Below are positions 1-64,000 of a stretch of DNA of 64,000 nt, in pieces; position 1 is the stretch's first letter; the number at the start of each line of letters is the position of its first letter. The position numbers and the translations under genes were made by a program. The notes under the pieces are model-generated. The model was not told the DNA's origin, did no database searches, and saw only the letters and a list, made by a program, of their open reading frames with translations. The stretch is taken from positions 32,001 to 96,000 of the forward strand of contig CAXXJS010000050.1 in assembly GCA_963662665.2 (NCBI GenBank), written 5' to 3'. The stretch comes from Candidatus Latescibacterota bacterium. GTDB lineage: Bacteria; Latescibacterota; UBA2968; GCA-2709665.

Positions 1-2
1 CC

Positions 3-1001
3 GCCCGGTGCAAAGCCTGCGGCGTTCGCTGGCGTCCGCATACCAAGGGAAACAAGACCCCGGCCATTGCGCACAAACTGCTGGACGCCGGCGCCATCGG
101 CATTACCTGCGCCAAGCTTGGTGAGGCCGAAGTCATGGCCGCGTCGGGAATCAAGGATATCCTGGTTGCCAACCAGGTCGTGGGCGAAAGAAAAATGGCC
201 CGTCTGACCCACCTGCAGCGGCATGCAGACGTTATGGTCGCCGTCGATCACCCCGTCCACGTCAACATGATATCGGAAGCGGCGCAGGCCGTCGGTGTCA
301 GCGTTCGGGTCCTTGTCGAGCTGGACGTAGGGATGGGGCGTTGCGGGGTAGGGGCGGGGAAACCCGCCCTGGAACTGGCGCAACGGGCCCATGCTGCGCC
401 CGGCGTGGTATTCTCGGGCCTGATGGGCTACGAGGGTCAGGCGATGGATCTGCCCGACGCGCGGAAGGAAGCCGCCTGCGCCGAGGCCATCGCCCATCTT
501 GCGGTATCGCGGGAGCGCATTGAGGCGTTCGGCATCGAATGCCCGATCGTCAGCGCGGGGGGAACCGGAACGCTGGCCTACACGCCGGCCTGCCCGGGCC
601 TCACCGAAATCCAGGCCGGCGGCGGCATTATGATGGACACCTTCTACGCCACGTCGCTTGGCGTCAGAGGACTGGATCATGCCCTCTCCATTCTTGCCAC
701 CGTGGTCAGCCGCCCTGCGCCGGACCGCGCCTATATCGACGCCGGTCGTAAAACCACGTCCTCCCAGTTCGGCATGCCCTGGGTCAAAAGCAGGGATGAC
801 ATCGACGTCGTCGGCCTTTCCGCGGAACACGGTTACCTGGAACTCAAGGGCGCCGACCACCCATTGAGAATCGGCGACAAGATCGAACTCATTTCCGGTT
901 ACAGCGACATGACGGTTTTCATGCACAACGAGATCTACGGCATTCGGAACGACCGGGTGGAAGCCGTGTGGGAAATCCTCGGCAGGGGTAAATTGCAATA
1001 A
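3..1001 (+). CDS. DSD1/D-threonine aldolase-like PLP-dependent enzyme (alanine racemase fold), 5'-truncated by window edge
   Basis: Frame is open from position 3 and encodes WRPHTK (PLP lysine), GITCAK, GMGRCGV, GLMGYEG, SAGGTGT and LSAEHG motifs. Confidence 0.85.
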   Translation, partial: ARCKACGVRWRPHTKGNKTPAIAHKLLDAGAIGITCAKLGEAEVMAASGIKDILVANQVVGERKMARLTHLQRHADVMVAVDHPVHVNMISEAAQAVGVSVRVLVELDVGMGRCGVGAGKPALELAQRAHAAPGVVFSGLMGYEGQAMDLPDARKEAACAEAIAHLAVSRERIEAFGIECPIVSAGGTGTLAYTPACPGLTEIQAGGGIMMDTFYATSLGVRGLDHALSILATVVSRPAPDRAYIDAGRKTTSSQFGMPWVKSRDDIDVVGLSAEHGYLELKGADHPLRIGDKIELISGYSDMTVFMHNEIYGIRNDRVEAVWEILGRGKLQ

Positions 1002-1097
1002 ACGAACAGGCGCCGCCCGGGTTCGGTGCCTCGTTGAAAGACGTTGCGCCCGCCGTGTTATCCCGGACGCCAATACGCCAATCAAGGGACAATCGAG

Positions 1098-1304
1098 ATG
1101 ACTGAGCCGCGTGTCGTGGTGGACCAGGCCGGCAACAGCGTCGCCGTCATGCTGGACATCCGCGAATACAATCGCCTCCTGGAGGCATCCGAACAGCTGG
1201 AATCCCTTCATGCACAGGAAGGTGACATGGCGTCCGGGTCGGACTACACCCCGGAAGAGAAAAAGGCGCTGGAAGACCGGCTCAAGTCTCTGGGCTATCT
1301 CTGA
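1098..1304 (+). CDS. 68-aa hypothetical protein ending in RLKSLGYL
   Basis: ATG at 1098 after AAGGGA; N-terminus resembles antitoxin-like 'AVMLDIREYNRLLE'; C-terminus resembles the RLxxLGY tail of sulfatases. Confidence 0.6.
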   Translation: MTEPRVVVDQAGNSVAVMLDIREYNRLLEASEQLESLHAQEGDMASGSDYTPEEKKALEDRLKSLGYL

Positions 1305-1354
1305 GTGTCCCTTTTTGTCCCACGTCTTCGATCCATCTCCCGTGGCGAGACCGT

Positions 1355-1942
1355 ATGAGTACCGTAGTCGATTCCGATACGATTGTGGTCGTTTCCGGCC
1401 TGCCCCGATCGGGCACTTCGATGATGATGCAGATGCTTGAAGCGGGCGGAATGGACGTCCTGTCGGACGGGCTGAGAACCGCCGACGAAGACAATCGCAA
1501 GGGGTATTTCGAATACGAGAGCGTCAAGGCGCTGAAGACGGATCAAAGCTGGCTGCCCGAGGCCGGGGGCAAGGCCGTCAAGATCATCTCCGAACTATTG
1601 AAGTACCTTCCCGATACGCATACGTACCGCATTATATTCATGCAGCGGGCAATGGAGGAAATCCTCGCCTCGCAACGGCAGATGCTGATCCGGAGGGGCG
1701 CGCCGGCAGGAGCCGGGACAGGAGACGACGGGATGGCGCGTATCTTCCGCAAACATCTGGATCAGACGGAAACCTGGCTGTCCGATCGTCCGGGCTTCCG
1801 TACCCTTTATGCGGAACATCGGCAGATTCTGGCGGATCCGGCCCGGGAGGCCGCCCGTATCAATGCGTTTCTCGACCATCGCCTCGATGAAGCGGCCATG
1901 GCCGCCGCCATAGACGCTTCTCTCTATCGCCAGCGTCGTTAG
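1355..1942 (+). CDS. Sulfotransferase family protein
   Basis: N-terminal PAPS-binding loop VVSGLPRSGTSMMMQML; NxKGYFE; IIFMQR..EILASQ. Confidence 0.85.
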   Translation: MSTVVDSDTIVVVSGLPRSGTSMMMQMLEAGGMDVLSDGLRTADEDNRKGYFEYESVKALKTDQSWLPEAGGKAVKIISELLKYLPDTHTYRIIFMQRAMEEILASQRQMLIRRGAPAGAGTGDDGMARIFRKHLDQTETWLSDRPGFRTLYAEHRQILADPAREAARINAFLDHRLDEAAMAAAIDASLYRQRR

Positions 1943-2027
1943 ATTCGCAACTACCCTGCAATAACCCATCCAGGCGGCCCGTACGGGTCGCCTTCTTCTT
2001 TCCCTGTCAATCCGCTCCACGCGGGGC

Positions 2028-2186
2028 CGGACCTACCCCCGTTCCCCCTTCCCAGGGGAAGGGGGGAACTGTCATCGGTTGATGATCTCCCGGAACTTCA
2101 CCCCCTCTCCCCCGGGAGAGGGGGCCGGGGGGAGAGGTCCCGCGCCCTCACTGAATTTGTAGGGGCGACCGGCCGGTCGCCCTCAT
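2028..2186. repeat. REP-like palindromic cluster
   Basis: Hairpins CCCCCTTCCC..GGGAAGGGGG and CCCCTCTCCC..GGGAGAGGGG, plus GTAG-type palindrome GTAGGGGCGACCGGCCGGTCGCCCT. Confidence 0.6.
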
Positions 2187-2250
2187 AATGGCGCTGATGA
2201 ACGTGATTGACGGCGCAGGGCCATTTACGTGTCCGACAGGGCGCGGTGTA

Positions 2251-2345
2251 TCCTTCTTCCTTCTTCCTTCTTCCTTCTCCCTTCTTCCTTCTTCCTTCTT
2301 CCTTCTCCCTTCTTCCTTCTCCCTTCTTCCTTCTCCCTTCTTCCT
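2251..2345. repeat. Pure-pyrimidine heptamer tandem repeat (CTTCTTC/CTTCTCC)
   Basis: About 13 consecutive 7-nt units visible in the sequence. Confidence 0.85.
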
Positions 2346-2613
2346 CATTACCGTCTTTCCCTTTGTGTCTTCGTGTCTTTGTGTGAATCGGAGTTTCGGT
2401 TTGTTCGGGCTAGCCGAATGTCGTTCATGTTCACAAGTGTGGACGAAACACAACAGGAGAGCCGTCCTATGTGAATACATATCTTATTGTTTATAAATAT
2501 CTTGTGAATTTGGCACGCTGTTTGCATATATCTGCTGGTGCAACAGTGACCACACAAAACGGAATCACGTTTGTTTGCGAAGCTTCTCTACCTTCCGGGT
2601 CTATGGAGCCTCC

Positions 2614-3978
2614 ATGAATAGCCTGCACAAATTTGGATCGGGCCTGCTTCTTTGGGTTTTCCTTAGCGGTTGCGCCACGTACACCCACAACGCCGCCAAT
2701 TTCAGGAGCAGCCTCGTCGACGGACACTACGAAACCGCGCTGCAAAGCCTGGGCAAGGCCAGGAAGGGTCCGGCGCGTCTGCTCTATCTTATGGAGAACG
2801 GTCTTATTGCGCATTACAGGGGCGAATACCGCGCGTCCAACCGTTTCTTCGAAGTTGCGGAGCGGCTCTCTGACCGGCTCTTTACACGTTCCCTGTCCCG
2901 CGAGGCGGTTTCGCTGGTTACCAACGATCAGGTACGCGCCTATCGCGGCGAGGAATTCGAACTCGCATTCATCAACTATTACAGAGCGCTCAACTACTGG
3001 TATCTGAACGAGCCGGAAGACGCCCTTGTGGAGTGCCGCAAGGCCAACCTGAAACTGGACCGCTTTGCCGCCCGCGCCGATTACGACGCCACGTACAGGA
3101 ACGATGCCTTCATTCACTATGTGACCGGCCTTATTTACGAAACCACCGGCGAACTCAACGACGCCTACGTGTCCTATAGGAACGCATTGGATGCCTACGT
3201 TACGTATCAAGAGGCATTTGGCCTGGAAGCGCCCGCGTCCCTGAGGAGAGATCTGGCGCGCGTTGAGAAAGCCCTGGGTTATACCGAGGACCCGGACGAT
3301 GGCGCCGCTGCTGCAGATTTGCGCACACCCGCCGGCGGCGAACTGGTCCTCTTCTCGGAAATCGGTTTCGTGCCCCACAAAGTTCAGGAGGAAATCAGCC
3401 TGCCCATTTACGAAGGCGACCTCAAAGCAAGAAAAAAAGGCCGCGTGGAAGGCGTCTCACGAAAAATCGCGCACCGCCACTTCAAACCCCACTATGCCGG
3501 CAAATCGAAAGTCAAATACTGGCTGCGCGTGGCCCTGCCGGCGTACGAGGACGTCGCTCCGCGTACCCGGACCATCAGGGTCAGCGCTGCCGGACGTCAG
3601 ACCACAACTGCCCTGGCGGAAGACCTCTCCGCCATCGCCTGGCAGACATTTCAGGACAAACAACCCGTGATGCTTGCGCGTACGGTCGCGCGAGGTCTTG
3701 TCAAATACGCCGCTTCTGCCAAGGCGGAAGAGAAAAACAAGGTCCTCGGCTTTTTCGTCAATCTGCTCTCCGCCGCAACCGAGGCGGCCGATACCCGAAG
3801 CTGGGTCTCGCTGCCGCACAACGTGCAGATTGGCAGGCTCGTCCTGCCTGGCGGCACTCACACCCTCACGCTGGAATCGCTCGACAGTCGGGGGCGCGTC
3901 ATAGAAGCCGCAACCATTACGGATATACGTATCCGACCGGGAACCCGCACTTTCGTGAACTACCGAACGTATAAATAG
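2614..3978 (+). CDS. COG3014-like TPR-containing lipoprotein
   Basis: Lipobox LSGC; 'YRGEEFE..YYRALNY', 'ALVECRKAN', 'EAADTRSWVSLP' typical of this family. Confidence 0.75.
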   Translation: MNSLHKFGSGLLLWVFLSGCATYTHNAANFRSSLVDGHYETALQSLGKARKGPARLLYLMENGLIAHYRGEYRASNRFFEVAERLSDRLFTRSLSREAVSLVTNDQVRAYRGEEFELAFINYYRALNYWYLNEPEDALVECRKANLKLDRFAARADYDATYRNDAFIHYVTGLIYETTGELNDAYVSYRNALDAYVTYQEAFGLEAPASLRRDLARVEKALGYTEDPDDGAAAADLRTPAGGELVLFSEIGFVPHKVQEEISLPIYEGDLKARKKGRVEGVSRKIAHRHFKPHYAGKSKVKYWLRVALPAYEDVAPRTRTIRVSAAGRQTTTALAEDLSAIAWQTFQDKQPVMLARTVARGLVKYAASAKAEEKNKVLGFFVNLLSAATEAADTRSWVSLPHNVQIGRLVLPGGTHTLTLESLDSRGRVIEAATITDIRIRPGTRTFVNYRTYK

Positions 3979-4004
3979 TCACCGCAACCGAGAGGAGGAA
4001 CACC

Positions 4005-4805
4005 ATGAAGCGGCAAATCTGGATCTGTTTGACCCTGGCCCTCGCGGGGTGGAGCCAGGGGGGATGGGCGGCTGACGTTCCCACACGGGGCGCCGTTATC
4101 AACATCGTCACCTGGGACGGCAAGAACCTGCCGCCCATATACGAACGCTCCGACCAGCTTCCGCTCACCCTGGAAGACGTCATCAATCTCAGCAGGAATG
4201 ACTTTGGTGACGAAGCGATCAGCCGGATGGTTCGCGAGCGCCGGTTTGCGGGTAACGCGTCGGCCAACGCGCTGATCGAACTAAAAAAAGCAGGCGTTTC
4301 GAAGACGGTCCTTCAGGCGATCTCGCTCCATGCGCTGCCTCCGAACCGCGCGCTGAGCCTCGCAATTCAGCTCGAATTCGCCGGCCGGTCGCGAGAAGCC
4401 CGCAAACGGTATCTCTACGTAATCATACCCGACGGCCCCACCGAACGCATCTTCACCGCGGACCTGGGCGCAGTGCTGGCGGGGACCTGGCGGCGGGACG
4501 AGCGGGTGGACCTTACCGATCCCCTCCTGCCTAAACAGGTCCGGCGCATCACGTTTGCGGACCGGGTGCCGCTGAAGACGTCCGGGTCCAAAACGATGCA
4601 GGTCTTCACGTCGACCAGACCGGATATCTTCCAGTCGTCGGATATTCCCGAGGCCGATCGTGCCGGCGTGCGCGAATTCGCCTTCGACTATCCCGCGAGT
4701 TCGCCCTTGCAGGACTGCCGGCTGCAGGTGCGCTATCGCCAGGACGTCCTGTTGCCCTACAAGTGGCACATGTCGGGCGCTCATTTCCAATGCGAATGGA
4801 ATTGA
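4005..4805 (+). CDS. Secreted hypothetical protein
   Basis: Strong RBS GAGGAGG; signal peptide; 'LIELKKAGVSKTVLQAI' helical motif; no family recognised. Confidence 0.7.
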   Translation: MKRQIWICLTLALAGWSQGGWAADVPTRGAVINIVTWDGKNLPPIYERSDQLPLTLEDVINLSRNDFGDEAISRMVRERRFAGNASANALIELKKAGVSKTVLQAISLHALPPNRALSLAIQLEFAGRSREARKRYLYVIIPDGPTERIFTADLGAVLAGTWRRDERVDLTDPLLPKQVRRITFADRVPLKTSGSKTMQVFTSTRPDIFQSSDIPEADRAGVREFAFDYPASSPLQDCRLQVRYRQDVLLPYKWHMSGAHFQCEWN

Positions 4806-4884
4806 AATCGCAACCACCCGTGGGGATCAAAACGTGAAACGGCATTGCCGCCGCACCATCCATCATACCGAAAGGAGATTCGCC

Positions 4885-5481
4885 ATGAAACCAGGAAACT
4901 GCATCGCCCTCGCCGTTGTTCTCGCGTTCGCCGTTGGCTGCGCGGGACCCAGAGTCTTCTCAAAGGGCGCGTACGAAGATCCAAACGCCATTGCACTGCT
5001 GGATGACCGATTCAGCGAAAACGATATGCAACTCATCGCGAAGAAAATGATCCAGTCCATGTCCGGCAGCAACATTGTGGGGAGCAACGGCGCGCCGGTC
5101 GTCATGATCGGAAAAATGCGCAACCGTACCGCAGAACATATAGATATGACCATGCTATCCAATAAGGTCCGCACACAGCTCATCCAGAGCGGTAGATTTC
5201 GCTTTGCCGACGTACAGAACCGCCGGGACATCGCCGAGGAGTACGAGTACCAGCAGTCCGGATACGTGGACCCGGAACAGGCCAGCGGTCCAGGCAGGCA
5301 GACGGGCGCGGAATATCTGCTCACCGGCACCCTCACGGCCAACGTTCAGCAGGTCGGAAAGGACAAGCTGATCTACTACAAGGCCACCTTCCAGCTAACC
5401 AATCTGCTCACGTCGGAAATCGCCTGGACCGACGAGAAGGAAATCCGTAAGGCCTACAAGAAACGACACGTTGGAATCTGA
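4885..5481 (+). CDS. lpoB: LpoB-like penicillin-binding protein activator lipoprotein (COG3417)
   Basis: RBS AAGGAG; lipobox AVGC; 'NRTAEHID', 'GAEYLLTG', 'IAWTDEKEIRK'. Confidence 0.75.
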   Translation: MKPGNCIALAVVLAFAVGCAGPRVFSKGAYEDPNAIALLDDRFSENDMQLIAKKMIQSMSGSNIVGSNGAPVVMIGKMRNRTAEHIDMTMLSNKVRTQLIQSGRFRFADVQNRRDIAEEYEYQQSGYVDPEQASGPGRQTGAEYLLTGTLTANVQQVGKDKLIYYKATFQLTNLLTSEIAWTDEKEIRKAYKKRHVGI

Positions 5482-5532
5482 CCGATCGGCAGACGGCAAT
5501 TCACCCAAGTCCAGTCTGAAAGGAAACCCGTC

Positions 5533-6087
5533 ATGAAAACCGCACGTTTCACTCTGATTCTCACCTGCTGCCTCGGCTTGCTTTCACTGCCGGCGGGCGC
5601 CCGGGAATCCGGACGCACCGATGGACCGGAAGGCAGCGAACTGGGCCGTGGAGGCTATCCTTTCGGCGGTCCGGAGGGACGATTCTACGTCGCCCCGTCA
5701 TTCGGTTCGGGCATCTTCGAAAGAAACGCGGACGGCAGCCGAACCGGCCTGCTCTACAGCCTGAACCTGGGTTACGAGCGTGACGGCTGGCTGGCGATAG
5801 AGGGCGGTTATGCCTATCTTTCAGATAGAGAACTGTCCATCTACAGCGTGGGTTCCCGCTTCGACTACAATGCCGACCCCTTTGTGTATTTTCTGTCGGC
5901 TCAGGCGGGACTCTACAAGCCCGCGGACGGCGAGAGCAACTTCGGACTCGCCCCCGGCGCCGGCATCGACATCATTCTCAACGACCGTATCCGAATCGGT
6001 CTGAATTACAAGCGGGACTTTATCTTTACCGACGGCAACACAACGGATATCGATCGCCTATTCGCCGGGCTGAAGTTCTACTTTTGA
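5533..6087 (+). CDS. Outer-membrane beta-barrel protein
   Basis: Signal peptide, alternating amphipathic strands, C-terminal GLKFYF beta-signal. Confidence 0.75.
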   Translation: MKTARFTLILTCCLGLLSLPAGARESGRTDGPEGSELGRGGYPFGGPEGRFYVAPSFGSGIFERNADGSRTGLLYSLNLGYERDGWLAIEGGYAYLSDRELSIYSVGSRFDYNADPFVYFLSAQAGLYKPADGESNFGLAPGAGIDIILNDRIRIGLNYKRDFIFTDGNTTDIDRLFAGLKFYF

Positions 6088-6128
6088 GCCGGAGCATCGG
6101 ACGACGCGTACGCCGCCATGCCAAAGCA

Positions 6129-6162
6129 AACGGGCTGCCCGGCTTCTTCACCGGCAGCCCGT
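6129..6162 (+). terminator. Hairpin after the lipoprotein/OMP operon
   Basis: AACGGGCTGCC...GGCAGCCCGTT inverted repeat; weak U-tract. Confidence 0.45.
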
Positions 6163-6270
6163 TACGCATGGTGCGTTTGCATTGCCACGTGTCGGCCGAT
6201 TGGTTACCTTTGAACGGCCGGGAGGATGGGGTGATGCGACGGCGGCGTTCGGCTATTGAGGCTCTTTTCC

Positions 6271-7503
6271 ATGGTCATTCGAGATCCGATCCACGGCGAC
6301 ATCCGGTTCAGCGAAGTGGAACGCCGGCTGATGGATACCCGCCAGTTCCAGCGGCTGCGGGGCATCCGCCAGACGGGCACCGCCCATCTCGTTTACCCGG
6401 GGTGTACGCATACCCGGTTCGAACACTCCCTGGGCACCGCCGCGATGGCGAGGCACATTGCAGGCGTTCTCAGAGATTCCGGGTCCAGCGTAAGTACGGA
6501 CCAGGAAACCGCGGTTGTCCTGGCGGCACTCGTCCACGACGTGTCTCATTTCCCGTTCGGCCATACGTTTGAAGACGAATGCAAGCTGTTTCCACGCCAC
6601 GATTCGGCGGACCGGATGCGATACGCGCTCTCTCAGGACGAACTGGCGAGCGCACTAGACGCATCCGGTCAGCGAGAGCAGGTGGTGGGGCTCCTGACCG
6701 ACCGCGGCTTCGATCCGCCCTGGATGCGGCAGATCGTTACCAGCACCGTCGATGCCGACCTGCTCGACTACCTCCGCCGCGACGCGTATTTCGCGGGCTT
6801 GAAGCACGATTACGACGACCGTATTCTGAGCACCTTCACCGTTGCCGACAACAAGCTCGCGATCAACCTCGAGAAACTCAGCACCCGGACGGAACTGCTG
6901 CATCTTCTCCGTCTGCGTTATTTCCTCACCGAACGCGTCTATTATCACCATGCAAAGGTCGCATCCGGCGCCATGATTGCCAAGGCGGTGGAACTGGCCG
7001 TGCAACTCGGTCTTCGGGAGGAAGACATTCGAAACCTTACCGACGGCGGGCTTCTTCGGTCTCTCATCGCGCGAAAGGACGAGCGCATCGAACGCCTGGT
7101 CCGCGGCGTGGTCTACCGCGATCTGCTGAAAAGGGCATACGTGTTGTCCACAGGAGAAATCGGACGGCGCGCCCGGGATGAACTGATCGCATCGTACAAC
7201 AGGTCCGTCGAATCGAGGCAGCGCGTCGAACGGGAAATCGCCGACGCCATCGTCGTGGAACCCGACCAGGTCATCCTGTATTGCCCCGATATTTCCTCCA
7301 TCAAGGAGGCCAGGGTCTTCACGAAAACCGGAACCGGAGTCCGGCGCCTCAACGAACCGCTCGACAGTCCACCGTTCGACGTGAAGGCGGTGGAGGACCA
7401 GTACGAACGGCTCTGGAAACTCTACGTCTTTGTGCCAGACGGCTATCAGGAACGCGCCGGCAAGATCTGTGAGCGTCTGTTCGGAGAGAAAAACGCCGTT
7501 TAG
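6271..7503 (+). CDS. HD-superfamily phosphohydrolase (SAMHD1/dNTP triphosphohydrolase-like, COG1078)
   Basis: IRDPIHG, FQRLRGIRQ, HTRFEHSLG, HDVSHFPFGH, DADLLDYLRRD, VYYHH. Confidence 0.9.
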   Translation: MVIRDPIHGDIRFSEVERRLMDTRQFQRLRGIRQTGTAHLVYPGCTHTRFEHSLGTAAMARHIAGVLRDSGSSVSTDQETAVVLAALVHDVSHFPFGHTFEDECKLFPRHDSADRMRYALSQDELASALDASGQREQVVGLLTDRGFDPPWMRQIVTSTVDADLLDYLRRDAYFAGLKHDYDDRILSTFTVADNKLAINLEKLSTRTELLHLLRLRYFLTERVYYHHAKVASGAMIAKAVELAVQLGLREEDIRNLTDGGLLRSLIARKDERIERLVRGVVYRDLLKRAYVLSTGEIGRRARDELIASYNRSVESRQRVEREIADAIVVEPDQVILYCPDISSIKEARVFTKTGTGVRRLNEPLDSPPFDVKAVEDQYERLWKLYVFVPDGYQERAGKICERLFGEKNAV

Positions 7504-7525
7504 TGCGGGATTCCAACGTTTCGTA

Positions 7526-8050
7526 TCATTTGCGGTCCTGCCGCTGGCCGGGATGTCTCACCGCGTGAAATAGCGGCAGTTCGTCGGCCATCCTGACTTC
7601 TATGCGTTTGTGACACGACGGGCAGACTGAAATCAGATTGTCCAGCCGGTTTGCCGCCGCGGCGGAAGCGAACAGCCGGACCGGTGTCTTGTGATGCACG
7701 TCAAGCTGCCGCCCCAGCGTCTCTTCGGTTACCCCGCAATTCCTGCACCGGAAGCCGTCTCGTTCTCTCGCCAGCGCGGTCTGCACCTTCCAGTTCCCAC
7801 CCCTGTATTCCGGGCGTCCAGTCAAAACCAGACGGTTCGGGTCATCCGGAAGTACCGACGTCCATGCGTCGCGGCAGGCTTTGCCGCAAAAGCGAAGTCG
7901 CACCTCTCCACGGGCAAACCAGGTCGGGACGCCGAACGGTTTCCCACACTGCTCGCAGCGGACCGCGATCTTCTGCACATCATGCGCCCGCCGGGCATCC
8001 GGGAATCGCAATTGCAACTGATTGGAGAAAACCGGAGCGCCGCTTCCCAT
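7526..8050 (-). CDS. HNH endonuclease with N-terminal CxxC/CxxxC zinc finger (start uncertain)
   Basis: CEQC..FCGKAC; RERDGFRCRNCG..LDVHH..NRLDNLISVCPSCH. Confidence 0.8.
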   Translation of the reverse strand: MGSGAPVFSNQLQLRFPDARRAHDVQKIAVRCEQCGKPFGVPTWFARGEVRLRFCGKACRDAWTSVLPDDPNRLVLTGRPEYRGGNWKVQTALARERDGFRCRNCGVTEETLGRQLDVHHKTPVRLFASAAAANRLDNLISVCPSCHKRIEVRMADELPLFHAVRHPGQRQDRK

Positions 8051-8203
8051 GTGTCCGTGCCCGAAGTTAACCCACAACACGCCAATCCATATACAAACAG
8101 CCGAGAATATGAATAACACATTGACTATAAGTGTGTTACGAAAATAAGTCAACCTCGACCTTCGCATCGTGGAAACGAGCGATCTGTAAAGCCGCGGTAA
8201 CGC

Positions 8204-8845
8204 TCAATCGCTCAGCCGGAACCGGACGGGCATCGTCATTTTCACCGCGACTGAGCGGTCGTTCTGTACCGCCGGTTCGAATTCGAATTGTGAGACCGCC
8301 TCGATCGCCGCACCCCTGAATATCTCTGGTCCCCGCACCACCCGCACGTCTCTGACGCCTCCGTCGGCGCCAACCGTGAACATCACGAACACCACCCCCT
8401 CCAGCCCGGCGCGCTTCGCCATTTCAGGATAGATTGGCATTGGGCTCCGAACCAGCGAAGGCTGCCGCTCAACCCGCCAGAATTCCACGACTTCCTCCTC
8501 AACGGGCTCGGTCTTGTGGCGCACGGGCGGTGACAGGTCCAAGGGAGCATGATCCAGGTCCAGTTCCGTCGATTCGATTGTCACATCCTCTGGCACGTCG
8601 TCGCTATCCGCTTCAACAGGCACGGCGGGTCGTTCGGGCATCGGGCGACGCATCTGCCGGGTTTCGGGGATGTGCTCGAACGTCAGCACCTCGGTCCGCC
8701 GACTTCGCGCGGAGGTGTCCATCTCGAAGGAGGGAAACATCACCGCGAGGACCAGAAGAAGCAGGAAGGAAATGCCGACGCACCGCGTCATCACTTTCGG
8801 ATACGCCAACTTCAGGTCCACGTCCGGATTCTTATTACGCAACAT
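8204..8845 (-). CDS. tonB: Energy transducer TonB
   Basis: N-terminal TM helix, Pro/acidic linker, TonB_C 'PIYPEMAKRAGLEGVVFVMFTV..FEPA'. Confidence 0.85.
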   Translation of the reverse strand: MLRNKNPDVDLKLAYPKVMTRCVGISFLLLLVLAVMFPSFEMDTSARSRRTEVLTFEHIPETRQMRRPMPERPAVPVEADSDDVPEDVTIESTELDLDHAPLDLSPPVRHKTEPVEEEVVEFWRVERQPSLVRSPMPIYPEMAKRAGLEGVVFVMFTVGADGGVRDVRVVRGPEIFRGAAIEAVSQFEFEPAVQNDRSVAVKMTMPVRFRLSD

Positions 8846-9078
8846 CGTCGGCCTCCTTTCCGGTCGTATGTGAACCCTTGCAGGTTAAGGTTCCGCTTGT
8901 CGGTTATTCCGCAGTATCGCAAACTGCCAGTTTGCGATACGTTGAAAGTCACTACGCTCTGGAATCACGTTCGGTCCGGTTACCGCGTGCCTGGAGGATT
9001 AATTGATTAATAATTCAGATCAAAAAAACGGTCGATTGTCCTCTGCGCCCGAATCTCAATCAGCGATGCCGGAAGGGT

Positions 9079-11226
9079 TCATTGGCGCCCTTTCGCCGCG
9101 AGCCGGTCTTCGTGGAACGGCCCCGTTTCAAACGTCCTGGCCACAACGTCCAGCTGACGCAGATACGTTTCCTTCTTTCGATTCGGGCCGTAGACTCCGA
9201 AGTCCAGAAAATAGAGCCGATCCGTCTTTTCATCCACCAGCACGTAGCTTCTGAAGGGCCCGCCCTTCCACGCGACAGTGTTCTGCCACACGCCTTCCAG
9301 GTACACCGCCAGCCGGTCTCCCAACACCCGCTGACTCACCTTCAGGCCCGTCTGATCCACGACGTCGTTTTCAAAGAACCGGGCGGCGATCTCGTTCCGC
9401 TTCCGGATGCACCACGCCTCTGTCAAACGATCCGGGCTGACGCCGTCCTCTCGATATACAAACAGCCATTGTGTCACGCGCGCGTGGGTTCGCGTGAGTA
9501 CCACAAACCCGCTATCGGCATCGGTATCGATGAAATTGAAGCCGAAGGGAATGCGCACGCGCCAACCGAACCGGTCGGTCAGTTCCAATGCAAGCGTCTC
9601 TCTTTCGCCAAAACGGAAGAGAGACTCGGCGACTCTTTCGTCGCGCTTCCCGTCGATCGCGCCGTAAATCCGATCCGCCTCCGTCATAATATTGGCTGCC
9701 AGCGCATTGCGGTCCTCGCCCGTAACCAGAACCACCACCTGGTCGTCGGCCCACACGTCCCGCCGGATGACAACGGGCGTCGCTCCGTCCCGGATGGCCC
9801 TTCTGTGCACCGGTGTAACGAGGGAGCGTACCAGACCGCCTGCTTCACGGTCTCCATCCAGCGGCGCGGCGATCACGATATTCTTCCGTCGCAGCCTGTT
9901 GAAATCTCCGGCGTGAACGAACGAGATATGGTAGAGGCGCTCCTTCCTCGGCGTCAGGATTTCCCTCTCCATAGCCTCCAGAAAGGGTTTCTGAAACGTG
10001 CGATAGTCCAGGGAATCCGCAACGACCGTGACCAGATCGATCCGTCCGGAACCGGGAGGCAGCCCATCCAGCCACAGCATGGAAAGCAGCCGGTCCTTGA
10101 ACGTCGCCAGTTTTACGAAGGCTTCAGAACGGCCCGGAACCTCGAGCACGGGGCCCACGCGTCCGCACTGAATCAACACCGCCAGAATCAGACCCGATGC
10201 CAGCAGCAGACCCGAGCGGGACAGGCGGCGTTCGGCGCCGCGCCTGGCGTCCAGCAACCGTGAAATTCGGCGAACGATCTGCTTCCGGTCTCCGGCGGCG
10301 CCAATGCCCATTGCCGATCCGGCCGGTGACGTCATCATCTCCGTCAGGCGGGTGAGACAACCCGCGTATCCCCTGGCGCTTCCGGAAATGCCCACCACCG
10401 CGTCGTCGCAGGCGACCTCCCGTTCCAGGTCCATCTGCCGGGCAATCCACCAAACGGCCGGATGGAAGAAAAGCACACAGCCCGCGAGCGCCTGGAAGAG
10501 TCTGGTCCAGTCGTCCAGCCGGTGCAGGTGCGACAGTTCGTGCAGGACCACCTGATCGAATTCGGCCCCGGTCAGCCGCTCCAGCATGGACTCCGGAATC
10601 AGTATCACGGGTTTGAACAGCCCCGTCGCCGCTGGCGTTCCCACTTGCCTGGAACTGCATAGACGCACCCAGCGCCGCGTATCGCTTGATCGGATCAAAT
10701 GGCGCAATCTGTCTTGATATCGGGCAGGAAGGGGCTTTGCACTCTGTTTGAGGCGACGGAGGAGTCGAAAACCCAGAAAGAGTCTGGCCGACAGCGCCAG
10801 CGCGACCAACATCCAGATTGCGAATACGACCGGCGGCCACCAAACCGGCAGTTCCGGTGTAAACGCCGGCTCCTCGCGTTGCCCGTCCCAGTGCCGATCA
10901 GCGCCCGGCGACGGTTCGAGGTCGGCCGCATCGCCCGGCGTCCGTGAAGCGGCCTTCTCCGGATCGTACTTCTCCCCGGCCTTTAGCCACATCCGCGCGG
11001 CGCCCGCATGACCCGGCGGGATTCCAACGTGGGACCACGACAACGCGAACACAATCAGCAGAGTGGCCGTCCAGATCACGTACCGGGTCCGTGCGTTCAG
11101 CCAACGCGCAAAGTTCAACAGGCACGCGACCGCAAGCGTAAGGACAAGGCCCTTCCACAGTCCGCTGAGCGCGGAGGACACCACTACCCGGGAGAGGGCG
11201 TCGAAAATTTCATAGGCCGCCAACAT
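9079..11226 (-). CDS. BlaR1/MecR1 M56 metallopeptidase fused to a DUF4837-like C-terminal domain
   Basis: TM N-terminus, HELSH zinc motif, FFHPAVW, EREVACD; C-terminal 'DVWADDQVV..GVWQN..GGPFRSY..GPNRKKETYLRQL' recalls DUF4837. Confidence 0.8.
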   Translation of the reverse strand: MLAAYEIFDALSRVVVSSALSGLWKGLVLTLAVACLLNFARWLNARTRYVIWTATLLIVFALSWSHVGIPPGHAGAARMWLKAGEKYDPEKAASRTPGDAADLEPSPGADRHWDGQREEPAFTPELPVWWPPVVFAIWMLVALALSARLFLGFRLLRRLKQSAKPLPARYQDRLRHLIRSSDTRRWVRLCSSRQVGTPAATGLFKPVILIPESMLERLTGAEFDQVVLHELSHLHRLDDWTRLFQALAGCVLFFHPAVWWIARQMDLEREVACDDAVVGISGSARGYAGCLTRLTEMMTSPAGSAMGIGAAGDRKQIVRRISRLLDARRGAERRLSRSGLLLASGLILAVLIQCGRVGPVLEVPGRSEAFVKLATFKDRLLSMLWLDGLPPGSGRIDLVTVVADSLDYRTFQKPFLEAMEREILTPRKERLYHISFVHAGDFNRLRRKNIVIAAPLDGDREAGGLVRSLVTPVHRRAIRDGATPVVIRRDVWADDQVVVLVTGEDRNALAANIMTEADRIYGAIDGKRDERVAESLFRFGERETLALELTDRFGWRVRIPFGFNFIDTDADSGFVVLTRTHARVTQWLFVYREDGVSPDRLTEAWCIRKRNEIAARFFENDVVDQTGLKVSQRVLGDRLAVYLEGVWQNTVAWKGGPFRSYVLVDEKTDRLYFLDFGVYGPNRKKETYLRQLDVVARTFETGPFHEDRLAAKGRQ

Positions 11227-11236
11227 AGGCCATCCT

Positions 11237-11614
11237 CTATCCGCTGTCGTCCACCATCTGTTTCATACGCTTGAGAACTTCGGGGTCCACTGCTTCATTC
11301 TCGAGAATGTTCAGCACCAGGGTTTCCGGCGAATTGTTGAAAAACCGGCTCATCATGTAGCGAACCACGCTTCTTCTGGCGTCTTCTCGGCCGACCACCG
11401 GATGGTAGACATAGGCCCTGCCCTCCTTTTCGTGGGACACGTAGCCTTTCCGTTCGAGAATCCTGAGCGTTGTCAGTACCGTGCTGTAAGCGAGCGGTTC
11501 CTTGCCGGGCAGCGCCGCGACCACGTCGCTCACTGTGGCCGCCTCCTTTTGCCAAAGTACGTTCATCAACCTGAGTTCGGCTTCCGTTAGCGTGGGTGAC
11601 TTCGGCCTTGCCAT
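11237..11614 (-). CDS. BlaI/MecI/CopY family transcriptional repressor
   Basis: LTEAELRLMNVLW, LAYSTVLTTLRILERKG, GRAYVY. Confidence 0.92.
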   Translation of the reverse strand: MARPKSPTLTEAELRLMNVLWQKEAATVSDVVAALPGKEPLAYSTVLTTLRILERKGYVSHEKEGRAYVYHPVVGREDARRSVVRYMMSRFFNNSPETLVLNILENEAVDPEVLKRMKQMVDDSG

Positions 11615-11832
11615 TCAATCCACTCCTATCTTGATTACATTTGACCACCGGGTTACGTGCTGGGAGCATTAATTCCTTAATATAAAATATATGGAAATTC
11701 CATCCTTTGTCAATTATAAAATTAATATTTAGTCGCAGATTCATCCGGCGACGCCGTCCGGTTGGGCTTTTTCAACGGGCTGTTTACATCGAGAAAGCAA
11801 GATTGTGACATTCCCAAAGCGCCAAAATATAC

Positions 11833-11890
11833 TTGACATGCATTACCGGATTGGATAAATTAAAACATTCGTTTAAATCATACGTTTGCT
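11833..11890 (+). promoter_or_regulatory. Sigma70-type promoter and probable TetR operator
   Basis: TTGACA-17 nt-TAAATT followed by imperfect palindromes AAACATTCGTTT and CATACGTTTG. Confidence 0.6.
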
Positions 11891-11918
11891 TGAATTCACC
11901 CATTGAAGTTCTGAATCG

Positions 11919-12563
11919 ATGAACCAGACCGACACCCACAGCCGCTTGCTCGACGCCGCCGAGCAGCTCTTTGCCGAACACGGAATCGGCGCCACGTCCC
12001 TGCGGGCCATCACTTCCGAGGCGCCCGCAAACCTGGCCGCCGTCCACTACCACTTCGGCTCCAAAGACGCGCTGATCGAAGCCGTCTTCGCCCGACGGCT
12101 GGAACCGCTCAACCGGGAACGCTGCCGCCTTCTGGACGCGGAAGAGGCTGCCGCTGGCGGCGCACCCTCCATTGAAGCCACCATAAACGCCTTCGTTGCG
12201 CCCGTGATGCGGCTGGCGTACGATCCTGCGGGCGGCGGCGAGAACTTCATGCTGCTCATCGGAAGGCTCTACTCCGAACCTGGAGACCTGGCATACAAAA
12301 TCACGGAACAGTTCAGCGAGGTCTTCCATCGATTCACGTCGACGCTTTCGCGCAGCCTGCCCCACCTGTCCCGGACCGACCTGCTCTGGAGGTTCTTCTT
12401 CATGGTGGGCGGCATGAGCATGCCGCTGATGGGGAGGCATATCATTCCGGTCAGAACCGGCGGACTTTGCGATCCGACAGACATCGAAAACAACATCAAA
12501 CGCCTCGTTGCCTTCCTCGCTGCCGGCCTCCGCGCCGCCGCCCCCAACGGAGACACAACTTGA
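11919..12563 (+). CDS. TetR/AcrR family regulator
   Basis: HTH 'LLDAAEQLFAEHG..TSLRAIT..NLAAVHYHFGSKDAL'. Confidence 0.92.
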   Translation: MNQTDTHSRLLDAAEQLFAEHGIGATSLRAITSEAPANLAAVHYHFGSKDALIEAVFARRLEPLNRERCRLLDAEEAAAGGAPSIEATINAFVAPVMRLAYDPAGGGENFMLLIGRLYSEPGDLAYKITEQFSEVFHRFTSTLSRSLPHLSRTDLLWRFFFMVGGMSMPLMGRHIIPVRTGGLCDPTDIENNIKRLVAFLAAGLRAAAPNGDTT

Positions 12564-14002
12564 GACGCGTAATTCCCGTTCTCGCCCTGCTGCTGGCGGC
12601 CTGCGCCGCAGCGCCCAGGGTGAACCCACCGGACCTGAACGTGACGATCCCGGAGCGCTGGTCTGCCGGGCAGCCCGGCGCCGTCGAAACGGACACCCTC
12701 TGGTGGCGGGCCTTCGATGACGAAACCCTGACCGGCCTCGTCGCGGAAGCGCTCGCGCACAACCTAAACCTTCAGGCCGCCGCAGCCCGTGTACGCGCCG
12801 CCGCCGCGCGCGCCAGAATCGCCGGCGCCCCTCTATATCCCGATGCGGCGGGCCGAGCCAGCGGGTCACGCCGCAAACAGAATTTCATCGGCCTGCCCAT
12901 CCCCGGATCCGGAAACGGCATTCCAACCTCCACCACCAACAGCGTCGGCCTGTCACTCGATATCTCCTGGGAACTGGACCTCTGGGGTCGGCTGGGCGCC
13001 GGGGCGTCCGCGGCGCTGGCCGATATGCAAGCCGCTCGCGCCGATTACGCTGGCGCCCGACTCTCTCTTGCGGGACAGACCGCCAAGACCTGGTTTGTCG
13101 CTGTGGAGGCCCACAGGCAGGTTGAACTGTCGGAAGCCACCGTGGAAAACTTCAGGACCTCCAGCGAGGTCGTGCGGGAACGTTACAGACGCGGTCTGCG
13201 CCACGCCCTCGACCTCCGCCGCGCCCTGTCCAGCCTGGCCGGCGCCGAGGCCGTCCTTCAACAACACCGGCTCGTCTTCGGCGCGACCTGCCGTCAACTC
13301 GAGGTTCTCATGGGCAGATATCCCGCCGCCGCCCTGAACCCCGGCATTACCCTGCCCGCGCTGCCCGAAGCCGTTCCCGCCGGCCTCCCCGCGGACCTCG
13401 TCTCCCGCAGGCCGGACCTTGTGGCGGCCGAACGCGGGCTGGCGGCGTCCTACGCCCGTTACACGCAGGCAAAAAGGGCGCTTTTCCCCCGCATCAGCCT
13501 GACCGGTTCCGCCGGCACCTCGAGCAAGGAACTGAAAAATCTGCTCGACGGCGACTTCAGTGTGTGGAACCTGGCGGGAAACATCCTGCAACCGCTTTTC
13601 CAGGGCGGACGAATCCGCGGCGGCATTCAGCAGGCGGCCTCGCAATCCGAACAGGCGCTGGCGCTCTACGTCAATGGCGTCCTGGCCGCCTACGCGGAAG
13701 TGGAAAACGCACTTGCGGCCGAGGGCCTTCTGACAAAACTACAGGCCGCGCTCGAAATTGCAACCGAACAGGCGCTGGCCGCGCGCCGTCTCGCCGAAGA
13801 CCGGTACGCGGGCGGGCTTGTGGACCTCAACACGATGCTCGACGCCCAGCGCGGCGCCTATGCCTCAGAAAGCCAGCTGATTGCCGTACGCCGCCAGCGG
13901 CTGGAAAACCGGGTCAACCTGCACCTGGCCCTCGGCGGCGGCTTCGCGGGAATCGACAGAATGGTTTCGACAACAGCTTCTACGCAAACGGAAGGACTGT
14001 AA
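12560..14002 (+). CDS. RND outer-membrane factor lipoprotein (NodT/TolC family)
   Basis: TTG start overlapping the TetR stop, lipobox LAAC, WELDLWG, RRPDL, LALGGG. Confidence 0.9.
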   Translation: MRRVIPVLALLLAACAAAPRVNPPDLNVTIPERWSAGQPGAVETDTLWWRAFDDETLTGLVAEALAHNLNLQAAAARVRAAAARARIAGAPLYPDAAGRASGSRRKQNFIGLPIPGSGNGIPTSTTNSVGLSLDISWELDLWGRLGAGASAALADMQAARADYAGARLSLAGQTAKTWFVAVEAHRQVELSEATVENFRTSSEVVRERYRRGLRHALDLRRALSSLAGAEAVLQQHRLVFGATCRQLEVLMGRYPAAALNPGITLPALPEAVPAGLPADLVSRRPDLVAAERGLAASYARYTQAKRALFPRISLTGSAGTSSKELKNLLDGDFSVWNLAGNILQPLFQGGRIRGGIQQAASQSEQALALYVNGVLAAYAEVENALAAEGLLTKLQAALEIATEQALAARRLAEDRYAGGLVDLNTMLDAQRGAYASESQLIAVRRQRLENRVNLHLALGGGFAGIDRMVSTTASTQTEGL

Positions 14003-14005
14003 GAA

Positions 14006-15259
14006 ATGAGAACCCTGCAAGACGGAAATCCGGACAGACGCGGTCTTTCAGGCTGGATTCGGCGGCATCCGAAGGCGTTGCTCCCCGTCGCGGTGATTGC
14101 ATTCGGGATGCTGATTGCATTCGTCCTCATCAGTGCACGGTCCGAAGTCGTGGTAGCACCCCCGAAGGTGCCGCCCCCGCTGGTACGGGCGATGACAGTC
14201 GAAAACCGGGACGTTCAACTTCAGATCGAGGCGCAGGGCATTGTCACGCCGCGCACCAGGACCAGCCTGGTGTCCCAGGTTGCCGGGCAGATCATCTCGG
14301 TCTCTCCTGCATTCGCCAACGGCGGGTTCTTCAAAACCGGAGACGTGCTGCTCGCCGTCGACCCTCGCGACTACGAACTCGCGGTGGACCGCGCGCGGGC
14401 CGTGGTCTCTCAAGCACAGGTACGACTCGCGCGAGAGGAGGAAGAGGCAGACCTGGCGAAGCAGGAATGGCAGCGCCTGGGCAATGGCGAAGCCACGGAC
14501 CTGGCCCTTCGAAAACCCCAGTTGGCTGATGCCCGCGCCGCCCTCCAGGCAGCGATGGCATCCCGGGAACAGGCCCGCCTCGCGCTTGAACGAACCCGGA
14601 TCCGAGCGCCTTACGAAGGCCGCGTACTCTCCAAGGTCGTGGACCTGGGCCAGTACGTAAATCCCGGCGCTCCGGTTGCGCGCATATACGCCGTCGACTA
14701 CGCCGAGATCCGCCTGCCGGTGCCGCACGAACAACTCGCCTTCCTGGACCTGGTCTACAACGCCCGCAGCGAACTCGAACCCGGTTCCCGGCCGAAAGCC
14801 CGGGTTCAGGCCGTTTTCGCCGGGGCCCCGCGTACTTGGCAGGGTGAAATCGTACGCATCGAAGGGGAAATCGACGCCCGCACCCGAATGGTCAATCTGG
14901 TCGCCCGCGTCGATGCGCCGTACGATCGGGGAGACGATGCGAACCGCGCGCCGCTTTACGCCGGGCTGTTTGTGGAGGTTGAAATCCTTGGGCGGGTCGC
15001 CCGGAGCATCGCCGTTGTTCCCCGCTCGGCCATCCGGGGCGCCGATCAGGTGCTCGTCATCGACGAGGACGACCGTTTGCGTTTTCGTCGCGTCAATCTG
15101 TTGAGACTGGAAGCCGAAAACGCCCTCGTCCGTTCGGGCCTCGCAGGTGGAGAACGGGTCTGCATATCCACTCTGGATGTCGTTGTGGAGGGCATGCAGG
15201 TCCGGATCCTATCTGAAAAGAGCCAGGCCGTGTCCCCGGCTGATGGAGGTGCCGGATGA
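14006..15259 (+). CDS. RND periplasmic adaptor (MFP)
   Basis: TM anchor, lipoyl halves 'SQVAGQI' and 'IRAPYEG', coiled-coil hairpin. Confidence 0.9.
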   Translation: MRTLQDGNPDRRGLSGWIRRHPKALLPVAVIAFGMLIAFVLISARSEVVVAPPKVPPPLVRAMTVENRDVQLQIEAQGIVTPRTRTSLVSQVAGQIISVSPAFANGGFFKTGDVLLAVDPRDYELAVDRARAVVSQAQVRLAREEEEADLAKQEWQRLGNGEATDLALRKPQLADARAALQAAMASREQARLALERTRIRAPYEGRVLSKVVDLGQYVNPGAPVARIYAVDYAEIRLPVPHEQLAFLDLVYNARSELEPGSRPKARVQAVFAGAPRTWQGEIVRIEGEIDARTRMVNLVARVDAPYDRGDDANRAPLYAGLFVEVEILGRVARSIAVVPRSAIRGADQVLVIDEDDRLRFRRVNLLRLEAENALVRSGLAGGERVCISTLDVVVEGMQVRILSEKSQAVSPADGGAG

Positions 15260-18200
15260 ATCGCGCAATCGCCTGGTTCGCCGAAAACAGCGTCGCCGCG
15301 AATCTGCTCATGGTTGTTATCCTGGCCAGCGGCATACTCACGATTTCCAGCCTCGAAGTCGAGCATTTTCCGGAGTTCTCGTCCGACGTCATCTCGGTTT
15401 CAGTCGTTTATCGCGGTGCGGCGCCGGAGGAAGTGGAAGAAGGCGTCTGTGTGCGGATCGAGGAGGCGGTGCAGAGTCTGGAAGGCATCAAACGCATTCG
15501 TTCCACCGCTTCCGAAAACCGGGGCAGCGTCAACATCGAACTCAAGCCCGGCGCGGATGCCCGCAAGTTGTTGGAAGACGTCAAGTCCGCCGTTGACGGG
15601 ATCGACACGTTTCCCGACGAAACCGAACAACCCGTCATCCAGGAAGTCTTGTTGCGTCGCCAGGTGATCAACGTGGCCGTTTCCGGCAACGCCGACGAAG
15701 CCACGCTCAAATACCTGGGTGAGCAGGTGCGCGACGAGATCACGGCCATACCCGGAATTACCCTGGCGGTACTCAGCGGTGCGCGCCCGTACGAGGTTTC
15801 CATCGAAGTCTCCGAATCCGCGCTGAGGCGATTCAGCCTGACCATTGACGAAGTCGTCCGGGCTGTACGCCGTTCCTCCCTTGACCTGCCGGGCGGCGCC
15901 ATCAAAACGGAAGGAGGCGAAATCCTGTTGCGGTCAAAAGGGCAGGCCTACCGGGGGCCGACCTTTGAAGACATCGTCCTGCGCACTCGTCCCGACGGCG
16001 CCGCGCTCACCGTTGGCGACGTTGCCAGGGTTGTGGACGGATTTGCGGACGCGGATCTAACCGGACGTTTCGACCTGGAACCCGGTGTGATTGTACAGGT
16101 CTTTCGGGTGGGCGACCAGGATGCGCTTGAAATCTCCCGAAATGTCAAGGAATACGTCAAATCGGCGGAATCCCGCATGCCCGAGGGCATTTCCCTGACC
16201 GTCTACGCGGATTTCTCCAGGATTCTGGAGGGCCGGCTGAACCTGATGCTGAAGAACGGCCGCGGCGGTTTCATCCTGGTCCTCTTCATCCTGGCCATGT
16301 TTCTGAGGCTTCGCCTGGCCTTCTGGATCGCCCTGGGGATTCCCATCTCCTTCCTCGGCGCTATCTGGGTGATGCCGTCCATCGGCGCGTCCATCAATGT
16401 GATCTCGCTGTTTGCATTCATCGTGGTGCTGGGCATCGTTGTAGACGATGCCATTGTCGTCGGCGAAAACATCTACCGGCGGTTCCAGCAGGGCGAACAC
16501 GGCCTGCGCGGCGCCATCGCCGGCGCCCAGGAAGTCGCCGTGCCCGTCACCTTTGCCGTGTTGACCTCCATTGCCGCGTTTTCGCCCCTGTTGATGGTTC
16601 CGGGCAACACCGGCAAGATCATGAGACTGATCCCCGAGATCGTCATCCTTACCCTGGTTTTTTCACTGGTGGAATCCCTGTTCATTCTTCCCGCCCACCT
16701 GGCGCACGTCAGGCTGCGCGGCAGAAAGAAAACAAGCGGCCGTATCGGCCGGTTGTTGAGGGCGTTTCGAGACGGTTTTTCAACTCGCGTGGAAGGGCTT
16801 ATCCATCGGGTTTACCGCCCGCTGCTCGACCGCTGCCTGGAGTGGCGTTACCTAAGCGCGTCAGTGGGTGTGGCCGCGCTGACACTGACGGTCGGACTCA
16901 TTGTCGGCGGCTGGATTCAATTCCTGTTCTTCCCACAGGTCCCGGCAGACAACGTGGCGGCGAACCTGACGATGCCGCAGGGAACACCCGCCGAGACGAC
17001 AGCACGGGCCGTCAGCCGCCTTGAAACGTCAGCCTTTCGGCTTCAGCGCGAACTGGAATCTGAAAGCGATCAGAAAATCTTCATGCATATGTGGGCCGTT
17101 GTGGGGGATCAGCCCCTCAGGACGGCGCAGCGCCGGTTTCAGGGGGGGAATGCCGCTTACTCCGGTGCGCACCTGGGCGAGGTCAACGTTGAACTCACGC
17201 CCGCCGAGGAGCGAACCGTCAGTAGCGTCGAAATCGCGAGGCGCTGGCGCGAACTTACCGGACCCATTTCCGATGCAACGGAACTGACGTTCACCTCGTC
17301 CCTCTTTTCCGCGGGCGATCCCATCAACATCCAGCTTACCGGCCCCGACTACGCCGAACTCCGGGCCGCGGCGGAAAAGTTGAAGAGCAAACTCGCGGAG
17401 TACCCGGGCGTGCTGGACATTGCCGACTCGTTTCGTCCGGGCAAAAAGGAGGTTAAACTCGCGCTGACCGAAGAGGCGCGCCTGCTTGGCCTCACCATGT
17501 CCGACCTGGCTCGGCAGGTGCGCCAGGCGTTCTACGGCGAAGAAGCGCAGCGCATCCAGAGAGGAAGGGACGACGTTCGGGTGATGGTACGCTATCCCGA
17601 GAGCGAGCGGCGGTCGTTGAATAACCTGGAGACCATGCGCATCCGAACGCCGGAAGGCGCCGAAGTGCCCTTCTCCGTTGCCGCCCGGACCGAACTCGGG
17701 AGGGGCTACGCCGCCATCAATCGCACCGACCGCCAGCGAATTGTAAACGTAACGGCCGACGTGGACCGGAACAGAGCCAATGCCAATGAGATTCTGGCCG
17801 ACGTTACGTCGCAGGTGCTCCCGGCCATTGTGGCGGACCACCCCCGCGTACGCTACAGCCTCGAAGGCGAGCAGCGGGAGCAGCAGGAAACTGTCTCCGG
17901 CCTATCACGAAGCTTCGGCGTCGCCCTCATTGTCATCTTCGGCCTGCTCGCGATTCCCTTCCGATCCTATCTCCAGCCGTTCATTATCATGGCCGTTATC
18001 CCCTTCGGGTTTGTGGGCGCCATTTGGGGCCATATCATAATGGGCCTGGACCTCACCATTCTATCACTATTCGGTCTGGTCGCACTGTCCGGCGTGGTCA
18101 TCAACGACAGCCTCGTCCTCGTGGACTTCATCAACCGCAGGCGCGCGGCGGGAAACAGCCTGGAAGAAGCCATCCGCGAAGCCGGCGTGGCCCGCTTCCG

Positions 18201-18456
18201 GCCCATCATCCTCACGTCTCTCACGACCTTCGGCGGCCTCTCACCGCTGCTCTTTGAGACCAGCCTGCAGGCCCAGTTCCTCATCCCTATGGCGACCTCT
18301 CTGGGCTTCGGCGTCATCTTTGGTACCGCCGTTATCCTGATTCTGGTTCCCGTCACTTACGCCATCCTGGAAGACGTGAGGCACGCCGTCGCCGGGTTGG
18401 TCGGCCGCCAGCCGGCCGCCCGCCCGGACGTTGCGCCCGAAACGGGCGATGACTGA
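15256..18456 (+). CDS. RND efflux permease (AcrB/AcrD/AcrF family)
   Basis: 1066 aa; GIVVDDAIVVGEN; RFRPIILTSLTT. Confidence 0.93.
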   Translation: MNRAIAWFAENSVAANLLMVVILASGILTISSLEVEHFPEFSSDVISVSVVYRGAAPEEVEEGVCVRIEEAVQSLEGIKRIRSTASENRGSVNIELKPGADARKLLEDVKSAVDGIDTFPDETEQPVIQEVLLRRQVINVAVSGNADEATLKYLGEQVRDEITAIPGITLAVLSGARPYEVSIEVSESALRRFSLTIDEVVRAVRRSSLDLPGGAIKTEGGEILLRSKGQAYRGPTFEDIVLRTRPDGAALTVGDVARVVDGFADADLTGRFDLEPGVIVQVFRVGDQDALEISRNVKEYVKSAESRMPEGISLTVYADFSRILEGRLNLMLKNGRGGFILVLFILAMFLRLRLAFWIALGIPISFLGAIWVMPSIGASINVISLFAFIVVLGIVVDDAIVVGENIYRRFQQGEHGLRGAIAGAQEVAVPVTFAVLTSIAAFSPLLMVPGNTGKIMRLIPEIVILTLVFSLVESLFILPAHLAHVRLRGRKKTSGRIGRLLRAFRDGFSTRVEGLIHRVYRPLLDRCLEWRYLSASVGVAALTLTVGLIVGGWIQFLFFPQVPADNVAANLTMPQGTPAETTARAVSRLETSAFRLQRELESESDQKIFMHMWAVVGDQPLRTAQRRFQGGNAAYSGAHLGEVNVELTPAEERTVSSVEIARRWRELTGPISDATELTFTSSLFSAGDPINIQLTGPDYAELRAAAEKLKSKLAEYPGVLDIADSFRPGKKEVKLALTEEARLLGLTMSDLARQVRQAFYGEEAQRIQRGRDDVRVMVRYPESERRSLNNLETMRIRTPEGAEVPFSVAARTELGRGYAAINRTDRQRIVNVTADVDRNRANANEILADVTSQVLPAIVADHPRVRYSLEGEQREQQETVSGLSRSFGVALIVIFGLLAIPFRSYLQPFIIMAVIPFGFVGAIWGHIIMGLDLTILSLFGLVALSGVVINDSLVLVDFINRRRAAGNSLEEAIREAGVARFRPIILTSLTTFGGLSPLLFETSLQAQFLIPMATSLGFGVIFGTAVILILVPVTYAILEDVRHAVAGLVGRQPAARPDVAPETGDD

Positions 18457-18621
18457 AACCGGCTTTACCTGCCCATGCGCGGGCGCTCGACCCTGCGCCG
18501 CAAACTGCCAGTTTGCGCTACGGTCTCCGTGCCGTGGTTTCTGGCGTAACCGGCGGACCACATTACCCGTTAAACTCAAGCCATTGTCAGCCTGCGCAAC
18601 CGGACGTCGCTTGTCAGGGCA

Positions 18622-18685
18622 TTGACAATTTTGCAGTCAATTGCAAATTTGTCTTGACTTTTTTGCAGTTTAGTGCAAATTTGTC
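18622..18685 (+). promoter_or_regulatory. Two tandem 32-bp palindromic units upstream of the ATPase gene
   Basis: TTGACAATTTTGCAGTCAATTGCAAATTTGTC then TTGACTTTTTTGCAGTTTAGTGCAAATTTGTC; each contains TTTGCA-N6-TGCAAA. Confidence 0.6.
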
Positions 18686-18687
18686 AT

Positions 18688-19872
18688 ATGGCTGAACTGA
18701 TATCCAGATACCTCGAGACCGCTGTGGCCGACGATCTTAGCGATAGGATGATCTTTGTCGCCGGGCCACGCCAGGTAGGAAAAACAACGCTCGCGACGCT
18801 GCAGGCGAGCCGTTATTCAAACAGCGTATACCTAAACTGGGACAATCGAACCCATCGGGAACGGATTCTGCGGCAGGAATGGGATCCCGACAGCCAGATT
18901 CTCGTCTTCGACGAACTTCACAAGTTCGAACGCTGGAAAGGACTCATCAAAGGCATCTGGGACACAAGAAGGGAGAATGAACGGATCATCGTAACCGGGA
19001 GTTCGAGGCTGGACACATACCGACGAGGTGGTGACTCACTCATGGGACGTTACCACTTGTACCGGCTCCATCCGTTTTCCGCATCCGAACTTGAAGGCAG
19101 GCAGAAACAAAACGACCCGGCCGAACCCTTTGAATTGACATTCGGAAAGGCCAGCCCGGACAACGTCCGGCATTTGATGGCATACGGAGGATTCCCGGAG
19201 CCGTGCCTTTCCGGGCGTTCGCGTACACACCGCCGCTGGCTTCAGGAACGTTTCGAACGGGTCTTCAGGGAAGACATACGGGACACTACCGTTGTCAAGT
19301 CGCTGTCCCAGATCGAACTGTTGGGCGCGATGATGCCGAAACGCGTCGGTTCTCCGCTCTCGTTAAACGCAATCTCCGAAGACCTGGAAGTCAGTCCGCA
19401 CACGGTTCGAACCTGGATGGACCTGCTGTGCCGGAACTACTACACCTTTCCCGTCGCTCCGTATCACCGTCGCATCGAACGGGCCGTGAAGAAATCGGCC
19501 AAATACTATCTGTGGGACTGGTCCGAGGTTGCCGACGAAGGCGCCCGATTCGAGAATCTCGTCGCCTCTCATCTCCTTAAATTCTGCCATTTCCTTCGGG
19601 ATGCCGAAGGGATAAAGGCGGAACTGCGTTTATTGCGAGACCGTGAAAAACGTGAAGTGGACTTTGTGGTTCTATGGGATGAAAACCCGTGGTTCCTGAT
19701 TGAATGCAAGCTGACCGCACCCCGAAGCCACGGGCACCTCGTTCGTTTTGGTGATCTCCTGAACGTGAAACAGAGATATGTCGTAACTCTATCCGAAAGA
19801 GACGACTACCAGGACCGTCGTACGGGCGTCCGCGTCCTGCCGGCGTCCAGGTTTCTGACGGCATTCCCGTAG
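18688..19872 (+). CDS. AAA_14 ATPase with DUF4143 / C-terminal nuclease-like domain
   Basis: Walker A GPRQVGKTT, FDELHK, TGSS, YGGFPE, FENLV, REVDFV..IECK. Confidence 0.88.
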   Translation: MAELISRYLETAVADDLSDRMIFVAGPRQVGKTTLATLQASRYSNSVYLNWDNRTHRERILRQEWDPDSQILVFDELHKFERWKGLIKGIWDTRRENERIIVTGSSRLDTYRRGGDSLMGRYHLYRLHPFSASELEGRQKQNDPAEPFELTFGKASPDNVRHLMAYGGFPEPCLSGRSRTHRRWLQERFERVFREDIRDTTVVKSLSQIELLGAMMPKRVGSPLSLNAISEDLEVSPHTVRTWMDLLCRNYYTFPVAPYHRRIERAVKKSAKYYLWDWSEVADEGARFENLVASHLLKFCHFLRDAEGIKAELRLLRDREKREVDFVVLWDENPWFLIECKLTAPRSHGHLVRFGDLLNVKQRYVVTLSERDDYQDRRTGVRVLPASRFLTAFP

Positions 19873-19911
19873 ACAATCCCGAATTGACCGCATGTTTCGC
19901 GAAGTGTCCTA

Positions 19912-20700
19912 TTATAGAAGCGACCTGACAAACCCCCCGTCCACCTGAAGCGACGTGCCGGTGATGTAGCTCGAGCGTTCCGATGCCAGGAACACGACGT
20001 AGTCCGACAGTTCCTCCACGGTCCCAAGGCGGCCCAGCGGTATTTCTTCGACCAGCGGCCGCATCTCGTCCCCGATCGAGGTCCCATGCGCCTTTGCGGC
20101 TTCCTCGAACTCTTCCCTCAATAGCTCGGAATCGATAAACCCCGTACAAACGTTGTTCACCAGAATCCGATCGCGCGCATATTCGTTCGCAAGGGTCTTC
20201 GCTGCGGCCGCAACCGCCGTTCGCAACACGTTCGATACCGTATTTCCGGCCGGCTGCTTGACCGCGAATGCGCACAGGTTGATAATCCTCCCGCCGCCCC
20301 TCGCCTGCATCAGCGGAACGGTGCGCCTGCACATCCGGAGAACGTAATTCAGGATCAGATCAGTATATTCCCGCCACATTGCTTCCGTGACTTCCGCAAA
20401 AGGCGTCGCGGCCGGACCTCCGGAGTTGTTCACGACGATATCGATGCCGCCAAATGCGTCCACCGTCTCCCTCGTCAGTCGATCGACGGTCTCCTCAACG
20501 GAGAGATCTCCGGCCACGGTGAGTACGTCCGAGCCCGTTAAGGCCCGGATTTCTGCCGCCACCGCTTCGAGACGGCGCTCGTTTCTCGCGCAAATGGCGA
20601 CCCGCGTCCCCTCCCGGGCAAGCGCCATCGCGCATCCTTTCCCCAGGCCGCGGCTTGCGCCTCCCACAACCGCCACCTTATCCTTCAATCCCATGTTCAT
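19912..20700 (-). CDS. SDR family oxidoreductase
   Basis: GASRGLG, DIVVNNSGGP, YITGTSLQVDGG. Confidence 0.9.
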   Translation of the reverse strand: MNMGLKDKVAVVGGASRGLGKGCAMALAREGTRVAICARNERRLEAVAAEIRALTGSDVLTVAGDLSVEETVDRLTRETVDAFGGIDIVVNNSGGPAATPFAEVTEAMWREYTDLILNYVLRMCRRTVPLMQARGGGRIINLCAFAVKQPAGNTVSNVLRTAVAAAAKTLANEYARDRILVNNVCTGFIDSELLREEFEEAAKAHGTSIGDEMRPLVEEIPLGRLGTVEELSDYVVFLASERSSYITGTSLQVDGGFVRSLL

Positions 20701-20897
20701 CTGAAGATCTCCTCGGATTGACGTGACAACGGCCCTCCGTTCACCCGTACGTTCGCATGGGACAACGAACGACCGCATTTTGATTGACATTCGTTCACGC
20801 CGCGCGCATGATACCAGACACTTCGGCGGATTCCAACGTACGGACGTTTCGCCGCAGATCCATGTCTTACACCACACCAGAAAGAAGAGGCCGGAGT

Positions 20898-22769
20898 ATG
20901 AGATCAACCGAGGTTCTCGCCCACAATTTCCGTCATCACGGACCCGCCACCACCAGCAGCCACCCCAGGGGTACCGTTGCCGCAGCCGACGGCGACGGCA
21001 GGAACGTGGTTCTCGTCTGGCTCTTCGATCACCGTGGCGGATACGCGCTGCTGGTTATCGATGCCGCGACCGGCGAAAGCCGGGAGTTCCCGGTACCCTT
21101 TCCGCCCGGAGGCGATTGCCCCTATGCCTCCCTCCTCTCCAGCCGAAACCGCTTTTATACGCACTTTAACGGCTATTTTGTGGAGTTCGACGTCAACGCA
21201 CTGGAATACACGTTTTGCCACCAAACCGCTCCCCGCATGGCCATGGGAATGACCGAAGACGACAGGGGAGTGATCTGGTCTTCTACTTTCCCGCAAAGCG
21301 GGCTTGTGTCCTACAATTCGGAAAACGGCGATTTCAGAGATTACGGACACCTGTACGACCAGAACTGGCGGCAGTATCCCACCACCCTCGCCGCCGACGA
21401 CGCAGGCTGGGTCTACTTTGGCATCGGCACGACCCTTTGCCAGGTTATCGCGTTTGACCCGGAAGGCGAATCGGCCGCGCCACTGCTGGCGGAGCACGAA
21501 CGCTCCCGAGGGAGCGCGTCCGTTTACCGGGACCTCAACGGGAGAGTCTACGCACTTCCGCCAACCGGAACCCCGTGGCCCGGGGACAACCCGGAGGCAG
21601 AATCCTGGTACGAACTCCACTGGGGTGAACGTAAGGTGGTGCCCAGGCGAAAAAGGCGTGAAAAACCCTATATCTTCGGAGATTCCGGACACGTCCATCC
21701 GGATTTCCCCGACGGGAGCAAGCTCCTGCAATGCTGTCTTTTCGAACGCGTCCTTTCGGTGGAAGGCCCTGATGGCGAGCAATCGACCGGTATGTCGTTC
21801 AACTACACGAGTGAAGGCGCGCACATCATGGGCGTTGCCGCGTCGCCCGACCGGAGCATCTGCGGGGGCACGTTTTTTCCGAGGCGCACGTTCAGCTATC
21901 GCCCGGAAACCGATACGTGGATCGAACGGGAAAGTTTCGGCCAGTGGAATACCGTGGGCCGCCAGGGGGACCGTTTCTTTGTTGGCGGGTACGGAAGTGG
22001 TTCCCTGCTGGAATGGGACCCGTTCAAACCGTGGGTGACAACCGAAAAGGAGAATCCGGCTTCGAATCCCTTCTTCCACAGAATCTGCACACCCACCCTG
22101 CATCGCCCGCACAAACTGCTTGTCCACCCCGACGGAAAGACGCTGGTGGTGGGCGGGACCCCGGGTTATGGCTATACGGGCGGCGGTCTGCTTATCTGGA
22201 ACTGCGAAGGGCAAACCGGGACCCTGCTGGAACATACCGACCTGTTGCCGGATCACTCCACCGCAAGCCTCGCGGCCCTTCCCTGCAGGAAGCTCCTGGG
22301 CGGCACGACGACCAGCCCGGGGACGGGGGGCGAGCAGAAAGCGACCGAAGCGGAACTCTACATTCTGGACATGGAAACGAAAAAGCTGGAATGGCGCCAG
22401 GTCCTCTTCCCCGGGGCACAGGAATACACGGACCTGTGCGCGGGGCAGGACGGTCAGGTGTACGGCATTGTTGACCGGACCCGCTTTTTCGTCTTCTGCC
22501 CCGAGAGACGCGAAGTCGTTCACCAGGAGGAAACGGAGCTGACTTTCGGGCTGACGGCGCACCAGCAGGGGCCGCGTGTCTTCGTGACGGCGCCCGACGA
22601 TACGGTCTACATTCTGTTCGAGAAGGGCATCGCCCGTATCGAAAGCGGCACGAACGCGATCAAAATGTGCGCGCCTTCACCGGTGCCCGTCAGCAACGGT
22701 GGAGACTATCTCAACGGCCGCATCTATTTCACCAGCGACTCTCATCTTTATAGCTGGGAAATCCCGTAG
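20898..22769 (+). CDS. Cytoplasmic beta-propeller hypothetical protein
   Basis: 623-aa ORF with GGAG RBS and repeated beta-strand/turn blades (xDGxxxxGGT); no signal peptide. Confidence 0.65.
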   Translation: MRSTEVLAHNFRHHGPATTSSHPRGTVAAADGDGRNVVLVWLFDHRGGYALLVIDAATGESREFPVPFPPGGDCPYASLLSSRNRFYTHFNGYFVEFDVNALEYTFCHQTAPRMAMGMTEDDRGVIWSSTFPQSGLVSYNSENGDFRDYGHLYDQNWRQYPTTLAADDAGWVYFGIGTTLCQVIAFDPEGESAAPLLAEHERSRGSASVYRDLNGRVYALPPTGTPWPGDNPEAESWYELHWGERKVVPRRKRREKPYIFGDSGHVHPDFPDGSKLLQCCLFERVLSVEGPDGEQSTGMSFNYTSEGAHIMGVAASPDRSICGGTFFPRRTFSYRPETDTWIERESFGQWNTVGRQGDRFFVGGYGSGSLLEWDPFKPWVTTEKENPASNPFFHRICTPTLHRPHKLLVHPDGKTLVVGGTPGYGYTGGGLLIWNCEGQTGTLLEHTDLLPDHSTASLAALPCRKLLGGTTTSPGTGGEQKATEAELYILDMETKKLEWRQVLFPGAQEYTDLCAGQDGQVYGIVDRTRFFVFCPERREVVHQEETELTFGLTAHQQGPRVFVTAPDDTVYILFEKGIARIESGTNAIKMCAPSPVPVSNGGDYLNGRIYFTSDSHLYSWEIP

Positions 22770-22785
22770 CAGGAGGCCAACGAGC

Positions 22786-23589
22786 TCAAGGGTTCTGGCC
22801 GGAACGCCCCCCCGTGACTGGCCGTCGGATTCGATCGCAGGCCAATGATCGTCCCCGGTGATTGCATCCAAAGGCCATTGTCTTCCAATTCTCGTAAAAC
22901 CGTCTTGCGTATTCCCGAAAGAAATCGAGGCGGTCCGTCACGGCCTGCTCGAAACCCGGCATGGCATCCTCGCCGAGCGTTTCGAGCAGGGCCTCGTGGT
23001 AGGCGGGAACGGCGTCCCATTCCTTTATGGTCTCCGCCGTGATTTCTATATGAAACTGGGCGGAAATCGCGTGACTCCCCATGCTCATCGCCTGGACCGC
23101 GCATAACCCGGACGATGCAAGGACCTCCAGTTCACCCGGCACGGTCTTTACCGCGGAGCTATGCCACTGAAGGCAAGGCAGCGTCGCCGGGAAACCCTTT
23201 AGGAATCCACTCTTCTTCCCTGGCTTCGTCAGGGAAATGTCCATCACCCCCACCTCGGGGATCCGGTTCGGACCGACGTGGCCGCCCAGAGCCGCGGCCA
23301 GCAACTGGTGTCCCAGGCAGATGCCCACGAAGGGCATCTTTTTCTCAGCGACCGCGTAGCGAATGGCGGCTTTCTCCTGCACCAGCCACGGGTACGCCTC
23401 CTCCTCCCATACGTCCATCGGGCCGCCCATCGCCCAAAGCGCGTCATAGGCGTCCAGGTCCGGGATATGCTCGCCCGCGTCCAGTTCCACAACGTCCCAC
23501 CGGATCCCGTCTTCAGCGAAGAATTCGCGAAAGAGGCCGGGATGTTCGACGTCCAGGTGTTGAAAAACCAGCAACCGCTCCAGGGCCAT
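22786..23589 (-). CDS. Class I glutamine amidotransferase-like protein
   Basis: MGGPMDV, GICLGHQL, QWH, QFHIE catalytic triad. Confidence 0.88.
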   Translation of the reverse strand: MALERLLVFQHLDVEHPGLFREFFAEDGIRWDVVELDAGEHIPDLDAYDALWAMGGPMDVWEEEAYPWLVQEKAAIRYAVAEKKMPFVGICLGHQLLAAALGGHVGPNRIPEVGVMDISLTKPGKKSGFLKGFPATLPCLQWHSSAVKTVPGELEVLASSGLCAVQAMSMGSHAISAQFHIEITAETIKEWDAVPAYHEALLETLGEDAMPGFEQAVTDRLDFFREYARRFYENWKTMAFGCNHRGRSLACDRIRRPVTGGRSGQNP

Positions 23590-23743
23590 GACGTTCTCCC
23601 GGATTTTCCTTCTGGATTCCGGTCTGCGAATTCAATATCTTGGAGCTGGGACCTGCGCCGACCGTTTGACAATCCTTCGAAGAGCTCAGGACAAGGCTAA
23701 GGGACCGCGGGCAAGGGTCACGAACCGGGTACGGCACCGTTGA

Positions 23744-24478
23744 ATGTCACACGTGAGTGACAGAATGAATCTATTGCGAAAATGCGGAGCGGAATTCCTG
23801 GGCGCGTTCGCCATCGTGCTGGGCGGTTGCGGCGCCGTTGCCGTCAACCAGATCAGCGGCGGGGCAGTCTCTCACGTGGGTATTGCCACGTCGTTCGGGC
23901 TCATTGTGATGACGATGGTTTACGCCACCGGCCACATCTCCGGGGCGCACTTCAATCCCGCCGTTACGATCGCCTTCTCCTTTACGCGACACTTTCCCAA
24001 ACGGGAGATCGCGCCGTACATTGCCGCCCAATGCATGGGCGCCGTCCTGGCCAGCTGCATCCACCTCGTCACCCTGTCTCCCGTCCTGAATGCCAGCCTT
24101 CCCGGACAGGAACTCGATCTGGGTGTCACCCAGCCTCTGGACGGCGCGTGGACCACGGCCTTCGTATGGGAGTTCCTGCTCGCCTTCCTGCTGATGGTTG
24201 TAATTATGGCGGTTGCCACGGACTACCGCGCTACAGGTCAGGCCGCCGGCCTTGCGATCGGCGGCACGATCTGGTTCGAAGCCATGTTCGCCGGCCCCGT
24301 TTGCGGGGCATCCATGAATCCCGCTCGCAGCCTGGGCCCGGCCCTTGTTTCCGGCAACTGGCTGCATTTTTCAGCCTATGCGGCGGGTCCTGTGCTTGGC
24401 GCGTTTGCCGGCGCGCTTTACTACGAATTTATCAGGTGCCATCGGGACGGGGGGGCGGAAGTCAAGGGCTGCTGCTAA
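23744..24478 (+). CDS. MIP family channel (aquaporin/aquaglyceroporin, NIP-like)
   Basis: ISGAHFNPAVT and GASMNPARS motifs, six TM helices; ends in GCC. Confidence 0.93.
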   Translation: MSHVSDRMNLLRKCGAEFLGAFAIVLGGCGAVAVNQISGGAVSHVGIATSFGLIVMTMVYATGHISGAHFNPAVTIAFSFTRHFPKREIAPYIAAQCMGAVLASCIHLVTLSPVLNASLPGQELDLGVTQPLDGAWTTAFVWEFLLAFLLMVVIMAVATDYRATGQAAGLAIGGTIWFEAMFAGPVCGASMNPARSLGPALVSGNWLHFSAYAAGPVLGAFAGALYYEFIRCHRDGGAEVKGCC

Positions 24479-25425
24479 CCTTGATTCGCAAGTGCGCCGT
24501 GAAAAGGCGCGGAACTTCAGTGGGTGAGAGTCCCACCCGACAGATGTTGCCACAGTCGGAAGCAATCGGAGCGGAGACGTAGGTAACGACATCTCCGAAG
24601 CCTCCGGTGTAGAGGGTCGCCAGGCGACTCGGCGAGTATGTGGGCTGAAACGTGAGTAAACGCTGAGCAGGCCTCGAAAAGGGTAATGCGGGAGCCGACC
24701 CGGCTTGCGAACGGGGAAGGCCGCCGTCGTTGGGGAAGCAGGCAACGAGAGCACCCAACGGTCCCGCCGGGGTAATGGCGGAGGCACGCATACAAGGAGA
24801 TCCGACGCAACACGGGAAGCCCCAGCGGTGGTGGAGAGCCACCAACCGGAAGCCCGTGAGGGCCAGGCCGGGCCGTATGGGGTGGCGGACAGGCTCGTAG
24901 TACCTGTGATGCCGGGTAACGCCGGCGGAGGAAAGGGGCCTGACTTCGGATGTGCTTGTGAAGGGGACAACTGTCGGGAGAGTGGCGCAAGCCTATAACC
25001 TCCTCCAGAATAAGACGAGGCGACTCCAGATCAAGCTAAGGTTTCAGGTGAAGCTGTCCGGGCAGATCGGGCAGTGTGTACCTGAAGGCGATGTCCGTCG
25101 GAGAGCCGGATGCGGTAACTCCGCACGTCCGGTTCGACGAGCGGGATGTGGAAACGGAGCAGGGAGGGGCTATTGAGGCACCGCCAGACGAAAGGGGCGG
25201 GAACAGACAGGCCACTCCTAAACCACCGCGCCACATCTCGACTCTACTTCTTCGGGGAAGTAAAACCGAATATTTGCAAGTAGATAAAGGCGATTTAACT
25301 TCTGATTACCAGGATACACCAGGTCACTGGACGTGGACTGAAAAAACGTCCTTTTTGACGACCGTTACGGCCAGCTTCAAGGGTTTTCGTCGCGTTGCCG
25401 AGTTGCTGTTTTTTTCACATTGAGG
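24479..25425. mobile_element. MITE-A copy 1 (191 bp without the intron), interrupted by a group II intron
   Basis: CTAA direct repeats at 24475-24478 and 25426-25429; 13 + 178 = 191 bp, colinear with 49203-49393; imperfect 13-bp TIRs CCTTGATTCGCAA / revcomp CCTCAATGTGAAA. Confidence 0.85.
24492..25247 (+). ncRNA. ORF-less group II intron (756 nt)
   Basis: 5' GTGCG; domain V GAGCCGGATGCGGTAACTCCGCACGTCCGGTTC (25103-25135, AGC triad, GNRA loop); domain VI ending CTCGACTCTAC; EBS1 TTGCGAA (24705-24711) pairs with exon TTCGCAA; boundaries confirmed by the empty-site copy. Confidence 0.93.
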
Positions 25426-25457
25426 CTAATGCCTGCCTGTGCGTCACTCGATCCTGA

Positions 25458-25616
25458 CAGCCCGTTGAAAAAGTCCATCCGGTCTGCGTCCGGCCCTTGC
25501 GGCCGAATGACTGAGTTGCGCCCCCTCCCCGAATCCCCGATTCGACGCGGTCGCGCGCCTTGTCTTCGGCCACAATGACTCGGCCTCGCCTGCAGAGCGA
25601 CTCTTTCAACGGACTG
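25458..25616. mobile_element. MITE-B, 159 bp, with IS5/IS1182-like 18-bp TIRs
   Basis: CAGCCCGTTGAAAAAGTC ... GACTCTTTCAACGGACTG (16/18 match); flanks CTGA / CTAA. Confidence 0.7.
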
Positions 25617-25713
25617 CTAAGTGAAACCTGCCGGCAAACCCACTTTTCGCCCCGGAACCCGTCCTTTGAAAGCGCAGCCTGCCGTAGTCTGCCTCTCTTT
25701 GCTGTGCGCCGGT

Positions 25714-26550
25714 TTATATCACCAGCGCGACCGCCAGAATGGCCAGCGCCACCCCGGCCGCGGCGACCCGATTGAGGCGTTCCTTCCAGAAGAAATGGGC
25801 GGACAGGTTGTCGAGCAGGATCACACTGCAACCCGTTGCAGGAAAAAAGAGAGTGCCCGGCAGCCGACTGAGGGCAGTCAAAATGACGGACAGCGCCAGG
25901 GCGTTGTACGTGCCCAGGCCGATACCCGTTGCGAGTTCGTGCCGCCGGGGGCAACGCATTTTTCCCGCAACGAAGATATAGCCAATGGTACCCGCGGTGG
26001 CGCCCATTACCACCAGGACCTGGATGAATTCCCCGTCGAGTCCGGCATAGTGGACCGAACGCAGGCAGGAGTGACTCAGTCCCTGCGCAAGAAAAACCGC
26101 GAACAACAGGCCGAAGGTGTTGCCTCCCGTCGCGCGGACACTTCCCCTCGCGCCCGAGGTCATCATCACCAGCGCGGGAAAGGCAAGGATGATTCCACCA
26201 AATTGTGAGAGTACGACCGGTTCCCGCCAGAGCCAGATTCCCAGGGCAACGGGCACCGCAATGGACATGCGAAACGCCGTCAGCACGGCCCCGACCGATG
26301 CGATTTCCAGGACTCGCATCATCAACGACATCGAACCGATGAATACGGCGCCCGTCATCAGGCCGGTTTGCACCGCCGCGGCGGAGAAGGTAAACCGACC
26401 CGTTGACAGGAGATAGACGGAAAGGACAGCGCAGAGCACCAGATAGTTCGTAGAGACGACAACGGGCGCGTAATAGCCGCGTCGCTGGGAGAATTTGCAA
26501 ATCTGGACGAATCCGAAATCGAGTAGAATTGCGAATATCAACCAGGACAC
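25714..26550 (-). CDS. EamA/DMT family transporter
   Basis: About ten hydrophobic helices; 'LWREPV' and 'FFWKERLN' DMT signatures; GTG start inferred. Confidence 0.8.
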   Translation of the reverse strand: MSWLIFAILLDFGFVQICKFSQRRGYYAPVVVSTNYLVLCAVLSVYLLSTGRFTFSAAAVQTGLMTGAVFIGSMSLMMRVLEIASVGAVLTAFRMSIAVPVALGIWLWREPVVLSQFGGIILAFPALVMMTSGARGSVRATGGNTFGLLFAVFLAQGLSHSCLRSVHYAGLDGEFIQVLVVMGATAGTIGYIFVAGKMRCPRRHELATGIGLGTYNALALSVILTALSRLPGTLFFPATGCSVILLDNLSAHFFWKERLNRVAAAGVALAILAVALVI

Positions 26551-26671
26551 TGAAGGCGCCTCATCCGTCCGTTTCGGCCGATCACATTGGGCCTGTACAG
26601 AAATTTCGCGTTTGAGGAATACTGCGCGTGTGAAGGGAATGCCCCTTGCGGCAGCGCCACGGGAAAGGGCA

Positions 26672-27445
26672 TTATTCTGCCCATGCCTCCCGGATCCACG
26701 GCAGGGCCGCCCGCAATGGCGCAACAAACAATTGTGTCTCGTAATGTGTCAGATTCTGGACGACGATCAGCTCAATCTGCACGTCCCCTTCTTTCAGCGT
26801 CCGCACGGTCGTTTCGACCGGTTCGAACGGAACCACCTCATCGACAACGCTGTGGATCACCAGCAGCGGAACCTGCCAATCGACCTCGGCCACATTCTCC
26901 TCCGGTCTCGCCGATATGGGAATAGCCGCCCGGAACAGATTCGGGTGTCGCGCCGCCATATACCAGGCGCCCCGACCGCCCATGCTGAAACCCGTTACAA
27001 GCGTCCTTTTTTCGTCGATCGCGTAGTTGGCCTTAATTGCCACGATCAGATCCAGCAATTGCTTCTCGCTCTCCGCGTTGTCCCAGCCCTGCGCCGTTGC
27101 TTCGGGCGCCAGGATAATCGCCCCCAGGTCTTCGAGGGCCGGCTGAACCAGGACCTCCAGCATAGAGCGACCGTAATAGGGCACAACCACACCGCCGTAA
27201 TGCAGCGATAGAATCAGTGGCGTGGGTTGTCCGGCGTTGTATCCGGACGGGATGAGAACGGTGTACCGCTGGCCTCCGGGCGAGAGGACTCTGTTATGTA
27301 TGCCGGGTGCCTGTGGCATGCCGGCCTCTCCGGACCCGGCCGGCTCGTCGGAACCGCAGGCTGCCACCACGGCAGCAAGCACTCCTGCCAGCAACCAATG
27401 GCCGGCGGGCGATTTTTTCCTTAACTCCTGGCGTGAGTTTATCAT
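26672..27445 (-). CDS. Alpha/beta hydrolase (esterase/phospholipase-like) lipoprotein
   Basis: Lipobox VAAC, nucleophile elbow GFSMG, HS..DEVVP, terminal His. Confidence 0.85.
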   Translation of the reverse strand: MINSRQELRKKSPAGHWLLAGVLAAVVAACGSDEPAGSGEAGMPQAPGIHNRVLSPGGQRYTVLIPSGYNAGQPTPLILSLHYGGVVVPYYGRSMLEVLVQPALEDLGAIILAPEATAQGWDNAESEKQLLDLIVAIKANYAIDEKRTLVTGFSMGGRGAWYMAARHPNLFRAAIPISARPEENVAEVDWQVPLLVIHSVVDEVVPFEPVETTVRTLKEGDVQIELIVVQNLTHYETQLFVAPLRAALPWIREAWAE

Positions 27446-27539
27446 ATCTTCCTCGTTGGCGTCTCCGGGCACGATCCCGATCTGACTGAATATACGGTAT
27501 CAGCGACGCACAACAAAACAGGTTAATTAAGGACGTTTC

Positions 27540-29162
27540 ATGACAGGCGCCGACATTCTGATTCAAAACCTCAAGGCCCAGAACGTCCGCTGTATCGTGG
27601 GCATGCCGGGGAACCAGAACATCGACATTTACGACGCTCTCTTGCGGGCCGGCGGGATAGACCACTATCTGATCAGAAACGAACAGGGCGCAACGCTTGT
27701 CGCCAACGGATATGCCCGCGCGTCGGGCGACGTGGGGGTTGCGCTCACCGTTCCCGGCCCCGGCGCCACCAATGCTTCCACGGGGATCGTAGACGCCCAC
27801 ACGGACTGCGTTCCCGTCCTGCTGATCACCGGCGGCACCGAAGTGGCGTTTAACGGACGGGACCGGAGCAAGTGCTTTCACGGCCTGGACCAGGCCGCTT
27901 TCTTCGCGCCGATCACCCGCTTCTTCGCCCGCCCGGAACGCCTCGACGACATCCCCGAAGCCGTTACGGGCGCCTTCTCCGCTCTGCGCGCGCCCAGACC
28001 GGGGCCGGCGGTGATCGAACTGCCCGTGGACGTTGCCGCCGCGGAAGGCCAGGCCGGCATCGCCGAATACGTTAAAGGGATGCGGCCCCCGCCCAACCCG
28101 GCCGACCTCCGTCGCGTCGCCGAAGCGATCGCCCGCATGGAACGGCCGGCCATCCTCACTGGCGGCAATACGGCCGATGCGAACGCGGCCGGTGAACTTC
28201 GGGCATTTTCCGAAGCTCTCAATGCCCCCGTACTCTTCAGCCGGCTCGGCAAGGGCGCCTTTCCCGATTCCCATCCGCTGTCCGCCGGCCACTGCCGCGC
28301 CGGGCTGGCTCAACGCGTCCTTCAACAGGCCGACGGGCTGATTGCCGTGGGCTGCCGATTCACACAGATCGACACCTCCGGATGGACCATGGAACTGCCG
28401 TCCGCGCGCGTGCAACTCGATCCCGACCCGGCCGAACTGGGCCGTGAAATCCCCACAGACGCGGGCGCTGCAGGGGACCTGAAGCAGATGCTGCCCACGC
28501 TCCTGGATGCGTTGAACGTGACGGGAAGACCGGCCAATAACTGGATCGAAATGCTGCATCGATCACGGCGCGAGATCGCCCGTTCCCGCAGGCCGTTGCC
28601 GATCATGTCGGCAATGAGAGACAGTCTGGAACCGGACGCGATCGTGTCCGTGGACGTGACCTCCATCGGCTACAGGTCATTCGACGAATTCCCCGTGGAT
28701 CATCCGCGTTGCTTTATGTACCCCTGCCATTCGGTCACGCTGGGTTTCGCGGCGCCGGCCGCGATAGGCGCGAAACTCGCACAGCCGCACCGGCAGGTGG
28801 CCGCGTTCTGCGGCGACGGCGGATTTCAGATGACCGCGTTCGAACTGGCTACCGCCGCCGAACATGGTATTGAAATCATCTGTGTGGTCATCAACGACGG
28901 CAGCCTGAGCGCGATCAGGGGCGCCCAAGCCAAGGCTTTCAACGGCCGGATCATCGACACGGACATGCAAACGCCCAGAATCGCCGATCTCGCCCGATCC
29001 ATGGGCGCCCGGGGCATCCGCGTGGATGAACCCGATCGCTTCCCCGCCGTTTTCGCCGACGTGATCGGTCTTGAAGGTCCTACCGTTATCGAAGTCGTGA
29101 TGCAGGAACAGCGCGATAGCCTCATCCGGCAGGTGCCGTGGTTGTATCCGGACCAGACGTAG
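27540..29162 (+). CDS. Thiamine pyrophosphate-dependent enzyme (acetolactate synthase-like)
   Basis: RNEQGA..ANGYAR, GPGATN, GDGGFQM..NDG TPP motif. Confidence 0.9.
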   Translation: MTGADILIQNLKAQNVRCIVGMPGNQNIDIYDALLRAGGIDHYLIRNEQGATLVANGYARASGDVGVALTVPGPGATNASTGIVDAHTDCVPVLLITGGTEVAFNGRDRSKCFHGLDQAAFFAPITRFFARPERLDDIPEAVTGAFSALRAPRPGPAVIELPVDVAAAEGQAGIAEYVKGMRPPPNPADLRRVAEAIARMERPAILTGGNTADANAAGELRAFSEALNAPVLFSRLGKGAFPDSHPLSAGHCRAGLAQRVLQQADGLIAVGCRFTQIDTSGWTMELPSARVQLDPDPAELGREIPTDAGAAGDLKQMLPTLLDALNVTGRPANNWIEMLHRSRREIARSRRPLPIMSAMRDSLEPDAIVSVDVTSIGYRSFDEFPVDHPRCFMYPCHSVTLGFAAPAAIGAKLAQPHRQVAAFCGDGGFQMTAFELATAAEHGIEIICVVINDGSLSAIRGAQAKAFNGRIIDTDMQTPRIADLARSMGARGIRVDEPDRFPAVFADVIGLEGPTVIEVVMQEQRDSLIRQVPWLYPDQT

Positions 29163-29191
29163 CGATCCTGATTGCGAGAAAGCGAGGCCCG

Positions 29192-30325
29192 ATGAAAATT
29201 ACAGAGGTTAAAACCTTTCCGGTCTTCTACGGTACACGAAACTACCTTTTCGTCAAGATTGAAACCGATGAGGGTATCTACGGCGTAGGTGAATTCGGGA
29301 TCACTTGGAAGGAGCAGGCCGGCGTTGGCGCCATACGGCACATGGCCTCCGACCTCGTGGGCCGCGACCCACTTAACATAGAACAGATATGGCAGGTCCT
29401 GTTCAGAGGCGATTTCTTCCCGGGCGGGCGCATTCATATGGCCGCGCAGAGCGCAATCGACGTCGCCCTGTGGGACATCAAGGGTAAAGCCCTGGACCAG
29501 CCCGTCTACATGCTGTTGGGGGGCAGACTCCGCGATCGTGTGGTCTGTTATACCGGTATTGGAGGCGGGACGCCCGATGAGTCGGCCCGATCCGCGAAGG
29601 AACGTGTCTCCGAAGGATGGAAATACCTCCGCATGTCGGTCCTCGATCGTGACGGCATCCTTGAACCCTCAACGGCCGTGCGGGATTCGGTAACGCATTT
29701 CGCCGCTGTTCGCGAAGCCGTCGGCCCGGAAGTCGAAATCTGCATCGACGTCCATACCCGGCTGGACCCGCCCGACACCATCCGCCTGGGCCGCAAACTG
29801 GAACCGTACGATCCGTTTTTTATCGAGGATCCTCTGCGATGTGAAAACGCGCAGACCTACCGGCTTGTCCGCAGCCACGTGAACTGTCCGCTTGCCGTGG
29901 GGGAACACTACGCCAACAAGTGGGAATTCCGCCAGCTCATCGAGGAAGAACTGGCCGACTACGCGCGCATCGACCTCTGTATTGTCGGCGGTCTCACCGA
30001 GGCTCGAAAGGTGGCGAACTGGTGCGAGACCCACTACATCAAGATCGTTCCCCACAATCCGCTCGGGCCGGTTTCGGCGGCCGCGTGTCTTCATCTGGAC
30101 GTTGCCACGGACAACTTTGCCGTGCAGGAAGGCGGTCTGGTTGGCCGCACCGTGATGGAGGACCTGTTCCCCGTTCAGGTGCCGTACGAATCCGGTTACC
30201 TGCTGGCGCCGGACCGCCCCGGGCTCGGGGTTGAATTCGACGAAGCCGCGGCCGGAAAATATCCGTTCCGGTGGGGGCACGGTCCGCGCCTTCAGCGGGA
30301 AGACGGGTCGTTCACGAACTGGTAA
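29192..30325 (+). CDS. Mandelate racemase/enolase superfamily dehydratase (galactonate dehydratase-like)
   Basis: SAIDVALWDIKGK, IDVH, FIEDP, GE, PHNP, PGLGVEFDE. Confidence 0.9.
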   Translation: MKITEVKTFPVFYGTRNYLFVKIETDEGIYGVGEFGITWKEQAGVGAIRHMASDLVGRDPLNIEQIWQVLFRGDFFPGGRIHMAAQSAIDVALWDIKGKALDQPVYMLLGGRLRDRVVCYTGIGGGTPDESARSAKERVSEGWKYLRMSVLDRDGILEPSTAVRDSVTHFAAVREAVGPEVEICIDVHTRLDPPDTIRLGRKLEPYDPFFIEDPLRCENAQTYRLVRSHVNCPLAVGEHYANKWEFRQLIEEELADYARIDLCIVGGLTEARKVANWCETHYIKIVPHNPLGPVSAAACLHLDVATDNFAVQEGGLVGRTVMEDLFPVQVPYESGYLLAPDRPGLGVEFDEAAAGKYPFRWGHGPRLQREDGSFTNW

Positions 30326-30553
30326 GCACGCGAATCGAAGCAGGCCGTACGGGGGAGGGGGAATGAGACATGGAGGAGACACCCGACTGAAGGGTCGATC
30401 GAAGACATTGCGAAATCGTTCGGGAATCGTCACCTGATCGCCACGACGACGAAACACCCGGGCATTACCATTATAGCGACCATAGAGTCACTCCTCCCAT
30501 GGAAAGCGCCGTGACAGACCCGCCGCCGCTCCCCATATTTACCTGGGATAGCT

Positions 30554-30597
30554 AAAAAAGAAGGGTTACGCCATTATAGCGTAACCCTCTGTTTTTT
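30554..30597 (-). terminator. Intrinsic (bidirectional) terminator after tRNA-Leu
   Basis: AAAAAAG-AGGGTTACGC-CATTATA-GCGTAACCCT-CTGTTTTTT. Confidence 0.8.
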
Positions 30598-30683
30598 GGT
30601 GCCGAAGCCGAGACTCGAACTCGGACGGGCATGCGCCCACTGCGCCCTCAACACAGCGTGTCTACCATTTCCACCACTTCGGC
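30597..30683 (-). tRNA. tRNA-Leu(GAG)
   Basis: GCCGAAG acceptor stem, D-loop TGGTA, anticodon loop TTGAGGG, long variable arm, GTTCGAG T-loop, encoded CCA; lies downstream of secG as in the common secG-leuU arrangement. Confidence 0.95.
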
Positions 30684-30700
30684 ATCAAAGAACCGACCCT

Positions 30701-31096
30701 CTACCGCACCGTATCTGCCGGCGAAGTTACCGGCGAGGTGCTTTCGGTAGACGTTCCCTGTCCGGTCTGATCCAGCGGCTGAGGCAGACCTCCGGGAATG
30801 CGCTGAAGCGGCACGGGCTGGTCCCGGAGCGCTCGCTCGGCCGCGGTTTCAGGCGCCGTACTGTCACCCCTGGACGTATACCAGAGGCCGATACAGGTAA
30901 GAAAAAATGCCACCGCAAGAACTGTGGTCATCTTGCTGAGAAACGTCGCGGCGCCGGCCCCCCCGAACATCGCGGTGCCGCCGCCGCCGCCGCCAAATGC
31001 TGTGGACAACCCACCCCCCTTGCTGGCCTGCAAGAGAATGGATACGATCAGAACCAGGCAAATCAGAACGTGTACAATCAGAAGAAGCGTTGCCAT
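30701..31096 (-). CDS. secG: Preprotein translocase subunit SecG
   Basis: ILLQASKGGGLSTAFGG, two TM helices, downstream of tpiA. Confidence 0.93.
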   Translation of the reverse strand: MATLLLIVHVLICLVLIVSILLQASKGGGLSTAFGGGGGGTAMFGGAGAATFLSKMTTVLAVAFFLTCIGLWYTSRGDSTAPETAAERALRDQPVPLQRIPGGLPQPLDQTGQGTSTESTSPVTSPADTVR

Positions 31097-31104
31097 ATAG
31101 AATC

Positions 31105-31875
31105 TCAATCCGAAACAGGATAATTAGCCGCTCTTACAATGGACGCGAACGTATCGGGCTCAAGCGAAGCCCCGCCGATCAATCCGCCGTCGATGTCGGG
31201 CCGGGAAAACAGATCGGCGGCATTTTCCGGCTTGACGGATCCCCCGTACTGGATGCGTACCGCCCGCGAGACGGTGTCGTTGAAAAGACCCCGCAGTACC
31301 CGGCGGATTGACGTATGCACGGATTCGGCCTGTTCGGGTGTTGCCGTCAGCCCCGTGCCGATGGCCCACACGGGTTCGTAGGCGACCACGCACCCGGCCG
31401 CCTCCGATGCGGGTACATTACCGAACGCCGCTGTTACCTGTCTCCGCACAACCCGTTCCGTGGACCCGGAACGGCGCTCGTCGATGGTTTCACCGACACA
31501 GACGATCGGTTTCAGCCGGACGCCGAGGGCGGCCCTAAGCCGCTGATTTACAGTTGTATCCGTTTCGCCGAAGTAAGTGCGTCGTTCAGAGTGTCCTAAT
31601 ATAACGTACTCACATCCGCATGTCAACAGCATCCCCGCCGATATCTCTCCTGTAAACGCCCCTTCGTTCTCCCAGTGCAGATTCTGCGCGCCCAACTTCA
31701 CGGAACTGCCCGCCAGTTTTTTACGTACGCGTTCCAGAACCGTAAAGACGGGACACACCACGACCTCCACCCTTGCGATGCCGTCCACAGCATCCACAAT
31801 CCCGCGCGCAAGGTCCTCCGCTTCTCCCGACGCCTTGTGCATCTTCCAGTTTCCCGCCACGACTGGCACTCGCAT
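31105..31875 (-). CDS. tpiA: Triosephosphate isomerase
   Basis: AGNWKMH, GHSERR, AYEPVWAIGTG, YGGSV, LIGGASL. Confidence 0.97.
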   Translation of the reverse strand: MRVPVVAGNWKMHKASGEAEDLARGIVDAVDGIARVEVVVCPVFTVLERVRKKLAGSSVKLGAQNLHWENEGAFTGEISAGMLLTCGCEYVILGHSERRTYFGETDTTVNQRLRAALGVRLKPIVCVGETIDERRSGSTERVVRRQVTAAFGNVPASEAAGCVVAYEPVWAIGTGLTATPEQAESVHTSIRRVLRGLFNDTVSRAVRIQYGGSVKPENAADLFSRPDIDGGLIGGASLEPDTFASIVRAANYPVSD

Positions 31876-31915
31876 CACCATCTCCACACGAAATGACGCA
31901 CTCAAACCGGTTGAT

Positions 31916-33112
31916 TCACGACTGACGCTCCGACAATGCAGCTACGCCCGGCAGCTCTTTGCCTTCCAGGTATTTCAGGAACGCCCCGCCGCCCGTGGAA
32001 ACATGCCCCAACCGGCCCGCAAGACCGCACGTCGTCAATGCCGCTACCGTTTCTCCGCCGCCGGCCAGTGTATTGACGCCTCGTGACGATGCCTTCGCAA
32101 CGGCGTGCGCCAGCGCCTCCGTGCCGGGGGCAAAAGTCGAAATCTCCGACACGCCCATCGGTCCGTTCCACACCACGCATCCGGCGTTCAGGATCTCCTC
32201 CGAATATTTCGTACGCGTTGCAGGGCCGATATCGAACCCTTCCAGGTCCACTGGCATTCTGTCTCGTGGCACAACCTGCACGGCAGCGCCCTCCCGCGCC
32301 ACGGCCGCAACCACGCAGTCGGTGGGCAAAATCAGCCGAACGCCCGCTGAAGCGGCGCGCTGAAGGAGGATTTCCGCCATGCCCACCCTGTCCGCTTCCA
32401 GAAGGGACCGTCCGATCTCCAATCCCATCGCTTTGAAGAACGTGTACGACATACCCCCGCCAATAAGAAGCGTATCAACGAGGGACAGCAAATGCTGGAT
32501 GACGTCGATTTTCCCCGAGATCTTCTTGCCGCCCATAACCGCAACGAACGGCCTGGCGGGCGCCGACAATGCCTTCTCCAGTGAATCCAGTTCCCGCTGC
32601 ATCAGAAACCCCGCCGCGCAGTCCACGAAGTGGTGGGTGACGCCTTCCGTGGACGCGTGCGCCCGGTGAGCCGTTCCGAAGGCGTCGTTCACGAAGGCCG
32701 AACCCAATTCACAGAGCCGCCGGGCGAATTCAGGATCGTTTGCTTCCTCAGCGGCGTGAAACCTCAGATTTTCAAGCAGCACAACGCCATCGGCGCGTTT
32801 TGCAAGCGCCTCCGCCTCCGGACCTGTACTATCCGGGGCCGCCAGGACTTCGCGACCAATCAATTCGCCCAGGCGTACAGCCACGGGCTTCAGGGAAAGT
32901 TCGGGTATAACGCGTCCTTCGGGCCTTCCGAGGTGCGACATCAGAATCGGAACGCCGCCCCGGTCCAGGATGTATTGGATCGTGGGTACAGCAGCCCGTA
33001 TACGCGTGTCGTCCCCGATCTCGCCGTTCTGATGAAGCGGCACGTTGAAATCCACCCGCACCAGCACCCGCCGACCCTCAAGCTCCAGATCCGTAATTGA
33101 AAGTTTCGCCAT
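31916..33112 (-). CDS. pgk: Phosphoglycerate kinase
   Basis: RVDFNVP, SHLGRP, NDAFGTAHRAHAS, STGGGA. Confidence 0.97.
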   Translation of the reverse strand: MAKLSITDLELEGRRVLVRVDFNVPLHQNGEIGDDTRIRAAVPTIQYILDRGGVPILMSHLGRPEGRVIPELSLKPVAVRLGELIGREVLAAPDSTGPEAEALAKRADGVVLLENLRFHAAEEANDPEFARRLCELGSAFVNDAFGTAHRAHASTEGVTHHFVDCAAGFLMQRELDSLEKALSAPARPFVAVMGGKKISGKIDVIQHLLSLVDTLLIGGGMSYTFFKAMGLEIGRSLLEADRVGMAEILLQRAASAGVRLILPTDCVVAAVAREGAAVQVVPRDRMPVDLEGFDIGPATRTKYSEEILNAGCVVWNGPMGVSEISTFAPGTEALAHAVAKASSRGVNTLAGGGETVAALTTCGLAGRLGHVSTGGGAFLKYLEGKELPGVAALSERQS

Positions 33113-33305
33113 ACCACCTTTTCCTGGCGCGGCTATCCGTTCCGGGGTCCATATGACAGGGAGCCGTCACGCGCTCGCATCCTGCGTGGTACGGCTCCCG
33201 GATGCCCGCTAACCGGTACGTTCATCCGATAGCGGTTTTCTGATATGTATTCTTGAGCGACCCCGAGGCGCGTCCTACGTCGGGCGGTCGATTTCCGATG
33301 GAATC

Positions 33306-34319
33306 CTATGGGTTCGCCCATCGGGTCTTATCCAACGCCTCGACGAGGTCCACGCACCGGCAGGAATACCCCCATTCGTTATCGTACCAACCGCACACCT
33401 TTACCATATTCCCGCCCATAACACTTGTCATTTCCGAATCGAACACACAGGAGTGGGGGTTGCCGATTATATCCGCTGAGACGAGGGGCTCGTCCGAATA
33501 TTCCAGAATACCCTTCAGACGATCCTCGGAAGCCGCCTTGAACGCCTCGTTTACCGACTCGGTGGTCGCCGGCGTCCGCAGTGTAGCTACGAAATCCGTG
33601 TAGGAGCCGTTGGGCGTGGGAACCCGCACGGCAATGCCGTCCAGGTTGCCGTTCAGCTCGGGGATCACCTTGCCCACGGCGCTGGCCGCGCCGGTTGTCG
33701 TTGGAATCATGGACACGGCCGCAGACCGCGCCCTGCGCAGGTCCGGGTGCGGCGCATCGATCATGCGCTGGTCGCCGGTATATGAGTGAATGGTTGTCAT
33801 CAGCCCCTTTTCGACTCCGAACGCCTCCTGCAAAACGCTCACCATGGGGGCCAGGCAGTTCGTGGTACAGGAAGCATTGGAGATCACCCTGTCCTGCTCG
33901 GTCAACGTGTCCTGGTTGATGCCCATTACCACCGTAGGCACGTCGCCTCGGGCCGGGGCCGAGATGATCACCCGCCCCGCGCCTGCGTCGAGATGCTTGC
34001 CGGCGCCGTCTCTATCCGTGAAGAAGCCGGTGGACTCGATCACCACGTCCACCCCGAGAGACCGCCACGGCAACATCACAGGGTCGCGTTCGGCCCGTAC
34101 GATGACCTCGCTGCCGTCCACGGCCAGCGATTTGTCCCTGATTTCGACGTGGCCCGGGTATCTCCCGTGTGTGGAGTCGTACTTCAGCAGATGTCCGAGC
34201 GTGCCGGCATCCGTGAGATCGTTCACCGCCACCACGTCGATGCGGGGCCTGCGCATGGCCGCCCGGAAAACCAGCCGGCCTATTCGCCCGAATCCGTTAA
34301 TGGCCACCTTGATCGCCAT
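33306..34319 (-). CDS. gap: Type I glyceraldehyde-3-phosphate dehydrogenase
   Basis: INGFGRIGR, SNASCTTNCL, WYDNEWGYS. Confidence 0.97.
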   Translation of the reverse strand: MAIKVAINGFGRIGRLVFRAAMRRPRIDVVAVNDLTDAGTLGHLLKYDSTHGRYPGHVEIRDKSLAVDGSEVIVRAERDPVMLPWRSLGVDVVIESTGFFTDRDGAGKHLDAGAGRVIISAPARGDVPTVVMGINQDTLTEQDRVISNASCTTNCLAPMVSVLQEAFGVEKGLMTTIHSYTGDQRMIDAPHPDLRRARSAAVSMIPTTTGAASAVGKVIPELNGNLDGIAVRVPTPNGSYTDFVATLRTPATTESVNEAFKAASEDRLKGILEYSDEPLVSADIIGNPHSCVFDSEMTSVMGGNMVKVCGWYDNEWGYSCRCVDLVEALDKTRWANP

Positions 34320-34483
34320 GTTGTCTACCTCCAGGTCAAATATAAACCCGTCGGCCGATCGCCGCCGGGGGATACGATGATGCACCGCGACAACAGATGG
34401 CTAGGAGCGCACGGTACACAATTGCTCGTTGCGCTTTCGGTTGAACCGATGCAACTGACAGCCGTCAACGCGGGATGTCCGGG

Positions 34484-35521
34484 TCAGCCGAAAAAGACCC
34501 TGGCGATATCGTACAGGTTCATGTCCACGGTGCGTAGTTTGGATACCGCGTCTCTTAGCCGAACCGCGACGATATTGGTGCCCCGAAGCGCCACCATATT
34601 GCCGAAATCTCCGGCGTTCACCAGATCGATTGCAGCAATGCCGAAGCGCGTGCCCAGGACCCGATCGAACGCGGTGGGGTTTCCTCCGCGCTGAATGTGC
34701 CCCAGAACGGTCACCCGGGTTTCAAACCCCGTTCGTTTTTCGATTTCGTCGCCAAGGACAATTCCAATCCCGCCCAGGCGGACGTGGCCGAAGGCATCGC
34801 GTTCCTCGGACTGAAGGACGAGAGATTCATCTGACAGATTGGCGCCCTCGGCAACCACCACGATACTGAAGGTCTTGCCGCGGTCGTGGCGTTTCTGGAT
34901 GGAGGCGCACACCATATCCAGCTCCACCGGCTGTTCGGGAATCAGAACCATGTCGGCGCCGCCCGCAATGCCGGCTTCGACGGCTATCCATCCCGCGTGG
35001 CGCCCCATCACCTCCACAACCATCACGCGGTTGTGAGACTCGGCGGTGGTATGCAACCTGTCGATGGCATCGGTGACAATATTGATGGCCGTATCGAAAC
35101 CGAAGGTCTGGTCCGTGCCGTCCAGGTCGTTATCGATGGTCTTGGGCACGCCAATCACGTTCACGCCGTCTTCGTACAGCTTGCTGGCCACGCCGACCGT
35201 GTCGTCTCCCCCGACGGCGATCAACGCATCCAGATCCATCTTCAGAATGTTCTGTTTCACGATCTCGCTGCCGTTTGGCTCGTTATATGGGTTCGTCCTG
35301 GATGTGCCCAGAATGGTGCCTCCCCTGGGCAGAATACCCGAGACCGCATTCAGGTCCAGCGGCATGGAAATCGACTCGAGCATGCCTTTCCAACCCAGCA
35401 TAACGCCAACGATCTCGTATCCGTATGCGTCTATGCCTTTCCGCGTAACCGCGCGTATTACCGCATTCAGCCCGGGACAATCACCTCCGCCGGTTAAAAT
35501 GCCAACACGCCTGTTCGCCAT
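34484..35521 (-). CDS. pfkA: 6-phosphofructokinase (PfkA family, predicted PPi-dependent)
   Basis: GGDCPGLN, GGDDT, PKTIDND, MGRHAGW, LGHIQRGG. Confidence 0.93.
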   Translation of the reverse strand: MANRRVGILTGGGDCPGLNAVIRAVTRKGIDAYGYEIVGVMLGWKGMLESISMPLDLNAVSGILPRGGTILGTSRTNPYNEPNGSEIVKQNILKMDLDALIAVGGDDTVGVASKLYEDGVNVIGVPKTIDNDLDGTDQTFGFDTAINIVTDAIDRLHTTAESHNRVMVVEVMGRHAGWIAVEAGIAGGADMVLIPEQPVELDMVCASIQKRHDRGKTFSIVVVAEGANLSDESLVLQSEERDAFGHVRLGGIGIVLGDEIEKRTGFETRVTVLGHIQRGGNPTAFDRVLGTRFGIAAIDLVNAGDFGNMVALRGTNIVAVRLRDAVSKLRTVDMNLYDIARVFFG

Positions 35522-35690
35522 GGTTGCGCTCCGCGCCAGGTCCGATTTTAACGCATGAAACGTCGTACGGACGGTGTCCGTTTACACGGCATACGATCAG
35601 AAATATAATCCATTCGGAGAGACTGAATTTAAGACATCCCTCCCTTAGTGTCAAGCTGTTTTTTTCGTCAAAGTGTTTGGAATCAACGCG

Positions 35691-36470
35691 TTAGATGAAA
35701 AGATGGGAGCCCGGTCCGTCCGCCCCGGCATTGGGTTTTTCCGCGTCAAAATACGGACAGGCCAGGGCCGCTACGTCGACCACGGAAGCGCCCGCGTCCA
35801 GCAGCGCCCCGGCGCATGAGTTGGCCGTGGCCCCCGTGGTAACCACGTCGTCCACGAGCAGGACCCGGCGGTCCCTGACCGGATCGGTCCGTCGCCCGCG
35901 GAAGGCTCCTTCCATGTTTGCGTCGCGTTCCGTCGAATCCAGGGTCGTCTGTGTCTTCGTGTCTCGTACACGCTTCAACGCCCGCTCCTCGACGGACAGA
36001 TCCAACGTCCGTGCAAGCGCCCGGGCAATCAATACGCTCTGGTTGTAGCCGCGTTCACGCAGCCTGCTGCCGTGAAGGGGTACCGGCACCACGACCGGCC
36101 CGCCCTCCGCGATGGGTTCCCCGGCCAGCATCCGACCCAAAGCGCGGCCAAGCACCTGGCCGGCGACGGTCTGTCCCTGGTATTTCAAATTGTGTACCAG
36201 ACGCTGCACCGATTGATTGAACGGCGTAAGCGCATACATCCGGGAAAAAACGAACGTCTTGTCCGCGCAATTCGCGCAGGGACCGGATTGCCAGGGACAG
36301 CCGCAACGTCCGCATCGCGGACCATGGATGATGCCCAGAGTCTCCCAGCACGCGGGGCATAGCCCGTCAGATTCGTCAAGGGGGGTCCGGCACAGCAGAC
36401 AGTGCGGGGGGTACACGAACCCGAGTACGGATTCCCGGAGGGATTGAAGAATGCGTCTGAATCCGTCCAT
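35691..36470 (-). CDS. comF: ComF family protein (zinc ribbon + PRTase)
   Basis: CxxC pairs, RGYNQS, LLVDDVVTTGAT. Confidence 0.9.
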   Translation of the reverse strand: MDGFRRILQSLRESVLGFVYPPHCLLCRTPLDESDGLCPACWETLGIIHGPRCGRCGCPWQSGPCANCADKTFVFSRMYALTPFNQSVQRLVHNLKYQGQTVAGQVLGRALGRMLAGEPIAEGGPVVVPVPLHGSRLRERGYNQSVLIARALARTLDLSVEERALKRVRDTKTQTTLDSTERDANMEGAFRGRRTDPVRDRRVLLVDDVVTTGATANSCAGALLDAGASVVDVAALACPYFDAEKPNAGADGPGSHLFI

Positions 36471-36651
36471 TTTCACGTCGCAATCACCAGAACGATTAAA
36501 AATGGCTTGCATAACCGCTCTGTTGACAATACATTCCCATCCCGAACGCGATCGTCCGCGCACGGTCTGCGAAACCCGCTCCAAAAGAGCGGTTTCCACC
36601 TCCCCGCAAGTGCACGGCCACGCCCCTTGTGTCCTTTCCCGTTAGACATCC

Positions 36652-38628
36652 ATGAAAAACACCCGCGCGATCATCTTCGATCTGGACGGTACGCTCTTCG
36701 ATCTGGATCCACTGGTTCAGGCCGCCCGAAAACGGGTCGCGCGCCATCTGCACGTCCATGGATTCTTTGCCTCCGAATCCTGTGCCCTCCGCCTTATCAA
36801 CGACATGGAACGGCGGCATGGGCCCTACTACTCTTCGTCTCCGTACTATTTCGCCTTCTACGATATCGCAAAAAACCTGCAGCGCGACAAACCCGATCGA
36901 TTTGCCGACTATATCAACAGTCAGCGTCCCAACCATCGAAGCCTGGAAGACACCGATACCGTCGAGGCCTTCGTTGCCCAGCTCGAATACGTTTACAACA
37001 GCGACTCGGTTGAAGACGTAAAGCTCTTCCCGGGCGCCGTCCAGACCCTTAAGGAACTTCGTGACGCCGGCTGCATGCTTTTCTTGGTGACATTCGGAAG
37101 AATGCTGCGGCAGAAAAACAAAATCGACTTGCTCAGCATTGCACCCTATTTTCATGAAATAATCAACGAAGGCCAGCCTTCTCACGACTACTGGTTCGCT
37201 GAACTCATCAAAGCCCATGGACTTTCTCCCGAGGAAGTCGTCTGCGTGGGCGACAGGGCCCAGGATGAGATCAGGGCGGGCAACCGTATCGGATGTACAA
37301 CGGTCTGGATGCGCCGTGGAAGATACGCCGAGGAAGAACCCGGAGAGGGCGACCGGCCAACCCATCAGATCCGGCTCCTCCCTCAGCTGTCTACCCTCAT
37401 CCATCTGGCGCGTATGGACAAAGACCGGGGCCGGCTGAAGGTGGCCGTACTCGGGGGCGGCACCGGGCTTCCCATTGTGTTGCGCGGCATCCAGACCTAT
37501 ACAGATCGCCCCTCCGCCGTCGTGGCGGTAACGGACACCGGTGCTTCATCGGGCCGCATACGCTGGAATCTGGGCGTTCAGCCGCCTGGCGACATCCGCA
37601 ACGCGCTCACCGCGCTCGCCGACCGGCGCCGGGTCTCTCCGGGACTCGTCCGGGTTTTCCAGCACAGGTTTCCGGATAGCGAACGGGAAGCCGGGATCTT
37701 CCGAAACGACAATATCGGTAATTTCCTCATTGCCGCGTTGACCCAGCAACTGGGGGATTTTCAGAAGGCCATTCAGACAGCGGGCGACATTCTGCGTATA
37801 CGCGGTGATATCTTTGCCGCCACCAGCGAGAACGTGGACATTTGCGCCGAGCTCGAGAATGGCGAGCAGCGGTATACCGAGTGGATGGTACGCCAAACCG
37901 GCAAACCTCCCTTGAAACGCGCGTATCTTGTCGCCAACAGCGATATCCTTCGGGAATTGCAACAGCCTGACGGGGCCCTCTTTCGCAAAGACGATTCCCG
38001 AACGGGCCAGGTGGAAGTCCACGCGAGGCCCGGAAGCAACTTTCGTCCCGCCAATAGTGAAGTCCGGGCGCCGCGTGGTGCGGTGCAGGCCATCGCGGAC
38101 GCGGACATTGTGGTGCTCGGCCCCGGCAGCCTCTTCACGAGCGTGATCACGAATCTGCTCGTACCGGACATCCGGCGGACCCTGTGTGCCCGGCACCACG
38201 GAAAGACCTTCTACGTCTGCAACATCGTGACCCAGCCGGGGCAGACCGACGGATTTAGCGCATCGGACCATCTACGCGCCATCCTGCGCCACTTCCCCGA
38301 AGGACATACCGGTTTCCTGGACCACGTGCTTGTGCAGGATCCGGACGCGTTCCACAGGCCCGGAGGCCGAAAATGGCAACCCGTGTTGCATGCCTACCTC
38401 CGCGACGGCAAGGAACCCGTGTCGTGCGATCCAGATGAGATCCGTCGTCTGGTAACCTGTACGGTTACGGATCTGCTGGAGGACTACACCTCCGAGGTTA
38501 AGAGCCGCCGTGCGGGAGACTTTATAAGCCACAATCCCCACAGGGTTGCCGACGCCGTCTGCCGGATCTATTGCGGGTTGGAAGTGCCTGATTACGGGGA
38601 GTTGGACAATGGCTCGGCGCCCGATTGA
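36652..38628 (+). CDS. HAD hydrolase fused to a YvcK/GlmR (UPF0052/CofD-like) domain
   Basis: N-terminal DLDGT ... VGD..DE (HAD); C-terminal GGGTG, TDTGASSG, PPGDIRN, GPGSLFTSV, TQPGQT (YvcK). Confidence 0.88.
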   Translation: MKNTRAIIFDLDGTLFDLDPLVQAARKRVARHLHVHGFFASESCALRLINDMERRHGPYYSSSPYYFAFYDIAKNLQRDKPDRFADYINSQRPNHRSLEDTDTVEAFVAQLEYVYNSDSVEDVKLFPGAVQTLKELRDAGCMLFLVTFGRMLRQKNKIDLLSIAPYFHEIINEGQPSHDYWFAELIKAHGLSPEEVVCVGDRAQDEIRAGNRIGCTTVWMRRGRYAEEEPGEGDRPTHQIRLLPQLSTLIHLARMDKDRGRLKVAVLGGGTGLPIVLRGIQTYTDRPSAVVAVTDTGASSGRIRWNLGVQPPGDIRNALTALADRRRVSPGLVRVFQHRFPDSEREAGIFRNDNIGNFLIAALTQQLGDFQKAIQTAGDILRIRGDIFAATSENVDICAELENGEQRYTEWMVRQTGKPPLKRAYLVANSDILRELQQPDGALFRKDDSRTGQVEVHARPGSNFRPANSEVRAPRGAVQAIADADIVVLGPGSLFTSVITNLLVPDIRRTLCARHHGKTFYVCNIVTQPGQTDGFSASDHLRAILRHFPEGHTGFLDHVLVQDPDAFHRPGGRKWQPVLHAYLRDGKEPVSCDPDEIRRLVTCTVTDLLEDYTSEVKSRRAGDFISHNPHRVADAVCRIYCGLEVPDYGELDNGSAPD

Positions 38629-39301
38629 CGCCGTCATCTTCGACTTGGACGACACGCTGTTCGACTGCACCGGGCAACTGACCGAACCGGCGCGGCTCCG
38701 GGCGGCCGAAACACTGGCGGCGGCCCTTCCCGATTCGAATGTGGTTTCCCTCCATCGCCTGCAGGCGGAACTGGCTGACCGACTCAGTTCCTCCGATTCC
38801 ATACGAGAAATCGCCCGCCGCCACGACTTGCCGGCCGACGTTGTGGAGCGTGCGCTTTCAGCCTACAACCGGGGCCAGGTGGAAGACATCATGCCCTTTC
38901 CGGATACGTTCCCCACGCTGGATGAACTCACGGCCAGGACGTACCGCGTCTGCCTGGTGACGACGGGGCGCCCGGAGCGACAACGGCGAAAGGTGCGCCG
39001 CCTGGGCCTTTCCGGCTATTTCAGCGAGGAGCAGGGCACGCTCTTTTTCCACGACGACCGGGACGTTCGTGAAAAAGACGAGGCGCTTCACGAGGCGGTC
39101 CGGCAACTTGGCGTTTCACCCGACCGGATCCTGTCCGTAGGAGACAAGCTGAATTCCGAAATCGCCGCTTCGAAGCGCCTTGGGATGCGCACCGCGCGCC
39201 TGTGCTTCGGCAGACAAGAAAACCAGCGCCCTCGAACCCCCGAGGAACGCCCGGACCACGAATTGAACCGCCTGTCGGACCTGCTGGGATTGCTGCCCTG
39301 A
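38609..39301 (+). CDS. HAD family hydrolase
   Basis: FDLDDTL, VTTG, VGDK..SE; overlaps the upstream stop. Confidence 0.88.
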   Translation: MARRPIDAVIFDLDDTLFDCTGQLTEPARLRAAETLAAALPDSNVVSLHRLQAELADRLSSSDSIREIARRHDLPADVVERALSAYNRGQVEDIMPFPDTFPTLDELTARTYRVCLVTTGRPERQRRKVRRLGLSGYFSEEQGTLFFHDDRDVREKDEALHEAVRQLGVSPDRILSVGDKLNSEIAASKRLGMRTARLCFGRQENQRPRTPEERPDHELNRLSDLLGLLP

Positions 39302-39312
39302 ACAGTGCGTAT

Positions 39313-40185
39313 TCAGGCAGGTTTCTCCTGTTTTCCGAGTTCCACGGTTACACGATCGCCGCGCCGCAACCCCAGCTCCCGCGCGGCATTTCCTCCGTTA
39401 ATCGCAACCTCCAGCGTCTCCTCGCTTCCAAATAAAACCAGCGCTTCGCCGTCCGGAACGTCGGCATACGTGCGGCAGATACCTTCAAACAGGTTATTCC
39501 GGACGCGAACGCGGACCTCGCCGTCGCCTATGCGCCTTCTGCCAAGATTGCTGATCGCATTCCCGAATCGATCCACGTGCACGATCCGCCCCGCAACCTC
39601 GTCGTCGCGCTCCTGAACCGTCCAGGCATCCAGACGGATTGGATTCGCTACAGGCGGCCCCAGATCGGCCGACGGGACCTGGTTCGACAGATGTGCCGCC
39701 ACCGGACCGAAGATATCCCGTCCGTGGAAGGTGGGGCTAACCACGGACCTGAAGAACGCCGCATTCGTGATCTCAAAGACGTTCCACGAGGGCTCGAGCT
39801 GAAACACACCGCTGAACAATCCGTTATCGGGCCCGACGAACAGGTAGTCCGCCGATTCGACCGCGATTGCGCGGCGCGCGCTTCCCACGCCCGGATCCAC
39901 GACGGCGAGGTGAACCGTACCCGCAGGGAAATAGCGGTACGCGCTGGACAGGACATAGGCCCCGGAGGCCACGTCCCGTGAAGGGACGTCGTGGGAGACG
40001 TCTACCAGCGAAGCATCCGGCGCGATAGCGAGCATCGCCCCCTTCATTGCCGCCACGTACCCGTCATAAAGCCCGAAATCCGTTGTCAATGTGATCAGGC
40101 CCAGGGGAGACCTCTCGCGGAAATAGCCAGTGAAGGACGACACCAATATAACGAAAGCGACGCGAAACTGCGAAACCGGATTCAA
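39313..40185 (-). CDS. SAM hydroxide adenosyltransferase / chlorinase-fluorinase family (DUF62); true start probably near 40100
   Basis: LTTDFG, VVDPGVG, GPDNG, TFHGRDIF, DRFGN. Confidence 0.9.
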   Translation of the reverse strand: MNPVSQFRVAFVILVSSFTGYFRERSPLGLITLTTDFGLYDGYVAAMKGAMLAIAPDASLVDVSHDVPSRDVASGAYVLSSAYRYFPAGTVHLAVVDPGVGSARRAIAVESADYLFVGPDNGLFSGVFQLEPSWNVFEITNAAFFRSVVSPTFHGRDIFGPVAAHLSNQVPSADLGPPVANPIRLDAWTVQERDDEVAGRIVHVDRFGNAISNLGRRRIGDGEVRVRVRNNLFEGICRTYADVPDGEALVLFGSEETLEVAINGGNAARELGLRRGDRVTVELGKQEKPA

Positions 40186-40263
40186 ACCCGCCTTCCGGCT
40201 GTCCCGTGAAAAAGCGAGCCAAACCCGTACGTTGCCTTACAAACTAAACCCTGATTCCCGCGA

Positions 40264-40953
40264 TCAAAACAGTTCCGCCTCCTTCATACTCAGGAACCGC
40301 TCCGCCCCCAGAATGATGTGGTCCAGGACCTCGATGCCCATAATCTCACCCGCCTGAACCATCCGGCGCGTCAGTTCTATGTCCTCCCTGCTCGGCGTTA
40401 CGTCGCCGGACGGGTGGTTGTGCGCCAGGATGACGCTGGCCGCGCACGAGCCCACGGCAGGGAAAAATACCTCTCGAGGATGAACGAGCGACGCGTTCAG
40501 CGATCCCACCGACACCTCCTCCCTGCAGATGACCTGGTTTCGGGCATTCAGAAAGACCGCCACGAAATGCTCTTTTCTTCGATCCTTGAACTCCGCGAGC
40601 AATCCGACCGCGTCGGCCGGTTTCGTTATGGAAGGTTCGATTCCCATCCCCTGGTTCAACGCCCGTCTTGCCAGTTCGAACCCGGCAACGAGACCGGCGG
40701 CCTTCGCCCGGCCGATGCCCTTGATTGCCGTCAGTTCCGCCTGCCCCATCCCCATTAGCGCCTGGAGTGAATGCTGTTTCAGGATTTCTCCGGCAACCTT
40801 GAGCACATTCTTGCCTTCATACCCCGTCCGCAGAAGGACCGCCAGCAATTCCTCGTTCCTCAGCGCTTCGGCGCCGAGCCTCTCCAGTTTTTCCCTGGGC
40901 AGATCCACGTCCGCAACACCGTCGATTCCCCTGCGCCGCGCCAGCGTGTCCAT
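40264..40953 (-). CDS. radC: RadC family JAB-domain protein
   Basis: PREKL, GIGRAKA, VHPREVF, HNHPSG, LDHII. Confidence 0.95.
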   Translation of the reverse strand: MDTLARRRGIDGVADVDLPREKLERLGAEALRNEELLAVLLRTGYEGKNVLKVAGEILKQHSLQALMGMGQAELTAIKGIGRAKAAGLVAGFELARRALNQGMGIEPSITKPADAVGLLAEFKDRRKEHFVAVFLNARNQVICREEVSVGSLNASLVHPREVFFPAVGSCAASVILAHNHPSGDVTPSREDIELTRRMVQAGEIMGIEVLDHIILGAERFLSMKEAELF

Positions 40954-41734
40954 ATTGTCGTTTTCCAGGTTGAAGTGAACCGACGTCCAAAAACAAGCTG
41001 TCAGCGTTCAGCTTTCAGCAATCAGCCAAAACCGGTGAGCAAAGTGGCCGGGTGATACCTAATGACGATATCAGCGCCAGGATGTTGGCCGGAAAAAGGA
41101 TAAAGCAAACACCGTTCCGTCAGGACGAGAAACGTCAGTGCGTCCTGAAAAGAGAGTGCCGCACGACTTCGCGGTTCAAATCTGCCGGCACGGGCCGCAC
41201 ATTCTGTTCAAGCCCGTCGATTCGAAAGGAAAGATCCGTCCATACGAACGATAAACGCGAGAATCGGTTTTCCGGAAAATAATACCGGAAAGTGCTGACC
41301 CTTTTGGTTATATTCTCAACCGATTCGTCGATGGCGACCCTGCTTATGGATGATTTCAAGCAGTCCTGATCGCCCGGCGCGCAGTCGTTGTCCCACGAGG
41401 GGATCGTAAGCTCTCAGAACGGGAGGATGATCCTAGATGTACCGGGCGGCCGCGGGGGGAGGGCACCCGGATTGTGCGGAACTCCTGATGCCGCCCGCCG
41501 CCGGCGTTCACCATGAACTGCCGATAAAGGGTAACGGCGAGCGGGGAACCACGTCACTTCAGGAGGCCGTTGCGCCCAGCCCCTCGAAAGAGGAAGGTTT
41601 GCCGCTGGGAAGCAAGCTTGCGGTTGCGCGTCTCCTCATCGATGACGGGGCATTCTACGACGTGTATTCGGCGTGCGCTCTGAATGACACGTTCCGGCTG
41701 CACAATCTCATCGGGCTGGACACTGAGGTTGTAA

Positions 41735-42469
41735 ACGCCGCCGCCGGAGCTGGAACTGAAAGGACTCAATAGCGAATTGGATGGATTGAAAGAGAAAGCC
41801 CGTTTGGCGAGCAGGCAGTTGAAGATGGTGCAGCAATTATTAGATCGCGGCGGGCTTGCCAGCGCTGAAGACCTGGAGAAAGCCAGGGCGGATTCAATTC
41901 TCGCCGCGACGCAGATTGAGAAATCGTTGTCAGCGGTGGAACTGTTGAAATTGGGGCCTATAACTCCCCTGCGCAAGAAGGCGTTTTTTACGTTCAAGGC
42001 AAGGGATGCGGAAGTTGCCGATGCTGAAGCCGCATACACCGTGGTTCGCCGGCAGTTGCGAAACTACACGTTGTTGGCGCCAGTGCAGGGACGGATACTG
42101 ATGGTCTTGCGCAAGGCGGGCGCCGTGCCTGCCGTGGGCGATACGCTGATGTTGATCGGCTCGGAGGATCCCATGTTGGCCGAGTGCCGCGTGCCGGCAG
42201 AGTTCGCTCCCTGGCTGAAGGCGGGGCAGCGGGTTGACCTCTGGCCGCAATGGGAAAGCTCATTTGAAATTTCAGGAAGGGTTCATTCCGTACGGCGGTA
42301 CGTTCAACGGGAGAGTTACCCCTCCGTGCGAGTCCTGGTGAAGATCGATTCCGAGCCTCCTCTGATTCCCGGCAACAGACTGGTGGCTGAGGTAAAGCTG
42401 CGCCGCGCCAGTGTTTTGGAGTTGCTTCTGTTTCCGTTTGACTGGTCGATCGCCGGCGGACTGGAATAG
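41735..42469 (+). pseudogene. 5'-truncated HlyD/MFP-family secretion adaptor
   Basis: Coiled coil plus 'LLAPVQGRI..GDTLMLI..LKAGQRV'; lacks the TM anchor and first lipoyl half; in-frame TAA at 41732. Confidence 0.6.
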
Positions 42470-42578
42470 CCGGATCGGTCTCGTTGTGCCCTGAGTCCAG
42501 GTTGGTAATGAGCAGCTTCGATCTGACGAGGATCGGCATGTGCGGATCGGCGTGCCGTGCGGCTTTGGACGGATGGCG

Positions 42579-43517
42579 TCAGACGCGGACGAGCTTGCGG
42601 AAACTGCGCATTTCCCGGGGAGGATCCAGTTGCGAACCGAAGGCGCTCCAGGACACTTCTCCAACGTAGATATCCCCATGCGAATCCACCGCCAGCCCGT
42701 GCGGAGCAGTGAACTGACCCGGACCCTCGCCGGACATGGGGTCTCCCAGTCTTGCAAGGCGGTTGCCCGCCGGATCGTGAATACTTACGCATGAGCCCAC
42801 GTTGGGATAGGCTGCGTTAACCTCCAGTTGCGTGGGCAGCTGCCCGACGTACACGAGGTCGTCGTCGATGTGCAGGCCGCATGGGCGGTGCAGATTGTTC
42901 CACTGCGTAAGATAGTTGCCCTCGGGGTCGAATACCTGCACTCGGTGGTTTTCCCGGTCGGCGATATAGACGGATCCGCGGCTGTCCGTACAGACGCTGT
43001 GTACCAGGTTGAACCGGCCGGGGTCCGTTCCGTAGTCACCCCAGGAGAACAGGTGTTCCCCTTCCGGCGAGAACTTGTGCACCCGTGCGTTGCCGTAACC
43101 GTCCGAAATATAGAGGTCTCCGGTTGCAGGATCGAAGGCCACTTTGGTAGGCTGGTTGAACGGCGTCCCGCTTTGAGCCGGGGCGCCCCGACCCGGGGTT
43201 CCAATCACCATCAATACCTCGCCATCCAGCGTACACTTCCTGACGCAGTGACCCTGGTCGTCCACGCAATACAGCATCCCGTCCGGACCCAGCGTCAGGC
43301 CGTGGGGGCGCACAAACAGGCCCTCGCCCCAGGATGACAGGAATTGCCCGTTTCTGTCGAACACGATAACCGGATGTTTGCCGCGGTTGAACACGTAAAC
43401 CCGGTCGTCTGAATCCACGACCATATCCACCACCTCTTTGAATCGCCAGCCGCGGGGCAAACGCGCCCAGTCGGACTGTTCCTCATACTGGTATTTGCCG
43501 CTGCCCAGAAGCGCCAT
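42579..43517 (-). CDS. NHL-repeat protein (peptidyl-alpha-hydroxyglycine lyase-like)
   Basis: Repeated PHGL/DGYGNARV/DRENHRVQVF NHL blades. Confidence 0.88.
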   Translation of the reverse strand: MALLGSGKYQYEEQSDWARLPRGWRFKEVVDMVVDSDDRVYVFNRGKHPVIVFDRNGQFLSSWGEGLFVRPHGLTLGPDGMLYCVDDQGHCVRKCTLDGEVLMVIGTPGRGAPAQSGTPFNQPTKVAFDPATGDLYISDGYGNARVHKFSPEGEHLFSWGDYGTDPGRFNLVHSVCTDSRGSVYIADRENHRVQVFDPEGNYLTQWNNLHRPCGLHIDDDLVYVGQLPTQLEVNAAYPNVGSCVSIHDPAGNRLARLGDPMSGEGPGQFTAPHGLAVDSHGDIYVGEVSWSAFGSQLDPPREMRSFRKLVRV

Positions 43518-43832
43518 AGAATACCCCTTTTGTCATAGTTGATTGATGGACCCCCACTGCGGGGCGCGCGTGCGGGAACCACCCGGTACCGCGAAGTTCA
43601 CTGAATTCCGTGCGTGATTCTATCGGTGTCCAGTATACGCCACCGCATTCCGGCCTGTCAACCGGAACACGCGCCGCCGGCAGGAGACCCGTCGCAAGTC
43701 CGGAATCTTGCGCCATCCGTTTACGGGGCACAAATTTCTTGTCTATGTCCAAACACCGCGCTATCTTTTCGCCGTACGTCACTCGAACAGGCAGCGAATT
43801 CCATAACCCAACGCACACAGGAAACCGACTTT

Positions 43833-44105
43833 ATGAACATTTTTCCCGTTCACGCCGCCTTCAGGGGGTTCCAGTGCGACCTCCCGGATGCGCGTATCCT
43901 GAATTGCATCCAGCAGGCGCTGAATGCCGGAAAGCTGAAGCGTCCCTCATTCACGCGCTGGCCCGGGGGCGAACCGATCTCCGTCCACGTCGGTGAGTCC
44001 CATCTGACGAACTGGAGGCGCCAGTACCATGAAGGCGTGAACGTGGACATTCCCGCACACGCGGCGCAAGAGCTGGACGACATTCTCGGCGTGCCCCGCA
44101 CGTGA
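43833..44105 (+). CDS. 90-aa hypothetical protein
   Basis: AGGA RBS, ATG start, GC-rich third codon positions; no family recognised. Confidence 0.5.
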   Translation: MNIFPVHAAFRGFQCDLPDARILNCIQQALNAGKLKRPSFTRWPGGEPISVHVGESHLTNWRRQYHEGVNVDIPAHAAQELDDILGVPRT

Positions 44106-44169
44106 ACGAAACCGGGGACGTTGGGGGGTAGTGGAACTTCCATCTCCAACCCGGAAAAAGGAGTCTGCA

Positions 44170-44979
44170 ATGGACGACGAAGAGAGATATTTCTTTGATC
44201 TCAACGGCTATCTCGTGGTTGAGAACGCCCTCTCCTCAGCGGAAGTCGCCGCGTGCAACGAAGCCATCGACCGGAACGGCCACCAGATTCGAGAACGTCC
44301 CGATGAACAATCCCTCTCGGGTAAATCCAAAACGTTAAAGGGTGAGCAGGGCCGCGGCGACCTGGGCGGCATGCTCACCTGGCCGAAGCCCTGGTGCCAG
44401 CCCTTCAGAGACCTGCTGGCTCATCCGGCAATCGTACCGTATCTCAACGAATTGTTGCGCGAAGGCTTCCGCCTGGACCACGTCTACGGTATCATCATGC
44501 GCCAGGGAACGGAAGGACACGTACTGCACGGCGGCGGCACTACGGACGACCTGACCCATTTCTACCAGTTCCACAATGGCAGGATGCGATGCGGTCTTAC
44601 GGTTGTCGCCTGGATGTTTACAGACTGCGGACCTGGAGACGGGGGCTTAGCGTGTATACCAGGCAGCCACAAATCCAATTATCCGACCCCGAGGGGCGTG
44701 GCTCTGCTGGATAGAGACATCGGCGTGGTGCGGCAGGTGGAGGCGAAAGCAGGTTCGGCCGTAATCTTCACCGAAGCCCTCACCCACGGCACCATGCCCT
44801 GGACGGCCGAACATCAGCGGCGGTCCATTCTGTACAAATACGCGCCGGGACCACTGACCTATGCGAAGGTGTACGTGCCTCAGGGCGTGGAGAACGTAAT
44901 GGACGAATTCACGCCTGCGCAGCGCGCCGTGCTGGAACCGCCGTACCGCACCCAGCGGCCGACACTCGCGGGCAGCTGA
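44170..44979 (+). CDS. Phytanoyl-CoA dioxygenase (PhyH) family protein
   Basis: FDLNGYLVV, LHGG, IPGSHK, FTEALTHG, RRS. Confidence 0.88.
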   Translation: MDDEERYFFDLNGYLVVENALSSAEVAACNEAIDRNGHQIRERPDEQSLSGKSKTLKGEQGRGDLGGMLTWPKPWCQPFRDLLAHPAIVPYLNELLREGFRLDHVYGIIMRQGTEGHVLHGGGTTDDLTHFYQFHNGRMRCGLTVVAWMFTDCGPGDGGLACIPGSHKSNYPTPRGVALLDRDIGVVRQVEAKAGSAVIFTEALTHGTMPWTAEHQRRSILYKYAPGPLTYAKVYVPQGVENVMDEFTPAQRAVLEPPYRTQRPTLAGS

Positions 44980-45077
44980 CCCTATTGAATGCGCCCGCGC
45001 ACGGACAGCGCCAGGGGTAGGGCCCCGACACGGCAGAATCCGGGTGCCGATAACCCGCAATCGGATTTATCGCAAGA

Positions 45078-45109
45078 GATAGCCCCGGTCTGATTCGACC
45101 GGGGCTATC
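45078..45109. terminator. Perfect 13-bp hairpin between convergent genes
   Basis: GATAGCCCCGGTC-TGATTC-GACCGGGGCTATC. Confidence 0.6.
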
Positions 45110-45145
45110 GCACAATTCCTATCGTCCATCCCGCCAATGCCGGGC

Positions 45146-46294
45146 CTACAAATAATTCACACCATACCAAAGTGCAGGTATCGGGAACACCTGCGCAAGG
45201 ATCTCGCCCGCACGACCTCCGGACTTCAGCAGGGCCTCTTCGACGCCGTCCAGCGTGCCGAATATCAACTGCACCGCCGCCCCCTGGTCGGGCGCCACCA
45301 CGCGGTCGCCCCCATACGAGAAGATCATCTCGTCTCCCTGCTCCGTGAAGACCAGGCTTTGCGCTTCCGTCTCTCCCACCACCTCCGCAAAGTAGGGCCG
45401 CATCCGCTCCATGAACTGGACGAAATTGATCAGTGTGACCGTTCCCGATGAATTGGCCGGTGCGCCCGTAAGCCCTCTCGACTGAAGACAATCCTGGAAC
45501 CAGCGGTCGCAGCCCATCACGTGGACGCCGAGCGCCCGGAGGTCCAGTTTCCGGATCAGCTTGCCGAGCGCGCCGGCCAGGCACCCTCGATCTCCTGCCG
45601 CCTCCTGTACCGGTATCCGGTCGTCCGCCTCGCGGGGCTGCTGCACGATCACGTATCCCCGCGTCATCCCGGCTTCACACACTTTGTACACCAGCGCGGG
45701 CCGGTTCATCACAAACCCGTTGAAGGCGTGGGTATAGTCGGAAGGGGGCCGCATCCACCGCACGGGCTCCTCCCGGTACACCGACGCCATCGCGGGCACG
45801 TCGTCCGGAGATGCCTCCACCAGTTCCACGCTCGCGTCGTCGAAATCTCCGGCCCTTTCCGCGGACACGGAAAATTCCCAGTCGCGGCCCACGTACCGGC
45901 AACCGAACCGGTGGTACATCTTGCGATACCCTGAAACCAGCATGAAGTCCACCCCGTCTTCCCGGCAGACGCGCATCGTGTCTTCAAACAGGGCCGTTGC
46001 GTACCCATTGCCGCGGTGTTCTTCGTACGTGGCCACCCCGCCCAGGGACGACGCGCGCACCGTGCATCCGAATATGGACGCGTTCCGCCGCAGCGCGCCG
46101 ATGTGGGAAACGACCCGGCCGTTTGCCACCACCACCCGCATTTCCCCGGCGTGCGCCGGGGTGTAGAAGTGGGGGTATTCTTCCGCGAGTCCGGGCCGGA
46201 ACACCGTGTGGACCAGGTCGCACAGACTCTGGAATTCACCGGGATGCAGGCTGCGCATGCCATCGCGCCAGGAAGAATCGGGTTCTCTGGGCAT
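45146..46294 (-). CDS. Eis-like GNAT acetyltransferase
   Basis: GGVATYEEHRGNGYAT acetyl-CoA motif, YHRFG, tandem GNAT plus SCP2-like tail. Confidence 0.82.
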   Translation of the reverse strand: MPREPDSSWRDGMRSLHPGEFQSLCDLVHTVFRPGLAEEYPHFYTPAHAGEMRVVVANGRVVSHIGALRRNASIFGCTVRASSLGGVATYEEHRGNGYATALFEDTMRVCREDGVDFMLVSGYRKMYHRFGCRYVGRDWEFSVSAERAGDFDDASVELVEASPDDVPAMASVYREEPVRWMRPPSDYTHAFNGFVMNRPALVYKVCEAGMTRGYVIVQQPREADDRIPVQEAAGDRGCLAGALGKLIRKLDLRALGVHVMGCDRWFQDCLQSRGLTGAPANSSGTVTLINFVQFMERMRPYFAEVVGETEAQSLVFTEQGDEMIFSYGGDRVVAPDQGAAVQLIFGTLDGVEEALLKSGGRAGEILAQVFPIPALWYGVNYL

Positions 46295-46425
46295 TCTGGC
46301 CTCCCTTCACCTGGAAACGGGTAGTCTCCAACGAGTCAGACTTACTGCTAAAAAATGATTTGAAACCGAATTCACCCGGGCCGGGACGGACAGACGGGGA
46401 TTATGGCAGTATCCGACGCCGTCGT

Positions 46426-47373
46426 CTACGCCTCTTCCCCCGACATAAAACCAGGCACGCTGAAATATCGTTCCGCCGAATCGCAGATCACCGTGATAAC
46501 GCGCCGGCCTTCGCCCAATTCCTCCGCCACCTGTAGCGCGGCCCAGACGTTTGCCCCGGCCGAAATGCCGCTCAGGATACCCTCTTCGGCCGCAAGGCGT
46601 CTGGAGGTTTCGAACGCATCCGCCGCGGTCGCGCAAATCACGCTATCGTAGACTCCCCGGTTCAGAACCTCGGGAACGAACCCCGCGCCGATGCCCTGGA
46701 TGTCGTGAAGCCCCGGCGCACCGCCGGACAGCACGTTGGACCGCTCCGGTTCCACCGCCACCACCAGGACGCCGGGCATTTCCGCTTTCAGGACCTCGCC
46801 CACGCCCGTGATGGTGCCGCCGGTGCCCACGCCGGCCACGAACGCGTCCAACCGCCCCTGGACCGCATCCATGATCTCGCGCGCGGTTGTGCGCCGGTGC
46901 ACCTCCGGATTGGCGGGATTGGCGAACTGCTGCGGCATGAACGTGTTGTCGGGGGCTTCACGCGCGATGCGCAACGCCTCGTCCACGGCGCCCTGCATGT
47001 CCTCCACGCCCGGCGTGAGCACCACCTCGGCCCCAAAGCTCTGCAAAAGGTCCCGCCTCTCACGGCTCATGGAATCCGGCATGGTGAGAACCAGCCGGTA
47101 TCCCTTTGCCGCCGCCACCAGCGCCAGGCCGATGCCCGTATTCCCGCTGGTGGGCTCAACAATGGTCATACCGGGCTTCAGACTGCCGTCCTGCTGTGCC
47201 GCATCGACCATGGCGTACGCAATCCGGTCCTTCACGGAAGCCACGGGGTTGGCGGCCTCGATTTTAACGGCAACCTCGGCCATGCCCGGTTCCACCATCC
47301 GGTTCAGCTGCACCATCGGCGTGTCGCCGATCAGTTCAAGAATATCGTCCGCCACCGCATTCGCCAATGGCAT
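46426..47373 (-). CDS. cysK: Cysteine synthase A
   Basis: SVKDRI, EPTSGNTG, GVGTGGT, HDIQGIGAGF. Confidence 0.95.
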   Translation of the reverse strand: MPLANAVADDILELIGDTPMVQLNRMVEPGMAEVAVKIEAANPVASVKDRIAYAMVDAAQQDGSLKPGMTIVEPTSGNTGIGLALVAAAKGYRLVLTMPDSMSRERRDLLQSFGAEVVLTPGVEDMQGAVDEALRIAREAPDNTFMPQQFANPANPEVHRRTTAREIMDAVQGRLDAFVAGVGTGGTITGVGEVLKAEMPGVLVVAVEPERSNVLSGGAPGLHDIQGIGAGFVPEVLNRGVYDSVICATAADAFETSRRLAAEEGILSGISAGANVWAALQVAEELGEGRRVITVICDSAERYFSVPGFMSGEEA

Positions 47374-47451
47374 GTTGTTCCTCTCGAAGCCTTCAGCCGG
47401 TTCCGGTCAGCGCGTTTGATCCGGCAATCCGGTAGGGTACAAATCCATCGA

Positions 47452-47910
47452 TCAGACGTCCTCTGTTCTGACACTGCTGTTTGCCACGGCCTGGATCGCC
47501 ATTTTTCCCAGCCGCTGGATATCTTCGGCGATCGTATCGTCCTCCAGGTCGGCAGGGCCGCACCAACGGAAACCCTCCGCCTCGGAGGCGGCCACTTTCA
47601 GGCTGCCCCCCGTCACGCGGGCGAAATAGATCAGGTCTATGTGCTGATGATCGGCGGAAATCTGTTCCAGGAGAATACACTCGGGGCGGCTCAGCACGTC
47701 CACGGTGCCCATCCGGGACCGCGGCGAAAGCAGGGCCACCTCCAGGCCGCATTCTTCCAGGACCTCACGGACGGCCGCATCGCACGGCAGTTCGTCCTTA
47801 TCGATATGCCCGCCCGGCGGAAGCCAAAGCCTGAGCCGCTTGTGAAAAAGCAACAACGTTCTGCCGTCCTGAACGATAAACGTGGTTGCGGTGAAATCTC
47901 GCGTTGTCAT
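47452..47910 (-). CDS. NUDIX hydrolase
   Basis: Nudix box GGHIDKDELPCDAAVREVLEECGL. Confidence 0.92.
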   Translation of the reverse strand: MTTRDFTATTFIVQDGRTLLLFHKRLRLWLPPGGHIDKDELPCDAAVREVLEECGLEVALLSPRSRMGTVDVLSRPECILLEQISADHQHIDLIYFARVTGGSLKVAASEAEGFRWCGPADLEDDTIAEDIQRLGKMAIQAVANSSVRTEDV

Positions 47911-48102
47911 CCTTCCGAATATACCTTGCGTCGTCCATGGGGGAAAGAAAAAAGCGACTGTGATTTGTGTGATTAGAACCTGATTAGCGTGATTGAGGCA
48001 ATGGCGTTTAATAAGAATGGAAAGGATGAACAGGATAAAACCAGCCGCGGCTACGCGTCGTTCAGGCGCAAATAGACGGACGGTGTGGCAGCACATCCGT
48101 AT

Positions 48103-48188
48103 CACTCCCCCCTTGAGGGGGAGTCGCAGAAGCCGAGCCGATCCCTGAGCCTGTCGAAGGGCCGGCGACGGCTGATGCGGTGGGGGGA
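48103..48188. repeat. REP-like composite repeat
   Basis: ACTCCCCCCTTGAGGGGGAGT hairpin with a nested CCCTGAGCCTGTCGAAGGG unit; a related reversed unit lies near 23674. Confidence 0.55.
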
Positions 48189-48299
48189 ATTCAACAACGA
48201 ATGGTGCATGTTTCAGTTTTGGTCGTAATCCTGCCTATCCTGTGCATCCATGTAGTGTATTGTTTTGGGAGGCGGGTAGGGGGTGACGTTAATCTGTGT

Positions 48300-48680
48300 C
48301 TACCAGATGGTCTGTGAATAGAACGCCTGGATTATTGAATTGGAGGTGACGATGGGGCAGGCGTTCAGGCTGGCGGTTGCGACAATGATCCGATCGGCAG
48401 GGTCGCGATGGTCCCAGTCGAGTTCGAGGCTTTTGATCCAGGTCCGCGTGCATACGGGCAGGATATCGATACGGTCGACTTGCTCCAGTTTATCCGTGAA
48501 TTCCTGAATCGAAACCGGAATTAGTAGCTGTTCCTTCTTGACTTTAATACCGATTTCCCATATCGATATGTCGCTCAGGGCAATCCTGTCGTAGTCGGAG
48601 ATCGCCTGTTCGGCAGCCTGAGACAGCCGATCCGGATCCAGTGTCCAGAACACAAGGGCCGACGTGTCCAACAGGACCAT
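48300..48680 (-). CDS. vapC: VapC/PIN-domain toxin
   Basis: LLDTSAL, SIWEI, HRDPADRIIVATA. Confidence 0.9.
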   Translation of the reverse strand: MVLLDTSALVFWTLDPDRLSQAAEQAISDYDRIALSDISIWEIGIKVKKEQLLIPVSIQEFTDKLEQVDRIDILPVCTRTWIKSLELDWDHRDPADRIIVATASLNACPIVTSNSIIQAFYSQTIW

Positions 48681-48910
48681 CACAGGTCAGTCCATTCATC
48701 GGTGGTTGGCAAATTGACGTCTTCGCGGTAGATCGCGCCCCCCTGAATGGCGCCGAACACCTCTTCTACGGTCTTTTTTGGTTCAATAGGCTGAATGCGC
48801 AAAACCGGCCGCCTTCGATCCGTGACAATCAGTTCTTCGCCGGTTTTCTCAAGCTCGCGAAAGACTCGTAGCATATTGGCTTTCAGCTTGCTCTTCGAAA
48901 TGGATTGCAT
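48680..48910 (-). CDS. Phd/YefM family antitoxin
   Basis: ISKSKLKANMLRVFRELEKTGEELIVTDRRRPV; coupled to vapC. Confidence 0.88.
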   Translation of the reverse strand: MQSISKSKLKANMLRVFRELEKTGEELIVTDRRRPVLRIQPIEPKKTVEEVFGAIQGGAIYREDVNLPTTDEWTDL

Positions 48911-48932
48911 GCGTTCTCCCAGGCTGAATAAG

Positions 48933-48956
48933 TGACTATAGTCATAACCATAGTCA
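48933..48956. promoter_or_regulatory. Probable TA autorepression operator
   Basis: Perfect palindrome TGACTATAGTCA followed by the degenerate copy TAACCATAGTCA. Confidence 0.6.
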
Positions 48957-49202
48957 TTATACACAGAAATAAAATTCCTGTCAACGAATTGTCTTACATA
49001 GTTTGACAGGGTTAACAAGATATATTGGCATTTTGCCACGAGGCTCGAAATTTGGGTCGTTTATATTATCGGCTGAATCTGGTTTTTCCGGATGCTATAC
49101 TGACTATCCCGAGCATCCATGTTTCCCACGTCTTCACGCGGGCCGGTAGCCGAATGCTGGCGCGCGGCCAACCGCTACCGCCATTTGTGACAACACCACT
49201 AA

Positions 49203-49393
49203 CCTTGATTAGTAATTCTTCGGGGAAGTAAAACCGAATATATGCAAGTAGATAAAGGCGATTTGACTTCGGATTACCAGGATACACCAGGTCACTGGAC
49301 GTGAATTGAAAAAACGTCCTTTTTGACGACCGTTACGCCCCGTTTCAGGGGTTTTCGTCGCGTCGCCTTGTTGCTGTTTTTTTCGAATTGGGG
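49203..49393. mobile_element. MITE-A copy 2 (uninterrupted, 191 bp)
   Basis: CTAA at 49199-49202 and 49394-49397; about 91% ungapped identity to copy 1 by manual count; ends CCTTGATTAGTAA / revcomp CCCCAATTCGAAA. Confidence 0.87.
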
Positions 49394-49585
49394 CTAATCG
49401 CGCAGCCGGAACTTGATTTCGTCTACAGAAGCCGTCTCGAGGAACGATTCCAGTTCTTTCTTCAGGTTTTCCTTCGATTCGGCTATCGTGTTCCCCTGGC
49501 TCGCGATATCCAACTCTGGACAGAGCGCGACGTACCCTTCGCCGACTCGCTCAATAAATGCCGTCAACTGCCTTGCCATCACCAA
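49394..49585 (-). CDS. hicB: HicB family antitoxin-like protein
   Basis: IERVGEGYVALCPELDIASQGNTIAESKENL. Confidence 0.8.
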   Translation of the reverse strand: MVMARQLTAFIERVGEGYVALCPELDIASQGNTIAESKENLKKELESFLETASVDEIKFRLRD

Positions 49586-49979
49586 CTCCGATCGGTCGAA
49601 ACCGATTCTCCAACACGGATATACAGGATGTACAGGATTATAACCCTCGAAAACCAGCTAACCCTGTGTACAGCCGCTGAGGGGTGCCGCTAATTTACAG
49701 ACGCCCGAACACCGTCATGGATTCACTGGAAATTCCCAAAAAAAAACCATCAGAACAGAGATGGACAGGATAAACGGGGCAACACACAGTCGAATCAATA
49801 CCTGCTCAACGAAAAAAGTGTTCCGGAAGTAAGGGATTTTAGCCCTGATCGAACGATGAACATCGAAGGGCTGCACGTCCGCTGCAAGAATTGCCAACGG
49901 ACTTTTGATTTTGTCCTGCCTATCCTGCCTGTGGGTACGCACGCAGACAGGTGCAACCATGTTCCCCTATTTCAATTCT

Positions 49980-50162
49980 TCAATGCAACCGTTGCTTGAT
50001 CTCAGAATCTGAGGCCGTCTCCAGGAACAACTCCAGCGCCTCTTTCAAATTATCCCTTGCTTCCGACACGGCTGTTCCCTGACTGGCGACGTACAGCTCA
50101 GGGCAGCGTGCGACGAAGCCGTCGTCTTCACGTTCGATAATCCTTGTCAGTTGCCGTGTCAT
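49980..50162 (-). CDS. hicB: HicB family antitoxin-like protein
   Basis: IEREDDGFVARCPELYVASQG..EARDNLKEAL. Confidence 0.8.
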   Translation of the reverse strand: MTRQLTRIIEREDDGFVARCPELYVASQGTAVSEARDNLKEALELFLETASDSEIKQRLH

Positions 50163-50279
50163 CGCAAGCTCCCGACATGCGGATTACGTAGCTTCGCGGT
50201 TTGTTTCATCCTTCGCTTTTGCAGTCGACGTTAATCACAGTCCATCATTTTAATCATACGAATCACAGGCCTATCCTGT

Positions 50280-50894
<615 letters not shown>

Positions 50895-51205
50895 CAAGCG
50901 ACCCCCTTCTCTTCGCCAGAGTCAACACCACCAAACATGGATGGACAGGATTATAACTAAAAGAGACACTAAGACTATTCAAACATGGGCATCAATTTAC
51001 CAGCTTTTCAGTCCGTCTTCTCAGATCCGAAAACTGTCACGTCGTCATCCGTTTTCGCCCGAGCCATGCTGTACCCCGTCTGAATGGTTCTACCGCTTTT
51101 CTGGCCTTTTGCCTTTATCCTGCCTATCCTGCCTGCCTGTGCGTGTGGCACGCACGCAGACAGGTCTATCCATGTTCCCCTGCATCAATCCTCGATGGTC
51201 TTTTG

Positions 51206-51703
51206 CTACCAACCTCCAACCTGAGTCCGGTCCACGACATCCCGTGTCAGGATCTCGAACGCCGCGCCGAGGCCCTCCAGGCGGGCTTCTTCGCGATGGC
51301 CGGCGGCGCTGTAGATGCCGTATCCCTTCAGGCGTTTCTCCTCCCACAGCAGTTTCTTGTTTTTTACGTCGTAGCAACTGACGTCCAGATAGACCGATAT
51401 CTGGAACTGGTCCTCCTGACCCCGGTAGGTGAACGGGTCGTCCCGCACCTCTACAATCGTGCCGCGAAGCACCACGTCGGCACGGTCTTCGTCCATCACG
51501 CGCAGCGCCGCGTCCTGCAGGAACGCCTGGATCAGGCTGTCCGTGAGCGCCTGCTGTATTTCCGGCTCCAGACTCTCATTCTCCATCAGCGGAATGGCCA
51601 CCGAGCGAAAGCCGGAGCCACCTGTCGCGGAGGTCGAATAGTACGCACATCCGCCAAGCCAGAACATCACCAGCATGGCGCAGGGAAGGAGGGAACGCTT
51701 CAA
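51206..51703 (-). CDS. lptE: LptE family LPS-assembly lipoprotein
   Basis: Lipobox LGGC-xY, 'SVAIPLMENES', 'ADVVLRGTI', 'KKLLWE'. Confidence 0.75.
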   Translation of the reverse strand: MKRSLLPCAMLVMFWLGGCAYYSTSATGGSGFRSVAIPLMENESLEPEIQQALTDSLIQAFLQDAALRVMDEDRADVVLRGTIVEVRDDPFTYRGQEDQFQISVYLDVSCYDVKNKKLLWEEKRLKGYGIYSAAGHREEARLEGLGAAFEILTRDVVDRTQVGGW

Positions 51704-52188
51704 TCCGATTCCTCCGTCGCGTCTCCGGATTCCTCCTCGGTCGCCTCGGTGGACGCTTCTTCCTTCGGTGCTTCCGCGGACGCCTCCTGCTCCGGCGCCT
51801 CGGCTTCGGCGCTTTCGGCGGCATCGTCGCCGCTTTCCTCCGCGGCTGCTTCGCCGTCGGCCGTTGGCGCCTCGGCCTCATCGCCGGGTGCTTCCGTCTC
51901 GTCAGGCACCTTGTTCACTTCGTCGATGTAGTTCATTCTCAATTCGTACAGCGCGTGCTCGAGAAACTTCTGTTCGTTGTCGCTGAGATTGCCCTTCGTT
52001 TTCGCCTGCAGCATGCCCAGGATGTCAATCGTGTTTTTCGCCTGGGCAAGGTCCCGTTCCACCTTGTTGGACGCAGGGTTCATCACCTTGCCAAGATGCT
52101 GCCAGGCCGCCCCCTGAAACATCAGTACGATCTGCGTAAACAGAAACTCGTTTATCTGCTCCTGGGTAATGGGTTCACTTTCAGCCAT
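51700..52188 (-). CDS. DUF1844 domain protein with a long acidic tail
   Basis: HLGKVMNP..DLAQAKNTIDILGMLQAKTKGNL..ELRMNY. Confidence 0.8.
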   Translation of the reverse strand: MAESEPITQEQINEFLFTQIVLMFQGAAWQHLGKVMNPASNKVERDLAQAKNTIDILGMLQAKTKGNLSDNEQKFLEHALYELRMNYIDEVNKVPDETEAPGDEAEAPTADGEAAAEESGDDAAESAEAEAPEQEASAEAPKEEASTEATEEESGDATEESD

Positions 52189-52391
52189 GTGGATAACCTC
52201 CTTTGGATAAATGATTTAAGCACTTCGTGGCCATGTATCTACAAGACTTGAATCAATAAGAGTAAGACGGAAGAGGGGAGAGGGGAGAGATCGCCTGCCT
52301 TGTAATGTTTCATCTCAGGCCGCAGGCAAGTCGGAGGCACAAATCGGGCAAGGATTTCCTCTACCGTCTCACGTCTCCCTTCTCCCCGACT

Positions 52392-53045
52392 TCAGGTTTT
52401 TCCGCTACCGTCTCCCGTCTCCCCGTTTAACGCGGCTGTCAGCCGCGCGATCGCCGTTTCAGCGTTCGCCCACCCTCGTACAATGTCCATCTGCCGCTCC
52501 CCGTGTTTCACGACCACGCTTGGAAACTCCCGGACGCCCATCGAGCGGCGAAGGTTGAAGCCTTCCTGCAATTCCGCCTCTATCTCAGGTGATCTGATGT
52601 CCCGCTCAAACCGGTCCGCGTCCAGCGGCGGCGAAAGCGATCCGGCAATCGCGGTCAGCGTCTCAATATCCGAGGGGTTCCGCGCCTCCCGGTAATACGC
52701 ACGCTGGATGGCGTCGAACATATCTGGCACGGCGTCCACTCGCTGCGCCCTCGCCGCCAGCACCGCGCGGCAGGCGGGGTAGGTCGACCGGCGGGGATCG
52801 CATTCGCGCCAGAAGTCCCAGTTGAATTCCGCCCCGGTCGCTGCCGCGACTTCCCGCCAGTTCCGCTTAACGTACTCACGTGTCTCCTCGGGCATCGGTT
52901 CGTTCGAATCCCTTGCCAGACCGCCCATCACGTACACCGTCTGAACAGCCTCCGGAAGGGCCGAAACGATCTCCCGCAGCACCGGCCTGAACCCCCAGCA
53001 CCACGAACACATCGGGTCTGCCACGTAATAGAGTCGTTGGTCCAT
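52392..53045 (-). CDS. DsbA/FrnE-like thioredoxin-fold protein
   Basis: DPMCSWCWGF, TYPACRAV, GVREFP. Confidence 0.88.
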   Translation of the reverse strand: MDQRLYYVADPMCSWCWGFRPVLREIVSALPEAVQTVYVMGGLARDSNEPMPEETREYVKRNWREVAAATGAEFNWDFWRECDPRRSTYPACRAVLAARAQRVDAVPDMFDAIQRAYYREARNPSDIETLTAIAGSLSPPLDADRFERDIRSPEIEAELQEGFNLRRSMGVREFPSVVVKHGERQMDIVRGWANAETAIARLTAALNGETGDGSGKT

Positions 53046-53320
53046 TTTTCGCTCCCTGGCAAAGAGGCGACGGGCACTTTCAGCGGGCTGTTAAGGTACA
53101 ATATTAAAGACGCGGGTTGAAAAAGGCAAGCGTATCGATCCTGTCTGAATCCGCGCGGCGACGATTTAGTGCGCCTTTCCGGCGGCGCGATAGAATCCGC
53201 TTGCGCTGGTGCGATGATTATTTGTACTTTCATCCCCGCTGAATTTGCCAGCCTCCGTCCCGTGCGGGAATCCGGTAGCGGGACCTCGAAATCGGAAAAC
53301 ACACAAAAAGGAGGTCGCCC

Positions 53321-53785
53321 GTGAACGTGGAAGTCACAATTAACGGCGAGCGCCACAGCCACGACGTGGAGCCCAGGCTGCTGCTTGTGCATTATCTGCG
53401 CGACGTTTTGGGCCTCACAGGCACCCACGTTGGCTGCGAAACCAGCCTCTGCGGCGCCTGTACCGTGATGCTCAACGGGCAGGCGGTCAAATCCTGTACA
53501 TTGCTCACGGTACAGGCCAACGGCGCCGAAATCACCACCATCGAAGGCCTGGCCGAAAATGGCGAGCTTCACCCGGTCCAGGAGGGCTTCTGGGAGTGCC
53601 ACGGCCTGCAGTGCGGCTTCTGCACCCCCGGGATGATTATTGCCGCCCACCAGTTGCTGGAGCGCAACTCACGGCCCACCGAGGCGCAGATTCGGCGCGG
53701 CATCGAGGGCAACCTCTGCCGCTGCACCGGGTACCAGCACATTGTGGACGCCGTCCAGTACGCAGCCAGGAAAATGAGATCCTAA
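53321..53785 (+). CDS. coxS: CoxS-like 2Fe-2S subunit
   Basis: [27 protein letters not shown]. Confidence 0.92.
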
Positions 53786-53798
53786 GAGGAGGTCTTCC

Positions 53799-56129
53799 AT
53801 GCCTGTCAGCAAATCAGTAGGCGCGAGAATCAAGCGCAGGGAAGATCCCCGGCTGATTCAGGGCCTTGCGCAGTACGTAGACGACATTCAAATGCCCGGA
53901 ACGCTGCACGTGGCCGTCCTGCGCAGTCCGTACGGACACGCGCACATCCGGAGCATCGACACCGCCGCCGCTGCGGATCACCCAGGGGTAGTCGCCGTGG
54001 TGACCGGCGACGATCTCAAAGATAATATCGGCACCATTCCATGCGCCACCACCGACCCCGAAGCTTTTCCCGGCATCCAGGTTCCGGAGCATCCGGTCCT
54101 GGCCCATGGCAAAGTGCGGTTCGTCGGGGAACCGGTTGCGGCCGTTGTGGCCGACAGTCCCTACACCGCCAGTGACGCGGCCGAACTCATCGAGGTCGAC
54201 TACGACCCGCTCGACGCCGTCAACTCCGCGGAGTCCGCGCTGAGTGAAGGCGCACCCATTCTGCACGAACAGTTCGGCAGCAACCAGGCCTTCACCTGGG
54301 CTATTGCCGGCGGCGACATCGACGATGCATTCGCCCAGGCCGACCGCGTGGTCAAACAGCGTTTCGACCACCAGCGCCTGGTGCCCAATCCGCTGGAAAC
54401 CCGCGGCGTGGTCGCACGGTTTGAGCCCGGCCGCGGCAAACTCACGGTCTGGTCCTCTACCCAGATCCCGCATCTGCTCAAGACCCAGTTGTCGGTGATT
54501 CTCAACCGGCCGGAGCAACTCGTCCAGGTCATCGCCCCTGAAGTGGGCGGCGGGTTCGGCTGCAAACTGAACGTGTACGCCGAGGAAGCCCTGGTCGGTC
54601 ACCTCGCGATCCAGCTAAAAAAGCCGGTCAAGTGGATCGAGAGCAGGCGGGAGAACTTCCTTCACACGATCCACGGCCGCGACCAGGTAGGCGACGTGGA
54701 GATCCCCGTAAAAAACGACGGGACCATCCTGGGTCTCAAATACTCCGTGCAGGCCGACGTGGGCGCCTATTATCAGTTGCTCACACCGGCAATTCCAACC
54801 CTCACGGGATTGATGCTCTGCGGCTGTTACAAGTTCCAGAACGTCTCCATGGAACTTACCGCCGCGTTTACCAACAAAATGTCCACCGATGCCTACCGGG
54901 GGGCGGGAAGGCCGGAGGCCACTTACCTCATCGAACGCATGCTGGACTGCGTGGCCTTCGATCTGGACATGGATCCCCTGGAGGTCCGCCGCAGGAACTT
55001 TATCGGCAAGGACGAATTCCCCTTCACCACCGGTACGGCCGTTGCGTACGACAGCGGCGACTACGACATTGCACTGAACAAGGCGCTCAGGAAGATCGAT
55101 TACGAGGGATTCCGCAAGGAGCAGGCGGAAGCCCGCGAACAGGGCCGGTACCTGGGGCTGGGCTTCTCAACCTACGTTGAAATCTGCGGGATGGGCCCCT
55201 CGGCGGCCATGCCGGCAGGCGGCTGGGAAAGCGGCACCGTGCGCGTGGACCCCACGGGCACGGTCACCGTTCTCACCGGCGTCTCGCCCCACGGCCAGGG
55301 CCAGGAAACCACGTTTGCGCAACTCATCGCCGACGGCCTTGGGGTGGACATCGACGACGTGCGGATCATCCACGGCGATACCGAAGCCGTGCAATACGGC
55401 ATCGGGACGTTCGGCTCCCGCGCGACCGCGGTGGGCGGCACGGCCATGGTCATGGCCATGGAAAAGGTTAAGGAAAAAGCCGTCAATATCGCCGCGCATC
55501 TCCTGGAGAGCAATCCGCATGACATCGTCCTCGAAGACGGAAAATACGGCGTAAAGGGCTCGCCCGACCAGGGCGTGACCCTGATGGAAATATCCATGGC
55601 CGCCCACGGGGGCGTGAACCTGCCGCCGGATACCGAGCCGGGTATGGCTGCCACACACTTCTTCGAACCCTCCAACTTCACGTACCCGTTCGGCACCCAT
55701 ATCGCCATCGTGGAAGTGGACGCGGATACCGGCGAAGTGGACATCCTGCGCTATATCGCCGTTGACGACTGCGGCAATATCATCAACCCGCTGATCGTCG
55801 AGGGTCAGATCCACGGGGGCATCGCGCAGGGCCTGGGCCAGGCGCTCTACGAAGAGGCCATCTACGACGAGAGCGGCCAGATGCTCACCGGCTCGTTCAT
55901 GGACTACGCCCTGCCAAAGGCGCACAACTTCCCCCGCTTCGAACTGGACAACACGGTCACGCCCTCTCCTGTGAACCCCATGGGCGTCAAGGGCGTGGGT
56001 GAGGCGGGCACCATCGGCTCAACGCCGTCCATTGTGAATGCGGTGGTCGACGCGCTCAAGCCATTCGGCGTACGTCATATCGATATGCCGCTGCGTCCTG
56101 AAAAACTCTGGAAGCTGATGCAGGGGTAG
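53799..56129 (+). CDS. coxL: Molybdopterin-binding large subunit, form II CoxL-like
   Basis: GGGFG, active-site AYRGAGRPE, GQGQET, KGVGEAG. Confidence 0.9.
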   Translation: MPVSKSVGARIKRREDPRLIQGLAQYVDDIQMPGTLHVAVLRSPYGHAHIRSIDTAAAADHPGVVAVVTGDDLKDNIGTIPCATTDPEAFPGIQVPEHPVLAHGKVRFVGEPVAAVVADSPYTASDAAELIEVDYDPLDAVNSAESALSEGAPILHEQFGSNQAFTWAIAGGDIDDAFAQADRVVKQRFDHQRLVPNPLETRGVVARFEPGRGKLTVWSSTQIPHLLKTQLSVILNRPEQLVQVIAPEVGGGFGCKLNVYAEEALVGHLAIQLKKPVKWIESRRENFLHTIHGRDQVGDVEIPVKNDGTILGLKYSVQADVGAYYQLLTPAIPTLTGLMLCGCYKFQNVSMELTAAFTNKMSTDAYRGAGRPEATYLIERMLDCVAFDLDMDPLEVRRRNFIGKDEFPFTTGTAVAYDSGDYDIALNKALRKIDYEGFRKEQAEAREQGRYLGLGFSTYVEICGMGPSAAMPAGGWESGTVRVDPTGTVTVLTGVSPHGQGQETTFAQLIADGLGVDIDDVRIIHGDTEAVQYGIGTFGSRATAVGGTAMVMAMEKVKEKAVNIAAHLLESNPHDIVLEDGKYGVKGSPDQGVTLMEISMAAHGGVNLPPDTEPGMAATHFFEPSNFTYPFGTHIAIVEVDADTGEVDILRYIAVDDCGNIINPLIVEGQIHGGIAQGLGQALYEEAIYDESGQMLTGSFMDYALPKAHNFPRFELDNTVTPSPVNPMGVKGVGEAGTIGSTPSIVNAVVDALKPFGVRHIDMPLRPEKLWKLMQG

Positions 56130-56229
56130 GCTGTCTGCCCGGCCCATCGGGTGGCGCGAAAAACCGGGCGGCGAACGGTTGAACGCGCTCGCACGGAAGT
56201 TCAAATTTTCGATACCTGGAGAGATTACA

Positions 56230-57096
56230 ATGATTCCTAGCCCATTCGACTATCATGCGCCGAAGACCCTGAGAAAGGCGCTCAGCCTGCTTCAGGAACA
56301 CGGAGACGACGCAAAGATCCTGGCTGGCGGCCACAGCCTCATCCCGCTGATGAAACTGCGGTTCGCCTCTCCGGCAACCCTCATCGACCTTGGCGGCATC
56401 ACGGGTCTGCGGAAGGTCGTGGCCGGAAACGAAACCATTTCGATCGGCGCCCTGGCGACTCACTACGCGGTTGAGAGCCACCGTCTGCTGAAGTCCAGGT
56501 GCGGCCTGCTACCTGAAACCGCCTCGGCAATAGGAGACGTCCAGGTGCGCAATCGCGGCACGGTAGGCGGCAGCCTGGTCCACGCGGACCCGGCTGCAGA
56601 CTGGCCCGCCACGATGCTGGCGTTGAACGCCGAACTCGACGTCTCCGGCCCCGATGGCGTGAGGAGCGTTGCCATTGGCGATTTCTTCGAAGATCTGCTC
56701 ACCACCGCCATTGGCGACGACGAAATCCTCACCCGGGTCCGCATCGCCACGCCGCCGGACAACTCGGGCGGTGCGTACGTCAAGATGCACCAGTCCGCCT
56801 CGGGATTCGCTATCTGCGGCGTTGCCGCCCAGGTTACGCGGGACAACGGCAGCTGCGCCTCGGTCGGCGTCGGCGTCACTGGGGTATCGCCGGTGGCTTA
56901 CAGAGCCTCGGCCGTTGAGGCAGCGCTGCAGGGGGGACCGCTCAACGACGAGTCCATCGCGTCGGCAGCCGAATTGGCCGCCGACGGCGTCGAGGAACTC
57001 CAGGAAGACCACCACGCTTCGGGCGACTACCGCGTGCACCTGGCGCGGGTCTATACCCGGCAGGCGCTCACGCTTGCTGCCCAGCGGGCTGCCTGA
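56230..57096 (+). CDS. coxM: CoxM-like FAD subunit
   Basis: AGGHSLIPLMKLR, QVRNRGTVGGS, DPAAD. Confidence 0.92.
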   Translation: MIPSPFDYHAPKTLRKALSLLQEHGDDAKILAGGHSLIPLMKLRFASPATLIDLGGITGLRKVVAGNETISIGALATHYAVESHRLLKSRCGLLPETASAIGDVQVRNRGTVGGSLVHADPAADWPATMLALNAELDVSGPDGVRSVAIGDFFEDLLTTAIGDDEILTRVRIATPPDNSGGAYVKMHQSASGFAICGVAAQVTRDNGSCASVGVGVTGVSPVAYRASAVEAALQGGPLNDESIASAAELAADGVEELQEDHHASGDYRVHLARVYTRQALTLAAQRAA

Positions 57097-57200
57097 CCGC
57101 GTCCGCACTTTGTAACCGTCAAACGCGTGCGTTCGGTTAAGGCGGCCGGGCGCGCGCCCGCACGTACCCACCACCCCCGTAGATTGCGGAGGAAGCGCTC

Positions 57201-57710
57201 TTGAAAATAACGGGCACGCACACCATCAACGCGTCCCGCGAGCGGGTCTTCGGAATACTCACGGACCCCGATGCCCTCGCCAGGTGTATACCGGGCGCCC
57301 GGAAGCTGGAACTTGCCGGCGAGAACACGTACGAACTGGAAATCAACGCCGGCGTAGGACCCATTAAGGGCAGTTACAGCGGCACGGTCCGGCTGGAAGA
57401 CCTGAATCCGCCCGAATGCTATCGAATGATCGTCGACGCGAAGGGCAAGACCGGGTTTGTCAAAGGTGAGGGCAGTATCGATCTCGCAACCGAAGGCGAC
57501 GGTACCCAGGTCTCGTACAGCGGCAACGTGCAACTGGGCGGCCCCGTTGCGGCCGTGGGCCAGCGGCTGCACATGAGCGTTTCGAAGATGATGACGCGGC
57601 AGCTGTTCGGCGCTATAGAGGCCGAGGCCAATGCCACTCCCGGCGAAACCGTGAAGCACGGCATCCTGCGGGACTATCTCCGCGGCAAGAGGCCGGGCGC
57701 CGGACAATAG
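57201..57710 (+). CDS. coxG: CoxG family (SRPBCC) protein
   Basis: LTDPDALARCIPG, VGPIKG, GGPVAAVGQRL. Confidence 0.88.
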   Translation: MKITGTHTINASRERVFGILTDPDALARCIPGARKLELAGENTYELEINAGVGPIKGSYSGTVRLEDLNPPECYRMIVDAKGKTGFVKGEGSIDLATEGDGTQVSYSGNVQLGGPVAAVGQRLHMSVSKMMTRQLFGAIEAEANATPGETVKHGILRDYLRGKRPGAGQ

Positions 57711-57774
57711 CGGTTCCCGTCCGGACCGGCTGAGATAACCAAAAACGCGCGAGTTCTGCAATCCGGAATCCCGT

Positions 57775-58140
57775 ATGCCCCATATCAACTGGAACGACGT
57801 CCCCGTCAACGACCTGGCGCCCGGCGTGCGAATCCGCGCGCCCTATGGCGAAAACCTCATGATCTCCCTGCTGGAAATGGATGAGGGTGCGGTCGTGCCG
57901 CTGCACCATCACCCCCACGAACAGGGCGGCATCATGCTCGAGGGGCGGGTCGAACTCACGATTGGGGACGTTACCCGTACGGTTGAGAAGGACGCCGCGT
58001 ATCTCATTCCGCCCAATGTGCCCCATCGCGCGGTTGCCGTGGACGGTCCCGCCGTTGTGCTGGACATCTTCAGCCCCGTCCGGGAAGACTACGTGGAACT
58101 GGGCAACCGCTACATCCCGCCTGACGACGCGCCCGGATAA
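57775..58140 (+). CDS. Cupin domain protein
   Basis: PLHHHPHEQ, IPPNVPH, DIFSPVREDY. Confidence 0.9.
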   Translation: MPHINWNDVPVNDLAPGVRIRAPYGENLMISLLEMDEGAVVPLHHHPHEQGGIMLEGRVELTIGDVTRTVEKDAAYLIPPNVPHRAVAVDGPAVVLDIFSPVREDYVELGNRYIPPDDAPG

Positions 58141-58174
58141 ACGCACAGGCCGCCGTGTCGCAGATCGAGAATTG

Positions 58175-58212
58175 AAAAAAACAGAGGGTCGGGAGTGATT
58201 CCCGACCCTCTT
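58175..58212 (-). terminator. Intrinsic terminator
   Basis: A7 then the GAGGGTCGGGA-GTGAT-TCCCGACCCTC hairpin. Confidence 0.75.
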
Positions 58213-58247
58213 CTCGTTCCTCCGCGTGGCCCTCATCCCTCTTCATT

Positions 58248-61200
58248 CTACCCGATTGATCGCGAACCGAGAATAGAACCTGCAAACCCCCTCATAAAAC
58301 CCCGCAGGTCGTCCAGATACGTATAGAACAGAGGTACGACGAAGAGCGTCAATATCGTGGATGAAACCAGGCCGCCGATCATCGTGATGCCCAGCGGGGC
58401 GTAGGGGGTTCCGAGCATGGTCGCCGATCCGGCGGCCATCGGGAACAATCCGAAGATGGTCGTAAAAGTTGTCATCAGAATAGGCCGGAACCGGTTGTAT
58501 CCGGCCTCCTCGATCGCCTCCGCGCGGCTCATGCCTTGCGTACGCAACCGGTTGATCATATCCACCAGAACGATCGCGTTGTTCACCACGACGCCGATGA
58601 GGAGAATGATGCCCATCTGGGACATTTTTCCCATAACGGTACCCGTGAGGAAAAGACCCCAGTACACCCCCAGAAAGGCGAACGGGATCGACAGCAGCAC
58701 CGCGAACGGCAGAACGAAAGACTCGAACAGCACGCCCATCAGCAGGAAGACACAGGTTATCGCCATCGCGATTGCGAACGACATCGTATCGTCTGCCTCC
58801 CGGAACCTTGAATAGGTCTCCCCCTTGTTCCAGGAATATCCCCGCGGCATGGCGAAACCATCCATCGCCCGGTCGATCTGCGCCCACAGCCCTTTCAGGT
58901 CCTCCTTCGTTGTGTACGCCCGCACCCGCATCCGCATCTTCCCGTCCTCCCGTCGAATGGTGCCGCTGCCTTCCGTTAACCTGAACGTGGCGAATGCCGA
59001 AAGGGGTACCTGGGTCCCGGCTTTCGAATGAAAAGGAAAACTCTTGAGTTGCGCCAGCGTCCGGCGGTCGTCTTCGTCCATAAACAACCGGACCGAAATC
59101 CTCCGGTCGTCCTCGTAATACGGCGCCAGGTTGACCCCGCGCAACTGGTATGAAATGCTCTGCCCAACGGCCTGGGCCGTGATCCCGTAGGTGTGGGCCT
59201 GCTCCTTGTTGATGAGCACCTGCACCTCTTTTTCCGCAAATTCCAGGTCGCTGTCCACACTCACAACGTCCGGAATTGCTTCCACCCGCTGCCGCACGGT
59301 CTCCGAAAGCCGCGCCAGCAGTTCGATGTCCTCTCCGTAAAGAAAGACCGAGACTCCCGGTTCGCTGCGCCACCGCGTCTGAACCATCACCCGCACACCA
59401 ACGAATTGCGGTATGTGTTTTTTGGCGTCCTCGATCACCTCCGCCCGCGTCATCCGTCCCTTTATTGGGATACCGGCCTTCTTTCGAACGCTCTTGTAAA
59501 ACTGATACCACCAGTCCTTGTTAGGCTCCTCTTCCAGATAGACACGGATAAAGCCGCGTTGCCTCCAGTAACCCAGCCGCACCGTTTCAATGCGGTACGT
59601 CTCCCGCTTGCTTTCCAGGAAATCCTCGATCTGCGTAGCAATCCGCTCCATCTCCGCCCGCTTGAAAAACGGAGCGGCCGTGAAACGGATGTAGAACTCA
59701 TTATTCACGCGGGCGCGCCCGGTTGTCTTCTTGATGTTCGACGCAGGATAGAGAATCGAAATGAACAGGATGATGAAGATCAGCGAAGCGTCCCGCCGGT
59801 GTGCAAGAATCCATCTCAAACCGCCATGGTATCTGCGCCGCAACCACCGGACCGATCCCGGATCTTCCGTGGCGGCGCGCCTGCCAAGCAACTTCGCGGC
59901 GAGGGGGATGAAAATCAGCGCCACAAACAGAGACCCCAGCAGCGATACGACCACCGGAATGCCGACCCTCGTGAGTTCGAACGTCAGCCCGACGTCTCCC
60001 GTCATGAACATCAGCGGCATAAAGACTACGACCGTGGTCAACGTCGCCATCGAGATGGCCATACCCACCTCGCTCGCCCCGGCAACCGACGCCTCGTCCA
60101 CGTCCATTCCCTTTGCACGCATCCGATAGATGTTTTCCACAATGACAATCGCGTTGTCCACCACCATTCCCATCCCCACCATCAGGCCCATCATTGTGAG
60201 CAGATTCAGCGACCAGTCCAGAAAATAGAGCACGGAAATCGTCATCATGATACACAGCGGAATCGAAAGGGTGATGAGGGCCGTCATCCGGATCGCGCGC
60301 AGGAAATACAGCAGGATCAGGGAGGCGAAAAGGGCGCCCCATATTGCGGTCGTCCGGATATTGTCTATGGAGTCCCGCACCGCCGCCCCCTGGTCCCACA
60401 TGACGTTGAACTGTGCGCCGGTTTCACGGCCGATCAGGTCCAATTCCTTCTTCACCAGGCTGGACACGTCCACCACATTGGCGCTGGACTCCTTGTATAC
60501 ATCCAGGCCGACGGCTTCCTTTCCATTGATTCGCCACGATCCCAGGTCCGGCGGTCTCCCGAAAAGCACGCCCCCACGTCGCCTACACTGACGTGTCCCT
60601 GGCCGCTCGAGCGTATGATGGGAATCCGCCGGATCTCGTCCATGTCCTTATACCGCGCCAGGGAGCGGATGAAATACTTCTTGTCGCCCTCATGTACGTA
60701 ACCTCCGGCCAGCGCGAAATTCTCCCCCTGCAACGCCTGAACCACGTCGGCGGGCCGGACGCCCAGCGAACGCATGCGCTCCTGGAACACGACTACCATG
60801 ATCTCCTTCCTGAAACGGCCCCAGAAAGAGATTTTCGCCACCCCGTCGATTCGTTCGAGACGTCGCTGTACCTTGTTTTCAATGAATGACTGGATATCCT
60901 CGACACCCGCCGGCGGCGCAAGCCCCATCCAAATAATCTCCTGGTCGGTCTCTTCGTTATACTTCCAGACGCCCGTGCGATCGCGCTTCTCGGGCGGCAG
61001 TTCCAGTTTGAGGCGGTCCAGCCGGTCCATTACCTGGTTGTAGGCCAGAGACATATCGGTTTCCGGTCGAAACCTCAGACCTGCATTCGCCCAGTCCTTG
61101 CCGGCCCATGTTCGCATATTCCTGAGGTTTTTTACGGTACCCAGGTAGGTTTCGAACAGCCGGCAGATTTCCTGGTCGTTCTCCTTGGGCGACGTGTCCC

Positions 61201-61372
61201 GGCTGTCCACCCACACCCACAGTCGCTTCCACTCCCATCCGGAAGGAAAGGCCTGCAGGCGTATTTTCATGTACGACACGCAACCAATCACCAGCAGCGC
61301 CACGAGACACATGGCCACCGTGACCGGTCGTGAAATGGAAAACCTCGGCAACAGCGCATGTCGGTCCTTCAC
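58248..61372 (-). pseudogene. RND efflux permease split by a single frameshift near 60571-60575 (or a sequencing error)
   Basis: ORF 60452-61372 gives the N-terminus (SISRPVTV) and ORF 58248-60569 the rest (VVDNAIV, RFRPILMTT); the frames join at a G5 run. Confidence 0.8.
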
Positions 61373-61475
61373 GTGAAACTCCTGCGGGAATCAGAGCCGA
61401 ACATCAGGTATTTCCGCATTGGTTCTGATAAAAGATACACATCCGGGGTTTCAAATGGTAATAATTCCATTATCA

Positions 61476-61510
61476 CAGGCAGGCGCGACGCATGCGTCGC
61501 GCCTGCCTAC
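61476..61510. repeat. Perfect 32-bp palindrome, GTAG-REP-like
   Basis: AGGCAGGCGCGACGCATGCGTCGCGCCTGCCT followed by AC (GTAG on the minus strand). Confidence 0.65.
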
Positions 61511-61530
61511 TGATTTTCGAACATTTGCGC

Positions 61531-61559
61531 TTGACATAAATCGTCCAAAATCCTATTTT
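61531..61559 (+). promoter_or_regulatory. Sigma70-type promoter of the pheST leader
   Basis: TTGACA-17 nt-TATTTT immediately before the T-box leader. Confidence 0.6.
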
Positions 61560-61566
61560 CTCACCC

Positions 61567-61880
61567 AAAGCGATGACGGAGGAAAGTAAGCCGTCCCCAA
61601 CCGGAAAGGGAGGGGGCGCCCCGGACTGAAAGCGCCCCTGCGGCATGAACGGCCGAAGTTCCCTCCCGAGCTGCAACGCTGAATGCGATTGCCGGAATCA
61701 GTCCCTGGCCTGAAGGTCGTTCGCGGCAATCGTTACTAGGCGAAGCCGGCAACTCTCGCCGATAACGGAGAGGGGCGGTTGTGGCCGTCCGTCAAGCGGC
61801 GCCTGTCCGGCGCAAACAGGGTGGTACCGCGGAAGGCATCACGTCCTTTCGTCCCTGCGGGGATGAAAGGTTTTTTTTGT
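61567..61880 (+). promoter_or_regulatory. T-box riboswitch (Phe specifier) with terminator
   Basis: Stem I start GCGATGA..AGTA, CTGAAA loop, specifier GAAG-TTC (61659-61661), T-box AGGGTGGTACCGCG (61818-61831), terminator CCTTTCGTCCC..GGGATGAAAGG-T8. Confidence 0.92.
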
Positions 61881-61952
61881 TGCCGGGGGCCAAATCCGGG
61901 CGTCGTACCCTCTTCCGCCAGTCGCGGACCCCCGATTCCAGGGAGCATTCAC

Positions 61953-63539
61953 GTGAGTCAACCGATCGACCTGTCGTCTCTTCACGCACTCGAAGTCAAG
62001 ACGCTGCGCGCCTTCGATGGGCGTGAGGACACCGAAATCAACGACGCCGGGCTACCGGCAGCCGCGGGCCTCGGCCCGGGCCAGGTCCGGCGCGCCGTGG
62101 AATGGCTGCGTTCCAAAGGTCTCCTCGAGGTCGCCGGCGAAGCCACGGTCTCTACCGTCAGCCTCACCGAATCGGGCGTTGCCCAGGCTGCCATAGGCGC
62201 CACCCCTGAAGTCGCGCTGTTGATCAGGGCCGGAAAAGAACCCGCGCCAACGCTCAAGGACATCCAGGCAGACACCCGCTTCGACCGGGGAGACTGGGGC
62301 AGCGCCTTCGGCGGCCTGAAGGCCGAAGGCACGATCCGGCAGGAAGGCGCCGCCATCGGTATCGCCGATCCCGAAAGAGCCGCGTTCTATACGCAAAGGC
62401 TATTGCCGGGGCTTTTTCATCGCTTCGGAGATGACGCCGACAAGGCTGTCCTGAATCTCTCAGACCTTACAGAAGAAATACAGACCTATATCCGTCAAAA
62501 AACGAGCAAACGTGGCAAGGGCAAGGGCGCCATCCGCGTGGACGAACGCCTCGAACGCACGTACCGGCTCACGCCGTCGGGCGCCCGGACGCTTCGCCGC
62601 ATTCTGGAAACCAACTTGTCCGGTGAAGAGGTCTCTCGCCTCACGCAGGAAATGCTCCAGTCCGGCGACTGGCGGAACGTCTCGTTCCGCCGTTATGACA
62701 TCAGTATCAAGCCCCCGCGCATTCTCATCGGTCGCCTCCACCCCTACCGCGCCTACCTCGACGGCGTCCGGCGAAAACTGCTCTCCCTGGGGTTCGAAGA
62801 AATGAAGGGACCGCTGGTGGAAACCGAGTTCTGGAACATGGATGCCCTGTTCATGCCGCAGTTCCACGCGGCACGCAATATCCACGACGCCTATTACGTG
62901 AAGGAACCCACGCGTTCGAAAGCGGTCGAAGAACCCTTCTTTTCGAATGTGGCTGCGGCCCACGCGAACGGCGGCGACACGGGCTCCCGCGGTTGGCGAT
63001 ACGAATTCAACCCGGGCCGGGCGCGCCGGCTCATTCTGCGCAGCCAGGGAACCGCGCTGTCGGGCCGTACGCTGGCTTCCGGCCCGAATATCCCGGGGAA
63101 ATACTTCGCTGTCGCGCGCTGTTTCCGTTACGATGACGTCGACGCCACCCACGCGGCGGACTTTTTCCAGGTGGAGGGTATCGTACTGGGAGAGAGCATA
63201 AACTTCCGGAGTCTGCTCGGCCTGCTCAAGCTCTTTGCGCTGGAAATCGCGCAGTCGGAGGAGTGCCGGTTTGTGCCGGACTATTTCCCGTTCACCGAGC
63301 CCTCGGTCGAACTTCAGGCCAGGCACCCGACGCTGGGCTGGATCGAATTCGGCGGCGCGGGCCTCTTCCGACCCGAACTCACGCGCCCGCTCGGCGTAGA
63401 GGTCCCCGTTATCGCATGGGGACTCGGCATCGACCGTATGGCCATGGTTGCCCTGGGTATTGACGATATCCGTGACCTTTTCAGCACCGACCTGGACCTG
63501 ATCCGTAACGAGAGAGAAAACATGCCAGCGTCGAGGTAA
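61953..63539 (+). CDS. pheS: Phenylalanine-tRNA ligase alpha subunit, archaeal/eukaryal type
   Basis: 528 aa with a long N-terminal extension; GRLHP, EFWNMDALFMPQFHAAR, DATH, YFPFTEPS, AWGLGIDR. Confidence 0.95.
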   Translation: MSQPIDLSSLHALEVKTLRAFDGREDTEINDAGLPAAAGLGPGQVRRAVEWLRSKGLLEVAGEATVSTVSLTESGVAQAAIGATPEVALLIRAGKEPAPTLKDIQADTRFDRGDWGSAFGGLKAEGTIRQEGAAIGIADPERAAFYTQRLLPGLFHRFGDDADKAVLNLSDLTEEIQTYIRQKTSKRGKGKGAIRVDERLERTYRLTPSGARTLRRILETNLSGEEVSRLTQEMLQSGDWRNVSFRRYDISIKPPRILIGRLHPYRAYLDGVRRKLLSLGFEEMKGPLVETEFWNMDALFMPQFHAARNIHDAYYVKEPTRSKAVEEPFFSNVAAAHANGGDTGSRGWRYEFNPGRARRLILRSQGTALSGRTLASGPNIPGKYFAVARCFRYDDVDATHAADFFQVEGIVLGESINFRSLLGLLKLFALEIAQSEECRFVPDYFPFTEPSVELQARHPTLGWIEFGGAGLFRPELTRPLGVEVPVIAWGLGIDRMAMVALGIDDIRDLFSTDLDLIRNERENMPASR

Positions 63540-63655
63540 TAACCGGCGCGGTCCGGCCCAAATTGTCTTTCGTGTTTCGCCTTTTCTAACGACTTCCGTC
63601 TGCCGTCTTCCCCGGGCCGGGCTGGACGGGCGGTGTTTCGGTTGCAGGAGTCCCC

Positions 63656-64000
63656 ATGCCCACCATTTCCGTCATCAGGAAAGACCTGGAACGACTCGCG
63701 GGCCATACCTACGACCTGACCGAACTCGAACACGCCCTCGAGACCGTCAAAGCCGAGGTCAGGGTCGAAGACGACTCCCGCTTAAGGATCCAGCTGAAGG
63801 ATACCAACCGGCCGGACCTCTGGTCGTCCGAGGGCGTCGCCCGGCTGCTCAAGGGCCATCGGAACGGCGGGCACCCGTCTTACCCATTTTTCGATGATCC
63901 CGCAGCCGGCCTCGAACTGCGGGTTGACCCCGCGCTGAACCGTATCCGGCCCTATATAGCCGCTTTCGCGTGTGAAGGGATTACGGTGGACGAATCGGCC
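63656..64000 (+). CDS. pheT: Phenylalanine-tRNA ligase beta subunit, archaeal type (partial)
   Basis: AGGAG RBS; MPTISV...DTNRPDLWSSEGVAR reached by about residue 50, with no B2 OB-fold insert. Confidence 0.9.
   Translation, partial: MPTISVIRKDLERLAGHTYDLTELEHALETVKAEVRVEDDSRLRIQLKDTNRPDLWSSEGVARLLKGHRNGGHPSYPFFDDPAAGLELRVDPALNRIRPYIAAFACEGITVDESA

Follow-up and report, generated by a model that had tools for sequence, protein, structure and literature searches.

Evidence for repeated, independent insertion of an ORF-less group II intron into the ends of a multicopy MITE in a Latescibacterota bacterium

The window analyzed here is a 64,000-nucleotide stretch of Latescibacterota DNA, and it carries a group II intron that lacks an ORF and lies within a MITE (Table 1). 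A reading made from the sequence alone had proposed this nested architecture, and its outline holds: the intron sits 13 nt inside a 191-bp MITE that has CTAA duplications at both outer ends. When the intron is removed, the remaining 13 + 178 nt are colinear with an element at 49203-49393 (BLASTN, 91% over 181 nt), as had been claimed. This second copy has the IBS1 variant TTAGTAA, which is mismatched to EBS1. The left end had also been described as a 13-bp terminal inverted repeat. The terminus is indeed present, but the repeat is short and imperfect, with ∼8-9 of 13 positions agreeing between the ends (CCTTGATTCGCAA versus the reverse complement CCCCAATTCGAAA). The composite is free of protein-coding genes, as was proposed, and its four longest internal ORFs have no Pfam match at E ≤ 0.01.

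Table 1. Coordinates in the window of the intron, the surrounding MITE, and the intron-free copy.
Feature	Position	Strand	Remark
Left 4-bp target-site duplication, CTAA	24475..24478	+	congener comparison
IBS2, ACCTT	24478-24482	+	takes in the last base of the left duplication
MITE left terminus, CCTTGATTCGCAA	24479..24491	+	13 nt; 5′ exon of the intron
IBS1, TTCGCAA	24485-24491	+	
ORF-less group II intron, GTGCG ... CTAC	24492..25247	+	756 nt; Rfam matches
Candidate EBS2 loop, AGGGT	24680..24684	+	pairs with exon −14..−10, one G-U; assigned by eye
EBS1, TTGCGAA	24705..24711	+	exact complement of IBS1 TTCGCAA
Candidate EBS3, A	24775..24775	+	pairs with first 3′-exon base, T
Domain IV remnant	24942..25096	+	in place of the ∼1.4-kb ORF region of the sisters
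Domain V, starting GAGCCGGAU	25103..25135	+	includes the AGC triad
Extended domain VI	25137..25247	+	large internal insertion
Bulged branch-point candidate, A	25241	+	7 nt from the 3′ end; read from sequence
MITE body and right terminus	25248..25425	+	178 nt; 3′ exon
Right 4-bp target-site duplication, CTAA	25426..25429	+	
Intron-free copy of the same MITE, 49203-49393	49199..49397	+	CTAA/CTAA flanks; BLASTN

The TAA of the left duplication doubles as the stop codon of an upstream MIP (aquaporin-family) gene at 23744-24478. A consensus scan of positions 24300-25800 returned no promoters and no terminators (0 of each), and a MITE-borne terminator or promoter that drives expression of the intron was set aside as an explanation on this basis. 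The RNA fold of the MITE is ordinary (z = −0.78).

The MITE is non-coding and is abundant in this genome, where BLASTN yields 77 hits and 73 left ends are recognizable. Its left and right 4-bp flanks agree with each other also where they deviate from the consensus (ttca three times, and taga, tcaa, ccaa, cgaa, and gtaa). The orthologous site is empty in five of five congeners, in which the MIP gene ends with TGA. Because of these matching non-consensus flanks and the empty orthologous sites, the MITE is best regarded as a real transposon relic. Some copies are mutually identical, and given this the family may still be active.

A search for a cognate IS had been suggested, and a candidate exists. 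An IS1380-family element in the same genome (C57:49338-50890) has CTAA/CTAA duplications and ends CCTTAATTCCGCAA / CCTCAATGCGAAAA, which are near those of the MITE. It is a single-copy element whose transposase matches NF033539 with 215 bits. However, its likeness to the MITE is limited to ∼14 terminal nucleotides, and internal similarity is absent. This element was recovered once a duplication filter had been added to the end-pair search; a search for the parent IS through size classes of end pairs alone returned nothing. An IS1380-family IS that is present in 15 copies was rejected as the parent, since its ends differ. Members of the IS1380 family have ends starting with CC and duplications of 4-5 bp. 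The MITE was probably spread by a DDE transposase, plausibly one of this family.

The hallmarks of a group II ribozyme appear intact in the 756-nt intron. RF02003 (group-II-D1D4-4) matches at 24518-24655 with 89.7 bits (gathering score, 49). RF00029 (D5-D6) is matched over the whole model (1-77) at 25101-25247, and the match ends exactly at the proposed 3′ boundary of the intron; its score of 35.7 bits is lowered by the large insertion in domain VI and falls under the threshold (gathering score, 40). The boundaries GTGCG/CTAC, which conform to 5′ GUGYG and 3′ AY, are the same in eight short and three full-length copies, and the domain V helix is preserved in 10 of 10 aligned copies from five species. 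The intron is predicted to splice. In assemblies of four public runs (X1, X7, X8, and X15), the contigs are short and broken at repeats, and no joint skips 24492-25247; one X1 contig extends from unique sequence upstream into the first 10 nt of the intron. The public RNA runs match in small shares only, at 90-95% likeness.

A search for a sister intron encoding an RT had been suggested as well, and three copies of ∼1975 nt are found whose ribozyme ends are 95-96% identical to those of the short form (compared by BLAST coordinates). These three contain the only group II RT genes genome-wide. Each has an open frame of 463 codons without stops, and the protein counted from the first Met in the C61 copy (P0001) is 441 aa long. 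The RTs have RVT_1 and GIIM domains and match TIGR04416 with 354 bits, and the endonuclease domain is absent. Their nearest solved relatives are of the IIC type (GsI-IIC RT, 186 bits); the ribozyme has EBS2 and EBS3 and its size is too large for IIC. The 756-nt copies contain no RT or maturase in domain IV, and their ORFs lack Pfam matches. The three full-length sisters are the likely source of an RT/maturase acting in trans for the ORF-less intron. The short form and the sisters differ strongly in domain IV, where BLASTN finds no match to the sister ORF except for 29 nt surrounding the former start codon, and we assume that the sister RT recognizes the short form. The full-length sisters pair poorly with their own 5′ exons, and EBS1 sequences look as if they had been exchanged between copies.

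The short intron is predicted from complementarity to recognize the last 14 nt of the MITE end and the next base through EBS1, EBS2, and EBS3. EBS1 pairs with the 7 nt upstream of the insertion at 7/7 positions in six of the eight copies and at 6/7 in the other two. Occupancy of the 73 MITE left ends follows this match. Those ending in TTCGCAA, the perfect site, are occupied in six cases and empty in 11 (6/17), and those with the one-mismatch sequence TTCGCTA are occupied in two cases and empty in one (2/3). None of the 51 ends with other variants holds a short intron (Fisher p = 0.0018 for occupancy versus EBS1 match).

The same relation extends to other species, across which EBS1 varies more than any other intron loop and covaries with exon positions −7..−1. 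EBS1 can pair with the 5′ exon at no fewer than 6/7 positions in 21 of 24 assessable loci of relatives, where five different EBS1 sequences occur. The candidate EBS2 loop varies with exon positions ∼−17 to −10 (in the G001-B and G007 lineages), and this assignment, made by eye, is less secure than that of EBS1. For EBS3, the candidate is the sole column of 827 in which an A/T/C pattern fits T/A/G at +1 (10 sequences).

Composites of intron and MITE recur in the genome at eight loci with different flanks, a recurrence that the sequence-only reading had proposed to look for. That reading had taken recurrence at several loci as a sign of co-mobility, in which the composite would move as DNA like an IStron. 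A comparison of the inner and outer elements points the other way. The eight short introns differ from one another at 0-2 of their 756 positions, with an average of 0.68 per pair (at least 99.7% identity; at most 0.26% apart), yet the 178-nt arms of the nine occupied MITEs are 3.4-14% apart (mean 8.9% over 36 pairs). Even the closest occupied pair has six differences in the arm and none in the intron. The occupied arms represent no fewer than two MITE subfamilies and are scattered among empty copies, which provide the nearest or tied-nearest neighbor of the occupied arm in eight of nine cases. No two composites are alike in their arms, and the only pair with identical arms that involves a composite has one occupied and one empty member (C40:258596 and C10:386190, respectively, with 0 arm differences). 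Near-identical introns within diverged arms that are mixed with empties suggest repeated, independent retrohoming into pre-existing MITEs. The composite appears not to be a co-mobile DNA unit.

If the eight copies instead arose by transposition of the 947-bp MITE and intron as DNA, with a transposase supplied in trans, then the retention of both MITE ends and the 4-bp duplication around the intron would be accounted for, as would the different flanks. The genome also encodes a candidate IS1380-family transposase whose element has similar ends, and identical MITE copies exist. The arm comparison nevertheless makes this origin highly unlikely, and DNA transposition does not predict occupancy that depends on EBS1. 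More generally, co-mobility is not demonstrated by the recurrence of a nested composite at many loci; it is demonstrated by comparing the ages of the inner and outer elements.

Similar introns in dissimilar arms could also result if an old composite had been amplified and its arms had diverged, while gene conversion homogenized the introns and the MITEs that are now empty lost theirs precisely. Recombination can homogenize identical multicopy sequences, and two shared single-nucleotide variants are spread among the copies (nt 671 in C37 and C28; nt 239 in C23). However, this scenario needs ∼60 precise intron losses as well as conversion tracts that end exactly at the intron boundaries in all eight copies, and it has to contend with the interspersion of occupied and empty MITEs. 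Moreover, the orthologous copies in sister species occupy other targets with matching EBS1, as retrohoming predicts. We consider concerted evolution of this kind extremely unlikely.

The explanation that we favor, and hold to be very probable, is that an ORF-less group II intron homes into the ends of a multicopy MITE with the help of a sister RT acting in trans, and that the eight composites are separate, recent insertions into older MITEs. The intron RNA would be transcribed, probably by read-through from neighbors such as the MIP gene, and the RT/maturase of the three sister introns would promote its splicing and assembly into an RNP. Reverse splicing would then target DNA with ACCTT..TTCGCAA|T, the sequence with which EBS2, EBS1, and EBS3 pair and which some of the MITE copies carry at their left ends. 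Since the RT has no endonuclease domain, cDNA synthesis would depend on host replication intermediates for priming. The MITE itself would have spread earlier, and perhaps spreads still, by means of a DDE transposase. With regard to priming, the sense strand is G-rich in six of 10 occupied sites (four of eight for the short form) and in four of 11 empty perfect sites, a comparison with GC skew that is limited by the draft contigs. This absence of strand bias leaves replication-dependent priming without support here.

With 11 perfect target sites empty, mobility may have a low efficiency, may be very recent, or may have ceased. The last of these possibilities would mean that a single burst of retrohoming took place in the past, that the ORF-less intron, the sister RTs, or both are now inactive, and that the composites are inert relics. 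The poor match of the EBS1 sequences of the full-length sisters to their own exons fits this view, as do the unoccupied sites. In contrast, eight near-identical copies, three open RT frames, and an intact set of ribozyme hallmarks argue for very recent activity, and a finished burst seems unlikely. It departs from the explanation that we favor solely in present-day activity.

Within this Latescibacterota genus, several species have the ORF-less lineage. A common domain IV remnant can be aligned in 10 ORF-less copies from five species, which points to a single ORF-deletion origin common to them. Copies in sister species occupy other repeats with EBS sequences changed to match. The intron targets the left end of this MITE in two species and the right end in another, and in one more species the target lies inside a second MITE family. 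One possible interpretation, which we put forward tentatively and regard as somewhat doubtful, is that these copies represent a long-lived, genus-wide lineage of non-autonomous retroelements that survives by reprogramming EBS1, EBS2, and EBS3 time and again onto abundant short multicopy repeats, rather than a one-off degenerate copy. If this hypothesis is true, then the intron would be a retroelement that hyperparasitizes DNA-transposon relics. An insertion 13 nt inside the terminus may disable the MITE, or may on rare occasions let the intron hitchhike as DNA.

ORF-less bacterial group II introns are generally viewed as rare, immobile, and short-lived, and the experimentally studied family of Thermosynechococcus elongatus is the main exception. 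A genus-wide lineage of the kind just described would contradict this view. We interpret the locus as a variant of the ORF-less intron proliferation seen in Thermosynechococcus. It would provide a second, independent natural system, from an uncultured phylum, in which ORF-less copies are more numerous than their autonomous relatives, occur in several species, and have repeatedly switched targets. The MITE targets are neutral and multicopy, which would let two classes of non-autonomous elements stack without harm to the host. The loci also offer a natural set of EBS/IBS variants for studying how an endonuclease-less RT is reprogrammed to new targets.

In the T. elongatus account of Mohr, Ghanem, and Lambowitz (2010), the ORF-less TeI3/TeI4 introns derive from an ORF-containing relative through loss of the domain IV ORF (PMC2882425). 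There are 17 ORF-less and eight ORF-containing introns in that organism, compared with eight and three here (PMC2882425). As in the present case, families differ in EBS and the homing site of some is a conserved sequence in another mobile element, and the same argument, in which an identical inner element within diverged outer elements indicates independent insertions, is made there (PMC2882425). The landing pads differ, being an IS element or another intron (twintrons) in T. elongatus but a MITE terminal repeat here, and a sister species provides a second MITE family (PMC2882425). The T. elongatus IEPs are described as having D and En domains and belonging to CL/IIB1, whereas the IEP here has no En domain (PMC2882425). 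Mobilization in trans was established experimentally for T. elongatus and is predicted from sequence here (PMC2882425). Unlike T. elongatus, the ORF-less lineage examined here spans several species of an uncultured phylum.

Other introns that home into IS elements or repeats resemble this one in using a multicopy, selectively neutral site. RmInt1 reportedly homes into ISRm2011-2. That intron and the Pseudomonas putida KT2440 intron encode their own RT, whereas the proliferating form here is ORF-less and its site is the extreme end of a MITE. Two of nine copies of the P. putida KT2440 intron are listed as REP-associated (PMC1525189). We found no description of a group II intron homing into a MITE in the paper listings and abstracts searched.

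IStrons and the Thiomargarita “MITEtron” are similar in that a self-splicing intron is joined to a DNA transposon or MITE, but those introns belong to group I and the present one to group II (PMC4853749). An IStron contains an IS200/605 transposase within the unit and moves as DNA, whereas the comparison of arms and introns argues against co-mobility here (PMC4853749). The nesting is also reversed: in Thiomargarita the MITE lies inside the intron, whereas here the group II intron lies inside the MITE (PMC4853749).

The nested element proposed by the sequence-only reading, a MITE interrupted by a group II intron that lacks an open reading frame (ORF), has the architecture that was described for it. 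When the insert is removed, the remaining 191-bp element is colinear with positions 49203-49393, a MITE copy that is also flanked by CTAA on either side and is 91% identical to the composite's MITE over 181 nt (BLASTN). The insert belongs to the group II introns. The Rfam model RF02003 matches positions 24518-24655 with 89.7 bits (gathering score 49), and the entire RF00029 model for domains V-VI matches 25101-25247, where it stops precisely at the proposed 3' boundary. Owing to a large insertion in domain VI, RF00029 reaches 35.7 bits, less than its gathering score of 40. Neither part is protein-coding, as had been proposed, and the four longest ORFs of the composite have no Pfam match.

Coordinates of the composite and of related elements on other contigs (C) of the same genome
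Feature	Position	Evidence
Left target duplication, CTAA	24475-24478	sequence
MITE end, 13 nt, CCTTGATTCGCAA	24479-24491	sequence
Group II intron, 756 nt, GTGCG...CTAC	24492-25247	sequence and Rfam
MITE remainder, 178 nt	25248-25425	sequence
Right target duplication, CTAA	25426-25429	sequence
Full-length sister introns (fetched loci L039-L041)	C61:80849-82823, C24:8271-10245, C16:126157-124183	
IS1380-family element, single, 1553 bp	C57:49338-50890	215 bits

The genome from which the window derives (4.86 Mb, 66 contigs; the window is C50:32001-96000) was searched by BLASTN with the window elements. Eight copies of the short, ORF-less intron are present (contigs C50, C40, C11, C10, C8, C37, C28, and C23), each at least 99.87% identical to the window copy. 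All eight occupy the same MITE position, at eight loci whose flanks are unrelated. Composites at several loci with differing flanks had been expected if MITE and intron travel together as one DNA unit in the manner of IStrons. The loci exist, but the relative ages of the two parts contradict this model. Pairwise, the short introns differ at 0-2 of 756 nt (mean 0.68), whereas the 178-nt right arms of the nine occupied MITEs (the eight short-intron copies plus a full-length copy on C61) diverge by 3.4%-14% (mean 8.9%, 36 pairs). Even the closest occupied pair has six differences in the arm and none in the intron. Moreover, the nearest or tied-nearest neighbor of eight of the nine occupied arms is an empty MITE. 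The occupied arm at C40:258596-258773 is identical to the empty C10:386190-386013; the C37 arm has three differences from the empty copy in the window; and the C23 arm, of a MITE subfamily unlike that of the other occupied copies, has three differences from the empty C53:8503. Spread of the composite as DNA would give arms of the same age as the intron. The data instead reveal young introns in old MITEs, and therefore the introns entered MITEs that had been dispersed previously. Mohr et al. (PMC2882425) applied the same comparison of inner and outer ages to the twintrons of T. elongatus.

Pairing between intron and exon sequences (EBS/IBS) would account for the choice of site. The EBS1 loop (intron nt 214-220; positions 24705-24711; TTGCGAA) is exactly complementary to the 7 nt 5' of the insertion (TTCGCAA) in six of the eight copies, and the other two have TTCGCTA. 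By eye, nt 189-193 (AGGGT, or AAGGT in other copies) are a candidate EBS2 that can pair with exon positions -14 to -10 (ACCTT), and in two other lineages this loop co-varies with the exon upstream. Among 827 alignment columns, intron nt 284 is the sole one in which A, T, and C go with T, A, and G, respectively, as the first base of the 3' exon, a pattern that fits IIB-type EBS3-IBS3 pairing. From these pairings, the homing site spans the last base of the target duplication, the 13-nt MITE end, and the base that follows. Occupancy was scored for 73 recognizable MITE left ends. TTCGCAA ends are occupied in six cases and empty in 11, TTCGCTA ends are occupied in two and empty in one, and among all other variants none carries a short intron and 51 are empty (perfect versus other sites, Fisher's exact test, p = 0.0018). 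No strand bias of the insertions relative to GC skew was found.

We also compared 30 loci from eight other genomes, of which 25 could be aligned through the 3' end and 24 assessed for EBS1. Across these relatives, no segment of the intron varies more than the EBS1 loop. At 21 of the 24 loci, six or more of its seven positions are complementary to the adjoining 5' exon, the failures being L026, L032, and L038. The EBS1/exon pairs are of five kinds: CATGGAT/ATCCATG, TGTCAGC/GCTGACA, TGACGA/TCGTCA, TTTCGAA/TTCGAAA, and TGATAGC/GCTATC.

Among 31 genomes sampled, matches were found in 14 of 14 from the same genus, in two of the family's four other genera, and in none of 12 genomes from a second family. 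In five species, ORF-less copies (756-819 nt) can be aligned end to end and have a domain IV remnant in common, which indicates a single loss of the ORF that predates divergence to 84%-97% identity. Targets vary by lineage. One sister genome (G001) has eight copies that follow ...ATCCATG, and a second MITE-like repeat (~150 bp, ends TATTACGGGGAGCA and TGCTCCTGGTAATA) harbors internally seven further ORF-less introns of this lineage, each 761 nt long (L017-L023). These seven introns differ by 0.2% on average and their 120-nt flanks by at least 14%. In another genome, two copies lie at the MITE end studied here, with IBS1 TCGTCA and a matching EBS1, and a third species has a 97%-identical copy at the MITE right end, where the same motif occurs in inverted orientation. 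Some ORF-less copies in sister genome G009 (L024, L025, and L026) contain additional insertions of 27-33 nt (columns 278-304 and 354-386 of the intron alignment, A1). These are palindromic and GC-rich, of the type GCCTGCCTG...CAGGCAGG, and resemble a motif that starts just 3' of the window MITE, at 25431.

An intron relative encoding a reverse transcriptase (RT) had been anticipated, and three are present. These full-length sisters are 1975 nt long, and over their first ~450 and last ~150 nt they share 95%-96% identity with the short form. Across the whole genome, a family search yields exactly three group II RT genes, each an open frame of 463 codons within one of the sisters. The protein (P0001, 441 amino acids) matches TIGR04416 with 354 bits (cut-off 300) and comprises an RVT_1 domain and a group II maturase domain with nothing beyond. 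Its closest solved structures are compact RTs that lack an endonuclease domain, the best being the GsI-IIC RT (186 bits). In domains I-III, V, and VI, all of which it retains, the short intron is 95%-96% identical to the sisters. Its domain IV has 155 nt in place of the ORF, with only a 29-nt trace around the former start codon. By analogy with precedents in PMC2882425 and PMC4424553, we infer that the sister RT would splice and mobilize the short intron RNA.

The EBS1 sequences of the sisters fit crosswise. EBS1 of the C16 copy (AATCGAA) is the complement of the TTCGATT exons at C61 and C24 and not of its own exon. EBS1 of the C61 and C24 copies (TTTTGGA) can pair with the C16 exon (TTCGGAA) through G-U pairs only. 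This pattern may be an artefact of phasing, assembly, or polishing of near-identical repeats, or it may be real. The C24 copy (L040; C24:7977-10273) lies in the interior of a reverse-oriented MITE whose reverse strand naturally offers a TTCGATT site, and the 13 nt that precede this intron match the C61 copy's 5' exon exactly.

The 191-bp element is a MITE. It has about 77 matches in the genome (73%-98% identity, BLASTN), and its ends are short, imperfect inverted repeats. The 4-bp flanks of individual copies agree from side to side, as CTAA, TTAA, or non-consensus sequences (ttca three times, taga, tcaa, ccaa, cgaa, and gtaa). Because agreement extends to the non-consensus cases, the flanks are true target-site duplications with a YTAA-like preference. 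The gene upstream of the composite belongs to the MIP/aquaporin family (171.9 bits). The distance from this gene to a downstream conserved block is 58-74 nt in all five congeneric genomes examined versus ~1230 nt here; MITE, intron, and a second repeat are all absent from the orthologous site in those five. The stop codon of the MIP gene here, TAA (24476-24478), comes from the MITE insertion through its target duplication, and all five congeners have TGA at the same codon position. The identity of the arms on C40 and C10 suggests recent transposition of the MITE family itself.

A full-length insertion sequence (IS) with MITE-like ends had also been predicted. A search with the NCBIfam IS1380 model (cut-off 180 bits) identified the C57 element, which has an open frame of 495 codons and CTAA/CTAA duplications. 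Its ends, CCTTAATTCCGCAA and (reverse complement) CCTCAATGCGAAAA, resemble those of the MITE over about 14 nt, but further in there is no similarity. This element is a plausible candidate source of the MITE transposase. The same search found another IS1380-family IS, present in 15 copies of 1.7 kb with about 98% identity (e.g., C40:221448-223166; L130-L135), which was rejected as the MITE source because it has ends unlike the MITE's. Each copy has an open transposase frame of 479 codons (387 bits).

The nested arrangement is a real finding, and our searches of open-access text turned up no report of group II introns that home into MITEs. The closest known system is the TeI3/TeI4 family of T. 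elongatus. In common are ORF loss, an RT acting in trans (as we infer here), divergent EBS sequences, and other mobile elements as homing targets. Unlike TeI3/TeI4, the intron studied here lands in a MITE terminus, its putative RT has no endonuclease domain, and the ORF-less lineage extends across several species of an uncultured phylum, Candidatus Latescibacterota. IStrons are alike only as combinations of intron and transposon, and the co-mobility that defines them is not seen here. The same holds for a Thiomargarita group I intron that contains a MITE (PMC4853749), which is likewise similar only as such a combination.

Directly 3' of the composite (25455-25625) lies the second repeat family, ~170 bp long and unrelated to the MITE. 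It yields 110 BLASTN matches in total, about 40-74 per position, and is missing from the orthologous locus in all five congeners; contig depth in public runs is very high. Elsewhere, C5:13735-13948 (L042:2286-2423, minus strand) holds part of domain I from a group II intron that is more distantly related (78% identity with the first 214 nt; RF02003, 67.7 bits), and no domain V was found near it. A weaker match of 145 nt is located at C10:148815-148958.

Follow-up and report, generated by a model that had tools for sequence, protein, structure and literature searches.

An ORF-less group II intron has probably spread through this genome by retrohoming, one insertion at a time, into the left inverted repeats of a MITE, with EBS1 and EBS2 pairing guiding it to the target and a protein supplied in trans. 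The genome contains eight ORF-less copies of this intron (at least 99.87% identical), and in all eight the insertion follows base 13 of the left repeat of the MITE. One of the eight lies in the window, by which we mean the whole stretch of 64,000 nucleotides that was analysed, and an empty copy of the same MITE lies further along in it. The features of both are listed in Table 1.

Table 1. Features of the intron, its host MITE and the empty MITE copy in the window
Feature	Position	Strand	Remarks
Left target-site duplication CTAA	24475-24478	+	repeated at 25426-25429
IBS2 region TAACCTT	24476-24482	+	best contiguous helix ACCTT, 24478-24482
MITE left inverted repeat, outer 13 nt (CCTTGATTCGCAA)	24479-24491	+	end of the 5' exon
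IBS1 TTCGCAA	24485-24491	+	immediately 5' of GTGCG at 24492
ORF-less group II intron	24492-25247	+	756 nt, begins GTGCG, ends CTAC
Conserved domain I core (Rfam group-II-D1D4-4)	24518-24655	+	Rfam match
EBS2 loop AAGGGTA within AAAAGGGTAATG	24679-24685	+	loop-exon covariation
EBS1 hairpin	24699-24715	+	stem CCCG/CGGG, loop GCTTGCGAA, EBS1 TTGCGAA = 24705-24711
Domain IV filler	24942-25096	+	155 nt, in the place of the reverse-transcriptase ORF
Domain V (GAGCCGGATGCGG...CCGCACGTCCGGTTC)	25103-25135	+	DV helix aligned by the sub-cut-off RF00029 match
Remainder of host MITE (3' exon)	25248-25425	+	right inverted repeat CACATTGAGG at its end
Right target-site duplication CTAA	25426-25429	+	
Empty MITE copy	49203-49393	+	191 bp; CTAA at 49199-49202 and 49394-49397

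The intron boundaries are fixed by the empty copy: excision of 24492-25247 in silico gives the sequence of that copy from 49203 onward. The 5' end, GTGCG at 24492, fits the group II GUGYG, and the Rfam family RF02003 matches the intron with 89.7 bits (cut-off 49). The DV-DVI family RF00029 reaches 35.7 bits, which is under its cut-off of 40 (E = 5.7e-5); its match stops at 25247, after CTAC, the same 3' boundary that is given independently by the empty site. The 756-nt intron has no reverse-transcriptase ORF. The ribozyme parts of the ORF-less intron are 95-96% identical to those of full-length copies in the same genome. Between the domain IV filler and the full-length intron no significant similarity was found (the best blastn match is 29 nt, E = 0.13), and so the ORF-less form need not be a simple deletion derivative of the resident full-length copies. 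Presumably the intron splices and is currently active.

The host MITE is 191 bp long and has no ORF. An nhmmer search gave 80 matches in the 4.86 Mb genome (the assembly is 92% complete), and 75 of these have the left end. Identical 4-nt flanks surround 33 of the 51 near-full copies, and 12 more match at three of the four positions, while shuffled flanks gave a mean of 11.3 identical pairs and a maximum of 21 in 1000 shuffles. The duplicated sequences are CTAA (15 copies), TTAA (10), TTCA (3) and five others with one copy each. At the window insertion, the TAA stop of an upstream ORF (23744-24478) lies within the left CTAA duplication. The repeats are imperfect; the consensus ends are CCTTGATTCG and CGAATTGGGG, and reverse-complementing the right one gives agreement at seven of 10 positions. 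The most variable base of the MITE is the one that the centre of EBS1 reads. The MITE was found in 13 of the 14 other genomes of the genus and in none of the 16 genomes searched from other genera. Rfam gave no family up to its cut-off for the two MITE copies of the window, and a search for an autonomous parent element found no matching right end within 2.6 kb of the solitary left-end-like sites on contigs C26, C14 and C40. Terminator-like hairpins had been suspected by eye in the MITE, and a scan of 49150-49450 returned none.

An earlier note, made from the letters of the window alone, had proposed that TTGCGAA is the exact complement of the last seven exon bases and serves as EBS1, and had suggested folding domain I as a check. 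The pairing is as described, with seven of seven Watson-Crick pairs at verified positions. The minimum-energy fold of intron bases 1-454 places TTGCGAA in a 9-nt hairpin loop, GCUUGCGAA, closed by CCCG (24699-24702) and CGGG (24712-24715), and RF02003 matches the intron, as indicated above. TTGCGAA has a single occurrence in the 756-nt intron and turned up in 543 of 20000 mononucleotide shuffles; chance occurrence alone is a weak test, and comparative covariation is the strong one. Over 45 distinct homologous loops, the best 7-mer pairing with the intron's own exon averages 5.84 of 7, counting G-T as half, versus 3.70 +/- 0.14 (maximum 4.1) when exons were shuffled among introns 1000 times. 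On this comparative evidence, TTGCGAA is identified as EBS1.

The note had also named AAGGGTA as a candidate EBS2 that pairs with TAACCTT. Single-sequence folding was rejected as a test of this proposal, with GGGU buried in a small hairpin and a 141-nt sub-fold that has a z of 0.21 versus shuffles, and covariation was used because folding was uninformative. Across 41 distinct loops the mean best helix is 4.07, compared with 3.17 +/- 0.12 for shuffled pairs, and none of 1000 shuffles reached it. The choice of loop is thus upheld by covariation. The register is ambiguous: the best contiguous helix, AGGGT with ACCTT (four Watson-Crick pairs and one G-T), is one base off the proposed one. Full-length copies carry AAAAAGGTAATG at the EBS2 position, and AAGGTAA of the copy on contig C61 pairs with TTACCTT at seven of seven positions. 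The suggestion that IBS2 spans the target duplication and the repeat was correct; TAA comes from the CTAA duplication and CCTT opens the inverted repeat. A 2-nt linker, GA, separates the IBS2 region from IBS1.

When IBS1 was tabulated against intron occupancy over the MITE copies of the genome, the two were not independent. All eight occupied sites have C at -3, versus 14 of 66 empty sites (Fisher one-sided p = 2.1e-5, a test that overstates the evidence because the MITE copies are related). The exact TTCGCAA, which is found at 17 of the 75 sites including the occupied ones, accounts for six of the eight occupied and 11 of the 66 empty sites (p = 0.0014); the other two occupied sites read TTCGCTA, with a mismatch at -2. 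None of the 12 TTCGTAA sites, which would form a G-T wobble with EBS1, has been invaded.

The earlier note went further and held that TIR polymorphism decides which copies are invaded, and that the uninvaded copy of the window carries IBS1 substitutions. The first of these statements is too strong. Eleven perfect TTCGCAA sites are empty, seven of them identical to occupied ones from -17 to +10, and in one pair an empty and an occupied copy have identical MITE bodies. A match to EBS1 at -3 to -1 is needed for invasion and is insufficient alone. As to the second, the sequence TTAGTAA (49209-49215) does pair with EBS1 as the note had it (five Watson-Crick pairs, one G-T and one mismatch), but the polarity was wrong: the consensus of the family has T at -3, and it is the intron that targets the C variant. 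Only the A at -5 is private to this copy (one of 75 sites). Replication-strand bias was tried as an explanation for the empty perfect sites and rejected; GC skew, taken as its sign over +/-25 kb relative to the site strand and weak as a test on contigs, is positive at four and negative at four occupied sites, and the corresponding counts for empty sites are 28 and 38.

In other genomes of the genus the introns have different EBS1 alleles, each located at a MITE variant that it matches, and across these genomes the alleles vary exactly opposite -3 and -2. For example, genome G009 has EBS1 TGACGAT at two TTCGTCA sites, with exon and EBS1 on one contig; there TTCGTCA is present at 12 of 17 empty sites in addition to the two occupied ones. 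The same allele occurs at one TTCGTCA site in G002, and G006 has EBS1 TTTCGAA at a right-repeat TTCGAAA site with seven of seven pairing. In G003 the sole readable intron has EBS1 TTACGAT and the occupied sites are four TTCGTAA and one TTCGTAT, while TTCGTAA is present at one of eight empty sites; in this genome the contigs end within the intron, after 36-55 nt, which leaves no physical link between exon and EBS1. The empty-site counts in these other genomes follow a strict exact pattern and are lower bounds. In the genome studied here, relics of an older intron wave lie at TTCGAAA sites (C23:45042 and C40:161333).

The locus is also present in six public runs, all as DNA contigs. Four were compared, and one of the runs is possibly the source of the assembly. 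In each of the four, a contig of 9.6-21.9 kb extends from unique upstream DNA to 10 nt inside the intron with zero differences. These contigs cross into the intron 5' end, and so the occupied junction exists in those four runs. No contig that joins 24491 to 25248 is among them. Linkage of exon to EBS1 and allele ratios are beyond the reach of run contigs because these break at repeats.

Three full-length copies of the intron, each 1975 nt long, are present in the same genome (contigs C61, C24 and C16). All three encode an uninterrupted 441-aa protein with RVT_1 (E = 2.7e-36) and GIIM (E = 2.4e-13) domains; the endonuclease domain is absent. In their first 797 nt the C61 and C16 copies differ solely by five bases, all in the EBS1 loop. 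The full-length copies pair poorly with their own exons (three Watson-Crick pairs and two G-T for C61 and C24, four and one for C16); EBS1 pairing is not descriptive of every copy as assembled. The nearest relatives of the protein are found in Latescibacterota MAGs, and a plasmid search gave only unnamed ltrA matches with 56-65% identity.

The class of the intron is less easily read. Group IIC introns insert after a terminator hairpin or an attC site, have a short IBS1 and lack an EBS2. The present intron departs from this, with a 7-bp IBS1, a covarying EBS2 and a target in a transposon repeat. The best relatives of its protein among solved structures are IIC enzymes (6ar1, E = 1.1e-53; 7uim, E = 2.2e-50), but for classes D, E and F there is, to our knowledge, no solved structure to compare it with. 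The class D C-terminal signature of RmInt1 and RmInt2, given as LX3AX3PXLF[V/A]HW in the available part of PMC4615759, was absent from the 441-aa protein in a regular-expression search; the C-terminus reads ...TRLEAQTRNFPWANA. The available part of PMC3552965 contained no further class signature that could be tested.

We propose that this non-autonomous intron retrohomes, in separate insertions, to a fixed point 13 nt inside the MITE left repeat. EBS1 would pair with the last seven exon bases, and a short EBS2 with bases that run from the duplication into the start of the repeat. Invasion would be limited to MITE copies whose -3 to -1 bases pair with EBS1, and the emptiness of most matching copies is what one would expect if the burst were very recent and of low frequency. 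The reverse transcriptase/maturase for splicing and mobility would presumably be provided in trans by the three full-length relatives. Throughout the genus, intron lineages with different EBS1 alleles match different MITE variants, with target specificity diverging on a multi-copy, harmless target.

One might imagine instead that a single invaded MITE was spread by transposition and that the shared IBS1 was inherited rather than selected by pairing. The insertion point is common to all eight copies, their IBS1 sequences are nearly identical, and each copy has its own flanks with a YTAA flank, as transposed copies would. However, the eight introns differ by 0-0.26% and the MITE bodies around them by 3.4-12.4%, and one of the occupied copies shares its body with an empty one, as indicated above. 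In a tree of 63 MITE bodies the occupied copies are scattered, including the one on C23 that belongs to a distinct subfamily; the eight need seven changes, at least five of which are forced by well-supported branches. Such a history is therefore highly improbable. It is just as hard to believe that the IBS1 association is an artefact of MITE subfamilies or small numbers and that the intron is guided in another way, for instance by protein contacts or local transcription. There are only eight events in all, and three of these fall within one well-supported, all-CAA clade of seven copies. But intron-bearing sites with C at -3 occupy at least five separately supported places in the tree, EBS1 and IBS1 covary across the 45 related introns, and three other EBS1 alleles reside at matching MITE variants in other genomes.

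An escape or arms race, which widens the possible escape raised in the earlier note, deserves more attention, although we consider it unlikely. Insertion would disable a MITE copy, changes at the EBS1 contacts would be favoured, the introns would answer by changing EBS1, and the polymorphism at -3 and -2 would be the product of this conflict. MITE position 11 (IBS1 -3) is indeed the most variable of the 191 columns (1.59 bits versus a mean of 0.37), and position 12 (-2) has 1.10 bits; for their counterparts in the right repeat the values are 0.14 and 0.77. Between the two full-length copies compared above, variation in the first 797 nt is confined to the EBS1 loop, the same-genus alleles vary opposite the same two bases, and the TTCGAAA relics would fit an earlier round. 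In addition, community contigs from the four runs split at the EBS1 loop and rejoin beyond it (loose ends 24702-24704). However, the family consensus has T at -3, and the variation among MITE copies is older than the burst because the host bodies are so much further apart than the introns within them. The locally commonest variant is the one targeted, both here and in G009 (TTCGTCA), which looks like the intron retargeting and not the MITE fleeing. Weak constraint is a sufficient explanation for the variability, since position 11 is the first base past the 10-bp repeat core. For this burst, then, escape of the MITE from the intron is unlikely, and it is doubtful that these two non-autonomous parasites, an ORF-less retroelement and a transposase-less MITE, are in a running conflict. 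If they were, successive waves of EBS1 alleles would have swept different MITE variants within the one genus (TTCGAAA in the relics, TTCGATT in the full-length copies and TTCGCAA in the current wave); each wave would disable the copies it entered, so that the set of MITE variants still able to move would be shaped by intron invasion, and turnover of EBS1 would in turn be driven by diversification of the MITE.

Retrohoming by pairing, the reading that we prefer, makes this genome a natural experiment on target specificity with built-in controls, namely 75 near-identical sites whose differences lie mostly in the bases that EBS1 reads. One intron allele has produced eight independent insertions in them, and the same family of targets carries other alleles in sister genomes. 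The data mirror in the wild what plasmid mobility assays show, in that one change opposite EBS1 goes with no invasion even where a G-T wobble remains (0 of 12 TTCGTAA sites), and most of the perfectly matching sites are nonetheless empty.

The mechanism is already known, and the present case is a clean natural example of one mobile element living inside another. Its closest known kin are RmInt2 in the repeats of ISRm17 and the ORF-less introns of Thermosynechococcus. RmInt2, a class D intron of Sinorhizobium meliloti, homes into the ISRm17 inverted repeats, as described in the available part of PMC4615759. By that account, the likeness includes a protein without an endonuclease domain, a target inside the terminal inverted repeat of an element, an IBS2 at -16 to -10 followed by a 2-nt linker (-9/-8), and tolerance of short or mismatched EBS2 pairing. 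The selected IBS2, CTAGTTC, opens with a CTAG-type flank, where the MITE has CTAA or TTAA. Either repeat can be used, and here this is seen in G006, at the right repeat, and in the C23 and C40 relics. In contrast, the present host is a non-autonomous 191-bp MITE, whereas ISRm17 is an IS that has a transposase; the intron copy that proliferated here is ORF-less, and its full-length relatives encode a protein that lacks the class D signature and so need not belong to class D.

The TeI3/TeI4 introns of Thermosynechococcus elongatus, as described in the available part of PMC2882425, include ORF-less forms that outnumber the ORF-containing ones and are moved by the protein of a related intron. Their families have diverged in DNA target specificity, they prefer insertion into mobile elements, and certain copies have poorly matched IBS sequences. 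However, their protein has an endonuclease domain, and their ORF-less forms have recognisable ORF remnants with shared deletion breakpoints, where the intron here has a dissimilar 155-nt filler; moreover, the eight ORF-less copies here all have the same EBS1 and the same repeated target. RmInt1 is a third comparison. From what PMC4615759 gives in its available part, it likewise has many copies, lacks an endonuclease domain and homes naturally to an insertion sequence that is itself multi-copy (ISRm2011-2), and related introns diverge in target specificity. It differs in that it inserts into the body of the IS and not the terminal repeat, has a single-nucleotide IBS1-IBS2 linker and encodes its own protein. 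RmInt1 also displays a lagging-strand bias, of which the weak GC-skew test gave no sign here.

Our literature search found no described group II intron that homes into a MITE; the available part of PMC4853749 describes group II introns and MITEs in one genome and does not report nesting. The observations extend transposon-end homing to a poorly studied, uncultured lineage and to a non-autonomous host element. Many related introns in other phyla have a tetranucleotide of the CTAA/CTAG/TTAG type in the 5' exon at about -17 to -14, and these flanks suggest that the habit of homing to transposon ends may be clade-wide.

The bounds of the ORF-less group II intron are exact, as fixed by comparison of the window with its own empty copy of the repeat. 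Excision leaves ...GATTCGCAA/TTCTTCGGGG..., the same junction as ...GATTAGTAA/TTCTTCGGGG... at 49215/49216 (slashes mark insertion points throughout). The intron starts with GTGCG immediately after TTCGCAA. An ORF scan of it revealed no reverse-transcriptase ORF, and the 155 nt in place of the ORF region have no detectable similarity to the full-length intron.

Coordinates of the introns, their guide and target strings, and neighboring features (window positions unless a contig, C, or a comparison locus, L, is named)
Feature	Position	Detail
ORF-less group II intron	24492-25247	756 nt
Domain I core	24518-24655	Rfam RF02003, 89.7 bits, cut-off 49
ORF region replacement	24942-25096	155 nt
DV-DVI match	25101-25247	Rfam, 35.7 bits, under cut-off of 40
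IBS1, TTCGCAA	24485-24491
EBS1, TTGCGAA	24705-24711
EBS1 stem, CCCG and CGGG	24699-24702, 24712-24715
EBS2 as first read, AAGGGTA	24679-24685
IBS2 as first read, TAACCTT	24476-24482
IBS1 of the empty copy, TTAGTAA	49209-49215
ORF before the MITE	23744-24478
Full-length introns	C61:80849-82823; C24:8271-10245; C16:126157-124183	outside the window
MITE nest with C24 intron	C24:7970-10290	locus L002
tRNA-Sec gene	L003:2571-2664 (-)	RF01852, 73.6 bits
Distant intron relatives	C5:13735-13948; C10:148815-148958	78% and 70% identity
Micro-element	C23:45042 (~45038-45093)	52 bp
Intron 5' stub	C40:161333-161361

The earlier note took the 5' exon for a transposon end, and this is the case. The host element is 191 bp long and bears imperfect terminal repeats (left CCTTGATTCG, right CGAATTGGGG), and in the window its repeat lies beside the 4-bp target duplication CTAA. 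Among 51 near-full copies, 33 have the same four bases on both sides and 12 more agree at three of the four, whereas shuffling the flanks gave 11.3 identical pairs on average and 21 at most; CTAA was duplicated 15 times and TTAA 10 times. A profile search of the genome returned 80 hits, 75 of them with a left end. Of the 14 other genomes of the genus, 13 have the family; a search of 16 genomes from other genera found no member of it. Therefore, this small, repeat-ended, target-duplicating, many-copy element is a genus-wide miniature inverted-repeat transposable element (MITE). None of the three solitary left-end-like sites inspected (C26, C14, C40) had a matching right end within 2.6 kb, and no transposase-bearing parent element was identified there. 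The left CTAA in the window includes the stop codon of an ORF that is presumably an aquaporin, judging by its NPA motifs, and so the MITE and its intron lie directly behind this ORF and on its strand.

The genome assembly (66 contigs, 4.86 Mb) contains eight ORF-less copies, at least 99.87% identical, and three full-length copies of 1975 nt that share 95-96% identity with the short form in their ribozyme parts. All three full-length copies encode an uninterrupted 441-aa protein with RVT_1 and GIIM domains, in which both an endonuclease domain and the class D signature motif are absent. The C61 and C24 copies differ by 1 nt, and the latter is inserted in the bottom strand of a MITE, at an internal TTCGATT/TTAC site resembling the left-end target, in a region where two or more MITE copies are nested. 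The C16 copy is the only full-length intron outside a MITE; the tRNA-Sec gene is about 96 nt upstream of its 5' end. Neither of the more distant relatives of the intron 5' region is in a MITE end, and the C5 relative also matches RF02003 (67.7 bits).

The five strings named in the earlier note are all where it placed them, and the loop TTGCGAA is EBS1, the guide loop that pairs with the exon bases IBS1, as it had proposed. Minimum-energy folding of the first 454 intron bases closes the 9-nt loop GCUUGCGAA with the CCCG/CGGG stem, and so the fold did not place EBS1 elsewhere. The 7-mer match alone is only mildly unlikely, as 543 of 20000 intron shuffles contain TTGCGAA. For comparison, 80 loci with genes for relatives of the 441-aa protein were gathered, intron 5' ends were located by nhmmer, and 67 distinct sequences were aligned over their first 300 intron bases; in this alignment, conserved flanks enclose a freely varying loop homologous to 24703-24713. 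The best 7-mer pairing of the loop with its own last seven exon bases (G-T counted as half) averages 5.84 over 45 distinct loops, versus 3.70 +/- 0.14 when exons were shuffled among introns (1000 shuffles, the highest giving 4.1). Furthermore, the only differences between the first 797 bases of the C61 and C16 copies are five changes within this loop.

The earlier note also proposed an EBS2. Its loop, AAAAGGGTAATG, covaries with exon positions -18 to -8 (-1 being the last 5' exon base), with a mean best helix of 4.07 over 41 loops versus 3.17 +/- 0.12 when shuffled (none of 1000 shuffles reached 4.07), and the C61 copy pairs AAGGTAA with TTACCTT at 7/7 positions. The loop assignment is right and the register is uncertain, because the best contiguous helix of the window intron, AGGGT with ACCTT, is one base off the pairing first read, which scores 6/7 with an internal mismatch. 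In the target, IBS2 occupies about -16 to -10 and a 2-nt linker separates it from IBS1, in agreement with the experimental result for RmInt2 (PMC4615759). Group IIC membership is ruled out by the 7-bp IBS1 and the covarying EBS2.

Occupancy of the 75 left ends (eight with an ORF-less intron, one with a full-length intron and 66 empty) tracks IBS1.

IBS1 variants of the MITE left ends and their occupancy by the ORF-less intron
IBS1	Occupied	Empty
TTCGCAA	6	11
TTCGCTA	2	1
TTCGCCA	0	2
TTCGTAA	0	12
TTCGTCA	0	7
TTCGAAA	0	6
TTCGTTA	0	4
20 other variants	0	23

C is present at -3 in eight of eight occupied and 14 of 66 empty copies (Fisher one-sided p = 2.1e-5), and exact TTCGCAA in six of eight and 11 of 66 (p = 0.0014), or p = 9.5e-5 and p = 0.0039 with the 62 full-length elements only, and all of these values overstate the evidence because the MITE copies are related. 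Of the 11 empty sites with the perfect IBS1, seven have the same sequence as occupied sites over positions -17 to +10, and one empty MITE copy shares its entire body sequence with an occupied one. Therefore, the EBS1-IBS1 match is needed for invasion, but it is not sufficient. The claim that repeat polymorphism decides which copies are invaded thus holds in part: the link is real, with pairing necessary rather than decisive.

One might suppose that the introns spread by MITE transposition, but this is rejected. The eight introns differ at 0-2 positions (at most 0.26%), whereas the MITE bodies that carry them are 3.4-12.4% apart. A maximum-likelihood tree inferred from 63 MITE bodies, with the insertion site itself left out, requires seven changes for the occupied copies, at least five of them forced by well-supported branches, and among the copies with C at -3 the occupied ones cluster no more than shuffled labels do. 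The occupied C23 copy even belongs to a distinct MITE subfamily in which C at -3 is exceptional. Therefore, the introns entered already diverged MITE copies singly. That the intron has in turn shaped the polymorphism at the EBS1 contact, the escape suggested in the earlier note, seems improbable to us, and for this burst it is unsupported. Element position 11 (IBS1 -3) is indeed the most variable of the 191 columns (1.59 bits versus a mean of 0.37), and position 12 (-2) has 1.10 bits. However, low constraint is enough to explain the variability of position 11, because it is the first base past the 10-bp repeat core; the variation at -3 and -2 is carried by MITE copies far older than the introns, and the intron targets the commonest local variant, both here and in G009, another genome of the genus. 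The empty copy in the window had been described as substituted; its A at -5 is private (one of 75 sites), but T at -3 is the family consensus.

The full-length introns, as assembled, do not match the sites that they occupy, and their EBS1 loops suit one another's sites instead. At TTCGATT, C61 and C24 both carry EBS1 TTTTGGA (three Watson-Crick and two G-T pairs), and the C16 copy, at TTCGGAA, carries AATCGAA, the exact complement of TTCGATT; with the alleles swapped, all seven positions pair both ways (four Watson-Crick and three G-T for TTTTGGA/TTCGGAA). Because 211 nt separate the EBS1 allele cluster from the exon and 580 nt separate it from the next variant site, mis-phasing in the metagenome assembly is plausible; gene conversion is the alternative.

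The EBS1 loop is polymorphic in the sampled communities, with several further variants on the same backbone. Public contigs from four runs match the intron to about 24702, diverge across the loop in several ways and resume at CGGGGAAGG. In one run the depth is 64 on a contig carrying the AATCGAA allele, versus 11.7 on the unique flank.

There are some signs of older intron waves. In the C23 micro-element, which has CTAA on each side, a left repeat with TTCGAAA at its end is joined to a right repeat through a palindromic copy of the intron 5' hairpin (first ~21 nt); the element may be a remnant of recombination between two inverted introns in both repeats. TTCGAAA is also the site of the C40 stub, on the bottom strand of a right repeat. 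Among intact introns, one in G006 has an EBS1 matching TTCGAAA, and none in this genome does.

EBS1 and MITE targets in other genomes of the genus (empty sites found with a strict exact pattern, so counts are lower bounds)
Genome	EBS1	Occupied	Empty
G009 (one contig)	TGACGAT	2 at TTCGTCA	12/17 TTCGTCA
G002	TGACGAT	1 at TTCGTCA	7/16 TTCGTCA
G006	TTTCGAA	1 at TTCGAAA, bottom strand of right repeat, 7/7
G003	TTACGAT (sole readable intron)	4 TTCGTAA, 1 TTCGTAT	1/8 TTCGTAA, 5 TTCGTCA

The EBS1 bases opposite -3 and -2 thus change with the invaded MITE variant across the genus. In G003, exon and EBS1 are without physical linkage because the contigs break 36-55 nt into the intron. At one G003 locus (L090, contig C52), the sequence upstream of the intron GTGCG resembles the 3' end of another intron copy (…CCACATCCCTACTCTAC), reflecting either tandem introns or assembly collapse.

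The closest known case is RmInt2 (PMC4615759), whose homing sites are the inverted repeats of ISRm17; its target has a 2-nt linker, and its IBS2 begins with CTAG. Proliferation of ORF-less copies by means of a relative's protein, a supply that we infer here, resembles that in Thermosynechococcus elongatus (PMC2882425). Literature searches turned up no record of a group II intron homing into a MITE. The main value of the case is as a natural specificity experiment.

The 5' exons of many related introns (L006-L085), from Planctomycetota, Gemmatimonadota, Acidobacteriota, Pseudomonadales, Opitutales and others, have CTAA, CTAG, TTAG or TTAA at about -17 to -14, followed by CC. This pattern suggests that the whole clade would home about 13 nt inside transposon ends with such tetranucleotide flanks. 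Several of these introns are at the center of a palindrome, e.g., CCTATTCA/TGAATAGG.
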